Shown: piece after piece, positions 1 through 64,000 of the stretch
Numbering within the stretch: position 1 is the stretch's first letter
How the letters are laid out: each line of letters starts with the position of its first letter
NCBI GenBank assembly: GCA_041690595.1
Contig: JAWLHB010000014.1
Location: forward strand, 62,001-126,000
Source: Lentisphaeria bacterium
GTDB taxonomy: Bacteria; Verrucomicrobiota; Lentisphaeria; JABSQK01; JAWLHB01
Direction of reading: 5' to 3'
Length of the DNA: 64,000 nt
Translations under genes and position numbers: made by a program
The notes under the pieces: model-generated
Told to the model about the DNA's origin: nothing
Seen by the model: only the letters and a program-made list of their open reading frames with translations
Databases searched by the model: none

Positions 1-858
1 GAGACGACACGCAGCCTGACCTTCGGTACCCCGGTGCCGCTCGACGAGGAGGTGGGGACGGTGCTCTGGGCCAATTCCCAGGCCACGCCAACCGAGCTGC
101 TGGTGGTGGCGAATCGCCGCGAGCCGGGGCGCGCCGTGGAGAACGGCAACGAGCCGCCGGCAACTCGCGAATCGACGAGCTTCAACCTGCTCGGGGTGAG
201 CGTGGTGGTGCGCTATCGGGTGGCGGATGTGCGGCAGTTTGTGTATGCGGCGGTGGATGCGCGCGAGATCCTCATGCGACTCTGCCGTGAACAGGTGGCG
301 GGCTATCTTGCCGGTCACGATCTGCTCTCCAGCCTGGAGCAGGGGCTGTCGGAGGAGGGTGCCGAGGCTGTCCGCATGCAGGTGAATCAGCAGCTGACGG
401 AGGCGATAGCGGGGGCGGCGAGCAGGATCGGGCTGGGGGTGGAGATTGTCACCGTGGGCCTCATCTATGTGCAGCCGCCGCCGCCGGTGGCCGAAGCGTT
501 CCAGACGATCATCGCCGCGGGAGAAGAGCGGACCCGGATGATTCTGGAGGCGCGCACGAATGCATTGCAAACCAGCACGAGCGCCCAGAGCGAGGCGCTG
601 CGCATCACCAACGAAGCACTGGGCTATGCCGTCTTGCGCACCGCCTTGTCGGACGCGGACCAGCAGAGCTTTCTCGATCGGCTGGCAATCTATCGGCGTT
701 ACCCGGAGATCTACGAGGCGCGCGAGTACTTTTTTGCCTTGAAGAGCGCGCTCGCCGGCCGCAACAAGATCATCGTGGCAACCAAGACCGGCAGAAAGGT
801 CATGACCCTCGACCTGAAGAAGCAAGCCGGATCGCAACTCTTCGATATCCAACCCTGA
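1..858 (+). CDS. hflK: HflK-like SPFH/band-7 FtsH modulator (5' partial)
   Basis: Frame is open from base 1. SPFH-like NLLGVSVVVRYRV and GLGVEIVTVGL..VQPPPPVAEAFQ motifs, coiled-coil tail with YRRYPEIYEAR; directly upstream of hflC. Confidence 0.8.
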   Translation, partial: ETTRSLTFGTPVPLDEEVGTVLWANSQATPTELLVVANRREPGRAVENGNEPPATRESTSFNLLGVSVVVRYRVADVRQFVYAAVDAREILMRLCREQVAGYLAGHDLLSSLEQGLSEEGAEAVRMQVNQQLTEAIAGAASRIGLGVEIVTVGLIYVQPPPPVAEAFQTIIAAGEERTRMILEARTNALQTSTSAQSEALRITNEALGYAVLRTALSDADQQSFLDRLAIYRRYPEIYEAREYFFALKSALAGRNKIIVATKTGRKVMTLDLKKQAGSQLFDIQP

Positions 859-871
859 CCGAGGCTCCCGC

Positions 872-1795
872 ATGAGCGACACCATCGAAACTCCTCGCCG
901 CTCCATCTGGCCGTTGCTGACGATCATCGTCTTTGCCATTGTCCTGATTCTTCCCTTGTGCACTTTTCAGGTGCGGAATCGGCAAGTGGCCATCATCACC
1001 ACCTTCGGCAAGCGCGGCGAGAGCCTGATTCAGCCGGGGCTGCACTGGAAGCTGCCGTGGCCGATCCAGCGGGTTCACACCTTCGACCAGCGGCTGCGCC
1101 TGCTCTCCACTCGTTACGCGCAGAACTACACTGCGGACCAGAACACCCTGGTGCTGACCTTTCTGGCCGCCTGGCGCATCGAGTCGCCCAACCAGTTCCT
1201 CGTCAGCGTCGGCAATGCCGCCGACGCGGAGCGCGCGCTTTCGGACCTGATCAGCACGGAGAAGAATGTGGTGATCGGCAGTCATCCGGTGAGCCACCTG
1301 GTGTCGACGGATCCAGCGGAGTTCCGCTTCAGTCAGATCGAAGATGAGATCCACCAGCGGGTGGCGCCGCAGGCGCTGGAGAAGTACGGCATTGCTCTGG
1401 ACTACCTTGGCATCGAGCAGCTGGGGCTTCCGGAAGCGATCACGGCGGATGTCTTCCGGCGCATGCAGACCGAGCGCGAGAACCGGGCGGCGGAGATCCG
1501 GCAGGGCGGGCAGGTGGAAGCGGACCGCATCCGCTATGAGGCAGAAGCGGAGCGGGATCGGCTGCTGGCCGGCGCCCGCGCTCAGGCCAAGCTGACCCGC
1601 AGTCAGGCCGACACGCGGGCCGCCGAGGCTTACGAGATCTTTCAGCAGAACAGCGACTTCCACCTTTTCCTGCAGAAGCTGGAGGCTCTCGAACAGACTG
1701 TCGGCGAGGATGACACCATCATTCTTGACCGCGACGTGGCTCCCTACGACCTCCTGCAACCCCTGCCGGGCGGTGCCGCCCAGCCGCGGGAGTGA
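872..1795 (+). CDS. hflC: HflC FtsH protease modulator (SPFH)
   Basis: N-terminal TM helix, TFGK..PGLHWKLPWPIQ, VFRRMQTERE and AAEAYEIF motifs typical of HflC. Confidence 0.88.
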   Translation: MSDTIETPRRSIWPLLTIIVFAIVLILPLCTFQVRNRQVAIITTFGKRGESLIQPGLHWKLPWPIQRVHTFDQRLRLLSTRYAQNYTADQNTLVLTFLAAWRIESPNQFLVSVGNAADAERALSDLISTEKNVVIGSHPVSHLVSTDPAEFRFSQIEDEIHQRVAPQALEKYGIALDYLGIEQLGLPEAITADVFRRMQTERENRAAEIRQGGQVEADRIRYEAEAERDRLLAGARAQAKLTRSQADTRAAEAYEIFQQNSDFHLFLQKLEALEQTVGEDDTIILDRDVAPYDLLQPLPGGAAQPRE

Positions 1796-1862
1796 GTTAG
1801 CATTCGATGACCTTTTGGGTGTAGCTTGGACGTAAAGCCAATGCCCTACCCGGAGGTCCGTC

Positions 1863-3812
1863 ATGGCACGCAATGTCGCCCAGAAACTGATTGCCGATCA
1901 TCTCATTGACGGCACGATGACGCCTGGCCACGAGATCGCCCTGCGTATCGATCAAACCCTTACCCAGGATGCAACCGGCACGCTGGTCATGCTCGAACTG
2001 GAGGCCATGGAGCTTGACCGCGTCAAGACTGAGCTTTCGGCGCAATACGTCGACCACAATCTCCTGCAGACCGACAGCAAGAACCCGGACGACCACCTCT
2101 TTCTGCGCAGTGCCTGCCGCCGCTTCGGCGTCTGGTACAGCCGTCCGGGCAACGGGGTCAGCCACCCGGTGCACATGGAGCGTTTCGGCCAGCCCGGGAA
2201 GAGCCTGCTGGGCAGCGACAGTCATACCTGCGCCGCGGGTTCCCTGGGCATGTTGGCGATCGGCGCCGGTGGGCTGGAGGTAGCCATGTGCATGGCCGGC
2301 GAGCCCTTTCATGTAGCGATGCCCAGGGTCATGGGGGTCAGGCTCACTGGGTCGTTTCCCGACTGGGTCAGCGCCAAAGATCTCATCCTGGAGATGCTGC
2401 GGCGGCATACCGTCAGCGGTGGAGTGGGTAAGATCATCGAGTACCATGGCCCGGGCTTGGACAGTCTGAGTGCCATGGATCGGCACGTCATCGCCAACAT
2501 GGGGGCAGAGCTGGGCGCCACTACCACGGTATTCCCCAGCGATGCGCGCACGCGCGCCTTCATGCGGCAACAGGGGCGGGAGGACGAATGGCGCGAGCTG
2601 CTCGCGGATGATGGAGCCGACTACGAAGAGCACGACGAGATCGACCTCGGCAAGCTGGTGCCGTTGATCGCGCTACCCTCCAGTCCCGGCAATGTCGTGC
2701 CGGTGGAAGAGGTCGCCGGACGCGAGATTTACCAGGCGTACATCGGCTCTTCGGCGAATCCGGGGCTGCGCGATTTCGCGGTACCGGCGATGATGCTGGA
2801 TGGACGGCAGGTCCATGAGCGCGTCTCGCTGGACGTCAATCCCACCTCACGCCAGATCCTGGAGAACCTCACCGACTTCGGGTATCTGGGCATGCTTATC
2901 CGGGCCGGCGCCCGGCTTCATCAGGCCGGCTGCAATGGCTGCATCGGGATGGGTCAGGCACCCGCTACGGGCCGCATCAGCCTGCGGACCGTGCCACGCA
3001 ATTTCAAGGGCCGCTCCGGTACCGTGGAGGACGCCGTTTACCTTTGCAGTCCGGAAACCGCGACCGCATCGGCCCTCACCGGCGTCATCACCGATCCGCG
3101 CACGCTGGAGTTCCCCTGCCCCCGCTTCGAGGAGCCGGAGAGCGTCTCCATCAATACGGAGATGCTGCTCGCTCCGGCCGCCAGCACCGAAGCGGTAAGC
3201 CTGGAAAAGGGGCCCAACATCAGCGCCATGCCGGAGTTCGACCCGTTACCGGATCGGCTCACCCTCCCGGTGCTCCTCAAAGTCGGCGACGATATCTCGA
3301 CGGACGACATCCTGCCGGCCGGGACGAAGGTGCTGCCCTTCCGCAGCAACATCCCCGAGATCAGCAAGTTCTGTTACTACATGCTGGATGACGGGTATTA
3401 CGAACGGGCCATGCAGCACCGCGAGAAGGGGTCCCTGATCGTCGGTGGCGCCAATTATGGCCAGGGATCGAGCCGCGAACATGCGGCGCTGGCGCCCCGC
3501 TACCTTGGCGTAAAGGTGGTCATCGCCAAGAGCTTCGCGCGGATTCACTGGCAGAATCTTGCCAACTTCGGCATACTGGCACTCGTCTTTGCCGACCCGG
3601 CCGACCACGACCGCATCGAGCAGGGTGATGTGCTGGAACTGGAGAGGCTGCGCGAGCATTTGGCTGACGGCACTGACATCGTCGCGGAGAATCGCGACAA
3701 GAAGGAGCGGTACACGCTGAAGAACCAGCTCACGGAGCGGCAGATCAAGATGATCCTCGCCGGTTCACTCATCTCGCTTGTCCGCCAGGAACGGCAGAAG
3801 CCACCACGCTGA
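1863..3812 (+). CDS. Aconitate hydratase (short ~650 aa type, C-terminal swivel domain)
   Basis: QDATG, DHN, GSDSHT, CNGCIG, NYGQGSSREHA and KSFARIH motifs; GGAGG RBS. First Fe-S Cys position reads Ser (GSSAN). Confidence 0.9.
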   Translation: MARNVAQKLIADHLIDGTMTPGHEIALRIDQTLTQDATGTLVMLELEAMELDRVKTELSAQYVDHNLLQTDSKNPDDHLFLRSACRRFGVWYSRPGNGVSHPVHMERFGQPGKSLLGSDSHTCAAGSLGMLAIGAGGLEVAMCMAGEPFHVAMPRVMGVRLTGSFPDWVSAKDLILEMLRRHTVSGGVGKIIEYHGPGLDSLSAMDRHVIANMGAELGATTTVFPSDARTRAFMRQQGREDEWRELLADDGADYEEHDEIDLGKLVPLIALPSSPGNVVPVEEVAGREIYQAYIGSSANPGLRDFAVPAMMLDGRQVHERVSLDVNPTSRQILENLTDFGYLGMLIRAGARLHQAGCNGCIGMGQAPATGRISLRTVPRNFKGRSGTVEDAVYLCSPETATASALTGVITDPRTLEFPCPRFEEPESVSINTEMLLAPAASTEAVSLEKGPNISAMPEFDPLPDRLTLPVLLKVGDDISTDDILPAGTKVLPFRSNIPEISKFCYYMLDDGYYERAMQHREKGSLIVGGANYGQGSSREHAALAPRYLGVKVVIAKSFARIHWQNLANFGILALVFADPADHDRIEQGDVLELERLREHLADGTDIVAENRDKKERYTLKNQLTERQIKMILAGSLISLVRQERQKPPR

Positions 3813-3848
3813 AGAGCAGCGTGGTGGCCTGTGAACCGAGCGGCACCG

Positions 3849-4727
3849 TCAGGAGATAGCTTTCTCCAAGATGTCGCCATTGGTCTGGCCGCTGTCGGCC
3901 TGGGTGAAGAGGTGAACGTCGCGTTGCGGGAAGGGGATGGCGATCCCTTCCTGGTCAAAGCGCATCTTGATCTTCATGTTGAGGTCGAAGTAAACGTCCC
4001 AATAATCGGCGGTCTTGACCCATGGACGGACCGCAAAGTCAACACTGCTGTCGCCCAGAGAAAGGACGGCGACAACGGGAGCGGGATCGGCGAGGATGCG
4101 CTCGTCAGCGGCAAGGATTTCCTCGATAATGGCCTTCACCTTGGGGAGTTTCTCGCCATAGCCGACGCCAAAGACCATATCAACGCGGCGAGTGGGCTTG
4201 GCCGAGTAGTTGACGATGTTGTTGCTGGTCATGCCGGCGTTGGGCACGATGATGAGCTTGTTGTCGGGCGAGCGCATTTCGGTGGTGAAAATGCTGATAT
4301 CCTCGATGATGCCAGTGGCGCCGCCGCCCTCAATAAAATCACCGACCTTGAAGGGCTTGAAGAGGATGATGAGGACACCCGCCGCAAAGTTGGCCAGCGA
4401 TCCTTGCATGGCCAGACCAATGGCCAGGCCGGCGGCACCGATCACGGCCACCATCGACGCGGTCTGGAAACCCAGTTTGGCCAGGATCGCGATGACCACG
4501 AATGCCAGGACGCCAAAATAGACAACGTTGCTGACGAAGGAGACAATGGTTTCGTCGACTTTGCTTCTGGCCAGGACGGATCTTGAAAGTTTACGCGCCA
4601 ACATGGCGACGATGCGGCCGACAATGAGAATGACGAGGGCAGCGATAATCCTGAGGCCGTACTCCGCGAGCCAGACGAGCATTTGATCCACAAGTGTCAG
4701 TTCATTTTCCATTTGCGTAACTCCCAT
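3849..4727 (-). CDS. mscS: Small-conductance mechanosensitive channel MscS
   Basis: GAAGLAIGLAMQGSLANFAAG, PFKVGDFI, IIVPN and IPFPQRDVH motifs. Start may be 4712. Confidence 0.93.
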   Translation of the reverse strand: MGVTQMENELTLVDQMLVWLAEYGLRIIAALVILIVGRIVAMLARKLSRSVLARSKVDETIVSFVSNVVYFGVLAFVVIAILAKLGFQTASMVAVIGAAGLAIGLAMQGSLANFAAGVLIILFKPFKVGDFIEGGGATGIIEDISIFTTEMRSPDNKLIIVPNAGMTSNNIVNYSAKPTRRVDMVFGVGYGEKLPKVKAIIEEILAADERILADPAPVVAVLSLGDSSVDFAVRPWVKTADYWDVYFDLNMKIKMRFDQEGIAIPFPQRDVHLFTQADSGQTNGDILEKAIS

Positions 4728-4780
4728 AATGTTGTGAATACTTGATGAAGGAGCGGCAATTCTTCATCTGAATGGCGGTT

Positions 4781-4809
4781 AGCTTATCCATTTTCCGCTC
4801 AATATGCAA
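4781..4809 (-). promoter_or_regulatory. Putative sigma70 promoter of mscS
   Basis: Minus strand TTGCAT-17 bp-TAAGCT. Confidence 0.4.
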
Positions 4810-4970
4810 GAGAAATCGAGAGTTCCGGAGAGGCGAATTGGGGAGAGCGTGCCGGATCGTCGCCGGCGGCTTGGCAGGACGGTTTGAGGAGCTATTTTAG
4901 TGCAATGGCAGCGGCGAGACTTGGCGTCTTGCGGCACCATGAGGTTTTCACGTCATACGAGGTAGTGGGG

Positions 4971-5960
4971 ATGCCCAAACGCATGAGCAGCCAGTGGAGC
5001 GCGATACGTGGCTTCAACTATCAGCCCAGCCACAGCAGCCATCTGCAGTATACATGGACCAATTTCAGCGCAGCGTGCTGGGAACGGGAGGTGCCATGGG
5101 CGCTGCGTTTCGGCAGCAACACGCTACGAGTCTGGCTGGATTGGAGCGCCTGGCTCGCCATTGGGGAAGAGATGCTGGATCACCTGGAAGAGGCTTTGGT
5201 CATCCTCGACAAGCACCACCTGCGCATGATCCCGGTCCTCTTCAACCGCTGGACCGATGCGCGCTTTCCCGCCGGCGGCATCGCGGATCAGGATCTGCGC
5301 TCCGGTTCGTGCGACAAGTTCTATCCCTATATCGATGCCCTTACAGGTCGCTTCGGGGGGGATTCCCGCATCGTTCTATGGGATCTGGCCAATGAGCCTC
5401 AGGCGCCGGGCCCCAATCCGGAGATGGCTTTTCTGGAGCTGCGCTGGTTGTGCGCCATGGCGGCCCGCCTGCGGATCAACTCCCGAATCCCGCTAACGAT
5501 CGGCACGATGACCGGCGAAAACGTGGCAACGTATGCGCCACTGGTCGATGTCATTTCCTTCCATCCCTATACGCGGCTGAAGGACGAGATGGAGGCGCGT
5601 TGTGAAGAGCATCTGCTGCTGGCGGCCCAATTGGGCAAACCGTTGCTCTGCACGGAGACGTGCATCGGCTCACTGGATGACGAAGAGCGGGGTCGCCTTG
5701 CGCATGATGCCTTGACGACGCTGGAACGTTACCAGATCGGCTGGTTGGCCTGGCAGCTTGTCTCTGGAGAATTTGTCACCGGCTCCCGGGAACGAACCGA
5801 CAACAATGCGGTACGTCCGGGAGAAGGTTTCATGCCCTTCGTTCTGGAGAATGGCGCCACCCGCCCCGGCCATGAATGGCTGGTACGCCGCAATCAGAGT
5901 GGGGATGTCGGCAGTCAGACCGTCTCGGTCATTCGCCCTCCTTACAAAACACGCGACTGA
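4971..5960 (+). CDS. Clan GH-A (GH5-like) glycoside hydrolase, no signal peptide
   Basis: RGFNY, NTLRVWL, WDLANEP (acid/base), SFHPY and LCTE (nucleophile). Start uncertain (4884/4971/4983). Confidence 0.75.
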   Translation: MPKRMSSQWSAIRGFNYQPSHSSHLQYTWTNFSAACWEREVPWALRFGSNTLRVWLDWSAWLAIGEEMLDHLEEALVILDKHHLRMIPVLFNRWTDARFPAGGIADQDLRSGSCDKFYPYIDALTGRFGGDSRIVLWDLANEPQAPGPNPEMAFLELRWLCAMAARLRINSRIPLTIGTMTGENVATYAPLVDVISFHPYTRLKDEMEARCEEHLLLAAQLGKPLLCTETCIGSLDDEERGRLAHDALTTLERYQIGWLAWQLVSGEFVTGSRERTDNNAVRPGEGFMPFVLENGATRPGHEWLVRRNQSGDVGSQTVSVIRPPYKTRD

Positions 5961-5972
5961 CGGAGCAAGCCG

Positions 5973-7430
5973 ATGCGAGCAATCCTGATCCTCTTCGATT
6001 CCCTCTCCCGCCATTTTCTTCCGCCCTACGGGAGCGAGGGGATTCATGCGCCCAGTTTTGCGGAGCTTGGCCGTCGCGCGGTGACCTTCGACAACTGCCA
6101 CGTCGGCAGCATGCCCTGCATTCCGGCGCGTCGCGAGCTGCACACGGGTCGCTACAACTTTCTGCATCGCAGCTGGGGTCCCCTGGAGCCGTTCGACGAT
6201 TCGATGCCGGAGCTTCTGCACAAGCACGGCGTCCACACGCACCTGTCGACCGATCATTATCACTACTGGGAAGATGGAGGCGCCACCTACCATCAGCGCT
6301 ACAGCAGCTATGATCTCATTCGCGGGCAGGAAGGGGACAAGTGGAAGGGAGAGGTGAGCGATCCCCAACCGCCGGAATACCGCGGCTTCGGCATGCGCCA
6401 GGACTGGATCAATCGCAAGTACATGCAACGTGAGGAAGAGACCAGCCAGCACCAGACTTTCGAGGCTGGCTTGGAGTTCATCCACACCAATCATGCCGAC
6501 GACAACTGGTTCCTCCAGATCGAATGCTTCGATCCGCACCCGCCCTTCTGCGCCCCCGAGCGCTTTCTGGCGCTCTATCCCGAGGAGTACAGCGGCCCGC
6601 ATTTCGACTGGCCCCACTACGCACCTGTCTCCGGCGACGAAACTCCCGAGATGATCGCCCACATGCGCCGGCAGTACGCCGCGCTCGTCAGCTATTGCGA
6701 CTATTCGCTTGGGCGCGTCATGGCGGCAATGGAGCAGTACGACATGTGGGACGATACCATGCTTATCGTCACGACCGACCATGGATTTCTGCTTGGCGAG
6801 CATGGCTGGTGGGCCTTCGTGCGCCCGCCCTTCTATGACGAGGTTGCCCGCAAGCCGCTCCTCATTCACGATCCGCGCAGCGGCCACGCCGGCGCCCGCA
6901 ATCGTCAGCTGGTCCAGATGCATGACCTGCCGGCGACCCTGCTCGACTTTTTCGGTGCGCCACTCCCGGCCGACATGCAGGGCGTACCCCTGGGCGCCAC
7001 CCTGGCGGACGATTCGCCGGTGCGCGAGGCGGCGCTTTTTGGCGTCTTCGGCGGCCACGTCAACGTGACAGATGGCCGCCATGTCTACATGCACGCTCCG
7101 CCCGATACGAACGGGCCGCTCTACGAGTATACTCTGATGCCGACGCACATGAAGGCACGCTTCTCGGTGGAGGAATGCCGGAGCATCACGCTGGCGCCTC
7201 CTTTCACCTTCAGCAAGGGCGTGCCGGTGAACCGGATCGAAGGCAAGCCATTCATGGTCACGCCGGAAGCATTCGGCACACTGCTCTATGACCTGGAGGC
7301 GGATCCAAAACAGGAGCATCCCCTGCAGGACGCAGACGTAAAGTCCCGCATGCAGGCACACCTCGTGCGACTCATGCGGGAGAATGATGCCCCGGCCGAG
7401 CAGTACATTCGCCTGGGACTGACGCCCTGA
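5973..7430 (+). CDS. Cys-type formylglycine sulfatase, cytoplasmic
   Basis: CIPARRELHTG (CxPxR), FDPHPP, TTDHGFLLGEHG and LYDLEADP motifs. Confidence 0.92.
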   Translation: MRAILILFDSLSRHFLPPYGSEGIHAPSFAELGRRAVTFDNCHVGSMPCIPARRELHTGRYNFLHRSWGPLEPFDDSMPELLHKHGVHTHLSTDHYHYWEDGGATYHQRYSSYDLIRGQEGDKWKGEVSDPQPPEYRGFGMRQDWINRKYMQREEETSQHQTFEAGLEFIHTNHADDNWFLQIECFDPHPPFCAPERFLALYPEEYSGPHFDWPHYAPVSGDETPEMIAHMRRQYAALVSYCDYSLGRVMAAMEQYDMWDDTMLIVTTDHGFLLGEHGWWAFVRPPFYDEVARKPLLIHDPRSGHAGARNRQLVQMHDLPATLLDFFGAPLPADMQGVPLGATLADDSPVREAALFGVFGGHVNVTDGRHVYMHAPPDTNGPLYEYTLMPTHMKARFSVEECRSITLAPPFTFSKGVPVNRIEGKPFMVTPEAFGTLLYDLEADPKQEHPLQDADVKSRMQAHLVRLMRENDAPAEQYIRLGLTP

Positions 7431-7516
7431 GCCAGCGCACGTGTGGCCGAGACGAGGGCGGACGAGTCGGTGGGTGCTGCCCATGGGTATTGCCGAAAGA
7501 CTTCCGCCGCTCAGGA

Positions 7517-8212
7517 TCAGTCGGTGGTCCGCGGCAACAGCCAGCCATGCTCGGTGACCGCGGCCTCCAGGTTGGCGGCGATGACTTGACGCACATTACC
7601 ATCCGCCATGGCGACAGTGACGATGTCCGGAAGCCCATCCGCGGAAAGCATGACCGTGCGCTCACGCTCCGGCACCTTCTCGATGGCGACGCCCGGCAGA
7701 TGGAAGGTGTAGCTGGTGTCGCCTTCAGCGATATCGTCCGCATTGTAGGGTGGCCGGATACCGGCGCCGACGGTGATATAGACGTTGCCGGGAGGCACGA
7801 TACCGCTACGCGCAAGCTCCGCCAGACTGCTCGGCAGCTTGCCGCCGTTGAGCATTGCGTACTGCAGCAGGCCACCGGTCAGCGTCTGCACATTCTGCTC
7901 CTCGGTCTGCTGACGATAGCCTTCCTGGGAAGCGACGAGGGACGGGCGGACGAGAACCTGGACGACGATGGCCAGGATCAGAAAGAAGGCCAGCCCCAGA
8001 ATGCCGGTGATGATGCCCGCGATGGCCTGATGTGCGCCGGCCAGAGGCTCCGCGCTGCGCAGGATACGCCTCCGTGACCAGATCCCCAGCCAGATGGCCA
8101 CGGCCGAGAGCAGGACGACCGGCAGCAACAGGCCGGCGATGCCGATGATCATACTCGGCGTGGCGAGGGGCTCGAGGCGTGGGGGAACAGGGGCAGGATC
8201 CCGTGTCGTCAT
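7517..8212 (-). CDS. DUF4190-like membrane protein with pilin-like C-terminal region
   Basis: Two TM helices with the AIAGIITG pattern, then YAMLNGGKLPSSLAEL and VAMADGNV. Confidence 0.6.
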   Translation of the reverse strand: MTTRDPAPVPPRLEPLATPSMIIGIAGLLLPVVLLSAVAIWLGIWSRRRILRSAEPLAGAHQAIAGIITGILGLAFFLILAIVVQVLVRPSLVASQEGYRQQTEEQNVQTLTGGLLQYAMLNGGKLPSSLAELARSGIVPPGNVYITVGAGIRPPYNADDIAEGDTSYTFHLPGVAIEKVPERERTVMLSADGLPDIVTVAMADGNVRQVIAANLEAAVTEHGWLLPRTTD

Positions 8213-8847
8213 GGCGCCCCCGAGTCTGGGAAGGTGGAATGGATCAGCCGAACATGGGGGCTTTCGGCCACCGAGCCGGGGGAAACAATCTGTCGCTCCA
8301 GCGGCAACTCTCCTTCCGCCAGTTCACGAATCTGGGTCTCGTACGGGCGCCAGTTCATCTGGCCAAGCGGAAGCGGTTCGCCGATCGGCACGCCGGCCCC
8401 CCGCGCAAAGGCCTTGTGGACCAGCTCCGAGCAGTAAACTTTCTCGTCGTCCAGCTCGTACTGCATGTCGTATGGCAGATGCATGAAAGCCATGCCGGTC
8501 GTGACGGCGGCCGCGATCTGCCCCGGATCCAGCTTTCTGGGCCGTACTTGGGTGAACCATCCCCGATGGCCGCGCGCGATCCAACGTTCCAGCGGCGTCA
8601 GTCGAACAGGGCCGGCCGCCTCCAATACCCAAGGCCTGCCATCACGCCAGGTAACGATGCCACAGTGCGAGTATGGCGAGCGCGTGACGCCCACAATCAG
8701 CTCCCCCATGGGTTCGTCAATATGCTGGAAGACAATGTCCCCCTCCAGGAATTCAGCGCTCGCCACCGCAGCCGTGTGCGTCGGCGCCGGTGCCATGCAG
8801 CCGGCGATCGCGAGGAGCAGGATGGTGACAGCCAGACAGGACCTCAT
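8209..8847 (-). CDS. Permuted papain-like NlpC/P60 amidase (YiiX/YebB family), probable lipoprotein
   Basis: Lipobox IAGC; GDIVFQ, YSHCGIV, VLEA, PYD and YCSELV (His before Cys). Confidence 0.85.
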   Translation of the reverse strand: MRSCLAVTILLLAIAGCMAPAPTHTAAVASAEFLEGDIVFQHIDEPMGELIVGVTRSPYSHCGIVTWRDGRPWVLEAAGPVRLTPLERWIARGHRGWFTQVRPRKLDPGQIAAAVTTGMAFMHLPYDMQYELDDEKVYCSELVHKAFARGAGVPIGEPLPLGQMNWRPYETQIRELAEGELPLERQIVSPGSVAESPHVRLIHSTFPDSGAP

Positions 8848-10340
8848 GACGGTTCCTCTTGCGTTCCGGGAGCAGCGCCATAGGGATTATTGCCGTCAAA
8901 CAGGTGAATCTGAAGCATATTGGTGCCTCCGGGAGTGCTGGTGGAGGGGCCGGCAACGCAGACCATGATGTCGCCGACGACGGCAGCCTTGCGAGCGAGA
9001 AGAATCTGTTCGCCTTCCTCAATCATGGCGTCAGTCTCTTCGAAGGTCCCGATGGGGTAGGCATTCACGCCCCACCACATGGCAGATCGGCGGTAGGTAT
9101 CGGCACTGGGGGTCAGCGCGTAGATGGGAGCAACGGGACGCTTTCGGCTGACTGCAAGGGCGGTGGTGCCGGTGATGGTAAAGGCGACGATGCCCGCGAC
9201 ATCGAGAGAGCGTGAGACACGACATGCAGCATCCGCCAGGGAGAGGGTCAAGCGCTCCTCTTCGTTGGTCAAGATGTCATCGCTGGTCTGCTGCTGGAGG
9301 TGCAGGAGCGGATTATCGCCCGCACCGCTCAAATGGCTTTCGGTTTCGAGCGCGATGCGCTGCATGACCTCCACGGCTTCGATGGGATACTTGCCGATGC
9401 TGGTTTCGCCGGAGAGCATCACCGCATCCGTGCCATCGATGATGGCATTGGCCACATCGGACGCCTCGGCCCGCGTTGGCTGCACATTGTCGATCATCGA
9501 CTCGAGCATCTGGGTTGCGGTAATGACCGGCTTGCCGTAGCGGTTGGCCAGTTGAATCGCGCGCTTCTGGATGATGGGCACCCTCTCGGCACGCATCTCG
9601 ACGCCCAAGTCGCCCCGGGCGACCATCAAGCCGTCGGTGGCGACAATGATCGCCTCGAGAGCGGAAACAGCCTGGGGTTTTTCGAGCTTGGCAATGATTG
9701 GCACTACCCGCCCAAGCTCGCGCATGCGCTGGCGCAGATCGAGAATATCATCGGGCTGTCGGACAAAGGAGAGGGCGACGTAGTCGACTTCCAGTTCCAG
9801 GCCAAGCTGAAGGTCGACGAGGTCCTTCGCGGTCAATGCCGGGGTGGAGAGCGGTACGCCCGGCAGGTTGATCCCCTGGCGTTCCTTCAGGACGCCTCCA
9901 TGGACGACACGGCAGATGACGCGCGACGGCCCCGTCTCCAACACTTCCAGTTCGAGAAGGCCGTCCGAGATCAGAATCTGGTCGCCCACGGAAACATCCT
10001 CGGGAAGGTGGGCATAGCTGGTGGAGATGCGTTCAGCGGTGCCTTCGCATGCCTTGGTCGTGATGACGATGCGCTGCCCATCCCGCAACACCACGGGGCC
10101 ACCCCCCACCAGTTTCCCGGTGCGTATCTTCGGGCCCTGGAGGTCCTGCATGATCGCGACCGGGCGGTCAAGACCCGCGGTGACTTCGCGGATCGTCGCT
10201 ACATACTGCCGGAAGATGTCCGGGCTTCCATGGGAGAAATTGAGGCGAAACACATCCACTCCAGCGGCAACAAGCCGCGCGAGCATGGTTGGACTGCCGG
10301 AAGCAGGGCCCAGAGTAGCGACGATTTTGGTCTTGCGCAT
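8844..10340 (-). CDS. pyk: Pyruvate kinase
   Basis: TKIVATLGPAS, RLNFSHG, DLQGPKIR, MVARGDLGVE, ATQMLESM and DAVMLSGET motifs. Confidence 0.97.
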   Translation of the reverse strand: MRKTKIVATLGPASGSPTMLARLVAAGVDVFRLNFSHGSPDIFRQYVATIREVTAGLDRPVAIMQDLQGPKIRTGKLVGGGPVVLRDGQRIVITTKACEGTAERISTSYAHLPEDVSVGDQILISDGLLELEVLETGPSRVICRVVHGGVLKERQGINLPGVPLSTPALTAKDLVDLQLGLELEVDYVALSFVRQPDDILDLRQRMRELGRVVPIIAKLEKPQAVSALEAIIVATDGLMVARGDLGVEMRAERVPIIQKRAIQLANRYGKPVITATQMLESMIDNVQPTRAEASDVANAIIDGTDAVMLSGETSIGKYPIEAVEVMQRIALETESHLSGAGDNPLLHLQQQTSDDILTNEEERLTLSLADAACRVSRSLDVAGIVAFTITGTTALAVSRKRPVAPIYALTPSADTYRRSAMWWGVNAYPIGTFEETDAMIEEGEQILLARKAAVVGDIMVCVAGPSTSTPGGTNMLQIHLFDGNNPYGAAPGTQEEPS

Positions 10341-10598
10341 GAGATGTGCGGCTCCAGGGATGAACAACTAAGGCGGTATGACATCATCGTATCAATATAA
10401 CCAGTACCACGCCGTTGGCGATTCCTTTCGGCAAGTCGCGCCGCGAATCGGATTGTGAGCGGCGTTGAACGACTGTAAAGAGGGAGATACACCTGCATGC
10501 CGGCGAAGGGCACTCCACCGCCCCACCCTGATGACGACTTATCGTCAGCCTCAAATCGAGTTCAGATTCGACGCTCTCTACAGCCAATATAACAGAGT

Positions 10599-10614
10599 TG
10601 GCACAACGGCTGCT
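10599..10614 (+). promoter_or_regulatory. Putative sigma54 (-24/-12) promoter upstream of the DUF1328 gene
   Basis: TGGCACAACGGCTGCT with exact GG-N10-GC spacing. Confidence 0.55.
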
Positions 10615-10737
10615 ATATACAAAATATAGAAAGCGATGACTTAGATGGAACGATGCCATCGCCGCGTAAATGAAAACAAACCAAGCTGCATTCCGCAGCC
10701 AACCCGGTTGCCGAAGAGGCAACCAGAGGAGGAAATC

Positions 10738-10923
10738 ATGGGTCTGCTTGGATGGACGATCTTCTTTTTTGTCTTGGCACTTATCGCTGCCGTTTTCGGT
10801 TTTGGTGGCATTGCCACCGCCGCGTCAGGGATTGCCCAGATATTGTTCTTCGTCTTCCTTGTCGTCTTCGCGATTACGCTGGTGCTTTCGCTGATGCCCA
10901 AGACCGGCAGCAGAGCACCGTAG
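10738..10923 (+). CDS. DUF1328 (YtjA/UPF0391) small membrane protein
   Basis: [24 protein letters not shown]...[21 protein letters not shown]. Confidence 0.9.
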
Positions 10924-10950
10924 AGACAAGGCTGAATGCTTCAACCCTTG

Positions 10951-10989
10951 GCCCCTTTTCCGCCCACCGGCGGGAGAGGGGCTTTTCTT
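10951..10989 (+). terminator. Intrinsic terminator
   Basis: GCCCCTTTTCCGCC / GGCGGGAGAGGGGC stem followed by TTTTCTT. Confidence 0.75.
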
Positions 10990-11080
10990 ATGGCGGGAGG
11001 GCGCCGCAATCGCCGATGCCTTTCACCCGATTCTGTCGGCTGGCCCAAGACATACGGCACGACCTGAGTGCACTCGGCGA

Positions 11081-11737
11081 TCATACGTTCCAGCTTGCGA
11101 AGGGTCCGGGCATCGTCTGCCGGGTGAGGCCGGCGATGGGCAGTTGTCCGCAGATGGGGCCTGGGTGATGGGCTTGAAGGTGCGCGATGAGATCGGGAAA
11201 GAAGGCGGCGAAGTCGTCGGTAAGGGCGGCGTCGTGGGTGTGCAGGTCGCTGAGCGCGCTCTGCAACTGGATGGGACGCCGGGCGCGGTGGGAGATGCCG
11301 GCGAGCGCGCGGTGAATGCCGCGGGGATGCGCGTAGAGGCCAAGCCAGTCGTCGCGGATCATGTAGGGAAGGACTTGCTGGAGCCGCTCCGGCAGATGGT
11401 CGTCATGCGCCTGGAGCAGGTCGTATCCCCAGTTGCTGAAGCTGGCGAGCGACTGTCCTGCCCAAACGTCCCAGTCACGGGCGAGAAGATGATCGTAGAA
11501 GAGGTCGACAATGACGCCGGCATAGCGCTGGTGGGGCGGCGCGATGCGGCGACGGCTGGCGCGGAAAGCGGGATGCCGGTCGGTAAAAGCATCGATGATC
11601 AGGTGGCGCTTCATGCCGAGACGAAAAGCGGGGTCACGATCACCAATCGGGCCTCCTTTGATGAAGTCAACCGAGAGATTACCGATGATACCGGCCGGAT
11701 CGTTGATAGAGAGAAAGAGATGCGCGAGATGGTTCAT
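11081..11737 (-). CDS. acpH: ACP phosphodiesterase
   Basis: MNHLAHLFLS, GNLSVDFIKG, H..IDAFTDRHP and DLFYDHLLA motifs; ATGA overlap with bioC. Confidence 0.88.
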   Translation of the reverse strand: MNHLAHLFLSINDPAGIIGNLSVDFIKGGPIGDRDPAFRLGMKRHLIIDAFTDRHPAFRASRRRIAPPHQRYAGVIVDLFYDHLLARDWDVWAGQSLASFSNWGYDLLQAHDDHLPERLQQVLPYMIRDDWLGLYAHPRGIHRALAGISHRARRPIQLQSALSDLHTHDAALTDDFAAFFPDLIAHLQAHHPGPICGQLPIAGLTRQTMPGPFASWNV

Positions 11738-12561
11738 GCGGAGTTGCGGGCGAGGAGATGAAAGCGGCACCAGGTGGCGCGCACGGCGCCGGTGGCGGGA
11801 TCGCCGTGGCGCTCGTCGTAGATCTCCCGAAGGCGCTGGTAGAGGGGGCGGTCGATGATGGAGCGAGGCGAGCGCCCCGCCATGGAGGCGCCGGTGAGCT
11901 TGATGGTGCGCACGAAGTCGCGCAACGATGGATAGCAGACCACCACTGGATCGACATGCAGCTCCGCCCGCGGCCAGACCTGGCGGGCCAGTTGGAGCCA
12001 CTCGTCGGCCGCCAGCATCGGCATAACGCGCTGAACCGGTTCACGGCCGAGGTCGCTCTCGGCCTGGGCGAAGGCGTCCCGCAGCTCGCCGAAGGTCCCG
12101 GCGGCAAATCCCGAGAAAGCAAAGAGAGCATTGGCCTTGGCGAGAGCCGCAAAGTGGCGCAGGGCGGTGGGCGGATCGCTGAGCCACTGGATCATGGCAT
12201 TGGCAATGACCAGCTCGGGTGGCGGGAAGGCACCCAACGCCAGGGACTCGGCATCGCCGTGCACCCATTCGACCCGCGAATCGTGGCCCAGGCGCTGACG
12301 GGCCAGCGCCAGCATATCGGCGGAGAAATCGACGGCGGTGAGGTGGGCCTCGGGAAAGTCACGTCGAAGGGCAGCGGTGAGCCTGCCGGTGCCACAGCCC
12401 AGCTCCAGAATCTGCCGAAAACGAGCCGTATCGGCGGATCGGCGAACTCTCGCCAGAAGCTCGTCGCCCATTTCAGCCTGAACGGCGGTGACGAGATCGT
12501 AATCGTGCGCATGCAGCGAGAAATGATGGCACAGTTGCTGCTTGTCGACCATGGCGCTCAT
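11734..12561 (-). CDS. bioC: Malonyl-ACP O-methyltransferase
   Basis: VDKQ....FS..A.DYD...VQ N-terminus, ILELGCGTG SAM motif, NAMIQW and GTFGEL. Confidence 0.85.
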   Translation of the reverse strand: MSAMVDKQQLCHHFSLHAHDYDLVTAVQAEMGDELLARVRRSADTARFRQILELGCGTGRLTAALRRDFPEAHLTAVDFSADMLALARQRLGHDSRVEWVHGDAESLALGAFPPPELVIANAMIQWLSDPPTALRHFAALAKANALFAFSGFAAGTFGELRDAFAQAESDLGREPVQRVMPMLAADEWLQLARQVWPRAELHVDPVVVCYPSLRDFVRTIKLTGASMAGRSPRSIIDRPLYQRLREIYDERHGDPATGAVRATWCRFHLLARNSA

Positions 12562-13262
12562 GGCAGGAAGGCCTCCAGGTGTGCCGCGACAAGGCCAGGC
12601 TGCGTCCACTGCGGCAGATGACCGGCGCCAGGCAGCGTCACAAAGCGGTGATTGGAGGCCGCGGCAAGCTGCTCCCGCCAGCGGTTGAAGCCGGAAATGG
12701 GGCAGATGCTATCCTCTTCGCCATGCAACCAGAGGACTGGGCAGGTCACCTGGCGTGCCGCGGAGCGAAGGTCAAGCATCAGGAGCGCCTCCAAGCCAGT
12801 GCGCAGCTGCTCCGGCGTCATGTCGGTGCCAGGGAAATGTTCACGCCAACGGTCGGCTTCCGCGGCTTCCGCCGGGCTGAACATGGCGGCGGTGAAATCC
12901 CGGAGAACGGAGTCGGGGTCGGCGAGCAGCCGGAGACTCATCCGCCGCACAATGCGGGGTGACCACCCGGAAACGCCATCCCCGTCATCCACGAAGCGAA
13001 GCGTGCCGCCGATGAGCACCAGGGCTGCCAGATCGTGGCAGCTTTGCGCGTACTGGAGGGCGAGCATAGCCCCCAGGGACCAGCCGACCAGGACCGAACC
13101 CGGCCGCGGTGCCGTCGTCAGGCTGTCGCAGGTTGGCGCGACATCCTGGGGGTAGCCGAGTCGCTGATGCGAGCTTTCTCTGGGGAGGAGGTCGATCAGC
13201 GGATCCCAGACTGATGGGTGGGCGGCCCAGCCGTGGAGCCAGGCAAAGGAAGTTGCGGTCAT
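12558..13262 (-). CDS. bioH: Pimeloyl-ACP methyl ester esterase (alpha/beta hydrolase)
   Basis: LHGWA, GWSLG, HGEEDSI and GAGHLP motifs; coupled to bioC. Confidence 0.8.
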   Translation of the reverse strand: MTATSFAWLHGWAAHPSVWDPLIDLLPRESSHQRLGYPQDVAPTCDSLTTAPRPGSVLVGWSLGAMLALQYAQSCHDLAALVLIGGTLRFVDDGDGVSGWSPRIVRRMSLRLLADPDSVLRDFTAAMFSPAEAAEADRWREHFPGTDMTPEQLRTGLEALLMLDLRSAARQVTCPVLWLHGEEDSICPISGFNRWREQLAAASNHRFVTLPGAGHLPQWTQPGLVAAHLEAFLP

Positions 13263-13290
13263 GGCGCACTCCGTATGGTCGGTGGCGCCG

Positions 13291-14088
13291 TCAATCGCCG
13301 CGACATTCCAGTTCGCTGGCGGGGACCGTGACAACGCGGTCGTCATCGAGGACCACGCGCACGGTCTGCAGAAGCGGATTGATGTCGATGACTCGTCCTT
13401 CACATCCCTCGCAGCTGCACCTAGAGCCGATGCGCGGTACGCTTCGCATGAGTGAGCGATAGCCTTCATACTCGTACTCGAGGCAGCACTTCAGGCGGCC
13501 GCAGGCGCCGATGATGTTCGAGGGGTTGAGCGAAATGCCCTGCTGCTTGGCCATCTTGATATTGATGGAGACGAAGTTGGTGAGGAAGCTGGAGCAGCAG
13601 AGTTCGCGGCCGCAGGAGCCGAGACCACCCACCATTGCCGCCTGATCGCGCGGGCCGATCTGCCGCAACTCGACGCGCAGCTGCAGCTCGCGATTGAGAT
13701 CCTTGAGCAGGGTGCGGAAATCGACGCGACCCGGAGCCGTATAGATGAAGATGACCTGGGTGCGGTCGAAGGTGAGGTGTGCATCCCGCAGGTTCATGGG
13801 GAGCTTGTGCTTCGCCACGAGCTTCTCGGCGGCCCGGCAGAGCGACTTCCCGCGCACCTGGTTTTCGTGCGCTTTGCCCTGGTCGACGAGGGTTGCCTGA
13901 CGCACCACATCCGGCATTTCGCTGGTGTCGATCTCAGGCGGCAGTGGACCGATGGCGATGACGCGGCCATAGTCCTCGTAGCGTCGCGTCTTGATGATGC
14001 AGAAGTCGTTCTTCTTCAGATTGCTCTGTTCGCCCTTGCAGGCGAGGCGAATGGCCTCTCCGACCAGGACGCGATATAGGGCGCTCAT
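13291..14088 (-). CDS. ricT: RicT/YaaT (PSP1 C-terminal domain) Fe-S protein
   Basis: RVDFRTLLKDL, ELRQIGPRD, CGRELCC, SINIKMAKQQ and CGRLKCCLEYE motifs. Confidence 0.88.
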   Translation of the reverse strand: MSALYRVLVGEAIRLACKGEQSNLKKNDFCIIKTRRYEDYGRVIAIGPLPPEIDTSEMPDVVRQATLVDQGKAHENQVRGKSLCRAAEKLVAKHKLPMNLRDAHLTFDRTQVIFIYTAPGRVDFRTLLKDLNRELQLRVELRQIGPRDQAAMVGGLGSCGRELCCSSFLTNFVSINIKMAKQQGISLNPSNIIGACGRLKCCLEYEYEGYRSLMRSVPRIGSRCSCEGCEGRVIDINPLLQTVRVVLDDDRVVTVPASELECRGD

Positions 14089-14149
14089 GCGATTTCCTCG
14101 CGAGATCTCGTACGGGTAACTCAAGATTCGGGTCACCGCCCATGAGCGG

Positions 14150-14223
14150 TGCTATACTAAGTAATGCGGCGAGCCATCGCTTGCCGACGTGGTAGACTAT
14201 ACCGTAGTCACTGGCTTTTACAA
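14150..14223. promoter_or_regulatory. Candidate face-to-face sigma70 promoters for ricT and the oxidoreductase
   Basis: + strand extended -10 TGcTATACT (14150-14158); - strand TTGTAA-16 bp-TATAGT (14223-14196). Confidence 0.35.
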
Positions 14224-14266
14224 AAGCGGCGGATGCCGTCTCACCAGAGTTGAGGAGCATGGACGC

Positions 14267-15151
14267 ATGAAAATTGGTTGGATTGGCACCGGAGTCATGG
14301 GCGCCGCGATGGCAGGGCATCTGCAGCAGGCGGGCCATGAGTTGTTTGTCTACAATCGTACACGCGCCAAGGCCAGCCCGCTGCTGGATGGCGGGGCCGG
14401 CTGGTGCGACTCCCCGGCCAAGCTGGCGGAGAAAGCCGAGATCGTCTTCACGATCGTCGGCTATCCTCACGATGTGGAGGCGGTGTATCTGGGAATGGAT
14501 GGTCTCCTGGGAGAATGCGCCGAATGCCGCATCGTGGTGGACATGACCACCAGCGAGCCGGCCTTGGCGAAACGCCTTGCCGAGCGCAGCCGCCAGTTGG
14601 GAATCGAGGCCCTCGACGCACCGGTCTCGGGCGGCGACATCGGCGCCCGCAACGGCACCCTCGCCATCATGGTCGGCGGCGACAAACGCGCCTACGAGGA
14701 GGTTCTGCCACTTTTCCGCCTGATGGGAGAGACCATCGCGCTCATGGGTGGCCCCGGCGCCGGGCAGCATACCAAGATGTGCAACCAGACGCTGATCGCC
14801 GGCACGATGATCGGGGTGGTCGAATCGCTTCTGTATGCGGAACGGCAGGGACTCGACCCCCAGGCGGTGATCGACATCATCGGCAAGGGGGCGGCAAGCT
14901 CATGGCTGATCAACAACCTCGGCCCCCGCATCGTCAAGGGCAACCATGACCCGGGATTCTACGTGGAGCACTTCATCAAGGATATGGGCATCGCCCTGCG
15001 TGAAGCGGCGGCGACAGGCCTGAGCCTGCCCGGCCTCGCGCTGGTGCACCAGCTCTATATCGCGCTCAAGGCACAGGGCGACGGCAGGCTCGGCACCCAG
15101 GCGCTCATGCGGGCTCTGCGCAGACTCAATGGCCTCGATGTCACCAGTTGA
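14267..15151 (+). CDS. 3-hydroxyisobutyrate dehydrogenase / tartronate semialdehyde reductase family oxidoreductase
   Basis: IGWIGTGVMG, LDAPVSGGDIGA, GAGQHTKMCNQ and HFIKDM motifs. Confidence 0.92.
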   Translation: MKIGWIGTGVMGAAMAGHLQQAGHELFVYNRTRAKASPLLDGGAGWCDSPAKLAEKAEIVFTIVGYPHDVEAVYLGMDGLLGECAECRIVVDMTTSEPALAKRLAERSRQLGIEALDAPVSGGDIGARNGTLAIMVGGDKRAYEEVLPLFRLMGETIALMGGPGAGQHTKMCNQTLIAGTMIGVVESLLYAERQGLDPQAVIDIIGKGAASSWLINNLGPRIVKGNHDPGFYVEHFIKDMGIALREAAATGLSLPGLALVHQLYIALKAQGDGRLGTQALMRALRRLNGLDVTS

Positions 15152-15187
15152 CACTTCTTTTACATTACTCTTGAAGGCGCATGACAC
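15148..15187 (+). promoter_or_regulatory. OmpR/PhoB-type direct-repeat boxes upstream of the vWA-HK-RR operon
   Basis: TTGACA (15148), TTTACA (15159), CTTGAA (15170) and ATGACA (15181) at an 11-bp period. Confidence 0.55.
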
Positions 15188-15247
15188 CCGGAGCGGCTAT
15201 CGGCCATAGGGTTAAGTAGTTCATAACCACCTACCCCAGGAGTTGTC

Positions 15248-16639
15248 ATGCGTCCCATCCTTCCACTCTCACGTTTCGTTACCTGCGTCGGCTTTGCGCT
15301 GATGCTCGCACTGCTGGCGGAAGCCGGCGCCACCGGTTCCGTCGACTGCCGGGTATCGCTCGATTACGAGGTGATACCGGCAGGCGAGTCACGGCGCGCC
15401 ATCGTCAAGGTCACGGTAATCCCGGTGGTGGAGGCGCAACGGCGCCAGCGACCGCCGGTCAACCTGGCGATTGTCCTGGATCGCAGCGGGTCGATGAGCG
15501 GCGAGAAGATCGTCCAGGCCCGCGAGGGAGCTATCGAGATCCTCAAGCGGCTGAACAGCCAGGACTACTTCTCGCTGGTCGCCTATGGCAGCTCGGCCGA
15601 GTGCATCATCCCGTCACAGCGCGGTCTGGAATTGGATGCGGCCATCGCGCGGATTCGTCAGATCGAGACGCAAGGGAGCACCGCCCTCTTCGCCGGGGTC
15701 AGCCTGGGTGCCGGCGAAGTGCGCAAGCACCTCGGGCAGGACAGCGTGCACCGGGTCATCCTGATGAGCGACGGCCTCGCCAATGTCGGGCCACAGTCGC
15801 CGTCGGAGCTTGGGCGGCTGGGCGCTGCCCTGATCAAGGAAGGGATCTCGGTCACGACCGTCGGCGTCGGGCTGGACTACAATGAAGATCTGATGACGCA
15901 GCTTTCGCAGAAGAGCGACGGGAATGCCTGGTTTGCGCAGACGGCGGACGACCTGCCGGAGATCTTCAGCAAGGAGCTGGGGGATGTGCTGAGCGTGGTG
16001 GCGAGCAGTGTGCTGATCGAGATCGACTGCGGTCCGGGCGTGAAGCCGCTGCGGATCATCGGTCGTGAAGGGCGCATCGAAGAGGGGCGGGTACAGTTGC
16101 ACTTCAACCAGCTCTATGGCGGTCGGCAGAAGTTTGCGCTGATCGAAGTGGAGATGCCGGCCGGCGAGGCTGGCAAGGAGCAGGAAGTTGCGGTGGCGCG
16201 TTGCAGCTATCGCGATATGTTGGAGGAGAAGCAGGCTGAAAGCACCGGCAGGGCGCAGGTCGTCTACAGCGCCAGTGAAAAGGCGGTCGAGGCGTCGATC
16301 AACAATGAAGTAGTCGCCGAGTTCGCCATGCTCAATTCCGCCATCGCGCAGGATGTCACCATTGCCATGGCGGAAGAGGGGAAGGTGGAGGAAGCCGTGC
16401 AGAACCTCCAGTTCAACAGCAAAGAGCTGCGTACCCTCGGCAAGAAGTTGAACAGCCCCGCCCTGCTCCAGCAGGCTGATGACCTGGAGGTCCAGTCGCA
16501 GGAACTTCGGGAGCAGGGAGCAATGAGTCAGCAACAACGCAAAACCATGCGCACCGACAGCTACAAGCTCCGCAACAACGACGCGCCTGAGAAGCAGATC
16601 AACATCGAAAGCAACAGGCAGAATGAGCAAGGCCAATGA
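15248..16639 (+). CDS. Secreted von Willebrand factor A domain protein (YfbK-like)
   Basis: Signal peptide, NLAIVLDRSGSM MIDAS motif, ILMSDGLANVG and GVGLDYNEDLM. Confidence 0.88.
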   Translation: MRPILPLSRFVTCVGFALMLALLAEAGATGSVDCRVSLDYEVIPAGESRRAIVKVTVIPVVEAQRRQRPPVNLAIVLDRSGSMSGEKIVQAREGAIEILKRLNSQDYFSLVAYGSSAECIIPSQRGLELDAAIARIRQIETQGSTALFAGVSLGAGEVRKHLGQDSVHRVILMSDGLANVGPQSPSELGRLGAALIKEGISVTTVGVGLDYNEDLMTQLSQKSDGNAWFAQTADDLPEIFSKELGDVLSVVASSVLIEIDCGPGVKPLRIIGREGRIEEGRVQLHFNQLYGGRQKFALIEVEMPAGEAGKEQEVAVARCSYRDMLEEKQAESTGRAQVVYSASEKAVEASINNEVVAEFAMLNSAIAQDVTIAMAEEGKVEEAVQNLQFNSKELRTLGKKLNSPALLQQADDLEVQSQELREQGAMSQQQRKTMRTDSYKLRNNDAPEKQINIESNRQNEQGQ

Positions 16640-16673
16640 CAGATCGTGATCTCCCAGCCGGCGGCAGGGTCAG

Positions 16674-18311
16674 GTGAGCCGAAGCCGCATCATCCTCTAT
16701 TGGTTGTTACTGACGCTGCCCGCGCTGGCGCTGGGTGTCTGGGGCTTTGTGCTCCTGGGGCATGAGCGCGAGCGCCTGGCTCGGCATGATCAACGCGCCG
16801 CTGAAGCTCGCGGGGAGATTACCGCCCGCGAGCTTCAGCTTGCCGTCGCGACGCTGGAGAGCGAGCTGGGGGCGCGTCTGCGCCAGTTGAGCAACGGCGA
16901 TCCGCGTCGGGCGCTGCGCGAGTGGGAGCGGGAGGAGCCGCTGATCCGAAATGTCTTTCAGTGGCGCCCGCCCAATATCCTCACCATGCCCGACCCCATA
17001 CAGCCCGCCACCGATGAGGAACGGGAGTTTGTCCTGCGCTACACTGCCATCTTCTCCGGGAGGCTGCCGTGGCCGCGAAGCGCGGAGGCCGAAGCCGAAC
17101 TCGCGAGTACCTCCAGCCGATATCTGCCTGAGCGCATGAAGAGCAGCAAGAGCTGGCAAGCGCTCCAGGACGAGTCGCCAGTTCACCGCCTCACCTGGTA
17201 TTGGGAGAACCAGCTGCACCTGCTGCTGTGGCACCAGCCGCAAGAGGATGGGCCGATCAGCGGCGTGGAAGTCGAGATGGCAGCCTTCCTGGCGCGCCTG
17301 CTGCCGGCGCTGCCGGTGGAGGATTCCGAGCACATCCTGCAACTTCGGGACGGCGAGGAGCGGGTGATTCATCATGCGGGGCCGGCGAGTCATGCGGTCG
17401 ACGCGCCCGATCTGGAGCAGCTTGCGCGGGTATCGCTGGGCGAGAGCCTGCCGCACTGGTACATCGTGGTCTACCGCGCGCCCGGGCAGGCCGCGGCGGC
17501 CTTTCCCCTTTACCTGCTGGCGCTCCTCCTGCTGGGCATCTTCGTCGCGGCCATTGTCCTGGGCGGCTCGCTGTTGCTCTGGCAGGCCCGGATGCAGACT
17601 CTGGAGGCAAGGCGCAAATCGACCTTTGTCTCCAATGTCTCGCACGAACTGAAGACGCCGCTCACCAGCATTCGCATGTATGCCGAGCTTCTGCACGAAG
17701 GCCGAGCACGCGATGAGCAGAAGCAGCGCCACTACCTTTCGATCATCGTCGAAGAAGCCCAGCGGCTGACCCGCTTGGTCAACAACGTGCTCGACTTCAG
17801 CCGGCTGGACCAGGGGCGCCGGAAGTACCATCTCGAAGCACTGGTTCCGGGGGCCATTCTGGATGAGCTGCTGGCCACGCATGCCATGCGCCTCGACCAG
17901 GCGGGGATGGCCGTCGAGCGTGAGGATGAAGCGCTGCCGGCCCCAGTGCTGGCGGACCGCGATGCGCTCGAACAGGTCCTCCTCAACCTCGTCGACAACG
18001 CCCTCAAGTATGGTCGTTCGGGCGGCGTCCTTCGGATAGAGATTGGCTCGCGCGACGGCAAGGCGCGGCTGGTCGTTCTCGATCGCGGGCCGGGGGTGCC
18101 GCCCGAGCATCGCCGCCGCATCTTCGACACCTTCCATCGGGTCGACGAGAAGCTGACCGTCAGCGGCGAAGGTGGCACCGGCCTGGGACTCAGCATTGCC
18201 CGCCGTCTCCTCCGCGACCTCAATGGGGACCTCATTTATATGCCGCGCGAGGGTGGCGGCGCCGCTTTCATCGTCATACTTCCCTTTGCCAAGGAGAGCG
18301 CAATAGCATGA
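16674..18311 (+). CDS. Sensor histidine kinase
   Basis: Two TM segments, H box SHELKTPLTSI, N box NLVDNALKY, G boxes DRGPG and GTGLGLSI. Confidence 0.95.
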   Translation: MSRSRIILYWLLLTLPALALGVWGFVLLGHERERLARHDQRAAEARGEITARELQLAVATLESELGARLRQLSNGDPRRALREWEREEPLIRNVFQWRPPNILTMPDPIQPATDEEREFVLRYTAIFSGRLPWPRSAEAEAELASTSSRYLPERMKSSKSWQALQDESPVHRLTWYWENQLHLLLWHQPQEDGPISGVEVEMAAFLARLLPALPVEDSEHILQLRDGEERVIHHAGPASHAVDAPDLEQLARVSLGESLPHWYIVVYRAPGQAAAAFPLYLLALLLLGIFVAAIVLGGSLLLWQARMQTLEARRKSTFVSNVSHELKTPLTSIRMYAELLHEGRARDEQKQRHYLSIIVEEAQRLTRLVNNVLDFSRLDQGRRKYHLEALVPGAILDELLATHAMRLDQAGMAVEREDEALPAPVLADRDALEQVLLNLVDNALKYGRSGGVLRIEIGSRDGKARLVVLDRGPGVPPEHRRRIFDTFHRVDEKLTVSGEGGTGLGLSIARRLLRDLNGDLIYMPREGGGAAFIVILPFAKESAIA

Positions 18312-19024
18312 ATGAAGCACCACGCATCCTGGTCGCCGAGGACGACCTGCACATCCGTGAAGGACTCGTCGACATGCTGGAAAGTGAAGGCTATGCGGTC
18401 GTCGCGGCGGCGGATGGCCGCGCCGCTGTAGCAGCCTGGGAGACGGCGGGGGCGGAGCTGGTCCTTCTCGACATCATGATGCCGGGGCTGAACGGCTATG
18501 ACGTCTGCCGCGAGATCCGGCGGACGAATGCGTCAGTGCCCATCCTCATGTTGACGGCAAAAGGGCAGGAGATCGACAAGGTGATCGGCCTGGAGCTGGG
18601 CGCGGATGATTACATCACCAAGCCCTTTGGCGTACGTGAACTGCTGGCGCGGGTGCATGCCGCCCTGCGCCGCGCGCGACTGGCCGCCCCGCCCCCGGCG
18701 CCGACGGTGGAGGACGACATTCCAGAGTCCTTTCGCTTCGGGGAGGCACTCATCCATCGCCGCACCTACCGTGGAACCCTCGGGGAAGAGGAGTTCGACC
18801 TGACCTCCCGGGAGATGGAGCTGATTATCTGCTTTCATCAACACCCGCACGAGGTGCTGCGGCGCGAAGAGTTGATGCAGATGGTGTGGGGGCAGCGCTA
18901 TTATGGCACGACGCGTACCCTCGACCAGCATATCGCCCAGTTGCGCAAGAAGATCGAAGCGGATCCCCACAACCCCGCCGTCATCACCACGGCTCACGGC
19001 ATCGGCTATCGCTACGAAGGCTGA
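18308..19024 (+). CDS. OmpR-family response regulator
   Basis: AEDD, LLDIMMP, GADDYITKPF receiver; wHTH RTLDQHIAQLRKKIE...GIGYRY. Confidence 0.96.
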   Translation: MNEAPRILVAEDDLHIREGLVDMLESEGYAVVAAADGRAAVAAWETAGAELVLLDIMMPGLNGYDVCREIRRTNASVPILMLTAKGQEIDKVIGLELGADDYITKPFGVRELLARVHAALRRARLAAPPPAPTVEDDIPESFRFGEALIHRRTYRGTLGEEEFDLTSREMELIICFHQHPHEVLRREELMQMVWGQRYYGTTRTLDQHIAQLRKKIEADPHNPAVITTAHGIGYRYEG

Positions 19025-19153
19025 TATCTGTACGTTGGGGAAGGAAATTCGCCGCGCCATCTTGGCCGTCTGGCTTTCATATTGGAGCTTTTGCGGTTAA
19101 TTATGTGACTGACCGTGACCGCGAGACAACCGACGTTTCCCCAGGGAGGTAAG

Positions 19154-20230
19154 ATGAGCAGGACGTACAATTTCAATGCCGGACCGGCGACGCTGCCGGC
19201 GGCAGTCATGGAGAAGGCGCAGAGCGAGTTCGTGCAATTCGGAAGCCTTGGCTTCGGCATACTCGAGGCGAGCCACCGGAGCCCCGAGTTCATCGCCGTG
19301 GCGGATGCCGCCCAGGCGAACGTCCGGAAGCTGCTGGGCATCGGCGACGACTATGCGGTGCTTTTCCTGCAGGGTGGAGCGAGCCTGCAGTTTTCGATGG
19401 TGCCGATGAACATCATGCGGGAATGGGCCGACTATGCCGACACGGGTTCCTGGAGCAACAAGGCGATCAAGGAAGCGAAGCGCTACGGCAAGGTGAATGT
19501 GGTGGCGTCGAGCAAGGAGAGCAACTACTGCTACATTCCCGCGCTCGACGAGTGGGAGCAGGATCCGAGCGCCAGCTACCTGCATATCACCAGCAACAAC
19601 ACGATCTTCGGCACGCAGTTCCAGAGCTTTCCAGTACCGGCGGCGGGCGTACCTCTGGTCGCCGACATGTCCAGCGATATCATGTCGCGCCCCCTTGATG
19701 TGAGCAGTTTCGGTCTCATCTATGCTGGAGCCCAGAAGAATCTCGGGCCAAGCGGCCTGACCCTGGTGATCATCCGCAAGGACCTGGCGGAACGCGCCGG
19801 CGACCTGCCGACGATGCTGAAGTACACCACCCACATCGAGAACGATTCGATGTACAACACCCCGCCGACCTTTGCCATCTACATGCTCAAGCTGGTCACC
19901 GACTGGGTGGCCGAGCAGGGTGGCGTACAGGGGATGGCCAAGCTCAACGAGGCCAAGGCCGCGCATCTCTACGAAGAGATCGATCGCGACGACTTCTACC
20001 GCGGCTCCGCCAGGGTGGACAGCCGCAGCCTGATGAATGTCACCTTCAACCTGGCGAACGAAGATCTCGAGAAGAAATTCGTGAGCGAGGCGAAGAAGGC
20101 CGGCATGGTCGGGCTGAAGGGGCATCGTTCGGTCGGTGGCGTGCGCGCTAGCATCTACAATGCCATGCCGAAGGAAGGCGTCGAAACGCTCGTCTCCTTC
20201 ATGCAGGAGTTCCGCCGCACCAACGGCTGA
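19154..20230 (+). CDS. serC: Phosphoserine aminotransferase
   Basis: NFNAGPATLP, SHRS, DMSSD, YAGAQKNLG, NTPPTF and GHRSVGG motifs. Confidence 0.97.
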   Translation: MSRTYNFNAGPATLPAAVMEKAQSEFVQFGSLGFGILEASHRSPEFIAVADAAQANVRKLLGIGDDYAVLFLQGGASLQFSMVPMNIMREWADYADTGSWSNKAIKEAKRYGKVNVVASSKESNYCYIPALDEWEQDPSASYLHITSNNTIFGTQFQSFPVPAAGVPLVADMSSDIMSRPLDVSSFGLIYAGAQKNLGPSGLTLVIIRKDLAERAGDLPTMLKYTTHIENDSMYNTPPTFAIYMLKLVTDWVAEQGGVQGMAKLNEAKAAHLYEEIDRDDFYRGSARVDSRSLMNVTFNLANEDLEKKFVSEAKKAGMVGLKGHRSVGGVRASIYNAMPKEGVETLVSFMQEFRRTNG

Positions 20231-20248
20231 AGTAATTGACGAGGTAGA

Positions 20249-22345
20249 ATGGCGGAGTCCTCCGACCACGAGTACGACGATGGACTGGGTCCCGCGCCTG
20301 GCGATGACACCCGCGAAGGGGTGGCCAAGGCGCGGGAGCTGGCCGAGGCGGAAGGAGGCCACTATCGCCATCCGGCGGGCTGGCAGCGCTTTGCCGTGCC
20401 GGTCGTGGCCGTCGCCTGGTCCATCTTTCAGCTGAGCACCGTCTTCAGTTTTTTCCAACTGGACGCGGTGGCGGTGCGGGCGATTCACCTGGCCTTTGCC
20501 CTCTTCATCGTCTTTTTGGAGGCGCCTTTCCTCAAGCGTCGGCACTGGGGGCCGGAGTTCCTGTGGAAGCGAGATCGCCTACCGGTGGCGGATTGGCTGC
20601 TGTCGATCGGCGCCAGCCTCTGCGCGCTCTACATCGTCTTCGACTACGCGCAGCTCAACGAACGGCTGGGGCAACCGCTGCCCCGGGACATTGTCATCGG
20701 CATTCTGTTGCTGGTGGTCCTGCTGGAGGCGACGCGGCGGGTGATCGGCCCCGCCCTCTCGCTGGTCGCCCTGGCCTTTGTCCTCTATGCCTTCTTCGGG
20801 GAGCATGTGCCGCGCTTTCTTTCTTTTCGCGCGCCGTCGCTGCAGCGTCTGATCGGCCAGGTGACGATGACGACGGAAGGGATCTACGGCATCCCGCTCG
20901 ATGTGTCGGCGAAGACGGTCTTCATGTTCGTGCTGCTGGGGGCGATGCTGGATCGCGCCGGGGGTGGTCGCTTCTTCATCCGGCTGGCCTTGAGTCTGCT
21001 TGGCAGCTTTCGCGGCGGCCCGGCCAAGGCGGCGGTTCTGGCGAGCGGCATGACCGGGATGGTCAGCGGTTCGAGCATCGCCAACATCGTCACGACGGGT
21101 ACCTTCACGATTCCGCTGATGAAGAAGGTGGGCTATCCGGCGCGCAAGGCGGCCGCGATCGAAGTGGCGGCGAGTACCGACGGGCAGATCGCGCCGCCGA
21201 TCATGGGGGCGGCAGCCTTCATCATCGCGGAATACGTTGGCGTGCCGTATCTCGAGGTGGTGAAGGCGGCGGCGATACCCGCCTTTGCCAGCTATGTGGC
21301 GCTGCTCTACATCACGCATCTGGAGGCATGCAAGCTTGGGCTGAAGGGGATACCGCGCTCGGAGCTGCCGCGCTTCCGGCCGGTGCTCGCCGAGGGGATG
21401 CACTTCCTGCTGCCTCTGGGGGTCCTCATCTGGGGGCTGGTGATCCGGCGCTTCACGCCGAACACCGCCGCCTTTCATGCGGTCTGGGTCATGGCGGTAG
21501 TCATGCTCATCCAGCATCCGCTGCGAGCGTGGCGAAGGCAGGAGAGCATCTCCGGGGCAGTGAAGCAGGGGCTCCTGGAGCTGATCGGCGGAATGAGTTC
21601 GGGGGCGCGCGCCATGGTGCCCGTAGCGCTGGCCTGCGCGACGGCGGGCATCATCGTCGGCATCGTCGGGTTGGGCGTCGGGGGGCGCATCACCGCCATC
21701 ATCGAGGTCGCTTCCTTTGGGAACATCTTCCTGATGCTGCTGGTGACGGCCATAGTCAGCCTCATGATCGGCATGGGGTTGCCGACGACGGCCACCTACA
21801 TCGTCGTCGCTTCGCTGGTGGCGCCGGCCATCGTCGACGTGGCGGGGGTGCAGAACGTGATCATACCGCTCATCTCGGCGCATCTCTTCTGCTTCTATTT
21901 CGGCATCCTGGCGGACGACACGCCACCGGTGGGGCTGGCCGCCTATGCGGCGGCGGCGATCGCGAAGTCACCGCCGATCGGCACGGGGGTGCAGGCCTTC
22001 ATCTATGACGTGCGTACGGCGATTCTTCCCTTCATGTTTGTCTTCAACAGCGACCTGATCCTCTACGGGATCACCAGTTGGCCACAGGGGCTGTTGATCT
22101 TCGCCATGACCTGCGCGGGAGCAATGGCCTTTGCCGCGGCCACCCAGGGATGGCTCTTCACGGCGAATCGCCCGGTCGAGCTGGTCTTGCTGCTGGCCGT
22201 GACCTTCATTCTGATGCAGCCGGGGGTGATCGCCTGGGGCTGGAGTGTGCCGCACGATTACCGCTATTGGTGTTACCTGCCGGGGCTTGCCATCTTCGCG
22301 ATCGTCTACGTCGCCCAACGGCGTCGTGCCGCCATGGCGGGATAA
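20249..22345 (+). CDS. TRAP/TAXI transporter 4TM/12TM fused permease
   Basis: GGPAKAAV, SGSSIANIVTTG, PPIMGAAAF, GMGLPTTATY and TPPV motifs. Confidence 0.93.
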   Translation: MAESSDHEYDDGLGPAPGDDTREGVAKARELAEAEGGHYRHPAGWQRFAVPVVAVAWSIFQLSTVFSFFQLDAVAVRAIHLAFALFIVFLEAPFLKRRHWGPEFLWKRDRLPVADWLLSIGASLCALYIVFDYAQLNERLGQPLPRDIVIGILLLVVLLEATRRVIGPALSLVALAFVLYAFFGEHVPRFLSFRAPSLQRLIGQVTMTTEGIYGIPLDVSAKTVFMFVLLGAMLDRAGGGRFFIRLALSLLGSFRGGPAKAAVLASGMTGMVSGSSIANIVTTGTFTIPLMKKVGYPARKAAAIEVAASTDGQIAPPIMGAAAFIIAEYVGVPYLEVVKAAAIPAFASYVALLYITHLEACKLGLKGIPRSELPRFRPVLAEGMHFLLPLGVLIWGLVIRRFTPNTAAFHAVWVMAVVMLIQHPLRAWRRQESISGAVKQGLLELIGGMSSGARAMVPVALACATAGIIVGIVGLGVGGRITAIIEVASFGNIFLMLLVTAIVSLMIGMGLPTTATYIVVASLVAPAIVDVAGVQNVIIPLISAHLFCFYFGILADDTPPVGLAAYAAAAIAKSPPIGTGVQAFIYDVRTAILPFMFVFNSDLILYGITSWPQGLLIFAMTCAGAMAFAAATQGWLFTANRPVELVLLLAVTFILMQPGVIAWGWSVPHDYRYWCYLPGLAIFAIVYVAQRRRAAMAG

Positions 22346-22360
22346 TCCCGCGCGGCGGAA

Positions 22361-22393
22361 GCCGCCGGTGACGCGGGGTGCATCACCGGCGGC
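22361..22393. terminator. GC-rich hairpin between convergent genes
   Basis: Perfect 11-bp inverted repeat GCCGCCGGTGA / TCACCGGCGGC; no U-tract. Confidence 0.55.
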
Positions 22394-22408
22394 GGGAGGG
22401 CAATCAGC

Positions 22409-23446
22409 TCAGCCGTAGATGGCTTTCTGGGCGGTGCCCTGAACAGCGCTCTTGTCGGCGAGGTGGAGGATGTGAATGGGGCGACGGCTCCATTCGGGAG
22501 TGATGATCAGTTCCGTGTCCTTGACGAGATGGTCGGCGATGTTCTGGTAGAACTTCTGACCTTCGCTGGGCGGGTTGGCGCCACTGCGCACAATCTTCTC
22601 GCCGTTTTCCGAGGTGAAGAGCTTCCAGGTGCCGCCGTCGAAGACGTAACTGCCCTTGGTGCCGGTGATCTCGAGCTGCCCTTCCTTGGGCTTGTTGTCG
22701 ATGCTGGTGATGGTGAGCGCCAGCCACTGACCGGTGTCGAAGCGGACAACGGCGTGCCCTTCGTCTTCGTTGCAGTCGTGTGCCCAGGCGGTGAGAGGAG
22801 CCCAGAAACCGCACTTGGCATAGCCGCTCACTTCGGTGATCCTGGCCGGCTCGAGGAGCTGCAGGGAGTATTCGAGGAGGTGGACGCCCCAGTCGTAGAG
22901 GATGCCGCCGGAGATTGTCTTGCTCTGGCGCCACCAGTCGCGGGGCTTGCCATGGGCGCCCATGTGGGCCTCGATGCGGATGATGTCGCCGATGACCTTC
23001 TGATTGCGGATCTGCTCGACGGCCTGCAGAATGCAACCGTCCCAGTGGCGGTTATGATAGGTGCTGAGGACGAGATCCTGCTTGCGCGCTTCGGCGATCA
23101 TGGCGTCGCATTCTTCGGTCGTGATGGCCAGGGGCTTTTCGGCCACGACATGGCGGCCGGCCTTGAGGCACTTGAGCGCGAGCTCGGCGTGCGTATTGTG
23201 CGGGGTTATGATCGCCAGGAGGTTGACATCGGACTTGGCGAGCATCTCGTCGACGGAGGAATACGTCTCGATACCGGGGAAATCGACATCGGCAACCTTG
23301 AGCCGCTCAGCGTCGATTTCGGCAACGGCGACGGGAGTCATGCCGGCTTCTTTCATCTGGTTGAGGTGAGCACGCCCCATGTTGAAGGCGCCGCCGTAAC
23401 CGACGACACCGACCTTGATGGCATCAGGAGTGGAAAAATGAGACAT
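22409..23446 (-). CDS. Gfo/Idh/MocA oxidoreductase
   Basis: VGVVGYG, TPHNTH, EKPLA, HNRHWD and DWGVH motifs. Confidence 0.92.
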   Translation of the reverse strand: MSHFSTPDAIKVGVVGYGGAFNMGRAHLNQMKEAGMTPVAVAEIDAERLKVADVDFPGIETYSSVDEMLAKSDVNLLAIITPHNTHAELALKCLKAGRHVVAEKPLAITTEECDAMIAEARKQDLVLSTYHNRHWDGCILQAVEQIRNQKVIGDIIRIEAHMGAHGKPRDWWRQSKTISGGILYDWGVHLLEYSLQLLEPARITEVSGYAKCGFWAPLTAWAHDCNEDEGHAVVRFDTGQWLALTITSIDNKPKEGQLEITGTKGSYVFDGGTWKLFTSENGEKIVRSGANPPSEGQKFYQNIADHLVKDTELIITPEWSRRPIHILHLADKSAVQGTAQKAIYG

Positions 23447-23643
23447 TGTTGAGGAACTCCCCCTTTGGTGTATGGACAATGCGGAACGTCCATCAAGGTA
23501 CGGACGGCGCGAGCGGAATCAAGAGGGAGCAGCACAGAAATCCGAGAAAATGCGGTCTGGAAAGATTGTGGGGCCTGTATCGTGGCGGTGGCGGTGGTAT
23601 GGTACGGGATTGACACACACAAACTTGCCAAGAGGAGAGATGT

Positions 23644-24681
23644 ATGCGATTCATCCATGTGGGAGTGGGGGGCTTCGGCGCCCGATGGGTGCAGGTCCTG
23701 AAGGCCAGCTCGGAGGCGGAGGTCGTGGCGATGGTGGATACGCGCCAGGAGGCACTGGATGCTGCCTGCCAGACCGGCGGGTATGACCGTTCCATCTGCC
23801 ATCCCACGCTGGAGGCGGCCCTTGCCGCGGTCCAGGCGGATGCGGTGGTGGTCTGCACACCGCCGGAGCACCACAAGGCGCCTGTTCTGAAGGCCTTTCA
23901 GCATGGGCTGCACGTGATCAGCGAGAAGCCGATGGCCGACAGTTTTGCCAACTGCAAGGAGATGCTCCAGGCCGCCTACTACACTGGGCAAACCTACGTG
24001 ATCTCCCAGAACTACCGCTACCAGACGAATCCCTGGTCACTGGCCCGGCGTGTCGCCGGCGGCCTCCTTGGCGAGGTCGGACAGGTCAAGGTGGACTTCT
24101 TCATGGGCCACGATTTCGGCGGCGGCTTCCGCCATGAGATGGCCTACCCTCTGGTCGTTGACATGTCGATTCACCACTTCGATCTGATGCGCTTCATCAC
24201 GGGTCTGGATGCCGTGTCGGTGCAGGGGGTGGCGTGGAATCCGCCCTGGTCCAACTACAAGGGGGATTGCTCCAGCTCGCTCACTTTCGAACTCTCCAAC
24301 GGGGCGCACCTCGTTTACAACGCGAGCTGGTGCAGCAAGGGGCAGTTCAACGGGTGGGACGGCAACTGGCAGATCGAGTGCGAAAAGGGCACCCTCGTCT
24401 ATCAGAACAACGAGATTCGCCAGTACAACGTGCCTCACCTCTACAAGGTGGAGAGCGTGGAAGAGGTGGAGAAGATCACGCCGGACATGCAGGGGCAGGA
24501 TTGGGTGCTCGACAACTTCATCTCCTCCATCGGCGCCGGGCAGCGGCCGCCCACGGATGTCTATGACAACATCCGCAGCGTGGGGATGGTCTTTGCGGCC
24601 GTCGAAGCCCTGGAAACGGGGCGGAAGGTGCCGATCCTGGAAGATGACCAGATTGCCCGGATCCTGGCGGAACAAGGCTGA
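23644..24681 (+). CDS. Gfo/Idh/MocA oxidoreductase
   Basis: GVGGFG, EKPMA, QNYRY and DMSIHHFD motifs. Confidence 0.92.
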   Translation: MRFIHVGVGGFGARWVQVLKASSEAEVVAMVDTRQEALDAACQTGGYDRSICHPTLEAALAAVQADAVVVCTPPEHHKAPVLKAFQHGLHVISEKPMADSFANCKEMLQAAYYTGQTYVISQNYRYQTNPWSLARRVAGGLLGEVGQVKVDFFMGHDFGGGFRHEMAYPLVVDMSIHHFDLMRFITGLDAVSVQGVAWNPPWSNYKGDCSSSLTFELSNGAHLVYNASWCSKGQFNGWDGNWQIECEKGTLVYQNNEIRQYNVPHLYKVESVEEVEKITPDMQGQDWVLDNFISSIGAGQRPPTDVYDNIRSVGMVFAAVEALETGRKVPILEDDQIARILAEQG

Positions 24682-26334
24682 TCAGAAGGCTTCCCGCTCC
24701 CCGTCGACAAGGCGCCGCAATGCCGCGAGGCTGGGCGCAACGACGGGGATCTCCGCGTTTGCGGCATGATAGATGGCGTTGAGCGACTCGAAGAGGGCAT
24801 CCAGAGCCGGCGTTCTCGCACCGGCAGCCGCCTTCAAGTTGGCATCGATCTCGGCGCGCAGCCGCACGATCTGCCATCGCCAGGCGGCGCGGCGCTCGTC
24901 GTCGAGGGCATCATCGATATGCCTGGCAAGTGCCAGCGCCGCCTCCACATGCGGCTGGTGTCGGAGGTTGAAGCGGTGGGTGAAGGAGGCGCCTCGCGGA
25001 ATGCGTTCGTGCGTGGCGTACGGGGAGATCTCCTGGCCCTCGTACTGCATCACCAGAAAGGAGTGGGCGTCGGCTTCGAGATAGTGAACAAGGGTGACGA
25101 AATCGTCCGCCAGCTCTTCGCCGACGCAGCTCTCGCCGTACTCGCGCAGGATGGAATCGGCGCCGCGATCGGGATCCCATGCCCACTGCAGCATGAGCGC
25201 CTTGTTGATGTCTTCAAAGATGCCTTCCGAGTAGGGAAAGGTGCCTGCCAGCAGCTTGCCGGTGCGCGCGACATAGCCGCCAAGGTGCCCGGGATAGGGA
25301 TGGGCACCGTAGCCACCCCACGGCAGCCCCGCGTGCATGCTGATCTCGGGGAAGTCGAGGACGGGAAGTCCAGCGGGGACGCTGCGGCGACGGATGGTGT
25401 CCAGGTCGTGCGGGTTGATCATCAGGTAATCGGCCCAGGCGAGGCCGGTTTCCTCCACCTTGCGATAGAAAGCTTCCCATTCGCCGGGAGTGAAGCTGTC
25501 GAAGCACCAGGTGGAGAGGACGATCTTCGTGTCGGGCATCATCTCGCGCACCATGTTGGCGTAAGGCTCGGCGATGCGCAGGTAGCCGTTGGCGCCCCAG
25601 GGAGCACAATCGGCGCAGGTGCAGCCTCCCTGATCGTACGGCCATATCCAGAGGTAGTCGATGCCGATGTCGCGAAAGGCTTCCAGCATCTCGCGACGCC
25701 AGGCGAGGCATTGTTCGATCGCGCCGGTCTTGCTGGGGCAGAGTTCCACGTGATAGTGCCCAGCGAGGTTGCGAACGTAGCCGTTCTGGCCGCCGCGCCA
25801 CTCGGCTCGCAGCTCCTCGGGACTTTCACGGTAAGCCTCGTTGGCGAGTGTGGTCAGCCCCGTCGCCATACCGTTGGCGCGGGCGGCACGGAGCATGGCG
25901 CGCAGGCGCTCCACCATGTCGCGGGCGGCCCGTTCGCTCAGGCTCCGGTAATGATGCATGTCAAACCAGACGGAGAGGGCATTGCATCCCCAAAGCGCCA
26001 GCTCCGCGATATAGTCTTCGACTTCGGCGACGGGGGCATCGTGATAGAAGTTGTGGAAGTGGGTGGCGAAGTACATGCCGCGGACAGGCCGCCGCGGCGT
26101 CGATTCACCCCGCCACTGGGGCGAACGACAATAGCGCCCTGCCCCATAGAGCAAACCGCGGTCGTCACCGCCGGAGATGCGGAGATGAGGCCCCTCATCG
26201 CGAATGGCGAAGGCTTCGGGCGGGAAAGAGCTGTCGCGGCTCAGTCGTATCGTGCCGCTGCCGACCATCCGCGCCAATGCAGCCTCTGCCCGTGCCGTCA
26301 AGTCGCTCGTCGAACCATCTACGCAGACCTTCAT
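24682..26334 (-). CDS. Putative glycoside hydrolase-like protein (GH20/GH67-type N-terminal domain plus TIM barrel)
   Basis: EAFAI...ISGGDDRGLLYG N-terminal pattern, RGMYFATHFHN and WPYDQGGC.C..C. Start uncertain. Confidence 0.55.
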   Translation of the reverse strand: MKVCVDGSTSDLTARAEAALARMVGSGTIRLSRDSSFPPEAFAIRDEGPHLRISGGDDRGLLYGAGRYCRSPQWRGESTPRRPVRGMYFATHFHNFYHDAPVAEVEDYIAELALWGCNALSVWFDMHHYRSLSERAARDMVERLRAMLRAARANGMATGLTTLANEAYRESPEELRAEWRGGQNGYVRNLAGHYHVELCPSKTGAIEQCLAWRREMLEAFRDIGIDYLWIWPYDQGGCTCADCAPWGANGYLRIAEPYANMVREMMPDTKIVLSTWCFDSFTPGEWEAFYRKVEETGLAWADYLMINPHDLDTIRRRSVPAGLPVLDFPEISMHAGLPWGGYGAHPYPGHLGGYVARTGKLLAGTFPYSEGIFEDINKALMLQWAWDPDRGADSILREYGESCVGEELADDFVTLVHYLEADAHSFLVMQYEGQEISPYATHERIPRGASFTHRFNLRHQPHVEAALALARHIDDALDDERRAAWRWQIVRLRAEIDANLKAAAGARTPALDALFESLNAIYHAANAEIPVVAPSLAALRRLVDGEREAF

Positions 26335-26432
26335 GATGAAACTCCAGCTCTTGCGCTTGCTTTTCGCGGCCCTCACCATTTTGTTAATGCACCGTCATAC
26401 CTTATCACTCCCTCAGCCAGAGGACGACCGTC

Positions 26433-27182
26433 GTGCCCCATAGAATCATCATTCTGCTGATCCTCCTTACTTTCACAACTGCCACGCATCGGATAACCGC
26501 GGCCGAGCTGAAGCCGGAATTGGCTGCCACGATGGATCGTTGGGAGAAGAGTTGGAACGCCGGGGATCTGGAGGCACTGGCCGCGGTGCAACCGACCAGT
26601 GTGCACTTCCGGGATAGCTTCGAGTTCTGGTTCAAGGTCTACGGCAAGATCACGGGCTACATGCTCAAGACGACATTGCCGGAGCCGGAGAGTCATATTC
26701 TGCGGTTGAGCTTCGAGAAGCTGGGCGAAAGTCCGGCCCTTTTCACCTTCCGGCAGAGCGAAGATGGCACCTGGCAGGTGGCGGAATTCAATCTGGGCAG
26801 GGATACGACGCAGGAGCGCAACGACGCTGCCATGGAGAATCTCCTGCGGCTGTGGAAGGAGGCGTTCAATTCAGGCTCAATGGAGCGGGCCATCGCCCTG
26901 CATCACCCGACAGCTCCGCTGCGCCTGGCCTTTCACCACCAGGAGGGGATGAAGGAGCACATCACGGAGGGGTGGAAAGAGATCATGGCGGAATTCGGTC
27001 AGCTCACTGCATTTGAGCTGAAGGGGTACAATCAGGATCAGGGGAAGTACCTGGTACTCGCCAGCCATGAGAAAGCCGGGGAGGTCCCCACCACCTTCAT
27101 TATCCGCCAGCGTCAGGAAGGCCCATGGGCGATCTACGACTTCGATTTCGATGTCGGTGACACATCCGGTTTCGCCGATTGA
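26433..27182 (+). CDS. Secreted protein with two tandem NTF2-like repeats
   Basis: Signal peptide; internal duplication (WEKSWNAG..FEKLGE..RQSEDGTW vs WKEAFNSG..HEKAGE..RQRQEGPW). Confidence 0.6.
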   Translation: MPHRIIILLILLTFTTATHRITAAELKPELAATMDRWEKSWNAGDLEALAAVQPTSVHFRDSFEFWFKVYGKITGYMLKTTLPEPESHILRLSFEKLGESPALFTFRQSEDGTWQVAEFNLGRDTTQERNDAAMENLLRLWKEAFNSGSMERAIALHHPTAPLRLAFHHQEGMKEHITEGWKEIMAEFGQLTAFELKGYNQDQGKYLVLASHEKAGEVPTTFIIRQRQEGPWAIYDFDFDVGDTSGFAD

Positions 27183-27360
27183 TCCTGCTCGGGGTACTTC
27201 CCCTCACAACACGCCAAAATTGGCCCAACGGAGAGGGGGGACCAACTGTTGGCAGGGAAGGTGCCGGTTGAGCTGAGCCGCAGCTTTGAAAATGCGCAGG
27301 CGGCAGCGCCTCCCCAGCGGGCCCGGGGCAGCGCTCCGCCGATCCTCGCTGCGTCCCTTC

Positions 27361-29691
27361 CTATGGCAGCGCGATGATGCTCTCCCCCCCGGCCTGCCGG
27401 AAGGGAACGGCCGCGGGGTCAGCCGTGCCGTCATAGCGGGTAAGGTGCCGCATCTCGAAGCCCGAGAGCGTGATGGTGCCGCTCCCACCAATCCCGATTG
27501 CCCCCGTGCCCGACGCGACGTCCGCCGTCACCGAGCATGGAGCGCCATCCGTCTTCACCAGCACCCGCCCATCCACCTCGAGCCAGCTGCCCGCCACCAC
27601 CAGAAAGCCGATAAGTGCGCCATCGCCCGGCGTGGTGCGCACCACCGCCAACCTGGCATCCGTGCGGATCCCCTCCACCTCCATGACCTCTCCGTACGAG
27701 ACGACGATCCGGTCGCTGCACTCCGGCCAGCTCAGCCGCGCCCCATGCCCCTCCTCCACCGCCACCCGGCTCGTCACCAGCGGTGACATCCCGTAGCTTG
27801 CAGGCTGATTCGGCCGCCGCGGATAGAGGCAGACCGTGAAGTGAGGGTTGACAACCGTCGCCTCCGCCACCAGCCGCTTCATGGGCACCTGCTCCTTCCC
27901 GAGCTGCTCCGTTGCCTCCACCATCGCCAAGCTGCCGAACGGGCTCAGCATCGCGCATTCCAGCTCCGGCGGATTCGCCAGCTCTCCCGCCCCTTTCGCC
28001 CGCGCCAGCGTCAAGCCATCCGCCCGGGCCGTCGCCTCGTAATTCGTATTGACCATCATGCGCCAGCTGAAAAGATGCGGCTCTTCATCCTTCACCAGAT
28101 CGTCCACGATCAGGAAGTAGCGTCCCGCGCTCGGCCCGTCCCAGATCGTGCAGCCGATCCGCTGCGCTCTCTCCATCGGATTGAGCGGCCTCACCACCAG
28201 CCGCCGCTCCTCCCCCTCGAAAAAGATATCCTCGCTGTACGCCTCCCGCTGATCCACCAGCGCCGCCGCGCCGAAAGCGCCATCCACCAGCTCGATCAAC
28301 GGCGACGACGGCATTACGTCGTACGACGCATGATCCATCCCCTTTCCATCGATCGTTACCAGGTTGTGCAGCAGCGACGACACATGCTTCGCCCCCGCCT
28401 CCACCGCAAAGGACTCCCCATACGCATGCAGGAAGAACGATCCGTAATCGTTGTGATTGCCCGTGTTGTAGCGGTGCTGCTGCGTCTTCAGCCAGAAGAC
28501 CGAATCCTGAGCCTCCCAGCCGCTGCGCATGAAGACCCCGCCATCCGGAAACCACTTCACCCGCGGCGCGCTCCCGAAGTCCGGCTCCGGCAGGTAGGGC
28601 CGATCCCACAGAAACTGCGCCACCAGCGCCCGAACGTAGGGATTGTAGCCGCCCGGCGCCATCACGTGCCGGTACGCCAAACTCGCCCACGAGTTTTCGG
28701 GCATCGCATGGTACAGCCACATGAAGGCATCCTGGCCCGATGTTGCACCGAAATTCGAGTTCCCCACCGGCACCGTAAGCGGCGCCACATCCAGAGAGCC
28801 CGGCAGGATCAGGTACGCGTACCAGAAGGGCATCTTGCTCAGCCGCGGATGCGCCGACCAGTCACTCCCCCGCAGCCGCAGCGCCTCCAGATAAAAATTG
28901 AACCACGAAAATCCGAAACCCACGTACGCCGGGCCATTCTCGTGATAACCCTCTTCGTCCAGAAAGCGCATCAGCGACTTGTCCGTGCATTCTCTGGAGA
29001 GTTCCAGCAACTCCTGGCTGAAGCCCGGCTCCCCCTCGATCGCCAGTTGCCCGATGCCAAGATTCGCCGACAGGAGCAGCCCCCAGTAGATCGCCTGGTT
29101 GATCGGGCACGGACCAAGCGCGAAGGGCACCCGCCGGATCTCCTCGGCCACCTCCTCACTCACCCGCCCGATACCGCTGCGAATGATCTCTCCCTCTTCA
29201 TCGTTCACCAGCGGCTGGCACCAGTCGTAGATCAGCGCCGCGGGACGAAGCGACATCCCTTTCACGTACGGAATCAGCTTCACCAGCGCCTCCACCGCCG
29301 CCCGGCCATACTCCTCATCCCCGTTGATCACGTAAACGAAGGCCGCATTCTCCGCCGCGAGCAGCGCCCCCGCCCGCGCATCATGCTCGGCCACTTTTAC
29401 GGCCTCTCCTGTTTCCGCGGCGGCAGCGATCGCAGCCTCCAGATCCAGCAACGCCTTCTGCACACTCCCCCGCGGGTTGAGCGTCGTCCCTGCCGCGTTC
29501 GCGCGGATCAGTTCGAAGAAACGCTGCCCTCGCGGCGTCGCCAGTCGCGCCCGCAATTCCGGCAACTGCGCCTGGCTGAAGACCAGCCGTGGATGCTCAC
29601 CAACTGGCGGCGTCCGCCACACCGCTCCCTCTCCCAACCCGTCAATCGCCGTGATCGTCATGATAAGCGCTATTCCCTGCAGGATCTTCAT
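27361..29691 (-). CDS. Heparinase II/III-like polysaccharide lyase (secreted)
   Basis: Signal peptide, HPRLVF, ENGPAYV, MRSGW, HNDYGSFFLHAYG and HNLVTIDGKG. Confidence 0.78.
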   Translation of the reverse strand: MKILQGIALIMTITAIDGLGEGAVWRTPPVGEHPRLVFSQAQLPELRARLATPRGQRFFELIRANAAGTTLNPRGSVQKALLDLEAAIAAAAETGEAVKVAEHDARAGALLAAENAAFVYVINGDEEYGRAAVEALVKLIPYVKGMSLRPAALIYDWCQPLVNDEEGEIIRSGIGRVSEEVAEEIRRVPFALGPCPINQAIYWGLLLSANLGIGQLAIEGEPGFSQELLELSRECTDKSLMRFLDEEGYHENGPAYVGFGFSWFNFYLEALRLRGSDWSAHPRLSKMPFWYAYLILPGSLDVAPLTVPVGNSNFGATSGQDAFMWLYHAMPENSWASLAYRHVMAPGGYNPYVRALVAQFLWDRPYLPEPDFGSAPRVKWFPDGGVFMRSGWEAQDSVFWLKTQQHRYNTGNHNDYGSFFLHAYGESFAVEAGAKHVSSLLHNLVTIDGKGMDHASYDVMPSSPLIELVDGAFGAAALVDQREAYSEDIFFEGEERRLVVRPLNPMERAQRIGCTIWDGPSAGRYFLIVDDLVKDEEPHLFSWRMMVNTNYEATARADGLTLARAKGAGELANPPELECAMLSPFGSLAMVEATEQLGKEQVPMKRLVAEATVVNPHFTVCLYPRRPNQPASYGMSPLVTSRVAVEEGHGARLSWPECSDRIVVSYGEVMEVEGIRTDARLAVVRTTPGDGALIGFLVVAGSWLEVDGRVLVKTDGAPCSVTADVASGTGAIGIGGSGTITLSGFEMRHLTRYDGTADPAAVPFRQAGGESIIALP

Positions 29692-29716
29692 CTCTCGCTC
29701 CTTGCGTGTTGCACCA

Positions 29717-30550
29717 TCAATCAACCCGTTGCGCGTTCAACCCCTTCAGCGCCACAAACTCCGTCGTCGGCAGCACCGTAGCATGCACCACGATCTCGTC
29801 CACCTTCATGTTCACCATACCTACGTGCGCCACCTCACCCGGGAAACCCCCGGCCAGCGCCAGGCTCGTGCGCAGCCACCCCGGCTTCATCATCGTCTCC
29901 GCCCGCTGCACCCCATCGATGTACGCCAGCAACGTCCCATCCGTATCCGCCGTCAGCGCCAGATGCATGTACGTCTTGCTCTTCAGCCCATCGATCCGCG
30001 TGGCCACTCCCGCCGCCGCCACCAGCAGCGAAAAGCTCCCACTCCCTTCATCGAAGTCGATAAAGATGACCTGAATATCCCCCGTGCTCAGCAACCGCGA
30101 GAAGTTCCGCATCCCACCCGTCGTCACTCCGCGACAGCTTTCCAGCGAGAAAACCACCTCGATCGTCAGCGCCCTGGAAGGCGCCGCGCCCTCCAGATCC
30201 TCCGTATGAAAGCCACCCTCTTTGTCCCGCGACTGCCCGATCTTGCGAATGGCCAGCACCTCCCGTTCCCCATCCTTCTCGTAAAACGACCCCGGCTTCT
30301 CCGCCGATTGCAGCGGATTCGCCAGCTTCGGCCCCGACTCCCCCGCCGCCCCAATCGGCACATACGCCGGCCCATGGAAGAGCCCATCCGTCTCCACCAC
30401 GGGCCCGTCGATCTCCAGCCGTGTCATCGATTCCCGTCCCTCGGGAAGGCGCCCATCGAAGGTATACCGCGCCACCTCGCCAGCCCGCATTCCGCCCGTC
30501 CAGAGCAGACTCACCACCAGCAGCATCCATCTCATCTTCTTGCCTCTCAT
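29717..30550 (-). CDS. Secreted LamG/concanavalin-like protein
   Basis: Signal peptide, VARYTFD, LTIEVVF, YMHLALT..YIDGV and VDEIVV patterns. Confidence 0.55.
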   Translation of the reverse strand: MRGKKMRWMLLVVSLLWTGGMRAGEVARYTFDGRLPEGRESMTRLEIDGPVVETDGLFHGPAYVPIGAAGESGPKLANPLQSAEKPGSFYEKDGEREVLAIRKIGQSRDKEGGFHTEDLEGAAPSRALTIEVVFSLESCRGVTTGGMRNFSRLLSTGDIQVIFIDFDEGSGSFSLLVAAAGVATRIDGLKSKTYMHLALTADTDGTLLAYIDGVQRAETMMKPGWLRTSLALAGGFPGEVAHVGMVNMKVDEIVVHATVLPTTEFVALKGLNAQRVD

Positions 30551-31227
30551 TCGACCGAGATCCTGATCTCGGAGATTTTGACATCGTTGGCCCCGCCGAC
30601 CCGCAACTCAGCCGCCGCCTTCTCCCCCGCGACCGCCTCCCGTGCTTCCCAAGCCACACCGTTGACACGCAGGAACGAGGCTCCCGAATCGCTCCGCCCG
30701 AAGCTGAACCTGTGGTAGCTATCCGCCGCCAGGCGATCACCGGAGATCCGTACGCTTCCATCGTCCAAGGCCACCGTATAGCTGCCCGTCAGGGGGCTGT
30801 AATCCCGGATCGACAGGCGCATCCCGCTGATCGAACAGAGAGTCGACTCCCGGCCATACCCATACTGCACCGACGCCGTCAACTCGACCAGAAACGCCGC
30901 ATCGTCAGCGAGGAGCCCGGCCTCCGTGTGAAAGGTGTCGAAGTAGAAGGGGTGCGAAAACTTCATGTGCAGCACGCCACCCTTCTCCCGCGGATCGTAA
31001 TGGCTGCGCGAGCCATACTTCTCCCCGTACTGATGCAGAAGCGGCGGACCAAGCTCACCCTCCTCCTCATCCGGCACATAGGGCGCCGCCGGCCTCTTCT
31101 CCACCAGCTCCTTCGGATACGGACACGGCGCAAGCACCCGATTCTGAAAATTGTAGACGGCCACCGGCTCCCCCGTCCGCGCCGTCACCACCCACAACAT
31201 CGATACCAAGAGGCTCATGGTCTTCAT
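30547..31227 (-). CDS. Secreted LamG-like protein, paralog of the neighbouring gene
   Basis: Signal peptide; collinear motifs with 29717-30550; ATGA overlaps at both ends. Confidence 0.5.
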   Translation of the reverse strand: MKTMSLLVSMLWVVTARTGEPVAVYNFQNRVLAPCPYPKELVEKRPAAPYVPDEEEGELGPPLLHQYGEKYGSRSHYDPREKGGVLHMKFSHPFYFDTFHTEAGLLADDAAFLVELTASVQYGYGRESTLCSISGMRLSIRDYSPLTGSYTVALDDGSVRISGDRLAADSYHRFSFGRSDSGASFLRVNGVAWEAREAVAGEKAAAELRVGGANDVKISEIRISVE

Positions 31228-33569
31228 CGCCCTTCTCCCTGCTGAACCACCGGCGAGGAAGGACGATGCCCCCGTAACTCCTCCTGGCGGCGTATCAGGC
31301 GCTCCCATTTCGCGTCGCTGATCAGTTTGTACTCGTCCAGCAGACGGCTATCCGCCGCCACGCTGATCGTGCTGCCGTTGCGCTCGAACTCTCGCTCGAT
31401 CCCATTGACCCAAACCCGCCGGGCAGCCGGCGCGAAGGCCTGGATGCGAACCAGCTGCCGCAACTGTCGCGTGTTCAGCGGATGATTGTAGACGTCCAGG
31501 TGCAAGGTGTCATCGCCATACACCGCGCTGAAGATGATCCCCCGCGGTGCACCCTCATCGCTGTAGCCGGCCATGATCCGCACCAGCTCGCGCGAGCCCT
31601 GCAGGACGACCGCGGTCGTGGCGTTGACAATCGTATAGGCCGCCGGTTCCGCGGTCGCCGGCTCGCCCGCACGCAGACGCCAAAGCAGCAGCTCATACGG
31701 CCCCAGATACGGTGATGGCCCGCCACCACGCGCACTGTTGTGGTTGGTCGGCAACGAATAGTCCAGGTAATCGACGACCCCTTCGCCCTCCACGGACCAG
31801 TCGATCTGCCACTTGGCCTGCCCCCGCACCGGCTGCATCTTCAACGGCGCCATCCCCTCGCGGCTGGGATGGAAAAGCGTCACGAACCGGCCATACCGTC
31901 CCGTCACATCCACCTTCACCCGCGAATACTTCGCTCCGGGGAAACGCCCGTGCGACTCCCATTCATCTGTTCCGATCACCCCTTCCGCGGGCTCCAGCAC
32001 CTCCAGCCGAAGCTGGCTCCCCTCCCGGCGAAGCTCCGCGCCCCGCCCCGAAAGGACAATTTCCTTGTCACGTTCCGTCTGAAACAATTGGGAATAGAGC
32101 CGGTTCTGGTCATCCCGCCGAACATAATCCGAAACGATGCCGTAGGCCGGTGTCTTCAGCTCCTTATTCGCCGGCATCACCAGCAGGCTTCGCCGCGCAA
32201 ACTGAACCGGCCAGGCCGCATACTGCAGGGGATCCCCCTGGCTACCCACCTTCCATTGATTCCAGAACCCCGTCAGATCCGAGCTGACCATCACCGACGA
32301 CGGCGCCAGCACCACCTGCCGGATATCGCCCGGCGCTCCATTCGACTCCGGCCCCCCATTGTCGATGGCCACCATATTGTGCAGCATGAGCGGCCCTTCC
32401 CCATAACCCGGGTCCGTCAACCAGGTCACCCCGAACGCCCGTACGATGAAGGTCCCCACATCCTCATGCGCGTGGCCACGGCTCTGACGGGTGAAGGAAG
32501 CGACATAGAACGCCTCCGGCTCCATGCCGCTCTTGTATGTCACGATCCCCGCCTCCGGATTGAAGGTCGATCGCGCCACCTCCGGCTCCTCCTCCGCTAG
32601 CTCCGCCACCGGCACATGGTAGAGAATACCCGACAAGGGGTCCGGCTTGTGCTCCCACTCGACCTCCGCCAGGGCCGCTACCCGATGCAGCAACGGGTTC
32701 TCCGGCATCAGATAAAGCAGGCTCCGCAACGCATAGGCCCCAACCACGCTGTATCCCGAATCCCCGAAGGGCAAGTACGTGGGCAGCGCCCCCCTTGGAA
32801 CCCCCGCCGCCAGTTGATAGTAGGGCACCTTGGGCAGATTCGTCCCCGTCACCAGGTCGAATCCCTTGCGCGTCAAGATGATCATGCTCGCCCCGCCAAT
32901 CCGCACGAAGGGATAGTTGAGGTAGTCGCCACCTTCAGCCGGATAACCGGCATCGTCGATGAAACAGGTGAGTATGTCGCGCACCAGCTCCGCCGCCTTC
33001 TCCAGCAGCCGCGGATCGTACTCGGGATGACCATGCAGCGCCGCGGCTTGCCGCAACCCCCGCATTCCAGGAATCAACCCCCAGTTGCTGAAGGGATACC
33101 AGAGCGTCTTCCACGCATCCTCCTGCGGCTTCATCCCGCTCACCAGAAACCCCTTCAGGTACTCGCGATCCGCTGCCGACATGATCCCGTAACCCCAGTC
33201 GAAGATCAGCGCCGTATCGTAATGCAGCGCCTCCAGATCCGTCTCCGCCTCCCGCGCCGCCCCAAGCAGCGCCAGAAACTTCGCCTTGTACTCCTCGCCC
33301 TCCGACAACTGCCAGGCCAGCGCCAGCTCGCTCAGAGGATCCAACGTCGGCGCATCCAGATCCGACGACGCCGGCAACTCCCTCAGTTGCAGATGCTTCC
33401 CGCACCGCTCCCGCATGAAGAACCAGGCGCGCTTCGGCGTTCCACGCTGGATACGCTCCCGAAGCACGGGTAACTCCTCGCTCGTAAAGAGCAGATGCGG
33501 ATGCACCGGCTCTGCCGCCGCCAACACCTGAACCCAGGCAAACAGCAGCAGCAGCACCGGCACCACCAT
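31224..33569 (-). CDS. Heparinase II/III-like polysaccharide lyase (secreted)
   Basis: Signal peptide, HPHLLF, NW, EGGDYLNY, GHAHEDVGTF, DPGY and HNMVAID. Start may be GTG 33596. Confidence 0.8.
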   Translation of the reverse strand: MVVPVLLLLFAWVQVLAAAEPVHPHLLFTSEELPVLRERIQRGTPKRAWFFMRERCGKHLQLRELPASSDLDAPTLDPLSELALAWQLSEGEEYKAKFLALLGAAREAETDLEALHYDTALIFDWGYGIMSAADREYLKGFLVSGMKPQEDAWKTLWYPFSNWGLIPGMRGLRQAAALHGHPEYDPRLLEKAAELVRDILTCFIDDAGYPAEGGDYLNYPFVRIGGASMIILTRKGFDLVTGTNLPKVPYYQLAAGVPRGALPTYLPFGDSGYSVVGAYALRSLLYLMPENPLLHRVAALAEVEWEHKPDPLSGILYHVPVAELAEEEPEVARSTFNPEAGIVTYKSGMEPEAFYVASFTRQSRGHAHEDVGTFIVRAFGVTWLTDPGYGEGPLMLHNMVAIDNGGPESNGAPGDIRQVVLAPSSVMVSSDLTGFWNQWKVGSQGDPLQYAAWPVQFARRSLLVMPANKELKTPAYGIVSDYVRRDDQNRLYSQLFQTERDKEIVLSGRGAELRREGSQLRLEVLEPAEGVIGTDEWESHGRFPGAKYSRVKVDVTGRYGRFVTLFHPSREGMAPLKMQPVRGQAKWQIDWSVEGEGVVDYLDYSLPTNHNSARGGGPSPYLGPYELLLWRLRAGEPATAEPAAYTIVNATTAVVLQGSRELVRIMAGYSDEGAPRGIIFSAVYGDDTLHLDVYNHPLNTRQLRQLVRIQAFAPAARRVWVNGIEREFERNGSTISVAADSRLLDEYKLISDAKWERLIRRQEELRGHRPSSPVVQQGEGR

Positions 33570-33582
33570 GCGCAGCCCCCGC

Positions 33583-36500
33583 TTAATCCTCCGCACGGCT
33601 GCCACCCGGACGCTGGTAACGGAATACCTCTTCCCGGTTGTCACGGTGCTTCCGCACAACCACGATCTCATCCCCGCTGGTACGAATCGTGTCGACGGCG
33701 GCTTTCCACGTCAGCACCGCGCCGCCCTCCCCCTTCTGGATCCCCGGCTTCTCCATCTCTGGAAGGTACGGATACAGCAGCGTCAGGAAATTCGCCGACG
33801 GCTGCCGCTTGACCAGACGCGTGCGCGGCAGCGTGATGAACTGCTGCCCGTGGAAGCGCGTATGAAAGCTCACCGCATCCTCCGTCACGCTGACCGGATC
33901 CGTATTCAACGATGCCACCAGCAGCTCCGCCGGACTCCGCTCCGCGCTTCGCTCGCTCCAGGCGTCGCCGCTGACGACTGCCTCCGTGCACGACCGCCGC
34001 AGCGCCGACTCAGGTAGCTCGGCCCACCCCCTGTACTCCTTCGCCTCGGCCTCGGGAATCAGCGCAACCTTCGCAAAGATCGTGTTGCGCGGCAGGATAC
34101 GCATCACCTGCTTTCCAGCGCCCAGAGCCACCGGGTCGCCGGCCACCGCCCATTGCCAGTTGTTCGCGCCCCGACTGCGAAAGCCCGCATTGACATTGAA
34201 CGTCGCTTCGCCGATGCTGTAGGCAAAAGCCCCCGTGCGCTCCGATTCCGGGTTCCCCTTCATGTAGACCCAGACCTGGTAGTTCCCCGCCGTCGCGATG
34301 TCGAACTCGATCGCAGCATCCCCTTTCGCGCCGCTTACCGGCGACAGCCACGGCCCGGCGTACTCCTTCACCAGCACAAACGAACCGTCCCCGTTGTCGC
34401 GTGTCGCCACATCCGCGTCCGCGATGTAAAGCTGTTCGTAAAGGCTTTCCCGATCGCTCACCTTCACATCGTCGAAGACCAGGACATACGGTGGCACCGC
34501 ACTCGTGTCGTCGCCGATCATCATCACACTCCGGCTTCCATGCTCGATCTTCATCCCAGGCCCCGGAATGCCATAGGTCGGCGCGCTGTGCGTGCTCAAC
34601 TGGCGACTCGCGAAAGCCGGCGGCATCTCCACGGACGAGCCGACCCCAATCCCCTCCGACTGTATCGGCGCGATCCTCTCCTTCTCCGCTCCCGCCGTCT
34701 CATAGTTCACGTACCGCCCTTCGCCATTGATCAGCAGTTGCGAATGACAATCCGCCGCATGCACCGCCTGCCCCGGATCCACCAGCAGCTTCTGGCCGTA
34801 GCCGTGCAGCGTGATCGCACCGCACTCCTTATGCGCATGCCCCCCTGCTGTCAGCGTGAAGGTCAGCAGCAGCGAATCCTCGTTGTAACCGCTGCGAAAA
34901 ACCTGATAGTTCTGCGCCGTGAAGTAGGCGCTCCGGGGATAACCCGTGAAGTCCTGTGCCTTGCCTTCCGAGGGCTCGAACCAGAGCAGCGAAAGCACGT
35001 CCGCGCTCGGCCGCTCCGGCCGCTCCACCCCGTTCCACAACTTGCGAATCGTCGCGTTCTCCGGGTACAGCCGCAACAGGCCCGGAGAGAAGGCAACCCG
35101 GCCGCCATCGCTGTCCCCGATCGCCGGAAGGCCCCCCTCCGCGCCGCCGGCATTCACCACCGCGAGCCACTCGCCGAAGTACTGAAGATTGGACTCCCGC
35201 GTCTCCGGATACAGATCGTTGACCTTCAAACTGACCATGAACGGCATCAGCAGCGCCACCGGATAGTTGAAGTACGAGGTTCCCTCGGCCGCGTCACCCG
35301 CCTCCCCGATCCAAGTGTTGAGATTGATCGTCGTCAGCCGCGCCACCGCCGGCAACCACGCCGCGTCGCTGCCCGATTCACCCGTCAGCGCCAGAAACGC
35401 CGGCCCCATCGAGCCTGCGTCATGCGTCGCAAAATTCCCTTCGATGGCCGCCGTTGCACCAAAATAAGTATCCGTGATCTTCCGGAAGAAGGACGATGCC
35501 GTTGTCTGCAAGACCCGGTTGAGCATCTTCAGCTCCTCAGGCGCGAAGAGGCTGTAGAGCCAGTCGTAGGAGCAGGCTGTCGGATACTCGAAAACCATCG
35601 CCTGATGCCACTTGGCGTACTCCTCGGCGACCGTCACCAGCCACGCCGCCCCGCGCTCCCCATACTTGCGCTCTCCCGTCACTTGCCAGGCAAACGCCAG
35701 ATCGAAGATCGGCGTAATCCAGCCCGACCGGTCGTAAAGCCCGCGCGAAGGATTGTCCGGAATCGCCAGGATCGCCGTCTCGACCGCCTGGCTCTCTTTC
35801 GACGCCGCATCGCAGAGACGATCGCAGCGGGCCAGGAAGGCCGTCCATACCGGTGCATAAGGCTCACCCGCAAGCTTCTCCCGAATGCCCGGCAGATCTT
35901 CCGCCCGGAAGAGCAGGCGCGGCCGCGGCAGCTCGATACCCGTCGTATTCGCCGCATGCCCTTCCGTCGCCGCGACCCGCGGCGCCTCGTCGCTGATCTG
36001 AGTCGGTACCCAGGTCGGGAACTGCTCGTTGTTCTCCGGATTCCGCGTCACGTTCCGCATCTCCCCCGAGGCAACATCCAGCACCCAGATATCCGAAACA
36101 CCGCTCCGGTTCGAGGTAAACGCCAGACGCTTCCCGTCCGCTGCCCACGCCGCCTGCCCGTCCCAGTACGCCCCGTCCGTCAGTTGCGTCAGCCCGCTGC
36201 CGTCCGGATCCACCACATACAGTGCCGAATTGCCATCCGCGCGCTGCAACGAAAAAGCGATCCGGTTGTTCTCCCCCCAGGAAGGTTCACGAATATCGCC
36301 ATCCAGCGAGAGAATCCGCACCTGCTCCGTCCCGTCTGCCGCGTTCATCGTGAAAAGCTCGAACTTGCCGTTGCGATTGCTGATGAAGGTGATCTTGCGG
36401 CTATCCGGCGACCAGTCCGGCGAACGCTCGCTCGAACGCCCCTTCCACGTCAGGTTCTTCAGACCGCTCCCGTCCGCATTCATCACATAGATATCCGCCA

Positions 36501-36936
36501 GATCCCGAATGTCCGTGCACAGCGCCAGCCGCGTGCCGTCGGAAGACCATTTCGGATCGAACCACTCCCGCCGGTACGGCGTCACGTTCACCGCATCCGA
36601 GCCGTCCCAGTTCATCACCGAAATGGTCCAGCTCCGGCGAACCGCGATCTTCTTCCCCAACGGCGATACATCCGGCGAACGCTGCCATTTCGGCGCATAG
36701 ATGCGGTGAGGATAATCCAGCCCCGTCGTCTCGGGCGACTCCCGGACATCCGAGTCGAAGATCACCGTCCGGCCGCTCCCATCCGCCTGGATCCGCTCCA
36801 GGATCATGTTCGGCAGCCCCATCGAATCGTTGCTCTCCCGCGTAAAGACGATGGTCTCCGTATCCGCGCCGATCACCCCACCGGCAACATGCACTAGCAG
36901 TGTCGCCACACACCATATCAAGCTTGATCTCCGCAT
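33583..36936 (-). CDS. TolB-like (PD40) beta-propeller fused to a heparinase II/III-like lyase with a CBM-like insert
   Basis: Repeats PKWSSDG, PDWSPDS, AWAADGKRLAFTSNRSG; then RPRLLF, EGTSYFNY, FRSG, GHAH.ECG, VDPG and HSQLLING. Confidence 0.78.
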   Translation of the reverse strand: MRRSSLIWCVATLLVHVAGGVIGADTETIVFTRESNDSMGLPNMILERIQADGSGRTVIFDSDVRESPETTGLDYPHRIYAPKWQRSPDVSPLGKKIAVRRSWTISVMNWDGSDAVNVTPYRREWFDPKWSSDGTRLALCTDIRDLADIYVMNADGSGLKNLTWKGRSSERSPDWSPDSRKITFISNRNGKFELFTMNAADGTEQVRILSLDGDIREPSWGENNRIAFSLQRADGNSALYVVDPDGSGLTQLTDGAYWDGQAAWAADGKRLAFTSNRSGVSDIWVLDVASGEMRNVTRNPENNEQFPTWVPTQISDEAPRVAATEGHAANTTGIELPRPRLLFRAEDLPGIREKLAGEPYAPVWTAFLARCDRLCDAASKESQAVETAILAIPDNPSRGLYDRSGWITPIFDLAFAWQVTGERKYGERGAAWLVTVAEEYAKWHQAMVFEYPTACSYDWLYSLFAPEELKMLNRVLQTTASSFFRKITDTYFGATAAIEGNFATHDAGSMGPAFLALTGESGSDAAWLPAVARLTTINLNTWIGEAGDAAEGTSYFNYPVALLMPFMVSLKVNDLYPETRESNLQYFGEWLAVVNAGGAEGGLPAIGDSDGGRVAFSPGLLRLYPENATIRKLWNGVERPERPSADVLSLLWFEPSEGKAQDFTGYPRSAYFTAQNYQVFRSGYNEDSLLLTFTLTAGGHAHKECGAITLHGYGQKLLVDPGQAVHAADCHSQLLINGEGRYVNYETAGAEKERIAPIQSEGIGVGSSVEMPPAFASRQLSTHSAPTYGIPGPGMKIEHGSRSVMMIGDDTSAVPPYVLVFDDVKVSDRESLYEQLYIADADVATRDNGDGSFVLVKEYAGPWLSPVSGAKGDAAIEFDIATAGNYQVWVYMKGNPESERTGAFAYSIGEATFNVNAGFRSRGANNWQWAVAGDPVALGAGKQVMRILPRNTIFAKVALIPEAEAKEYRGWAELPESALRRSCTEAVVSGDAWSERSAERSPAELLVASLNTDPVSVTEDAVSFHTRFHGQQFITLPRTRLVKRQPSANFLTLLYPYLPEMEKPGIQKGEGGAVLTWKAAVDTIRTSGDEIVVVRKHRDNREEVFRYQRPGGSRAED

Positions 36937-36991
36937 AACCTCATCCTCCATTTTGTTAATCTGTCTGCACTGACTCCGCCAGAAACATCCA

Positions 36992-38251
36992 TTATGACGA
37001 ACGCTGGCGGTTGATGTACGGGTTGCGAATCGCCACCGGCATTCCCTCGAACTCCAGGCATATCACCCGCGGCATCTCACCGGCCGCCTTGTACGGCAGC
37101 CCCGATAGAAAGAGTCGATCCCCTTCCTGACGAAACTCTATCTCGCTGCTCATCCCGAGTACACGCACCCCGGTGACGCGATTGCCGATCCCGCTTAGGA
37201 CCTTCTCCGGCCCGTAGTCGTTCCCGAACAAGCCAAAATACCCCCTGCCCGAACGACCCGTGGAGATCTCGTAATCCTCATAGTCGAAAGGCTTCCCGAA
37301 GGCGCCGAAGATCGCCTCACCGTTCCGCTCCAGCCAGCGGCCGACGGCGCATACCCGCTCCACATCCAGATCGTGCAGCCGACCGGATGCATCCGGCCCC
37401 ACATTCAGCAACAGGTTCCCGCACCGATGCACCACCGTCATCAACAACCGACACAGCTCCGCCGGAGACTTGACCTCCTCATCGAAACGATTCCAGCACC
37501 AGGTCTGCCGCGCGATCGTATAACACGCCTCCCAGAAGTCGGCGCCCCTCGGTGGCAGTTCCCCCTGCTCCGACGAGGGCACATCCTCGTCCAGTCGGCA
37601 GCGATTGCTGATCAGAATCTCCGGCTGCAACTCCCGAATCGTCCCGTTGATCCCAGCCGCATCCCAGCTCTCCGGCGATGGACAGCCGTCATAGAAGAGA
37701 TAATGGATGCGCCCGTAATCGGTCATCAACTCTCGCAACTGCCGATGACACGTCGCCACAAAGCGCGCCCAACCCGCTGGATCCGCTTCAGCCCCGGCCC
37801 GATAACCCGCATCGCTCCAGTTCGCCACCGAATAGTAGAGACAAGGCGCAATCCCCAGCTCGCGGCAGCCATCCACGAATTCCCGCACCAGATCGCGCCC
37901 CGCCGCCGACTTGACCGCGTTGAAGGGATCGGCGGCACTATCCCAGAGGCAGAAGCCATCGTGATGACGCGTCGTCAGGCACGCATAGCGCATCCCGTTT
38001 GCCGCGCCCAGATCCAGCCAGCGCCGGACACAGCCGGGCTCCGGCCGAAACTCCCGCATTGCCCCGTGGTACTCCTCCAGCGGCATCCGCTCCCGCAGCA
38101 GGATCCACTCGTTGCGCCCCCAGTGCGAATAGAGTCCGAAATGAATGAACATCCCATACTTCAGCTCCGCAAACGCCCGAACGGCTGCCTCCGGCGCTTT
38201 CCGCTGAGTACTCTCGATATGGTCGGCTCCCGCCGCGATCGTTTCACTCAT
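36992..38251 (-). CDS. Alpha-L-fucosidase (GH29)
   Basis: YGMFIHFGLYS, TTRHHDGFCLW, YYS, FYDG, WEAC.T and NLLLNVGP motifs. Confidence 0.92.
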   Translation of the reverse strand: MSETIAAGADHIESTQRKAPEAAVRAFAELKYGMFIHFGLYSHWGRNEWILLRERMPLEEYHGAMREFRPEPGCVRRWLDLGAANGMRYACLTTRHHDGFCLWDSAADPFNAVKSAAGRDLVREFVDGCRELGIAPCLYYSVANWSDAGYRAGAEADPAGWARFVATCHRQLRELMTDYGRIHYLFYDGCPSPESWDAAGINGTIRELQPEILISNRCRLDEDVPSSEQGELPPRGADFWEACYTIARQTWCWNRFDEEVKSPAELCRLLMTVVHRCGNLLLNVGPDASGRLHDLDVERVCAVGRWLERNGEAIFGAFGKPFDYEDYEISTGRSGRGYFGLFGNDYGPEKVLSGIGNRVTGVRVLGMSSEIEFRQEGDRLFLSGLPYKAAGEMPRVICLEFEGMPVAIRNPYINRQRSS

Positions 38252-38269
38252 GACAAATGCCTGCTCTCA

Positions 38270-38549
38270 TTATGATTGGTTGGTTGTAGCTATCGGTGCT
38301 TGAAGGACGTCGCCGTAATAGGCTACATGCCCATCGATGGACAGCAGATTCGTGCCGCCACCAAGCTGGAAGTGCCGGGATTCCAACCCAGAGGTGATTC
38401 GACCCGCCGTAGATCGCGTCGTTCTCGGTCGCTCCTTCCACCAGATGCATGATCTCGGACGGATGCACCACGCGCGTCACCTTCACCGGCGGGTCGTTGA
38501 AACCGTAGCCGCCGAGCGCTTTGCTCGGCAGGATCCATTTGCTTCTCAT
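38270..38549 (-). pseudogene. Truncated, frameshifted remnant of a prepilin-type H-X9-DG (DUF1559-like) gene
   Basis: One frame gives GYGFN..VKVTRVVHPSE; the +1 frame gives SRHFQLGGGTNLLSIDGHVAY, ending TAA at 38270. No N-terminal FTLIELL motif. Confidence 0.6.
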
Positions 38550-38576
38550 CTCTCTCGGTCGCTCCTCGCTGGTTGA

Positions 38577-40031
38577 TCAGTTTCCGCTTTCCGCTCGCTC
38601 AGCTTCAATCATCGGCTTCAACTTCCGCCAAACCGCCTCTCCATACTGCCATGACGGCGAATCGTTCCTGCCATACAGCTCGAAGGCGCCGGGCATCGCA
38701 GCGCTTGGGAAGAAGAAGTAGATCGAGGATATCCCCAGCTCGCGAATCTCCTCGATCTGTTCGAACGTATCGCGGCTCTCCGGCTCGAAAGCCCACGCCT
38801 GCCCCAGCACCTCACTCGCATCGATGCCGCGACGCTCCTTCAGATTCGTCAGGTAGTTCTTCAGGTAGCTGATGCGCGCCGCCGCCTTTCCACCCGGCGT
38901 ATCCACCAGCTTCTGATGGTTGAACCCCGACCACTCCAGGACGTACCCGTCCATCTTCAGCGTATCTCCATTCACGTACTCGGCATGCCCGGAATGATTG
39001 CCGAAACCCCGCAGCTCCACCCATTGATAAACCTTGATCCCCGGGTACCGTTCATGCACATAGTCGTACAGGTCGTTTAGCATCCACTCGAACTTCTCCC
39101 CCAGCCACAGATTCAACTCGGCCGTCGGCGGCCACGTGAACATCTCGCCTCGTTCCTCCTCGTACTTGTGTTTCCAGAAATGAACCTCACGCGGCACAAG
39201 GGTCGCGTTGTAGATGCCCCTGAACATGATCCCCGGCTCCTCTTCGCTCAGCGTCACCGTATCCACCAGCTCCGCGAAAGCGCCAAAGTAGCTGTCCACC
39301 ACCTGCCGGCGAATGGCATCCCGGCTCTCCGCATCGTAAGCATACAGGAGAAAGCTGCGCTGCGGCAGCACCAGCCGCAGAATGACCCGATGCGCCGGAT
39401 TGATCGCTTTCACCTTGCGTACGCACGCCTCGAGCGCCCGCCCCTCCTGGAAAACCGTGAAATCCCACCACGCAATGGCCGCCGCCAACGCATCCGAATC
39501 GTCTCGGGGACCGGTATAGACCCCATACTTCGCCGGAAGCGCCGCCGGCGGCCCCTGCACCCTGCCACCCGGCGCGAAGCGCAGGACCAGGCCCGTCACC
39601 GTCTCCTCCTCGCCACGATGGACGAGGATCGCGGGCCGATCGTCCTGCTCTCGACATCGCTCCGGAAAGAGGACCGTGCCCGAAGTCGACCACGCAAGCA
39701 CCGGCTCTGGTTGCCCTCCCACTGTAACGTCGATGCTGTCGATGCTCACCCTTCCCAGCACGGCCCCAGTGATCCCCACGCGAAGAAACGCCGGCAAAGC
39801 AGGCAGCAGGAATCGGTAATCGTCATGAGCGCCGCCCGTCACCGCTGCTCGAAAGAATGCGGTCGAGTCGTCGACGAAGCGCCACGCCACACCGTCATCA
39901 CTGACCCACAGCTTCAGATTGCCGGTCGGGTAAAGCGTCCGCACGCGGATCATCGCCTCCCCTTCGCCCGCGGCTCCCCATGAGCAGAGCGACACCAGCA
40001 GCCAGAACGTCACCGCCGCCCAGCCTCTCAT
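38577..40031 (-). CDS. Secreted hypothetical protein, probable TIM-barrel glycan-active enzyme
   Basis: Signal peptide; TLSEEEP, DLYDYVH...PGIKV and DGYVLEW barrel-like segments. Confidence 0.45.
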   Translation of the reverse strand: MRGWAAVTFWLLVSLCSWGAAGEGEAMIRVRTLYPTGNLKLWVSDDGVAWRFVDDSTAFFRAAVTGGAHDDYRFLLPALPAFLRVGITGAVLGRVSIDSIDVTVGGQPEPVLAWSTSGTVLFPERCREQDDRPAILVHRGEEETVTGLVLRFAPGGRVQGPPAALPAKYGVYTGPRDDSDALAAAIAWWDFTVFQEGRALEACVRKVKAINPAHRVILRLVLPQRSFLLYAYDAESRDAIRRQVVDSYFGAFAELVDTVTLSEEEPGIMFRGIYNATLVPREVHFWKHKYEEERGEMFTWPPTAELNLWLGEKFEWMLNDLYDYVHERYPGIKVYQWVELRGFGNHSGHAEYVNGDTLKMDGYVLEWSGFNHQKLVDTPGGKAAARISYLKNYLTNLKERRGIDASEVLGQAWAFEPESRDTFEQIEEIRELGISSIYFFFPSAAMPGAFELYGRNDSPSWQYGEAVWRKLKPMIEAERAESGN

Positions 40032-41443
40032 GGACGCACCTCCGGCGCACCCGGCTTGGCGCGCAGCCCCTGATTGATCGCCAGCTCCGCCGCGTTGACC
40101 AGTGTCACCACATCGAAATCCATCGGCAGCCCACCGGCACCGAGCCGCATGTAGAAGTCCAGGTGGTGCACCCCCTCCTCCAGCGTCAGCAGCGGCAGGC
40201 TGACCACATTCCAGTCCTGCCCCTCCAGACAGAAAACCCCCTGGTAGATCTCGCTGCCGTCAAGCAGGACGCCGAGACCATGATCGCCGGGATTACCCCG
40301 AATGCGAAAGGCGATCGTATACGCGTCCGTGCGCGGAATCGTCACCGCGAAACCCGCGGGAAACCTGAACACATCCTGCTTCCAGAAGACCGAAAGCATG
40401 TTCGGCGTCGTCGGGCCCGAGGCCGATGCATCGAACTTGCCCCCGAAACTGACCCCTGACGGCTGGCGCGTGTTTACCGCCTCTTCCGCTTCCTGGATGA
40501 TCGCCACCCGCTCCGGAACAGCCGTCGGCGAAGGGCCGGCCTCGCCGACACTCCCGAAGTAGATGCAGAAGAGACGTGGCTGCTCCGTCCTTCCGGGCAC
40601 AATCCAGCTCACCCGCCCTTCCGCCCGCTCGTCCGGATTCCACAGCGGTCGATAAACATCCAGCCCCCCCAGCCGCGGCTGCTGCCCCGTGGAGGAGTGG
40701 ATCACCGCCCGTACGTAACGGACCGGCCGTGGCGAAAAGAAAACCGGACGCAACATGCCGAAGATATAGGGAGCGCTGAGTCCCTTCCATCCCCCCACCC
40801 GCTCCCAGTTGCCCTCCGTCAACCCGTCTCCCGATTCCGTCGCCACCTCGATATCCACATCGTTGGGCGCGTGTTGGCCCCTGCCATCGTTCAAGGGCCT
40901 GGCCATGATGGCGTTCACCATGCGAATCTCCCCAAGATCGATGGCGGCGCTCCAGGGCGGCGTCGCACTCCCCGCCTCCCAGAAGCCGTCCCGCTCGATC
41001 AGGGCACGAACCGGGTGCTCGGGATTTTCGCTGCTGGCGACGGCATTGGGCGCCGCGGCGGGATCGTCAGGCGCCTGCCAGTTCAGCGGCTGAGGGCCCG
41101 GCCAGACGTCGTCCACCGGCTGAAAGAGGCACGGCGCCTCCCCAAGCCTGGCGCCCGTCCGCGCATCGTATTCCACCACCCGGAAGCTGCCGGGATCGAG
41201 CTTCTCACCCTCCCCCAGCATCGGCGTGAAATTCAGCCGAACGTGCACCGGCGCATCGTTCTCCCCCACCCCGAAGGTGCTCACCGTTACCGGCACACGG
41301 TAGGCCAGCTCCCCATGCGTCCACTCCGGCGCCGCCACCGCGGCGTCGTCGCTCCGTCCCGCATGAACCAGAACCACGCACAGCAGGAGCACCAACCGCC
41401 CGCGAACCAGCTCTCCGTTCAAACGCCATGATGAACGCTGCAT
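40028..41443 (-). CDS. Secreted protein with discoidin/CBM32-like and C-terminal CBM-like domains
   Basis: W....YRVPVTV and LDPGSFRVVE N-domain; VASSE..W..IDLGE..VRYVR discoidin pattern; AGAGGAG RBS. Confidence 0.6.
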   Translation of the reverse strand: MQRSSWRLNGELVRGRLVLLLCVVLVHAGRSDDAAVAAPEWTHGELAYRVPVTVSTFGVGENDAPVHVRLNFTPMLGEGEKLDPGSFRVVEYDARTGARLGEAPCLFQPVDDVWPGPQPLNWQAPDDPAAAPNAVASSENPEHPVRALIERDGFWEAGSATPPWSAAIDLGEIRMVNAIMARPLNDGRGQHAPNDVDIEVATESGDGLTEGNWERVGGWKGLSAPYIFGMLRPVFFSPRPVRYVRAVIHSSTGQQPRLGGLDVYRPLWNPDERAEGRVSWIVPGRTEQPRLFCIYFGSVGEAGPSPTAVPERVAIIQEAEEAVNTRQPSGVSFGGKFDASASGPTTPNMLSVFWKQDVFRFPAGFAVTIPRTDAYTIAFRIRGNPGDHGLGVLLDGSEIYQGVFCLEGQDWNVVSLPLLTLEEGVHHLDFYMRLGAGGLPMDFDVVTLVNAAELAINQGLRAKPGAPEVRP

Positions 41444-41475
41444 GACACCTGCTCCTCTCTGGTTGGTTTGGGTGC

Positions 41476-42504
41476 TCACTGCTCCAGCAATGGAAGCACC
41501 ACCGATGGTACGATCTTCACCCGTCGCCGCTCACCGCTCTCCACGGCCTCCGTTACGGCCGACGCGAATTCCTCCTCGCGATGATCCAGCGACGCGATCC
41601 CGAAATAGTTTGACCACGGCGTATTGCCGACGCCGATGGCATCGAAGTCCCTCCCCAGAATCAGCCCCTCCTGCGCGGCGCACTTCCCGACTTTGCCATA
41701 CTGATAGTCAACGGTGCAGAAAACCCCGTCTGGCGGCTCATCGCCGGCGAACTCCCGCATGAAGTCGGTCTCCGCGTCCGTTCCCTCGAAATACCGCCTC
41801 ACCGCCAGCCCTTCCCCAGCCAGCTCCGCTTCAAACCCCGTCAACAGATGATCCGACGTCCACCCCGGTTCGCGTGCATACGATACCGTGACGATCCGCT
41901 TCCTCCCCCGCGACAGCAGGTACCCCGCCGCACGACGCCCCGCCTCGACGAAATCTTCCAGTATGTAAGAGGCCATGTACTCCTTCGCACCTTCAAAATG
42001 GGTCACCAGCACCAGATGCGTCTCCGGCTGCACGTACTCCAGAAGATCGAAGTTGAAGCGGCAGTAGCCAGCCACCACGAACGCCCGCGGACGCTCCGCA
42101 AGCAGCGACTTGATGTTCCCGATCGTCGACGCCTCATGCGAATGAGCCGTATCGAAAAGATACGGGATGAAACCCTTCTGCTGCAACGACGACGTCAAGG
42201 TGATCGGGATGCGGCGATGTTTGTCTGTCGTCCCATCCAGCATCAGCAGCACCGTCCGCGAGGCTATTGACTTCCCCGCCGCCGCAATGAAGGTCCCACG
42301 CCCCACATGCGACTCCAGCAAACCTTCCCGCTCCAGAATCGCGAAGGAACGCTGAACAACCTGCTTACTCACCTCAAAGCGTGCCGCCAGCGTCCGCGCC
42401 GGCTGCAACCGATCCCCAGGCTGCAAACGCCTCGCTTGAATCTCTTCCCGCAACAGGTCCGCGACCTGTATCGATTTCGGCGGCGCCGTCACGATCTTGT
42501 CCAC
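41476..42504 (-). CDS. GntR-family regulator with LacI-type sugar-binding domain
   Basis: LQPGDRL..R.LA..FEVS...LEREGLL...GRGTFI wHTH; PDGVFC. GTG start with AAGGAG RBS. Confidence 0.9.
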   Translation of the reverse strand: MDKIVTAPPKSIQVADLLREEIQARRLQPGDRLQPARTLAARFEVSKQVVQRSFAILEREGLLESHVGRGTFIAAAGKSIASRTVLLMLDGTTDKHRRIPITLTSSLQQKGFIPYLFDTAHSHEASTIGNIKSLLAERPRAFVVAGYCRFNFDLLEYVQPETHLVLVTHFEGAKEYMASYILEDFVEAGRRAAGYLLSRGRKRIVTVSYAREPGWTSDHLLTGFEAELAGEGLAVRRYFEGTDAETDFMREFAGDEPPDGVFCTVDYQYGKVGKCAAQEGLILGRDFDAIGVGNTPWSNYFGIASLDHREEEFASAVTEAVESGERRRVKIVPSVVLPLLEQ

Positions 42505-42535
42505 GCTCTTTCGCTCCTTTGGAACTGATTGATTT

Positions 42536-42573
42536 ACCATGGACCAATGCATTCCAATTGTCAAGAATTCCTT
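42536..42573 (-). promoter_or_regulatory. Sigma70 promoter and candidate operator of the gntR-lyase operon
   Basis: TTGACA-17 bp-CATGGT; spacer contains GGAATGCATTG; extra AAGGAAT upstream. Confidence 0.55.
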
Positions 42574-42644
42574 TTGCGTTTTGACCAAAAGCAGATCCGC
42601 CTCTCCTGCCAGCCTCAGCGGACGGTTTACCACGCCGATTCGAT

Positions 42645-42678
42645 TTGAATTCAGGGGCGACTGAGGGTATCTTCAGTC
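42645..42678 (+). promoter_or_regulatory. Sigma70 promoter with overlapping TetR-type operator
   Basis: TTGAAT-17 bp-TATCTT; palindrome GACTGA-N8-TCAGTC (42659-42678) covers the -10. Confidence 0.6.
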
Positions 42679-42710
42679 ATTGAGGGACGATTCAACCAGG
42701 AGTCGAAATC

Positions 42711-43778
42711 ATGATCAGTCATTCCGCGACCGCTTCCACCGACCACCATGTCGTCAATGTGCCTTCCCGTCGTCAGGCCATCCGCCAAGTGGCGCGTAAG
42801 CTCTTCTGCCAACAGGGCTACCCGGCCACCAGCATCGACCAGATTGCGCGCGCGGCCGGTCTCTCGGTCGGGTCCATCTACAATATCGTCGGCAACAAGG
42901 ATCAACTCTACGGCCGTATCGCCAAAGACATCGGCCACGAACTCCTCGATTATCTGCGTCAGGACGTCGTGCCCTTGAAGAATGCGGAACAGGCCATCGC
43001 CAAGCTGGTGCGCCATCGCCTCCAGCACCACCCCGAACACCGCCTCTTTCTCGTCCTCTTCTCCAACGAGCGCAGCTCAGGCGTCTATCCCTCCCCTGAA
43101 CAGGTCGAGGAGACCCTGCCCGACCTCTATCGCACCTATCTCCAGGAGGTGGGCGACTTCCTCGCACGCTACGCCACCGAAAAGATGCCGCCCCTCCACC
43201 TCGCCCTTACCTTCGAAGGCATGATCTCCGCTTTTGCGGCCTATCTCCGCGACTCGATCAAGGGCGAAGGACTCACCGGTCAAACCCAGTACATCACCTC
43301 GATGTTCCTGCGGCTCGCCCGCTCCGCGCCACCGCTGGCAACGGACGAAGCGGGAAGTCCGGCCACGGATCGATGTGTCTATGTCAGCCGCTTCGACTAC
43401 GATCGCCTCCACGAGCTGGTCGAGGTCGCTCGCGTCTTCGGCTCCCACGAGCAGCACGAGTATCTCGTCCAACTCACCAACACCCTGCAGAGCGGAAAGA
43501 TCGTCGATCCCCACGTCGTCCCGCCCGATGTGGTTACCATGAATTCCCGTTTTACCCTTGCAGACGAAGAACTGGGTGCCATGGTGACATGTACACTCGT
43601 CTTCCCCACCGACTCCGACAACAACTCCAAAATCTCGGTACTCAGTCCTCTCGGAGCAATGGTGCTGGGAGCGCGCCCGGGCGATCAATTGATTGTGCCG
43701 ACCGACAAAACGGTGCGTCGCTTTACACTCCTCGAGCTGCTCTATCAGCCCGAATCCGCAGGCGACTACCATCTCTAA
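42711..43778 (+). CDS. TetR-family regulator fused to a complete Rnk (Gre-like) domain
   Basis: N-term ARKLFCQQGYPATSIDQIARAAGLSVGSIY HTH; C-term DYDRL..VPPDVVTMNS..TLVFP..ISVLSPLG..LG..YQPESAGDYHL. Confidence 0.85.
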   Translation: MISHSATASTDHHVVNVPSRRQAIRQVARKLFCQQGYPATSIDQIARAAGLSVGSIYNIVGNKDQLYGRIAKDIGHELLDYLRQDVVPLKNAEQAIAKLVRHRLQHHPEHRLFLVLFSNERSSGVYPSPEQVEETLPDLYRTYLQEVGDFLARYATEKMPPLHLALTFEGMISAFAAYLRDSIKGEGLTGQTQYITSMFLRLARSAPPLATDEAGSPATDRCVYVSRFDYDRLHELVEVARVFGSHEQHEYLVQLTNTLQSGKIVDPHVVPPDVVTMNSRFTLADEELGAMVTCTLVFPTDSDNNSKISVLSPLGAMVLGARPGDQLIVPTDKTVRRFTLLELLYQPESAGDYHL

Positions 43779-43803
43779 TCGTAACCCTACCCGAGGTGCT
43801 GAC

Positions 43804-44211
43804 ATGAAGCAGCCTGCCCTGATTATTTCCGCCGTGGACGCGAAACGCCTCCGCGACTTCATCGACGATCAACGCTATGCGGCGGATGCCGGCATGGACG
43901 CGCTGCTCAACCGGCTCGAAGCCGAGATCGAAAAAGCCAAGACCATGCCCGTCGAACGCGTGCCCGCCGATGCCGTGACCATGAACTCCGCCGTCGAAGT
44001 CGTCGATCAGGATACCGGCGAAGTCATCGCCTTCGAGCTGGTTTGGCCGGATGAAGCCGACGCGGATGAGAACCGCATCTCCGTCCTGGCACCCCTTGGC
44101 ATGGCCGTTCTGGGCTATCGTGAAGGCGCCACCGTCGAGTGGCCCGTTCCCGTCGGCACCCGCAGGCTGCTCATCCAGCGCGTCGGCGTCGACACCCCAA
44201 CCCGCAACTAA
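43804..44211 (+). CDS. rnk: Nucleoside diphosphate kinase regulator Rnk
   Basis: DAKRL, VPADAVTMNS, LVWP.EAD and ISVLAPLGMAVLGYREG..W motifs; GAGG RBS. Confidence 0.9.
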   Translation: MKQPALIISAVDAKRLRDFIDDQRYAADAGMDALLNRLEAEIEKAKTMPVERVPADAVTMNSAVEVVDQDTGEVIAFELVWPDEADADENRISVLAPLGMAVLGYREGATVEWPVPVGTRRLLIQRVGVDTPTRN

Positions 44212-44230
44212 CGTTCGCGACGCACCTTCC

Positions 44231-44270
44231 AGAGGCGGCACCAGGAACCCCCGGTGCCGCCTCTTTCATT
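44231..44270 (+). terminator. Intrinsic terminator after rnk
   Basis: 12-bp stem AGAGGCGGCACC / GGTGCCGCCTCT followed by TTCATT. Confidence 0.8.
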
Positions 44271-44336
44271 CTCCGGAACTGCACCGACCCCGTCTGCCCC
44301 CGTCCGACGCCGCGCGCGAATTCCCCCATCTCCCCA

Positions 44337-44380
44337 TTGTAAGGAATGTATTGCCTGCTATGGTAGTCGGCGTATTCCTT
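44337..44380 (+). promoter_or_regulatory. Sigma70 promoter and candidate operator of the large CBM9/NHL gene
   Basis: TTGTAA-16 bp-TATGGT with TGn extension; GGAATGTATTG in the spacer; AAGGAAT / ATTCCTT inverted pair. Confidence 0.5.
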
Positions 44381-44451
44381 GCCGCCCCATCCCCTCACAT
44401 CTCTCGTCGGTCATAGTGCCGGCAAGTCCGACCACCACTACGCTGGATGTC

Positions 44452-47400
44452 ATGATGATGACCTCTGCCACCACTGCCCGCCTGTTTGCCTTGCTGGCCG
44501 CGCTCCCCTGCCTCGCCCCATTCTCCCATGCAGCGTCCATCCAGAGCGGCAATGCCCTCGCCTCTTCCTTTGCCTCGCGGGCCATCGCCATCGACGGCCG
44601 CTTCGAAGATTGGCCCGAGGTCAACTCCTCGCGTCTGGCACCCTTCAGCGAAATCTCGGGGAAGGCCGATCCTGCCATGGCGCGGGTCTTCAGCCAGTAC
44701 CCCAACCTCATCGGCAGCGCGGCAGAGATCTGGCTGGCCCATGACCACCAGGCCCTCTATGTCGGCATGCGCCTCAGCACCGCCACTCCCACCAACAACG
44801 CCCCCAATCCCGCGGAATGGTACTCCGGCGGCGACGGAATCATCCTGCACGCCACCGACCCGGACGGACGCTCCTTCTCGCTGCTCTGGTGGGGCTTCTC
44901 CCCGCACGGCGAAGCCCGCGTCTCCGTCCGTACCGGTGATGCGTGGCTGGAGCTTGGCGCCCTTCAGGGCTCGGCCGCCGCCCAAGCCGGCGCCGGTTGC
45001 GACCTCGAGATCACCATCCCATGGGCCAGCCTTGGCTGGACAGGTGAATCCCCGGCTCGACTCCAGCTCGTCTGGGAGGCAGCCTTCAACGGTATCGACC
45101 GCGACATCCTCAAGGCGCTCCCCCAGGAAATGCGCATCCACCTCGGCATGCACTCCACCTTCAACCTGCTCACTGCACCCTCCAAACTCGCCAGCCGCAA
45201 TTACCTTTCCCGCCCTCAGTGGTGGGGCACGCTGCGCTTCGCCGACGGCGAGGATAGCCCCGGCGACACCCAGGAAACGCTGACGGGGACCGGCATCGCC
45301 GAATGGAACGCCGCGCGCTCCACCTCCCCCATCACCATCGATGGCACCCTCGACGACTGGCCCGCCGACCGACTCCTCTCCGCTTCCCCGTCACCCTGGG
45401 CCTATGAAAACCGCTACCGCACAGACGTCGGCATCGCCTGGGACGATGACCACCTCTACCTCGCCTTCCGCTTCCACGACGGCGAGCCGATGTTCAATAC
45501 CGAAGTCGCCCAGAAGCAGATGGGATACCGCGGCGGCGACTGCATCCAGCTCCGCCTCAAGATGGGAGAGGCCGTCGCCAATCTCTGCGGCTGGTACGAT
45601 CTTCAAAACGCCATCCCCGCCCTGACTGCCGACGGCAAGGAGCGCCGCCAGCCGGACCTCCTCGCGGTCGGCGCCGCCGAAGCCTTCACCCCACTGCCCG
45701 GTGGACGCGGCTACATCCAGGAGATTGCCATTCCCTTCTCTCAGCTCCTGCCGAAAACACCCGCCGTCGGTGACAGCTGGAACGCCACCATCCAGCTCTG
45801 GTGGGCCGGCATCGACGAGCGCTTCTCCGTCGAAACCGCCGTCGACTTCGCACGCCCGGCGCCGCTGCGCACCACCTATGAGCTGCCCCGCGATGCCGAC
45901 GTCAGCCTCGGCCTCTACGACGCCCGTGGCAAGCTCCTTCGCCACCTGGTCAAGAACGAACCACGCAGCGCCGGACTCAATACCGAAAGCTGGGATGGTC
46001 TCGACCAATGGGGCACCCCAATCCCCGCCGGCAGCTATCTCCTCAAGGGGATACACCATGACCCCCTCCGCCTCGACTACCTGATGAGTGCCACCAACCC
46101 CGGCACGCCGCCATGGTGGACGGTCGACGGCAAAGGCGGCTGGCTCAGCGATCAGGCCGCTCCCCAGGATGTTGTCACTGACGGCCATACCGTCTACATC
46201 GCCGCCCCCTACGCCGAGGCCGGCCACGCCATTATCGCAGTGGGGCCTGACGGCAGGCGCATCTGGGGCATCAACCCCCACGTGGGCACCCCTCGCTGCA
46301 TCTCCCTCGCCCTCATGGGCGACCGACTCTATGCCGTCTTCAGCGGCCCCGAACTGACCGAGAGCGTCAATCAGTATGCCGACGGCGACAAGACCGCGAT
46401 AGGCCGGGCCATGCTCATGTGCTTCGATACCCGCACCGGCGAGCTCGCCGGCCCCAGCGTCAAGTCTGGCGCCCCCGTCAGGTTCACCACCTGGGACTAC
46501 CGCCACGACGTGCACAACCTCTGGGACCTGCGCCTCCAGCAGCGCTTCAGCCCCGCCACCTATGGCGGCATGCACCGGTACAGCAACTCCGGCATGTGCG
46601 AGACCACCAATGCCCTTGGCCTCGCCGCCGTCGGCACCACCCTCGTCGCCTCCATGTTCTACGACAACGAGCTGCTCCTGCTCGATCCAGAGACCGTCCA
46701 GATCACCGGCCGCATCCCCATCGAAGCGCCGGCCGGCCTGCACGGACTGGACGATCGTCACCTCCTCGCGGTCAGTGGCACACGCCTGGTCAAGGTCGCC
46801 ATCGATACCGGCGCCATCTCCCCCATCGTCACCGAAGGCCTGCTCGCCCCCTTCGGCGTGACCACCGACGCCAACGGCGATATCTACGTCAGCGACTGGG
46901 GAGCCTCCTTCCAGGTCAAGAAGTACCGCCCGGACGGCTCCTTTGTCGCGGCCATCGGCAAGCCCGGCGGCCGGCCGTGGATCGGTGACTTCACCCCCGA
47001 AGGCATGGCTCTTCCCCGCGGCATCGCCGTTACCGGCGACGGCAGGCTCTGGGTCGCCGAGGATGAGTTCTCCCCCCGCCGCGTCAGCGTCTGGGATGCC
47101 GCCAACGGCACCCTCATTCGCGACTACATCGGCCCCGCCAACTATCGCGGCTGGGGGCTCGTCGTCGATCCACTCAACCCGCGCCGCATTCTCACCTGCG
47201 GCACCGAATTCGAACTGAACGTCGACGAGAAAAGCTATACCCCCTTGCGCAAGCTCTTCCTGCGCCGAAGCCGCGAGGATCTCTTCACTCCCGATGGCAA
47301 CGGCATGGGCGCCTTCTCCAAAATCATCCACCGTAACGGTGAAGAGTTCCTGGTCCTCGGCAACCGCCACCAGCTCATCGTCACCCAGAAACGCGGCGAC

Positions 47401-49110
47401 GAATATCGTCCCGTTGCCGCCGTCAGCGGCTTCGAAGCCGCAAGTACTATCGACGGCACCCAGATGAAGTACTGGGACAGCGATCTGCGCTATCACTTCC
47501 TCCCCAACTGGTATCCCGACTTCTTCCGGGGACATGCCGGCCACAACTACATCTGGAACGACACCAGCGGTGATACCATTGCCCAGGAGCAGGAAATCTC
47601 CTGGCTCACCAACACCCTCCGCCGCGGCGATCTGCATGCCCCGGGCCGCATCGGCGAATGGGGCGCCGCATGGGGACTCGGCTTCGGCCCCAACTGGGAA
47701 GTCTACATCTCCGGTTTCTGCCGCGACGCCACCATCATCTACCGCCTCGATCCCGAGTTCACCCCCGAGGGCCTGCCGCGCTACTCCTTCGACAGATGCA
47801 CCCCCATCGTCACCCATCTCGATGCCGGTGTCAAGGTCCACAGCCTCTATGCATCCAGCAGCGGCAAGCTCTTCGTCACCTACTACAACGATGTCAACCG
47901 CGACGTCATTACCGATCACGCCATCGTCTGCTACGACCGCGACGGCAACCAGTTGTGGTCCATCGCCGGCCCCCGCGACACCGCCCCCAAGTCCATCTAC
48001 GGGTGCGTCAATGCCGAATTCTCCTATCCCCACTTGGGCAGCGGCGTCGTCACCTGGGTATGGTGGCACAACGGTCGCGCCTATCTGCTGACCGACGATG
48101 GCCTCTACCTGGCCGGATTCCTCGACAACGATGCCGCCATTGGCCCCACCTTCACCCGCCAGGGAGGCGAAACCTCCTCCTTCGCCAGCCAGGCCCCCGA
48201 CGGACGCCTCTACCTCATCAACGGCGCCAACTCCGCCCACCATTTCCTCGAAATCAAGGGGCTCGACACGGCCCGCCGTTTCGAGCAGGAACTGGTCATC
48301 AGCGAGGCGGACGAAGCAGCCATCGCCAGCGCCTCGCGGGACTCTGCCCTCGCCGCGCGCGAGCAACCGCTCCTCGTCATCCAGCACCTTGCCGCGCCTC
48401 CCGCCGCGGATAGCTGGCAGCTCGATGCCGAAGGCGTCCTCCTCACCACCTCCCGCAAGGGTGGACGAGGCGCCCGCATTGCCCTCAAGACCGATGGCCG
48501 TCTACTCTACCTGGCCGCCCGCGTCCGTGATGAAAGCCCCATGGTCAACCAAGGCGATAACTGGCAGATTCCCTTCCTCACCGGCGACTGCGTCGACCTC
48601 ATGCTCGCCATCGATCCTCAGGCCGATCCGCGGCGCCGCCAGGCAGCCGCAGGCGACGTGCGCGTACTCTTCACCGAGTTGCGCGGCGAACCCATGGCCG
48701 TCCTCTACCGGCCGGTCTCACCGGGCGCGAGCGAGCCCGTGCAGATGCTCGCCACCACCATCGACGAAGTCCGCCGCTTGCCCGAGTGCGAGGTTACCAT
48801 CCACCGCGACACCGACGGCTACACCCTCTTCGCTCAGCTTCCCCTCGCCAGCCTCGGCATCACCTCTCTCCCCGCCAGCCTGCGCGGTGACGTCGGCATC
48901 ATCTACAGCGATGCCACCGGACGCGACCGCGATCAACGCCTCTACTACTACAACGCCCACACCGCCATGGTCGCCGACCTCACCACCGAAGCCAGCCTGA
49001 CTCCCGACAAGTGGGGTGACATCCTCATCACCCTCCCTGACAATCGTCTCCGCAACCCCAGCTTCGAAGAGCCGCTCAAAAAAAAAGCCCCGCCGACGGC
49101 TGGACGGTAG
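44452..49110 (+). CDS. Large secreted protein: CBM9-like domains, FlgD-like Ig domain, NHL/beta-propeller repeats (first part of split gene)
   Basis: Signal peptide; IDGRFEDW and IDGTLDDW..WDDDHLYLAF; VSLGLYD.RGKLLRHL..WDGLD..G..PAGSY; P.G+..D..G.IYVSD repeats. Confidence 0.75.
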   Translation: MMMTSATTARLFALLAALPCLAPFSHAASIQSGNALASSFASRAIAIDGRFEDWPEVNSSRLAPFSEISGKADPAMARVFSQYPNLIGSAAEIWLAHDHQALYVGMRLSTATPTNNAPNPAEWYSGGDGIILHATDPDGRSFSLLWWGFSPHGEARVSVRTGDAWLELGALQGSAAAQAGAGCDLEITIPWASLGWTGESPARLQLVWEAAFNGIDRDILKALPQEMRIHLGMHSTFNLLTAPSKLASRNYLSRPQWWGTLRFADGEDSPGDTQETLTGTGIAEWNAARSTSPITIDGTLDDWPADRLLSASPSPWAYENRYRTDVGIAWDDDHLYLAFRFHDGEPMFNTEVAQKQMGYRGGDCIQLRLKMGEAVANLCGWYDLQNAIPALTADGKERRQPDLLAVGAAEAFTPLPGGRGYIQEIAIPFSQLLPKTPAVGDSWNATIQLWWAGIDERFSVETAVDFARPAPLRTTYELPRDADVSLGLYDARGKLLRHLVKNEPRSAGLNTESWDGLDQWGTPIPAGSYLLKGIHHDPLRLDYLMSATNPGTPPWWTVDGKGGWLSDQAAPQDVVTDGHTVYIAAPYAEAGHAIIAVGPDGRRIWGINPHVGTPRCISLALMGDRLYAVFSGPELTESVNQYADGDKTAIGRAMLMCFDTRTGELAGPSVKSGAPVRFTTWDYRHDVHNLWDLRLQQRFSPATYGGMHRYSNSGMCETTNALGLAAVGTTLVASMFYDNELLLLDPETVQITGRIPIEAPAGLHGLDDRHLLAVSGTRLVKVAIDTGAISPIVTEGLLAPFGVTTDANGDIYVSDWGASFQVKKYRPDGSFVAAIGKPGGRPWIGDFTPEGMALPRGIAVTGDGRLWVAEDEFSPRRVSVWDAANGTLIRDYIGPANYRGWGLVVDPLNPRRILTCGTEFELNVDEKSYTPLRKLFLRRSREDLFTPDGNGMGAFSKIIHRNGEEFLVLGNRHQLIVTQKRGDEYRPVAAVSGFEAASTIDGTQMKYWDSDLRYHFLPNWYPDFFRGHAGHNYIWNDTSGDTIAQEQEISWLTNTLRRGDLHAPGRIGEWGAAWGLGFGPNWEVYISGFCRDATIIYRLDPEFTPEGLPRYSFDRCTPIVTHLDAGVKVHSLYASSSGKLFVTYYNDVNRDVITDHAIVCYDRDGNQLWSIAGPRDTAPKSIYGCVNAEFSYPHLGSGVVTWVWWHNGRAYLLTDDGLYLAGFLDNDAAIGPTFTRQGGETSSFASQAPDGRLYLINGANSAHHFLEIKGLDTARRFEQELVISEADEAAIASASRDSALAAREQPLLVIQHLAAPPAADSWQLDAEGVLLTTSRKGGRGARIALKTDGRLLYLAARVRDESPMVNQGDNWQIPFLTGDCVDLMLAIDPQADPRRRQAAAGDVRVLFTELRGEPMAVLYRPVSPGASEPVQMLATTIDEVRRLPECEVTIHRDTDGYTLFAQLPLASLGITSLPASLRGDVGIIYSDATGRDRDQRLYYYNAHTAMVADLTTEASLTPDKWGDILITLPDNRLRNPSFEEPLKKKAPPTAGR

Positions 49111-49652
49111 GTAAGGAACTCAACGGCGCCACGGCGCTGTTGGCGGAGAATGCTTCCTTTACCGGCAGCCATTCCCTGCTCCTCGAACAGCAACTGCCCA
49201 TTACCCTGCCTGCCGACCCCGACGCCCGCCGTGATCCCCGCACCTTCCAGGCGCAGCTCAACAATGGTCGCGGCGGCGGTTTCGTCCTGGTCGATCAGCG
49301 CGTCCCTGTTGAGGCCGGTCGCGACTACAACCTCCGCTTCGCCTGGCGCTCGCGAGGCCTCGTTCGCGAGCAACGAGGCGGTCCCCATGGCTATGCGGGC
49401 ATGGCTGTCTGGATCTTCTGGGGCAACGATCAGGGCGCGCTTGGCCATGTCTGGGCGTTCCGTGCCGATACCGACAGCGCCACCTGGCAACAGCTCCTCA
49501 ACCCCCGTGCCGGGTACGTCCCCATCGCCGGCCTCCCCTATACCGCCCCCGACGGTGCTACCTACGCCCAGATTCGCCTCCAGATGGTCGTCAACACCGA
49601 CGCGACCCCCAGCGTCTGGCTCGACCAGGTCGAGTTCGCCCCGACCCCCTGA
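49086..49652 (+). CDS. C-terminal CBM4/9-like domain of the preceding gene, out of frame at an A9 tract
   Basis: Upstream NRLRNPSFEE continues in the -1 frame as SPADGW..GSHSL..QRVPVEAGRDY..WQQ..APDGATYA..VWLDQVEF. Confidence 0.7.
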   Translation, partial: SPADGWTVGKELNGATALLAENASFTGSHSLLLEQQLPITLPADPDARRDPRTFQAQLNNGRGGGFVLVDQRVPVEAGRDYNLRFAWRSRGLVREQRGGPHGYAGMAVWIFWGNDQGALGHVWAFRADTDSATWQQLLNPRAGYVPIAGLPYTAPDGATYAQIRLQMVVNTDATPSVWLDQVEFAPTP

Positions 49653-49821
49653 GCCCGGCCATCATGACACCCCTCTGTCACCCGCATCAGCCCCTTCCTG
49701 AACATGACTTTATAGCCACTGTTTGAAAAAAAAAGGTTGCACAGACGCGGATGTGAGGACATTTTGTCGGGACCTTGAAAAGATTGGTCTACGAAATTGT
49801 CGCACAAAGGACGGGCTGCGT

Positions 49822-50700
49822 ATGTTGAGTAATGGGCAGGGACTGGATTCACTACTGCCGCCGGAGGTCGCCGCGAAGGCGGAGAGTCTCGGCGTAAAAA
49901 AAGGCAGCATGGACACATGGTCCATCCTCCTCCTCTCCATTCTGGCCGGAGCATTCATCGCCCTGGGATCCATGTTCTATACGATCGCCGTCACCGGCAC
50001 CGGCGCCACCCTGGGCTATGGCATGATGCAGCTTGCCGGTGGTCTCGCCTTCTGCCTTGGCCTGATCCTTGTCGTCGTCGGCGGAGCTGAACTCTTCACC
50101 GGCAACAACCTCCTCATCATGGCCACGGTCAGCGGCAAGCTCTCCTATGGCAAGCTCGTGCGTAACTGGACTCTGGTCTACGTGGGCAACCTCATCGGCT
50201 CGCTGTTCACCGCCCTGCTCATCTACTTGGCCGATTTCCACCTCGGCAACGGCGGCGAGCTGGGGCTGACCGCCCTGCGTGTGGCGGAATCGAAGTGCAG
50301 CCTGCCCCTGGTGCCAGCGCTGATGCGGGGCATCTACTGCAATGCCCTCGTCTGCCTGGCTGTCTGGCTCACCTTCTCCTGTCGAACCACCGGTGACAAG
50401 ATCCTCGCCATTCTCTTCCCCATCACCGCCTTCGTCGCCGCCGGCTTCGAGCATTGCGTCGCCAACATGTATCTGATCCCCTATGGAATCATGGTCCACC
50501 GAGGTGCCGAGGCGGAGTTCTGGGCCCGCACCGGCCATGCGGCGGCAGAGTACACGCACCTCACCATGCAGGGCTTCATCGTGGGCAACATGCTGCCTGT
50601 CACCATCGGCAATATCATTGGGGGCGCCGGCTTCGTCGGTCTGGTCTACTTCCTGGCCTACCGTCGCAACGGAGGGGTGGTGGAACCTGCCGATGTTTGA
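49822..50700 (+). CDS. focA: Formate/nitrite transporter (FNT, FocA-like)
   Basis: LAGAFIALG, GAELFTGN, GNLIG, CNALVCLAVW, GFEHCVANM and GNIIGG motifs. Confidence 0.9.
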   Translation: MLSNGQGLDSLLPPEVAAKAESLGVKKGSMDTWSILLLSILAGAFIALGSMFYTIAVTGTGATLGYGMMQLAGGLAFCLGLILVVVGGAELFTGNNLLIMATVSGKLSYGKLVRNWTLVYVGNLIGSLFTALLIYLADFHLGNGGELGLTALRVAESKCSLPLVPALMRGIYCNALVCLAVWLTFSCRTTGDKILAILFPITAFVAAGFEHCVANMYLIPYGIMVHRGAEAEFWARTGHAAAEYTHLTMQGFIVGNMLPVTIGNIIGGAGFVGLVYFLAYRRNGGVVEPADV

Positions 50701-51787
50701 GAGCGGGCGTTTCGCGGGCGCACAGAAAGCTGAACACATCGCCACGGATCTTCGCCGCCGCATTGCCCGCGGCGACTATCCCGCGGGTGGCCGGATCCCA
50801 ACTCGCGCCGAACTCTGCGCCACCTATGACGTCAGCAACGCCACCCTGCAGCGCGCCCTCAACTGGCTGATCCAGGAAGGGTTCGTCATCTGCCGCGGCC
50901 GCAGCGGCACCTTCGTGCGCACCGATTCTCCCCACCTCACCCAGTACGCCCTCATCTTTCCGCTCCCTTTCCCCAACGGCAACCCCACCCATGGCTTCTT
51001 CCGCGCCCTGCGCCTGGAGGCTGAGCAGCTCGAAGGCCCGGCCACCTTCCGCATCATCGACGGCTTCACGGGCAGCGGCGGCATGCTCGACTACCAGGAA
51101 CTTCTCGACGATGTGCGTAACAACCGCCTCGCCGGACTGATCTTTGCCGCCGCGCCGACCTACTTCATCGGCTCGCCGCTCCTGGCTCAGGATGGCGTGC
51201 CATGTACCGCCATCATGGCTCCGGGGCACACCCAGCAGATGCCCGCGGTCACCATGGATGAGCACGATCTCGTCATGCGCATGGCCGATTACCTGCGCGA
51301 CCACGGCCGCCACCGGACCCTCGTGCTGGTCAACTCGGGCTCGCAACCAAGCGATGCCGGCCCGTTGCGGGAGATCCTCGCCAGCCGCGGCCTGAAGGCA
51401 GGGCCACACGACATCGTCGGCGTCAGCCTGCAGGAGCCGGGGTGGACCGAGGCGATCGTGGTTCAGCACTTCGACCGGCCCGCCGGGCAACGCGCCGATG
51501 CCATGATCGTTCTCGACGATGCTGTCCTGCCCGACGCGGTCAGGGGGCTGGCCACCCTGGGTCTGCGGGTGCCGAGCGATGTCCTGGTCGTCGCCGCAAG
51601 CTGGTTCCCATGGCCCGTACCGGCCGCTTCCCCCGTCACCCGCTTCGGCTTCTCCGTCCCCGACATCCTGAAGCTCTGCATGGAAACCATTGACGGCAGC
51701 CGCCAAGGCAAGGCGCCTCCCGCGGTTCAGCGTATAGCCGCCTGCCCGGAGCCGCCCCATGATGGGCCCGTGACCCCTACGGCTTGA
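50693..51787 (+). CDS. GntR-family regulator with LacI-type domain
   Basis: GDYPAGGRIPTRAELC..YDVS..T..RAL..L..EG....GRSGTFV; GLRVPSDV. Confidence 0.88.
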   Translation: MFESGRFAGAQKAEHIATDLRRRIARGDYPAGGRIPTRAELCATYDVSNATLQRALNWLIQEGFVICRGRSGTFVRTDSPHLTQYALIFPLPFPNGNPTHGFFRALRLEAEQLEGPATFRIIDGFTGSGGMLDYQELLDDVRNNRLAGLIFAAAPTYFIGSPLLAQDGVPCTAIMAPGHTQQMPAVTMDEHDLVMRMADYLRDHGRHRTLVLVNSGSQPSDAGPLREILASRGLKAGPHDIVGVSLQEPGWTEAIVVQHFDRPAGQRADAMIVLDDAVLPDAVRGLATLGLRVPSDVLVVAASWFPWPVPAASPVTRFGFSVPDILKLCMETIDGSRQGKAPPAVQRIAACPEPPHDGPVTPTA

Positions 51788-54700
51788 TTCGCAGACGCAC
51801 GAGCCGATAGTCGTAAGCTTCCAGCTCGATGGCCAAACGTCCCGCCGCGGTAACCTCCAGCCCTTCCTCAGGCTGCTCGGCATCCAACGCCCCCTCGACC
51901 TCAACTCCCGCGGCAGCCTTCCACTCGACCGTCACCGCCGCGTTCGTGTCGTTCAGCGCCACCAGCAACAGGTCGCTGCCCCGGCGATAGGCCGAAACGT
52001 AGACGTGGTCGACGGGGCTCCACGTATAAAGCTCTTCCGACTTCCAGTAGGGAATCCAGACGGCATCCGGCTGATTCCAGCCGAAGTCGCCGAGCAATCC
52101 CAGCGCGTGCCGCACCTGCGCGTTGCTCGTGAGGTACGGATTCATGTCCAGCAGCATGTGCACCCCCATCCAGTGGCGGGCCACCTTCTCGGGTGCGCCG
52201 GGCTGATCCACCGACCACGGCTCGAACTTGCCCCCAGGTCCAAGGGTGGAAGCGACAAAGCCATACTGATGCCCCATCGTCTCCGTAATGAGATAGTCCA
52301 TCCCGAACTTGGTCAACTGTCGCTGCTCGGGGTCGGCATTGATCTCCTCGTAATCCCAGGTCGTCGTGCAGAAGGCCATGGGCCCCGCGTAAGTGGTGCT
52401 GGTATTGTGCATGACGATAATCGGAATCTCCTGCCCGCGTTGCTGCATCAGCGTATAAAGCCGCTTCCACAGGTCGCGATAGGCAAAGAGGCGCGTCGTC
52501 GGCATCTCTCGTCCCAGCTCGTCCAGATACCCCAGCCCCGTCGCCGGATTGTACTGCCCCTCGTTCTGGATCTCGTCGAAGTACCAGTAGTCGATCCCCA
52601 GATCCATCCCCAGTTGAAAGCACCACATGTCGTAGTCGATACGGCTGGGCGTGCTCGAGATCTGGTAGGCCGCATGGTGCGGGGCATTCATGATGACGCT
52701 CTTCCGGCGGTCCCCGGTCGTCGGCGCCCACTCCCACGCATACGCCTTCTCCATCTCGCCGATCAGCGAGCGTGCCCGCATGTCTGTGTAGACGAGCGTC
52801 TTGCGGCCATCCTTCTCGATCTGCGCCGTATGCTCGGCAAGCGCTTTGGCCGCGTCGTCGTTGATGGGACGCAGATGGGCAAAGGTGTAGTTGGTCGGGT
52901 AATTCTCCTTCTCCTGGCCCTTGAAGCACCAGCCGGTCCAGCCGATCCAGTCGAAGCGCGGCCACTGCTGCCTGGTCACGCCGGCATCGCACAGACCGAT
53001 ATCCCGTGCCCAGGGTGCCCGCGGCCGCACCGGCGTCGCCTCCAGCGCAAAGACCAGCCGGCGCGCCTCGGCTCCCTTCCACGCCGCGGCTGTCGTGTAG
53101 TTGACGATGTGGAAGACCAGCTCGACCCGGCCATCCCGCCGAAAGATCTCCACCACCGGCGTATCCTTGTCCCGCGGCAGCGTCCACCCTTCAGCCGAAT
53201 CCGCCCACCAGCAGAGACCACGCTCATGATCCCCAAGCCAGACATAAGTCAGGAAGCTGGTCGGATTGGTCCAGTTGACAATCTGCGTCGAATCCCAGAC
53301 ACGCCCTTCCCCTTCGGGCAGCGCGTGGCTGTAGTTGGTGCGGCACCCATCCCCGGCCGCATGCAGAAATTGCGCGTGTTCCGCCTTGAGCGGGATGACC
53401 AGATCGAGGCTCTCCAACTGGCTCTCCGGTGCGGCCACCAGCTCGATGGCATACTTGAGCATGCCGTCGAACTCCGCCTGCATGTCGATCCGCGCGGTCA
53501 AGGGCCCGAACGTGCCGTGCGAGACGCTGCTCGCCGTCACCCCGTCGCCGCTCAGGGCTCCCCCCGCCGCCGTCAGGATCCGACGTTCACCTCCGCTGGT
53601 CGCCACCAGGTGTATCGGGGCCGCCAGCAGCTCCGCACCGGCGCTTTCGATCTGCACCGGCAATCCTGCCGACAGATCGTGACGCCGATTCCATACCTCC
53701 AGCACACTGCCCGCCGTCACGATCGGGCTCCAGGGCGCCAGCACCTCGTGCGATACGCCGATCGTGTTGTGCTCGAAGGGATAGTCCGCTTTCTCGAAGG
53801 TGTCGCTCCGGCTCGCCAGTTGCTTTCCTTCCTTGTCGACAAGACGGCCGGTTACCGTATAGGTGCCGACGGCCAGCGTTTCCGGCACCTGCAAGACGCT
53901 TTCAGCGGTCAGATTGGCGAAGTCGCTCGTCTCGGCGGCGGCAAGCTCCCGGCCCTCCCCATCCGTAACCTGCCAATGCACGGCGGCAACCGTGTCGGGC
54001 GACTCCAGCCCCCCGAAGTCGGCCACCGCCCGCACCCGGTGGAAATACGGCAGAAAATAGGCTTCCAGCAGGATCGGCTCGACGGGAGGAGGCGTGAAAT
54101 CGGCCCATTTCGGGCTCCGTGGCCGGGTCAGTTTGTAGAGTCCCGCGAAGTAGGTCGTCCCATTCTCCGCATCGACGATCTCCATGTGCAGCCACTTCGC
54201 CCCCGGATCGCCGGGTACCGGCAGCCGCCAGGTGCTCGTCTTGCTCTCACCCGGTGCGAGCGAGAGTCGATTGAGCGCCGCTGGTGGAGCATCCGGCGCC
54301 TTCTCCGGCTGATCCGTCAGGTAGAAGGACGCATTGACCCGCAGTTGCCGCTCCAGCGTGTTGCGGACCTTCAGCGTGGGGGAGAGGGTTTCCCCCAGCA
54401 CGTCGCCGATCTCCGTCACCTGCACAAGCGGTGCCTGCTCGTCGAGAATGAACTTGTAGTAGCGGCTGCGGTTGGCGAAAGGTTCCCCCACCGTGCCCGA
54501 AAAGTAATTGACGGCGCCCCGCACTTGGCCCGCGAACAACACGCCCCAGATCCCTCCCTGCTCCAGCCGGGCACCCTGCAGCGCATCCGCCGGCGCGCTC
54601 AACTCCACCGTCCACCATCCATCCTGCCACGAGTCCGCATACTCCCACGCCACGTCGAAGGGCACGAATCCTCCGATCCGCTGGCTGTAGCCGATATTGT

Positions 54701-55115
54701 TCACCACCCCCAGCGGATAGAGCATCGCCTGCACCCAGTTCTTGTCCGGATCCTGTGAAACCGGATCGACGAGGAACTCGAAATGACCGGTGGGGCCGCC
54801 GCCGGCAAGCCGACGGGGCTTGCGGTCGTAGATTTCCCCCGGCCGCGTCTCCATGCGCCCCGCCAGATAGATCCGATTCTCGTGGTAGCCGAACCCATAC
54901 TCCACCTGGATCGGGTCCAGGCCAAGCCGGGCATGCTGCGCGACTCCCGTTCCGAAGAAGGCCGAATCCCATTCGCCGGGCTCGATCCGCCCGTCGAGTG
55001 TCGGCGCCTGGCTCATCGGCGGCAGGCGCATGAAGGGAGGCGCGGGATCGGCGGTGACGGTGAAGAACATGGCCAGAAAAACCAGGGATGTTAAGCGGCG
55101 GATCAAGCTGTACAT
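51777..55115 (-). CDS. Large secreted glycan-active protein (CBM9-like N-terminus, DUF6067/GH123-like C-terminal barrel)
   Basis: Signal peptide, PTLDGRIEPGEW, WTVELS.P, VLAPWSP, EFDGML, WLGDHERGL, TPVRP, WYFDE and WIPYW. Confidence 0.6.
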   Translation of the reverse strand: MYSLIRRLTSLVFLAMFFTVTADPAPPFMRLPPMSQAPTLDGRIEPGEWDSAFFGTGVAQHARLGLDPIQVEYGFGYHENRIYLAGRMETRPGEIYDRKPRRLAGGGPTGHFEFLVDPVSQDPDKNWVQAMLYPLGVVNNIGYSQRIGGFVPFDVAWEYADSWQDGWWTVELSAPADALQGARLEQGGIWGVLFAGQVRGAVNYFSGTVGEPFANRSRYYKFILDEQAPLVQVTEIGDVLGETLSPTLKVRNTLERQLRVNASFYLTDQPEKAPDAPPAALNRLSLAPGESKTSTWRLPVPGDPGAKWLHMEIVDAENGTTYFAGLYKLTRPRSPKWADFTPPPVEPILLEAYFLPYFHRVRAVADFGGLESPDTVAAVHWQVTDGEGRELAAAETSDFANLTAESVLQVPETLAVGTYTVTGRLVDKEGKQLASRSDTFEKADYPFEHNTIGVSHEVLAPWSPIVTAGSVLEVWNRRHDLSAGLPVQIESAGAELLAAPIHLVATSGGERRILTAAGGALSGDGVTASSVSHGTFGPLTARIDMQAEFDGMLKYAIELVAAPESQLESLDLVIPLKAEHAQFLHAAGDGCRTNYSHALPEGEGRVWDSTQIVNWTNPTSFLTYVWLGDHERGLCWWADSAEGWTLPRDKDTPVVEIFRRDGRVELVFHIVNYTTAAAWKGAEARRLVFALEATPVRPRAPWARDIGLCDAGVTRQQWPRFDWIGWTGWCFKGQEKENYPTNYTFAHLRPINDDAAKALAEHTAQIEKDGRKTLVYTDMRARSLIGEMEKAYAWEWAPTTGDRRKSVIMNAPHHAAYQISSTPSRIDYDMWCFQLGMDLGIDYWYFDEIQNEGQYNPATGLGYLDELGREMPTTRLFAYRDLWKRLYTLMQQRGQEIPIIVMHNTSTTYAGPMAFCTTTWDYEEINADPEQRQLTKFGMDYLITETMGHQYGFVASTLGPGGKFEPWSVDQPGAPEKVARHWMGVHMLLDMNPYLTSNAQVRHALGLLGDFGWNQPDAVWIPYWKSEELYTWSPVDHVYVSAYRRGSDLLLVALNDTNAAVTVEWKAAAGVEVEGALDAEQPEEGLEVTAAGRLAIELEAYDYRLVRLRIKP

Positions 55116-55212
55116 GGGAGATATCCGGGCATGGGTTGCAACAAAAGCAGACTGGACGGTCTGACGTCTTGCCCAACTATACTCCTTCGGCATCCCTTCT
55201 GTACACCCCCTC

Positions 55213-57615
55213 TCAGGAAAGATCCAAAAGATCCGGTAGCCGCGTGCCGAAGGGGCGGAAATGCCAGGCGGACACGTGGGTACACGCGGGCGCATCCGGC
55301 GGATCGGCAAAATTGCGTTCCCCCGCAAACTGCCCCGGCGATATGACCGCCGCATCGCCCAGATAATAATGATGCGGGCCATGCACGTTGTAGGTGCTGG
55401 GATAGAGCGCCAGTTCCAGGCGATGCATGCCGGCCGCGATCGGCATGCACAGCTCCACCTGCCAACCGCCTCCCCAGCCCCAACCCGCATGAACCCCGTC
55501 GATACTGAGCTTCGCCGCGCTCCCATCCAGCTCACCAAGACTCAACCGCGTGCCGCGCTCCAGCACCGGCAGCTCGACCTCGCGATACAACCGCACCGGC
55601 ATGCCGCAGAAGCCATAGCCCGCCCCCAGCAGATCTCCCGTAAAGGACGACGCATCGCCCGCCCCCGTCAGCCGGAATGGCCCCTCCGTCCGCACCGTCC
55701 CGTTGGGACCGACAGCCCAGCCGGAGTCGGTGATAACGCGAAACGCCCCTTCCAGAACCGCGACAATCGGCAGACCGTCGCTGCCCGTCCCGCTTACCAC
55801 CAGCTCATTCTCCGTCTCCAACCTCTCCGGCGACAGGACGACCCGATGCCACTCCCCATCCAGCTCGGCTGTCAGGTCCACGCCATTCAGCAGAAGCCGC
55901 TCCGGCGCGTCCGCCAGCAGCAGATCTACCGCCGACAGCCTCTCCGCAACATGAAAAACCGTGCGCCATCGCCCCTCGTCCACCGCGCTGAAGTCGAGCA
56001 GGTAACGGTTGACGGACGGCAGCGCGTCGAGCAGCCAGCCCTCGTTATCCAGGCGCGTGACCACGGCCGACTCCACGCTGGTCAGCGTGACCGGCCGCGG
56101 AGAACCCAGTGTGTCAGTCAAGGCGCGGGCATTCTCACCAAGGCGGCAATAGCTGCCGGCGATCACCTGACGATAGCTGCACGCCCCCACCCGCACCGTC
56201 CCATTCGGCAACCGGCGCGCGTGCGTCTCGAAGCTGCGTTCATCGCACAGATGGTAGGCCGTGCCGGCCGCGTCCAGCGCCGCCAGCTCCGTCATGAAAG
56301 CCGTGTTGAGGCAACCCGCTTCCGTCGCCGGCCACTCGTCGCCGTCGTGGATATTGCAGCGCGAAAGCTCCCATGGCTGATAGGCCGTCGCGATCGCCCG
56401 GTGCGGCGAGATCACCAGCAGCTCCGCCAGCCGATTGCGAAGCGCCGGACCGCCATCCCGCCGACGCCACGCCGCGACGGCAGCGGGAAAGGCCTCTCGC
56501 CAGGCCAGCATGTTGGGTGTCGATGGCGGCCAATCGTGAAGCGCCAGCGAGTTCAGCGCGTAATGCTGCATGTGGAGCGCAAAGTGGGTCAGGCCATTGT
56601 CCGCCAGCCATCCCAGGTGGTCGATGAAATGCTCCGGATTCACGCCCCAGCCGCCGCCGCCCGCCGCTTCGACCATGCACTCGCCCGTCCCGAACTGACA
56701 CGAAGCCGAGAGCAGTTGCCGTGGGAAGAAATTGGCGTGCGGGTAGCGCTCGAGCGAGTCGATCCCCGGCAGAGAAAAGTGGGGATAGACCTGATGGCAC
56801 GAGCCAATCAGCGGCGTCTGGAAAGCCGGATGCTCCTCACCCTTGATATGACCGGTGAAGCGCCAGCCATGCGCCTCGCACCAGCTCTTGCACGGCGTGA
56901 AAAAGCCGTCGATGATGCGATCCGTCAGAAACTCGCGGAAGCGCAGGCGAAACTCCCCGCTCTCGTCGCTGTCGACAAAGAGCAGATGCAACCGCGGCAG
57001 GAGCGGCTCCCCGTAATGCTCCTGCCAGAGGCGCGGCAGCTCCGCGCTCCAGGGCAGCAGCCCGCGTGCGGGGCTCACTTCGCAGCTTCCCAGCACCGGC
57101 TCGTCCGTGAAGATCGCCTCGACATGCTCGAAAGCGGCCGGATCCAGCGCTTCACGATAGCGCTCATGCGTCATCGCGATGAACTGCGCCGTGGCGGCTG
57201 GATTCAGATAGTCGAGGCCATGCCCGTGGCGCATGCTCAGGCTCACCCGAGCCCCGTCGCCCATTGTGAAGCTTACCAGCGCATCGCTCGTCTCTCCGTC
57301 AACCGCCTCCAGCCAGCAGGTGCGGTACTCCGGAAAGCGCGCCGGCAGCTCTCCGCCGACCGTCCCCGACGGCCATCCATTCTCGTCATAAAGCCAGAAG
57401 GTCATCCCCAGGTCGCGCGCCCGCAGGATCGTCCGCGACAGCAGCCGCATGTACGCATCCCCCAGGTAGGCAGGGCGATTCGGGTAGAAGCGCGGATGAA
57501 AGCAGACCCCATCAAAGCCATCCGCGCGCATGCTCTCCAGCTGCCGCGCCAACCGCGTCTCATCCAGCTCGCCGTTGATTGACCAGAACGAAAGCAGATT
57601 CAGCTTAGTTTCCAT
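55213..57615 (-). CDS. GH106-like (alpha-L-rhamnosidase-like) glycoside hydrolase
   Basis: FWSINGEL, HPR, WLYDENGWPSG, DYLNP, IFTDEP, FTGH, PGID and DWPPS motifs. Confidence 0.75.
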   Translation of the reverse strand: METKLNLLSFWSINGELDETRLARQLESMRADGFDGVCFHPRFYPNRPAYLGDAYMRLLSRTILRARDLGMTFWLYDENGWPSGTVGGELPARFPEYRTCWLEAVDGETSDALVSFTMGDGARVSLSMRHGHGLDYLNPAATAQFIAMTHERYREALDPAAFEHVEAIFTDEPVLGSCEVSPARGLLPWSAELPRLWQEHYGEPLLPRLHLLFVDSDESGEFRLRFREFLTDRIIDGFFTPCKSWCEAHGWRFTGHIKGEEHPAFQTPLIGSCHQVYPHFSLPGIDSLERYPHANFFPRQLLSASCQFGTGECMVEAAGGGGWGVNPEHFIDHLGWLADNGLTHFALHMQHYALNSLALHDWPPSTPNMLAWREAFPAAVAAWRRRDGGPALRNRLAELLVISPHRAIATAYQPWELSRCNIHDGDEWPATEAGCLNTAFMTELAALDAAGTAYHLCDERSFETHARRLPNGTVRVGACSYRQVIAGSYCRLGENARALTDTLGSPRPVTLTSVESAVVTRLDNEGWLLDALPSVNRYLLDFSAVDEGRWRTVFHVAERLSAVDLLLADAPERLLLNGVDLTAELDGEWHRVVLSPERLETENELVVSGTGSDGLPIVAVLEGAFRVITDSGWAVGPNGTVRTEGPFRLTGAGDASSFTGDLLGAGYGFCGMPVRLYREVELPVLERGTRLSLGELDGSAAKLSIDGVHAGWGWGGGWQVELCMPIAAGMHRLELALYPSTYNVHGPHHYYLGDAAVISPGQFAGERNFADPPDAPACTHVSAWHFRPFGTRLPDLLDLS

Positions 57616-57748
57616 GCCTGAATAGACAGCCCCAATCCCCCAAATGGAAGCCCCCCCTCCCGAAAATTCACGCCTTGCCCGCCCCCCCGTATCAGCTCAA
57701 AGAAAACGCAAACGGCCCGCCACGGGTTCTGCCATCCCTTCCCACATC

Positions 57749-58639
57749 TCAGACAAAGCCGGGGAGCATCAGATCGCCCTGCCCTTTGACCGGTGCACAG
57801 CTCGTGTGCGAGGTCAGATCCAGCAGCGTCTCGACCTGGCCCGCCGCCCGCATTACCTGATACAGGTCAATGCTGTCGGTGGTCGTGTTCGTCTTTACGA
57901 AGTTGGCCAGGTAGCTCTCAGCCTTGGAGTGGACACCGTTCCGGGCGCACACCAGGAAGGAGACGGATTCAGCCTCAAGCTCCTCCTTCTCAATCGTCAG
58001 CGGGATCCGCTTTGGTATGTTCAGTGCCTTGTTCCATCCGATGTGCCCGAGGAACAGATGCCCCAGTTCGTGGGTCAGGGTGGCGAACTGGACCGGCACC
58101 GAATGGTTCTGGTTGATTTTCAGAAGATAGGTGCTGATCTCCCTGTTGTTGATCTTCAGCTTCCCATTCGTGCGGATCGAACCCGCCTGCTGGTCACCGG
58201 CATCGATGAAGGAGCAGGTGATATGCCTCTTCGTCATCAACGGCAGGAAGCCGCGCATCTGGATGTCGTTGATGGCGCCCCGGGCGAAGAAGGAATCCAC
58301 GTCCTCGGGAAGATCCTTGCCCTCGGTGTCCTGAACATCGTAGACAAGTGCCACCGGGCCGAAAGGCCAGAGAATCAGCAGCGGCCGTGCGTCCTCCTTA
58401 ATTTTGCGTCCAAAGCGAGTCCACCAGTCATTGGCCGATGCCGCATAGCGCAGCCCCGGCTTTTGCACTTGCAACAGCATTGCGTTAAAGGGGGCGAAGT
58501 TCCGTAGCCGAACCACGAAGTCGAGCAGATCCTTGTAGTCGCTGCTCTGCGTGTAAAGGCACGAATCGATAAGAAGCTGGTCCAGCATGGACCTGGTTTC
58601 CGCAACTTCGTAATCTAAAGGCTCAGGCTGTATATCCAT
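57749..58639 (-). CDS. ArdC-like ssDNA-binding domain plus zincin (ImmA/IrrE-like) metalloprotease
   Basis: FAPFNAMLL..QKP..A...W..FGR.IK...L.IL.P..VYDV.DTEG N-domain; HELGH; EELEAESVSFLVC..SYL. Confidence 0.78.
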   Translation of the reverse strand: MDIQPEPLDYEVAETRSMLDQLLIDSCLYTQSSDYKDLLDFVVRLRNFAPFNAMLLQVQKPGLRYAASANDWWTRFGRKIKEDARPLLILWPFGPVALVYDVQDTEGKDLPEDVDSFFARGAINDIQMRGFLPLMTKRHITCSFIDAGDQQAGSIRTNGKLKINNREISTYLLKINQNHSVPVQFATLTHELGHLFLGHIGWNKALNIPKRIPLTIEKEELEAESVSFLVCARNGVHSKAESYLANFVKTNTTTDSIDLYQVMRAAGQVETLLDLTSHTSCAPVKGQGDLMLPGFV

Positions 58640-58642
58640 CGA

Positions 58643-60670
58643 TTACGTCATTCCCAGCGCTTTCATGGCGGCGGTCATGGGGTCGGAGAAGAACACCGGA
58701 TCGACCCGCTCGACCACGTCACCGGAAACTTCGAGGAAGTTGCGCTTGTTCTCCAAGGGCACGAGGGCACGACGGCCACCGTTGTCCATGGCAACTTGAA
58801 GCGGCTCGGAGAGGGAGCGGACGGGCTTGATGTTGCCTTGGATGCTGAGGTCGCCCATGATCACGAGGCCGGGCAGCACGGGGTGCTTCTTTATGGCTGA
58901 GTAGACCGCGACGACCAGCGCGATCCCGGCTTCGCAGGGCACATGGTTGCTGAGCAGGTCGATAGCCTCGATATGGAAGTCGGTGGTGTCGAACTGCTGC
59001 CCCACGCCCATGGCGACCTTGTGCCCGTTGAGGTAGGCGAAGGCCCGGTTGATCGACTCTTTCATGGAGCCATCGACGCCACCGGCGATCTTGAGCTTGC
59101 CCGTTCCGGGAGCGGTGCCGACCTCAAGTCGGTAGAGTCCCACGCGCCCCTGGTCGTCAACAGATGCCGTGTAGACGGAGCCAGGGGCCAGCGGGTCGGT
59201 GGAGATCATGTCCTTGCCGCCCTGTTCGGGGACGCCGACGTGCCGTTCTTCCCGCGTCTCGTTGTCGATGAAGGAGAACGACGTCTGATGGTACTCGAAG
59301 GAGCCCATCTTCTTGAGCTGCTCTTTCACCCGCCGCCGCCCCTCAAGAGCGATGGACAGCAATTCCGCCAGTTCTTCACCGGTCAGATTGCCATCGGGAT
59401 AGATGAGCTTGACGAGCCCCGACACGGTCTTGCGCACGGCCTTCACGTCGCGGGCGTTCAGGTGTGCGCCCAGCGAGTAGTGGCGGTCGACGATCTCGGT
59501 GTAGTTGTGCCGTCGGAGTTCGCGCAGAGCTTCGGCCAGGTAGTCGACAACCATGCCATAGCCATCGGTGAAGAATTCCATCCGCATCTTTGGAATTTCC
59601 CAACCGGGCAGATAGTAGTGGATGCGGTCGAGAAAGGCCATGTCCTCACGAATCACATCCGGCAGCGGCGCGAACAGATGCGAAGATCGAACCATGACCT
59701 CGACCGGCTGGTTTGTGTTGCCGAACATGGCCAGAGAAGCCATCCCGGACATCGCCTCTTTGCCCCGTGCAAAGGTGCCGGACTCGCAGTAGGTCTTCAG
59801 GGTCGTCACGACCTCTTTGGGCATCTTCTGAAGGTCGGCCACCTCATCGAAACCGATGGCGTCCCAGATGCCAACCAGCCCCATCTTCCCGCTGACCATG
59901 TTGTAGAAGAGGTTGGCCACCGTTGTCGGCCCGGTCAGGAGGATCGAATATGGTGACAGCTCCTGGTAGGCGTAGCTCTTGCCCGTGCCCCGGGGACCGA
60001 GTTCGATCAGGTTGTAGTTGTGTTCACACAGCGGGATCAGGCGGACCAGGAAGAGCAGCTTCAGGCGGCGGTCGAAATGCGAAGGCTCAAGACCCACGGT
60101 GCGCAGCAGCAGGTCAATCCACTCGTCGGTCGCCAGCTCCCGGCGGCAGGCGCGGTATTCCTCCAAGTCGAAGGTCGCCACTTGGATCGGCTTCAGGCTT
60201 TCAATCCAAAATGGACTCCGTTTGCCCTTGGCCTCTTCGTCATACTGGTGGCGAAGCTCCACCTGCGCCCAGATACCGCCCATCAGCAGGCGGTCATAGT
60301 CGCGAAGATAGTGTTCAGGCACATGAACGTTCCGGTGGCCGAAATTGACCAGCTCGGCCCAGTGTTTATCGTCATCTGAAAGGTATCGCACCTTTATCTT
60401 GTCAATGAAGGTGTGCGTCCCCTTGTCCTTGACCATGGACTGGGCCTTATTTGCCTCGTCGGACCGAACAAAGTTATCCGACAGCATGCTATTGACCACA
60501 CGGAGCCCGGCGTCGATGGCGGCCGGGTCATCCGTGGCACAATACTTACCCAGAAGGTATTCAAGCACGAAGACCGGCACATTCGCCCCAACCTTGATCT
60601 TGCGGACCAAGTCCTTGCGAACGACCTTGCCAGCGAAGATTTGAGTTGCTCTATTATCGGTATTTAACAT
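58643..60670 (-). CDS. brxL: BREX Lon-like ATPase BrxL
   Basis: GKVVRKDL..GANVPVFVLEYLLGKYC, ELGPRGTGKS, FDEVA, DMAFLDRIH..PGWEIPK and EGRRRVKEQLKK; Lon-like C-terminal fold. Confidence 0.95.
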   Translation of the reverse strand: MLNTDNRATQIFAGKVVRKDLVRKIKVGANVPVFVLEYLLGKYCATDDPAAIDAGLRVVNSMLSDNFVRSDEANKAQSMVKDKGTHTFIDKIKVRYLSDDDKHWAELVNFGHRNVHVPEHYLRDYDRLLMGGIWAQVELRHQYDEEAKGKRSPFWIESLKPIQVATFDLEEYRACRRELATDEWIDLLLRTVGLEPSHFDRRLKLLFLVRLIPLCEHNYNLIELGPRGTGKSYAYQELSPYSILLTGPTTVANLFYNMVSGKMGLVGIWDAIGFDEVADLQKMPKEVVTTLKTYCESGTFARGKEAMSGMASLAMFGNTNQPVEVMVRSSHLFAPLPDVIREDMAFLDRIHYYLPGWEIPKMRMEFFTDGYGMVVDYLAEALRELRRHNYTEIVDRHYSLGAHLNARDVKAVRKTVSGLVKLIYPDGNLTGEELAELLSIALEGRRRVKEQLKKMGSFEYHQTSFSFIDNETREERHVGVPEQGGKDMISTDPLAPGSVYTASVDDQGRVGLYRLEVGTAPGTGKLKIAGGVDGSMKESINRAFAYLNGHKVAMGVGQQFDTTDFHIEAIDLLSNHVPCEAGIALVVAVYSAIKKHPVLPGLVIMGDLSIQGNIKPVRSLSEPLQVAMDNGGRRALVPLENKRNFLEVSGDVVERVDPVFFSDPMTAAMKALGMT

Positions 60671-60680
60671 ATGCAAACCT

Positions 60681-63287
60681 CTAAATGGAAATGGCCACTT
60701 CGATCTTATCGATTCGTGCAAGCTCAACCCCGGTGGTGGCTTCAAACAAGCTCAGGGAGACGATTTTCTGGTCAGGTTCTTCGAGCAGCATCAGAGTAAC
60801 CGTGTCCGGCGCCACCATCTTGGGATTGGTTTCGTCCTTACGCAATTTCACGTCACCGCTGGCTTCATCGAACCCGTAGGACGCGCTGATGGGGCGCGAA
60901 AGAGTCTTGCCCTTCGAGCGGAGTTCGACCCGCACAGCGGGTGGCTTAAGCTCGAAGAGCCCTGTGTTGGCTCCGCCAATCTGCACCGAGAAGAACCGTG
61001 TGCTGAGCTTCGGACTGCCAAGCGTGATCTTCCAGTCGATGCCGAGCAATGAACCTGCTGTGGCTCTTACGGCAGGTTTGAGCACCATGACGGGGATGAC
61101 CAGCTCCTGGGGAGACAGCCCGCCATGGAAATAGGCGGAGGCCCCTCCCTTCACCTTGAAACAGGCGAAGGTCCACGGCGAGGCCAAATCGTACTCGCCG
61201 TCCATACCGAAGGCGCTCAGGGGGCCACGCACACAGGCCTCGTTGACATTGCCGCCATTGCCGACCCAGACCCGGCGGTGCAGGTCAACGGTGTTCCCGC
61301 CCGGCGCATCGACCTTCATGTCCTCGCTCAATTCGTCGGCGAAGAGGTGGCCGTGATCCGAGGCCAGGACGATCCGCTGCACGCCGACGTCCGCCAGCAC
61401 GCGAATGCCGCGACGCAGGTCGTTGAGCACGCCGTCCATCTGGCGGCGGGCCTGGGTGATGTTGTCCTGCTCACACAGCTCGTCGATCTCTTGAGACGTG
61501 ACCAGAATCAGTTCGGCGGCGGCGATCCCCGCCTGCGTTTTCTTGGATGGTTTGGGCAACAGGCTGTCCAGCTTCGTCTCGAAGACCGAAACTCCGGCGC
61601 GTTGTGTCAGCAGCGTCACGCGGTCCTTGCGGTTCTTGACCACGGCTCCGTCCACGTCCAACGCCAGCTTGCCGCTTCCAGCGGACACCACCTTGGCCAT
61701 CACGTCCGCGCCTGGCAGGAGGGCGGCCATACCGATCTCGGTCACGGTTGGCACCGCCGCCACGACAGCTTCGAGTTCCACCTCGAAATCCGCCCGCAAC
61801 AGACGCCCGAGTTCCCTCGCCATCTCAAAGCGCAACGCATCCACCCACACATAGGCAACCTTCTCCTTGCCCAGTAGCGGCTTCACGCGACTTTGGAAGA
61901 TCTGGCGCTGGTGCAGCACGCCGCCCTTCGACACGCCATCGTGGCGCAGGCGGTCAGCGAACTCACGTGCGAGAACGGAGCCAGCCTCCACATAGCGCCG
62001 CCGCGCCCTGATGACCAGTTTCTCGATGCTCTCGTGGTCACCGCCGATCTGGGGCTCGAAGCTGTGCCACAGACTCTCCATGTGACGGTGGTGCGTATCC
62101 AGCACGCACCAGGGCTGCGGACTCTTTGCGTATTCGTTCAGAATGCCGACGAACGTGGCCGGAGCGGTCTGCATCGCCTTCTGGACGCAGTCGGCCTCGA
62201 GCAGCACTTCCGCAGCGGAAGCGACCAAGGCCCATCGAGCCTGGAGGCGCGGCTCCACGTCGCACCAGAATCGGGCGAGGCGGGAGGTCGCCAAAGCCAG
62301 CAATTCGCCGTCGGTCGCCTCCAGTAGACGGCTTTCGACACGGCGCAGCAGGGCCCGTTCGATGGCGGCGAACGTCTCAACGTCGGTAATGGCTTCAGCG
62401 GGCAAGGCCATCGCCTGCAGTGCCAGCTCCTGCTCGACCCTGTTCGCGGCGACCACGTAACTGTCGCGGGTGTCGCGGCGCAGCCGCCAGGATCGGGCCA
62501 GTTCCACGCATGCGTCCCTGGACGCGGCCGTGGGCGCGACAGTGGCCGTCTTCAGCGCCTCCGGGGCTGCCTCTCCCAGTCCTGCCAGCAAATCGGTGAC
62601 GAGAACGTGTCGGGCCAACCTTTCGCGAATGGCTTCCAGGTTGTCGTCCGCCGCGATATCGCATGCATAGGCATGTCGCAGCAAGTCAGCCAGTTCGCCT
62701 TCGGCGCTCTTCTTGCCGATCTCCACGTCTTGGCCGTTGCTGGCCAGAAAGGCAAGGCCGACTTCCTGGGCATTGCCGGTGCCGAACACCAAGGCCAGAA
62801 CCCCCTTCGATATCTCGCCGCCCTTCTCGGCCAGGGCGTTCAGATCGGCCAGCGTCAGCTTCCCGGCCTCGGCCTGTTTCTCCACCTCGGCCGCCGTCTC
62901 GTCGCCGAGGATACTCTTCAGGGCATTCCTGGCAACGACAGCGAGGCGTGTGTTGCGCGCCGGGGGCTGCTGGCCCGGCTGCATGACCACGCCCGCCGTC
63001 TCCAGTTCGGTCAGAGCCCGGTGTGTCTCATCCTGGGCCAGCGGCACATACACAACCAGGCGCGGAGGCTGATTACCGTCCATCAGATGACGTTGGTCGA
63101 TCTCCCAGCGCAGCTGCAGGAAGCTGTCGCAGTAGTGCAGGACGGTCGTGTTCGGCAGGGCGAGTCCGGCAGCCACGTCGGCATAGACGCCGTCAGGGTC
63201 ATACCACACGACCAAGCCATTGTCGTCGACCTGTCTGGCGACTTGGCCAACCACATACTTGCTGACTATGCCGATGACACCCTTCAT
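60681..63287 (-). CDS. pglZ: BREX PglZ alkaline-phosphatase-family protein
   Basis: VVWYDP N-terminus, VDALRFE, PTVT..GMAALLP, ID, SDHGH and HGGLSPQELVIP; adjacent to brxL. Confidence 0.93.
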   Translation of the reverse strand: MKGVIGIVSKYVVGQVARQVDDNGLVVWYDPDGVYADVAAGLALPNTTVLHYCDSFLQLRWEIDQRHLMDGNQPPRLVVYVPLAQDETHRALTELETAGVVMQPGQQPPARNTRLAVVARNALKSILGDETAAEVEKQAEAGKLTLADLNALAEKGGEISKGVLALVFGTGNAQEVGLAFLASNGQDVEIGKKSAEGELADLLRHAYACDIAADDNLEAIRERLARHVLVTDLLAGLGEAAPEALKTATVAPTAASRDACVELARSWRLRRDTRDSYVVAANRVEQELALQAMALPAEAITDVETFAAIERALLRRVESRLLEATDGELLALATSRLARFWCDVEPRLQARWALVASAAEVLLEADCVQKAMQTAPATFVGILNEYAKSPQPWCVLDTHHRHMESLWHSFEPQIGGDHESIEKLVIRARRRYVEAGSVLAREFADRLRHDGVSKGGVLHQRQIFQSRVKPLLGKEKVAYVWVDALRFEMARELGRLLRADFEVELEAVVAAVPTVTEIGMAALLPGADVMAKVVSAGSGKLALDVDGAVVKNRKDRVTLLTQRAGVSVFETKLDSLLPKPSKKTQAGIAAAELILVTSQEIDELCEQDNITQARRQMDGVLNDLRRGIRVLADVGVQRIVLASDHGHLFADELSEDMKVDAPGGNTVDLHRRVWVGNGGNVNEACVRGPLSAFGMDGEYDLASPWTFACFKVKGGASAYFHGGLSPQELVIPVMVLKPAVRATAGSLLGIDWKITLGSPKLSTRFFSVQIGGANTGLFELKPPAVRVELRSKGKTLSRPISASYGFDEASGDVKLRKDETNPKMVAPDTVTLMLLEEPDQKIVSLSLFEATTGVELARIDKIEVAISI

Positions 63288-63290
63288 ACG

Positions 63291-63908
63291 CTATAGCCCC
63301 GCTGCTTTCGCCAGTTTCAGCATCTCGTCCAGCATTTCCGTGAGTCGCGGACACTTGTTTCTGGCCTTCTCTGGGGAGAGTTTGTCAAACAACTCTTTGC
63401 CCTGAGTAACCTTCTTGTAGCTCCGCTTCAGCCGATCTCCGTACAGCCGGTCGAGCAGCTTGGCCGGCGGCTCGTTGAAGTTCACCGTCTCGGGGTTCTT
63501 CGCCTTTCCGGGGAAACCGCTCTTGATCTCCTTGGGAAAGAGGGTCAGATCGCTAAGCAACCACGCTTCGACCTCATGAACGGCAAAAAACTGCCGGAAC
63601 TTGTCCTGGCCTACTCTCTCCTCCATATGCTTCTTCGCCCAGTCGTACCGCTTATCGGCCGCATTCAGATGCTCTGGATAGAACGTGGGGCCGTAGAGGT
63701 CGAGCAAGGAGATCACCGCGATCACGTCTGTTTCCTTCAGACGCAATTGTGCCTTCTTGGGGGCGCCCTCATAGAGGTCCCGCCACCCTCCGAACTTGAC
63801 GGGAGCAATCCCGACAGGCTGTGAAAGCTTGTCATCCAACCAACGTTTGAAAAAGGCTGGCAGCGATTTCCTCTCGGTCGGCCCCTCGCAGAAGAGTACG
63901 AATTTCAT
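63291..63908 (-). CDS. DUF4276-family protein with Toprim-like motifs
   Basis: FCEGPTE, LLDLYG, HEVEAWLLSD, PETVN..PP, YKKVTQG and KCP motifs. Confidence 0.8.
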   Translation of the reverse strand: MKFVLFCEGPTERKSLPAFFKRWLDDKLSQPVGIAPVKFGGWRDLYEGAPKKAQLRLKETDVIAVISLLDLYGPTFYPEHLNAADKRYDWAKKHMEERVGQDKFRQFFAVHEVEAWLLSDLTLFPKEIKSGFPGKAKNPETVNFNEPPAKLLDRLYGDRLKRSYKKVTQGKELFDKLSPEKARNKCPRLTEMLDEMLKLAKAAGL

Positions 63909-64000
63909 TCTCCGACCTCCTCCAGTTCACCCGAGTCCATCAGCGCTCCCAGAGAGTACTCCTTCAGCCATTTGTCGAGCTTTGGCCCCTCCAATTTGTG
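63905..64000 (-). CDS. C-terminus of a probable AAA/ABC-type ATPase (partial)
   Basis: HKLEGPKLDKWLKEYSLGALMDSGELEEVGE* resembles the L..WL..YSLG.L...G tail of ATPases paired with DUF4276; ATGA overlap. Only 31 codons visible. Confidence 0.6.
   Translation of the reverse strand, partial: HKLEGPKLDKWLKEYSLGALMDSGELEEVGE

What the first reader, a model, noticed from the sequence alone, without database searches (positions are those of the whole stretch)
42645..44270. Self-contained TetR-Rnk fusion plus rnk operon: a DNA-binding, possibly ligand-gated RNA-polymerase secondary-channel factor
Seen: one uninterrupted 355-aa ORF joins a TetR HTH and ligand domain, via an Ala/Pro linker (SAPPLATDEAGSPAT), to a full Rnk domain ending YQPESAGDYHL. 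A second stand-alone rnk lacking that tail follows 25 nt later. The unit has its own candidate promoter, an operator-like palindrome and a terminator. Known: E. coli Rnk is a Gre-family protein with a short coiled coil that binds RNAP and competes with Gre factors, and it is normally a free single-domain protein. Inference: the fusion could tether an anti-Gre/RNAP-binding module to operator DNA under small-molecule control, with free Rnk as partner or competitor. I do not recall this architecture being characterised.
Basis: partly seen in the sequence, partly recalled or inferred. Interest (0 to 1): 0.82.

Follow-up and report, generated by a model that had tools for sequence, protein, structure and literature searches.

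The report
Self-repressing TetR–Rnk fusion operon
A DNA-binding switch protein is permanently joined to a small module that normally docks on RNA polymerase; the joint is real, is shared by a rare family in several bacterial phyla, has not been studied, and appears to switch off its own two-gene operon.

Summary
Window 42711-43778 (+) is one open 355-aa gene. It has a TetR helix-turn-helix and core, a disordered linker, and a complete Rnk module with a short coiled coil, a Gre-type C-terminal domain and the canonical C-terminal tail. A second, free rnk (43804-44211) follows after 25 nt, then a strong hairpin.

The fusion is not an assembly accident. There are 35 full-length homologues at 33-55% identity, 16 related loci, and contigs of a ~95% strain that bridge the junction without indel or stop.

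New here: every locus carries a TGA-N8-TCA palindrome at the fusion's own promoter, usually two copies 18-19 bp apart, abutting or overlapping the -10. In the 8.1-Mb genome the only such pair is this one. No other neighbour is conserved except the free rnk (11 of 14 non-redundant loci).

Best reading: a signal-released autorepressor whose outputs are the Rnk modules themselves, acting on RNA polymerase. RNA polymerase binding and the signal are inferred, not shown.

The free copy's missing tail is not a family trait. An independent LysR-Rnk fusion family also exists. I found no paper on either. This is a new variant of known kinds, of moderate to high interest.

The parts
42645..42650 (+). -35-like hexamer of the operon promoter
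   Evidence: Found by the TTGAnn-N16-18-nAnnnT pattern, with a 17-nt spacer to the -10-like hexamer. Weak match; not reported by the consensus scanner.
42668..42673 (+). -10-like hexamer, lying inside operator site 1
   Evidence: In 13 of 17 loci the -10 ends within -1 to +3 nt of site 1, and in L007 +1 nt from a 1-mismatch first site (14 of 17 in all). In the window it sits inside site 1.
42662..42675 (.).
   Evidence: The motif is found upstream of the fusion in 17 of 17 loci and is 43-fold enriched there.
42681..42694 (.). Operator site 2, same motif, 19 bp start-to-start from site 1
   Evidence: This is the only pair at 18-20 bp spacing in the 8.1-Mb genome, and the top-scoring pair with a matrix trained without the window.
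42698..42702 (+). Ribosome-binding site of the fusion gene
   Evidence: AGGAG 8 nt before the ATG, read.
42711..43778 (+). TetR-Rnk fusion gene, 355 aa (P0001)
42759..43322 (+). TetR part: HTH (residues 24-68) and all-helical core (residues 17-204)
   Evidence: Pfam TetR_N; AlphaFold helices 17-204 with pLDDT mostly above 90; Foldseek matches to many TetR regulators, TM 0.6-0.7 of target.
43323..43376 (+). Flexible linker (residues 205-222)
   Evidence: pLDDT under 50 for residues 207-219. Length and sequence vary in alignment A1. All 5 amino-acid differences of a related strain fall at residues 209-219.
43377..43775 (+). Rnk module: short coiled coil (helices 227-243 and 246-261), Gre-type beta domain (280-345), conserved tail (345-355)
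   Evidence: The tail ends GD[YF]H[LR] in 34 of 35 rows of A1.
43793..43798 (+). Ribosome-binding site of the free rnk
   Evidence: GAGGTG 5 nt before the ATG, read.
43804..44211 (+). Free Rnk paralogue, 135 aa (P0002), without tail
   Evidence: It is 31% identical to the fused Rnk module.
44231..44264 (+). Terminator-like hairpin (12-bp stem) followed by a T-rich run
   Evidence: -32.3 kcal/mol for the 69-nt stretch, z -4.9, 0 of 200 shuffles fold as well.

Best explanation
This is a self-repressing two-gene operon whose products are its own output. The TetR half of the fusion, presumably as a dimer or a pair of dimers, binds two 14-bp TGA-N8-TCA palindromes that overlap the -10 and +1 of the operon's promoter and shuts it off. 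An unidentified signal sensed by the TetR core releases it. Derepression then raises two Rnk modules together: one fused to the repressor (hence dimeric and able to sit on DNA) and one free and divergent. Both are expected to dock on the rim of the RNA polymerase secondary channel, as E. coli Rnk does, and so compete with GreA and DksA-type factors across the cell.

Shown: the fusion is real and conserved, and the Rnk half has an Rnk fold. The operator pair is conserved at the promoter and unique in the genome. The free rnk is co-oriented, conserved and followed by a terminator, and no other neighbour is conserved.

Inferred: DNA binding itself, dimerisation, the signal, RNA polymerase binding, and the effect on transcription.
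For: Fusion family: 35 of 45 non-self hits are full-length TetR+Rnk proteins at 33-55% identity. 28 of 150 listed representatives cover both halves. 11 of the best 80 genome loci and 5 of the best 80 metagenome loci are full-length. Contigs from a ~95% identical strain bridge the junction with no indel and no stop.

Operator: TGA-N8-TCA occurs 24 times in 3,230 nt upstream of the fusions against 25 times in 143,250 nt of the rest of the loci. It is present in 17 of 17 loci once the L007 start is corrected. A second site with at most 1 mismatch lies 18-19 bp away in 13 of 17. The -10 ends within -1 to +3 nt of site 1 in 13 of 17 loci, and in L007 +1 nt from a 1-mismatch first site, 14 of 17 in all. 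In the own genome there are 1,405 single sites but only one pair at 18-20 bp spacing, and it is this promoter. It is also the top pair (26.5 bits) with a matrix trained on 20 sites from 13 other loci. In 4 of 5 other carrier genomes the exact pair is at the fusion's own promoter, and the reversed-pattern control found 0.

Output: the free rnk lies directly downstream on the same strand in 11 of 14 non-redundant loci. All-against-all clustering found no other conserved neighbour.

Rnk identity: 3bmb_A TM 0.82; the PDB sequence match includes the tail. [quoted passage not shown] The own genome holds competitors: one long-form GreA and two DksA/TraR-type zinc-finger hits.
Against: No experiment or co-fold supports RNA polymerase binding by either Rnk module. 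The fused module scores below NCBIfam's curated Rnk cut-off (85 against 109 bits), and Pfam Rnk_N is below its cut-off. Single operator sites cannot be told from chance in an 8-Mb genome: the window's own sites rank 36 and 313 of 622. A wider regulon with single sites is therefore not excluded. 3 of 14 non-redundant loci lack an adjacent free rnk, and one of those genomes shows only a true GreA besides the fusion. The window's own promoter hexamers are weak. Nothing explains why the effector must be fused to its repressor if it acts only in trans. There is no expression evidence.
Confidence: 0.45

Rival explanations
1. Cis-tether. The operator-bound fusion presents its Rnk module to RNA polymerase at that promoter, to hold, block or poise it or to exclude Gre factors locally. 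A ligand releases the tether, and free Rnk competes with it.
For: A flexible 13-30 residue linker joins the distal end of the TetR core to the Rnk module. A second, unrelated regulator family, LysR, also carries an Rnk-like module with the same tail at its C-terminus: 35 of 40 hits have all three domains. This suggests Rnk is a recurrent add-on for DNA-bound regulators. The fused module is more conserved than the free one, including its coiled coil.
Against: The only paired operator found is at the operon's own promoter. Four of the five other exact pairs in carrier genomes were inspected and lie inside ORFs. The sites cover the -10 and +1 to about +26, where repressor and polymerase should exclude each other. 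No target gene other than rnk is conserved nearby.
Confidence: 0.2
2. Polymerase-titration feedback. The fused Rnk module is the sensor, not the effector. When RNA polymerase secondary channels are free, they capture the fusion and pull it off the operator. Free Rnk is then made, fills the channels and returns the repressor to DNA. The TetR core may need no small ligand.
For: This accounts for the sole operator at the operon's own promoter, for the conserved pairing with a free paralogue (11 of 14 non-redundant loci), and for the strictly canonical tail of the fused module (34 of 35 rows) against degenerate or absent tails in the free ones (none of 12 has the full ending). TetR-family proteins with protein partners exist (SlmA-FtsZ, AmtR-GlnK; recalled, not checked here).
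Against: It is entirely inferential. The TetR core has conserved internal residues (Y143 invariant; R103, F113, F117, E169, G170 nearly so), as expected for a ligand pocket. 3 of 14 non-redundant loci lack the adjacent free rnk.
Confidence: 0.12
3. The Rnk module is not polymerase-directed here. The protein is an ordinary autoregulated TetR repressor, and its extra domain binds another partner (for example nucleoside diphosphate kinase, the origin of the name Rnk) or modulates ligand response.
For: The function of Rnk is unknown even in E. coli, where deletion gives no phenotype (PMC4598747). Both modules score below the curated Rnk cut-off. Rnk also occurs fused to GNAT acetyltransferases and a zinc ribbon, so it may be a general protein-binding module. 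The genome has one ndk gene.
Against: The Gre-type C-terminal domain with its conserved S-x-x-S-P-x-G loop region, and the whole Rnk fold, are retained. ndk is unlinked, on contig C4.
Confidence: 0.18
4. Chance fusion, frameshift or assembly chimera.
For: None found.
Against: 35 full-length homologues across at least four phyla as labelled in records. Independent low-depth contigs bridge the junction with substitutions only. AlphaFold gives two well-folded halves, mean pLDDT 86.
Confidence: 0.01

Closest known systems
E. coli Rnk (PDB 3bmb) and the Nitrosomonas homologue (PDB 2pn0)
   Same: Same fold: short coiled coil plus Gre-type C-terminal domain, TM 0.82. Same C-terminal YQPE..GDY tail. 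Rnk is reported to bind RNA polymerase and compete with Gre factors and DksA (PMC4598747).
   Different: Known Rnk proteins are free single-module proteins of about 136 aa. Here the module is the C-terminal third of a TetR regulator and is paired with a second, divergent free copy.
TetR-family autorepressors with paired operators, such as TetR and QacR (recalled)
   Same: N-terminal HTH, helical core, palindromic operator over its own promoter, and two sites suggesting two dimers.
   Different: No efflux or catabolic gene is under its control; the only conserved co-transcribed gene is rnk. It carries an extra 135-residue module aimed at the transcription machinery. The ligand is unknown.
Gfh1 (Thermus) and Rv3788 (Mycobacterium), anti-Gre secondary-channel inhibitors
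   Same: Gre-family proteins proposed to displace Gre and DksA from RNA polymerase (PMC4598747). Gfh1 appears among the fold matches (2eul_A).
   Different: They have full-length coiled coils that reach the active centre and inhibit catalysis. The coil here is about 17+16 residues, too short by analogy with Rnk. Neither is fused to a DNA-binding domain.
Long-form GreA fusions (NCBIfam NF004969 and NF011309)
   Same: A Gre-family module at the C-terminus of a larger protein. This genome's only GreA is such a form, a 780-aa open frame.
   Different: Those keep the long GreA_GreB_N coiled coil and have no recognised DNA-binding domain. They are cleavage factors, not regulators.
LysR-Rnk fusion family, found here (P0044, P0193-P0230; some records labelled Labilithrix)
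   Same: A one-component DNA-binding regulator with a C-terminal Rnk-like module ending in the same YQPEAAGD-HHL type tail.
   Different: A different DNA-binding and sensor scaffold (LysR HTH plus substrate domain). Gene context was not examined, and I found no paper on it either.

Membership tests
Rnk (Gre-family, NCBIfam NF004396; Pfam Rnk_N + GreA_GreB) | Gre-type C-terminal domain (PF01272) | tested here: met
   Fused module 46.5 bits, free copy 72.2 bits, cut-off 26.9.
Rnk (Gre-family, NCBIfam NF004396; Pfam Rnk_N + GreA_GreB) | Short N-terminal coiled coil (Rnk_N) rather than the long GreA_GreB_N | tested here: met
   Fused module: Pfam Rnk_N is below cut-off (15 against 23.7 bits), but the model has helices 227-243 and 246-261 and TM 0.82 to 3bmb_A over its whole length. 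Free copy: Rnk_N 30.1 bits and helices 10-25 and 29-44.
Rnk (Gre-family, NCBIfam NF004396; Pfam Rnk_N + GreA_GreB) | Score above the curated equivalog cut-off (109 bits) | tested here: not met
   Fused 85.4 bits, free 106.4 bits. Both are best filed as Rnk-like, not as equivalogs of E. coli Rnk.
Rnk (Gre-family, NCBIfam NF004396; Pfam Rnk_N + GreA_GreB) | Conserved C-terminal YQPE..GD tail | tested here: met
   Present in the fused module and aligned to the tails of 3bmb and 2pn0. Absent from the window's free copy.
Rnk (Gre-family, NCBIfam NF004396; Pfam Rnk_N + GreA_GreB) | [quoted passage not shown] | not testable with these tools
   Known for E. coli Rnk only (PMC4598747). No co-fold with beta-prime was run.
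TetR family of one-component regulators | N-terminal TetR-type helix-turn-helix | tested here: met
   PF00440, 42.1 bits against a cut-off of 24, residues 24-68.
TetR family of one-component regulators | All-helical C-terminal core (ligand and dimer domain) | tested here: met
   Helices through residue 204. Foldseek matches to NalD, PvrA, AcrR, FadR, MtrR and others, target TM 0.47-0.72.
TetR family of one-component regulators | Palindromic operator at the regulated promoter | tested here: met
   Conserved TGA-N8-TCA sites in 17 of 17 loci, 43-fold enriched and unique as a pair in the genome. This is a phylogenetic footprint; binding itself was not tested.
TetR family of one-component regulators | Release from DNA by a small-molecule ligand | not testable with these tools
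   No ligand could be inferred. The structural neighbours bind unrelated ligands.

The most novel reading that the evidence does not exclude
TetR-Rnk and the independently built LysR-Rnk proteins would define an unrecognised class of bacterial transcription factors that carry their own docking module for the RNA polymerase secondary-channel rim. Such a factor would either act on polymerase from a specific DNA site (holding, blocking or shielding it from Gre and DksA), or use the module to sense how many polymerase channels are free and set the level of free Rnk accordingly. Either way it would give Rnk, whose function has been unknown since 2008, its first regulatory logic and an inducible handle.
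Probability: 0.3. Interest if true: 0.85.

Novelty: new variant of a known kind. Interest (0 to 1): 0.62.

Why it matters
The review read here still lists Rnk as a factor that binds RNA polymerase with unknown function and no deletion phenotype (PMC4598747). This operon is a natural construct in which Rnk is wired to a sensor and a DNA-binding domain, is tightly autoregulated, and is paired with a second Rnk. That gives testable predictions: an operator, an inducer, competition between two Rnk forms, and competition with GreA. It is also a system in which Rnk levels are evidently worth controlling.

If the module docks on polymerase while the protein is on or near DNA, this would be a new way for a site-specific regulator to reach the enzyme's active-centre access route. 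The parallel LysR-Rnk family suggests the solution arose more than once.

Tried and rejected
1. Co-fold of the fused Rnk half (A1 residues 216-355) with the free Rnk (A2): no verdict, score 0.00 against a mark of 0.32. It says nothing either way about binding.

2. Tree of 15 fused, 12 free and 45 solo Rnk modules: 37 of 69 inner branches unresolved. Fused modules cluster loosely, free ones scatter. No order of events can be read from it.

3. Single-site matrix scan for a regulon: 622 sites of at least 10 bits, with the window's own sites at ranks 36 and 313, so it is uninformative. The runner-up pair at C25:44036 lies inside or at the edge of ORFs and was not pursued.

4. The consensus promoter and terminator scanner found neither the promoter nor the hairpin. 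Its one promoter-like hit (43799-43826) lies across the start of rnk2 and is at chance level (1 found, 0.6 expected).

5. Expression: no RNA holder is listed for this stretch. Only low-depth DNA contigs from one study were available.

6. Search for other conserved neighbours: none. A DUF5698/DUF2179 gene follows in only 3 related loci, and GFO/IDH/MocA oxidoreductases are nearby in 3.

7. A 579-aa open frame with an Rnk match in a same-phylum genome (L175) is not a fusion. It is a frame running on from a neighbouring gene.

8. The Lamour et al. 2008 paper on the Rnk structure is not held. What I say about it comes from the review.

9. Earlier findings of this scan: nothing by place, words or sequence.

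The matrix was then built from the stored loci instead.
Full report
**What is in the sequence.**
Window 42711-43778 (+) is a single open frame of 355 codons. Pfam finds a TetR-type helix-turn-helix at residues 24-68 and the Gre-family C-terminal domain at 271-343. A sub-threshold Rnk_N match lies at 223-242. NCBIfam's Rnk model aligns to residues 223-354 over model positions 7-136 of 137. The whole Rnk length is therefore present, tail included, although the score (85 bits) is under the curated cut-off of 109.

A second gene starts 25 nt after the stop, behind a good ribosome-binding site (43804-44211, 135 aa). It matches Rnk_N and the Gre C-terminal domain, but only model positions 2-119 of 137, so it lacks the tail. 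The two Rnk modules are 31% identical.

A 12-bp hairpin followed by a T-rich run lies 20 nt after the second stop (44231-44264; z -4.9, 0 of 200 shuffles fold as well). The consensus scanner did not report it because its loop is longer than the scanner allows.

**Structure.**
An AlphaFold model built on 35 family members has mean pLDDT 86. It shows an all-helical TetR body (helices 17-204), a disordered linker (pLDDT under 50 for 207-219), a short coiled coil (helices 227-243 and 246-261), a beta-rich domain (280-345) and a small terminal helix. The pTM of 0.55 fits two rigid halves with no fixed mutual orientation.

Foldseek's best match is E. coli Rnk (3bmb_A, TM 0.82 of the target over all 135 residues). 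The Nitrosomonas homologue 2pn0 follows, then many TetR regulators with unrelated ligands.

The sequence match to 3bmb and 2pn0 runs through the YQPE..GDY ending. The tail is thus the canonical Rnk C-terminus, and the free downstream copy is the atypical one. The free copy also models confidently as an Rnk fold (pLDDT 88.5; helices 10-25 and 29-44), with a disordered last few residues.

**Is the fusion real?**
Yes.
- The word-indexed search returned 46 proteins at E <= 0.001, the query among them. Of the 45 others, 35 are full-length, 322-379 aa, 33-55% identical, and carry TetR_N with GreA_GreB or Rnk_N.
- The exhaustive search of 1.84 billion representatives gave 26 proteins at E <= 1e-30. 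28 of the 150 listed rows cover both halves.
- DNA searches found 11 full-length loci among the best 80 genome hits and 5 among the best 80 metagenome hits. Their record titles name Planctomycetota, Hydrogenedentota, Omnitrophota and Lentisphaerae, plus one MAG labelled Bathyarchaeia.
- Low-depth contigs of a ~95% identical strain from one sediment study bridge the junction (43241-43490 and 43243-43393) with substitutions only. Applying those substitutions leaves the frame open and changes 5 residues, all at positions 209-219 in the linker.

In a sample of 200 other genomes of the window's own phylum, none had a full-length match. Eight had only an Rnk-half match. The family is rare and patchy.

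**What is conserved in the family.**
In alignment A1 (the query plus 34 of the 35 homologues; P0012 was left out), the recognition-helix region is nearly invariant. So are several core residues: Y143 is invariant, and R103, F113, F117, E169 and G170 nearly so. The first helix of the coiled coil, the Gre-domain loop and the tail are also conserved, and the tail ends GD[YF]H[LR] in 34 of 35 rows. The linker varies in length and sequence.

Upstream of the fusion gene in the related loci there is a recurring 14-bp palindrome of the form TGA-N8-TCA.
- Enrichment: it occurs 24 times in 3,230 nt of upstream sequence and 25 times in the remaining 143,250 nt of the same loci, about 43-fold.
- Presence: 16 of 17 loci had at least one copy. 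The seventeenth (L007) had a mis-set start and has one exact and one 1-mismatch site at the corrected position.
- Pairing: in 13 of 17 loci a second site with at most one mismatch in the six fixed letters lies 18-19 bp away.
- Position: in 13 of 17 a TTGAnn-N16-18-nAnnnT promoter is placed so that the -10 ends within -1 to +3 nt of the first site. In L007 it ends +1 nt from the 1-mismatch first site, which makes 14 of 17.
- In the window the two exact sites are 42662-42675 and 42681-42694. The best -10-like hexamer (42668-42673) lies inside site 1.

In the whole 8.1-Mb genome there are 1,405 single matches, close to what composition predicts. Only one pair has 18-20 bp spacing, and it is this one. 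With a matrix trained on 20 sites from 13 other loci (window, L007, L082 and L083 left out), this pair is also the best of 8 candidate pairs (26.5 bits; the next, 22.2 bits, lies in or at the edge of ORFs).

In five other carrier genomes, the exact tandem pattern was found at the fusion's own promoter in four. The fifth has a 1-mismatch second site. It was also found at five other places, while the reversed control pattern found none. I inspected four of those five, and all lie within ORFs of at least 100 codons. The fifth was not inspected.

This footprint is strong evidence that the TetR half binds DNA and represses its own operon. It gives no evidence for further targets. Single-site targets could not be assessed: the window's own sites rank 36 and 313 of 622.

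**The partner gene.**
A second rnk lies directly downstream on the same strand in 12 of 16 related loci, or 11 of 14 after removing two near-duplicates. L007, L008 and L010 lack it within 5 kb. L083 ends 385 nt after the fusion.

Of the genomes without an adjacent copy, one has an unlinked Rnk and one has only a true GreA besides the fusion.

In the 12 free partners (alignment A2), 8 keep a YQPE/HQPE-type tail, but none has the full ending of the fused module. Four, including the window's, lack the tail.

All-against-all clustering of the ORFs in the loci found no other conserved neighbour. The window's flanking genes are not shared: a divergent GntR/periplasmic-binding-type regulator and a 1,618-aa protein with FlgD-Ig and NHL matches.

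**Background on Rnk.**
[quoted passage not shown] Its coiled coil is too short to reach the active centre, deletion gives no phenotype, and its function is unknown. Together with Gfh1 and Rv3788 it may act as an anti-Gre or anti-DksA factor.

The primary paper (Lamour et al. 2008) is not held.

The window's genome has candidate competitors. Its only other Gre-domain gene is a long-form GreA in a 780-codon frame, with GreA_GreB_N at 627-686. It also has two DksA/TraR-type zinc-finger matches. There is one unlinked ndk.

**How it most likely works.**
- Shown: a conserved fusion; a conserved operator pair over the operon's own promoter that is unique in the genome; a conserved co-oriented free rnk; a terminator; no other conserved cargo.
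- Inferred: the TetR half represses the operon until a signal releases it. The output is then the rise of the two Rnk modules, which act on RNA polymerase in trans (confidence 0.45).

It is strengthened by the flexible linker and by the LysR-Rnk family described below.

A titration-feedback variant (0.12) has the fused module sensing free polymerase channels while the free Rnk is the regulated product. It would explain why sensor and Rnk are fused and why the fused module stays canonical while the free one drifts. It is pure inference.

A non-polymerase role for the module (0.18) cannot be excluded. An artefact is excluded (0.01).

**Wider context found in passing.**
Rnk-like modules are also fused to LysR-type regulators. 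35 of 40 hits carry the LysR HTH, the LysR substrate domain and the Gre domain, and some records are labelled Labilithrix. In the two LysR fusions read (P0044, P0213) the tail is almost the same as in the TetR-Rnk proteins. Other fusion partners are GNAT acetyltransferases, a second Rnk and a zinc ribbon. Two unrelated families of DNA-binding sensors have therefore acquired the same module at the same end.

**Novelty.**
Four full-text searches found no paper that describes a TetR-Rnk or LysR-Rnk protein. They combined Rnk, TetR, secondary channel, the Pfam names and accessions, and phrases such as 'Rnk domain' or 'GreA-like domain'. Database pipelines already label members 'TetR family transcriptional regulator', 'GreA/GreB family elongation factor' or 'regulator of nucleoside diphosphate kinase'. 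The architecture is thus catalogued but, as far as I could search, uncharacterised. Subscription-only papers are outside the library.

I rate it a new variant of known kinds. Interest is 0.62. It gives a concrete, testable regulatory setting for a polymerase-binding factor of unknown function, but the key step, polymerase binding by these modules, is untested.

Noticed in passing
P0044, P0193-P0230 (proteins); no window coordinates: An independent LysR-Rnk fusion family: 35 of 40 hits carry the LysR HTH, the LysR substrate domain and the Gre C-terminal domain. Some records are labelled Labilithrix. In P0044 and P0213 the C-terminal tail is nearly the same as in the TetR-Rnk proteins. Gene context was not examined.
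   Followed up: partly
P0039, P0144, P0068, P0157: Rnk modules also occur fused to GNAT acetyltransferases, as a tandem Rnk-Rnk protein (only the second copy has a tail), and behind a zinc ribbon.
   Followed up: no
G000:C42, locus L165:456-2798 (+): The genome's only true GreA is a long form: a 780-codon open frame with GreA_GreB_N at residues 627-686 and the C-terminal domain at 699-755, behind a roughly 600-residue extension with no Pfam match. Carrier genomes G202 and G204 have Gre-domain matches in 937- and 876-codon frames (I did not scan these two frames against Pfam).
   Followed up: partly
window 41476-42633 (-): Divergent neighbour: a GntR-type HTH fused to a periplasmic-binding-protein-like sugar-sensor domain. 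Its listed GTG start is probably too far upstream. If it is used, only 77 nt separate it from the fusion gene, and the operator region would be shared.
   Followed up: no
window 44254-49110 (+): A 1,618-aa ORF with only FlgD-Ig and NHL-repeat matches and a signal-peptide-like stretch about 65 codons in. The listed start overlaps the operon terminator, so the true start is probably downstream.
   Followed up: no
L002:6730-7404, L003:6738-7367, L011:7119-7913 (+): In three related loci a DUF5698/DUF2179 membrane-protein gene follows the fusion-rnk pair on the same strand. It is absent from the window. Only the L002 and L011 copies were scanned against Pfam; L003 is grouped with them by sequence clustering.
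   Followed up: partly
L010 (contig labelled Candidatus Bathyarchaeia archaeon): A fusion gene with a bacterial-type promoter and operator pair sits in a MAG labelled archaeal. The contig is probably mis-binned.
   Followed up: no
window 43328-43370: In contigs of a ~95% identical strain, substitutions pile up in the linker-coding stretch: 12 differences in 43 nt, giving 5 amino-acid changes at residues 209-219. The flanking domains are nearly unchanged.
   Followed up: yes
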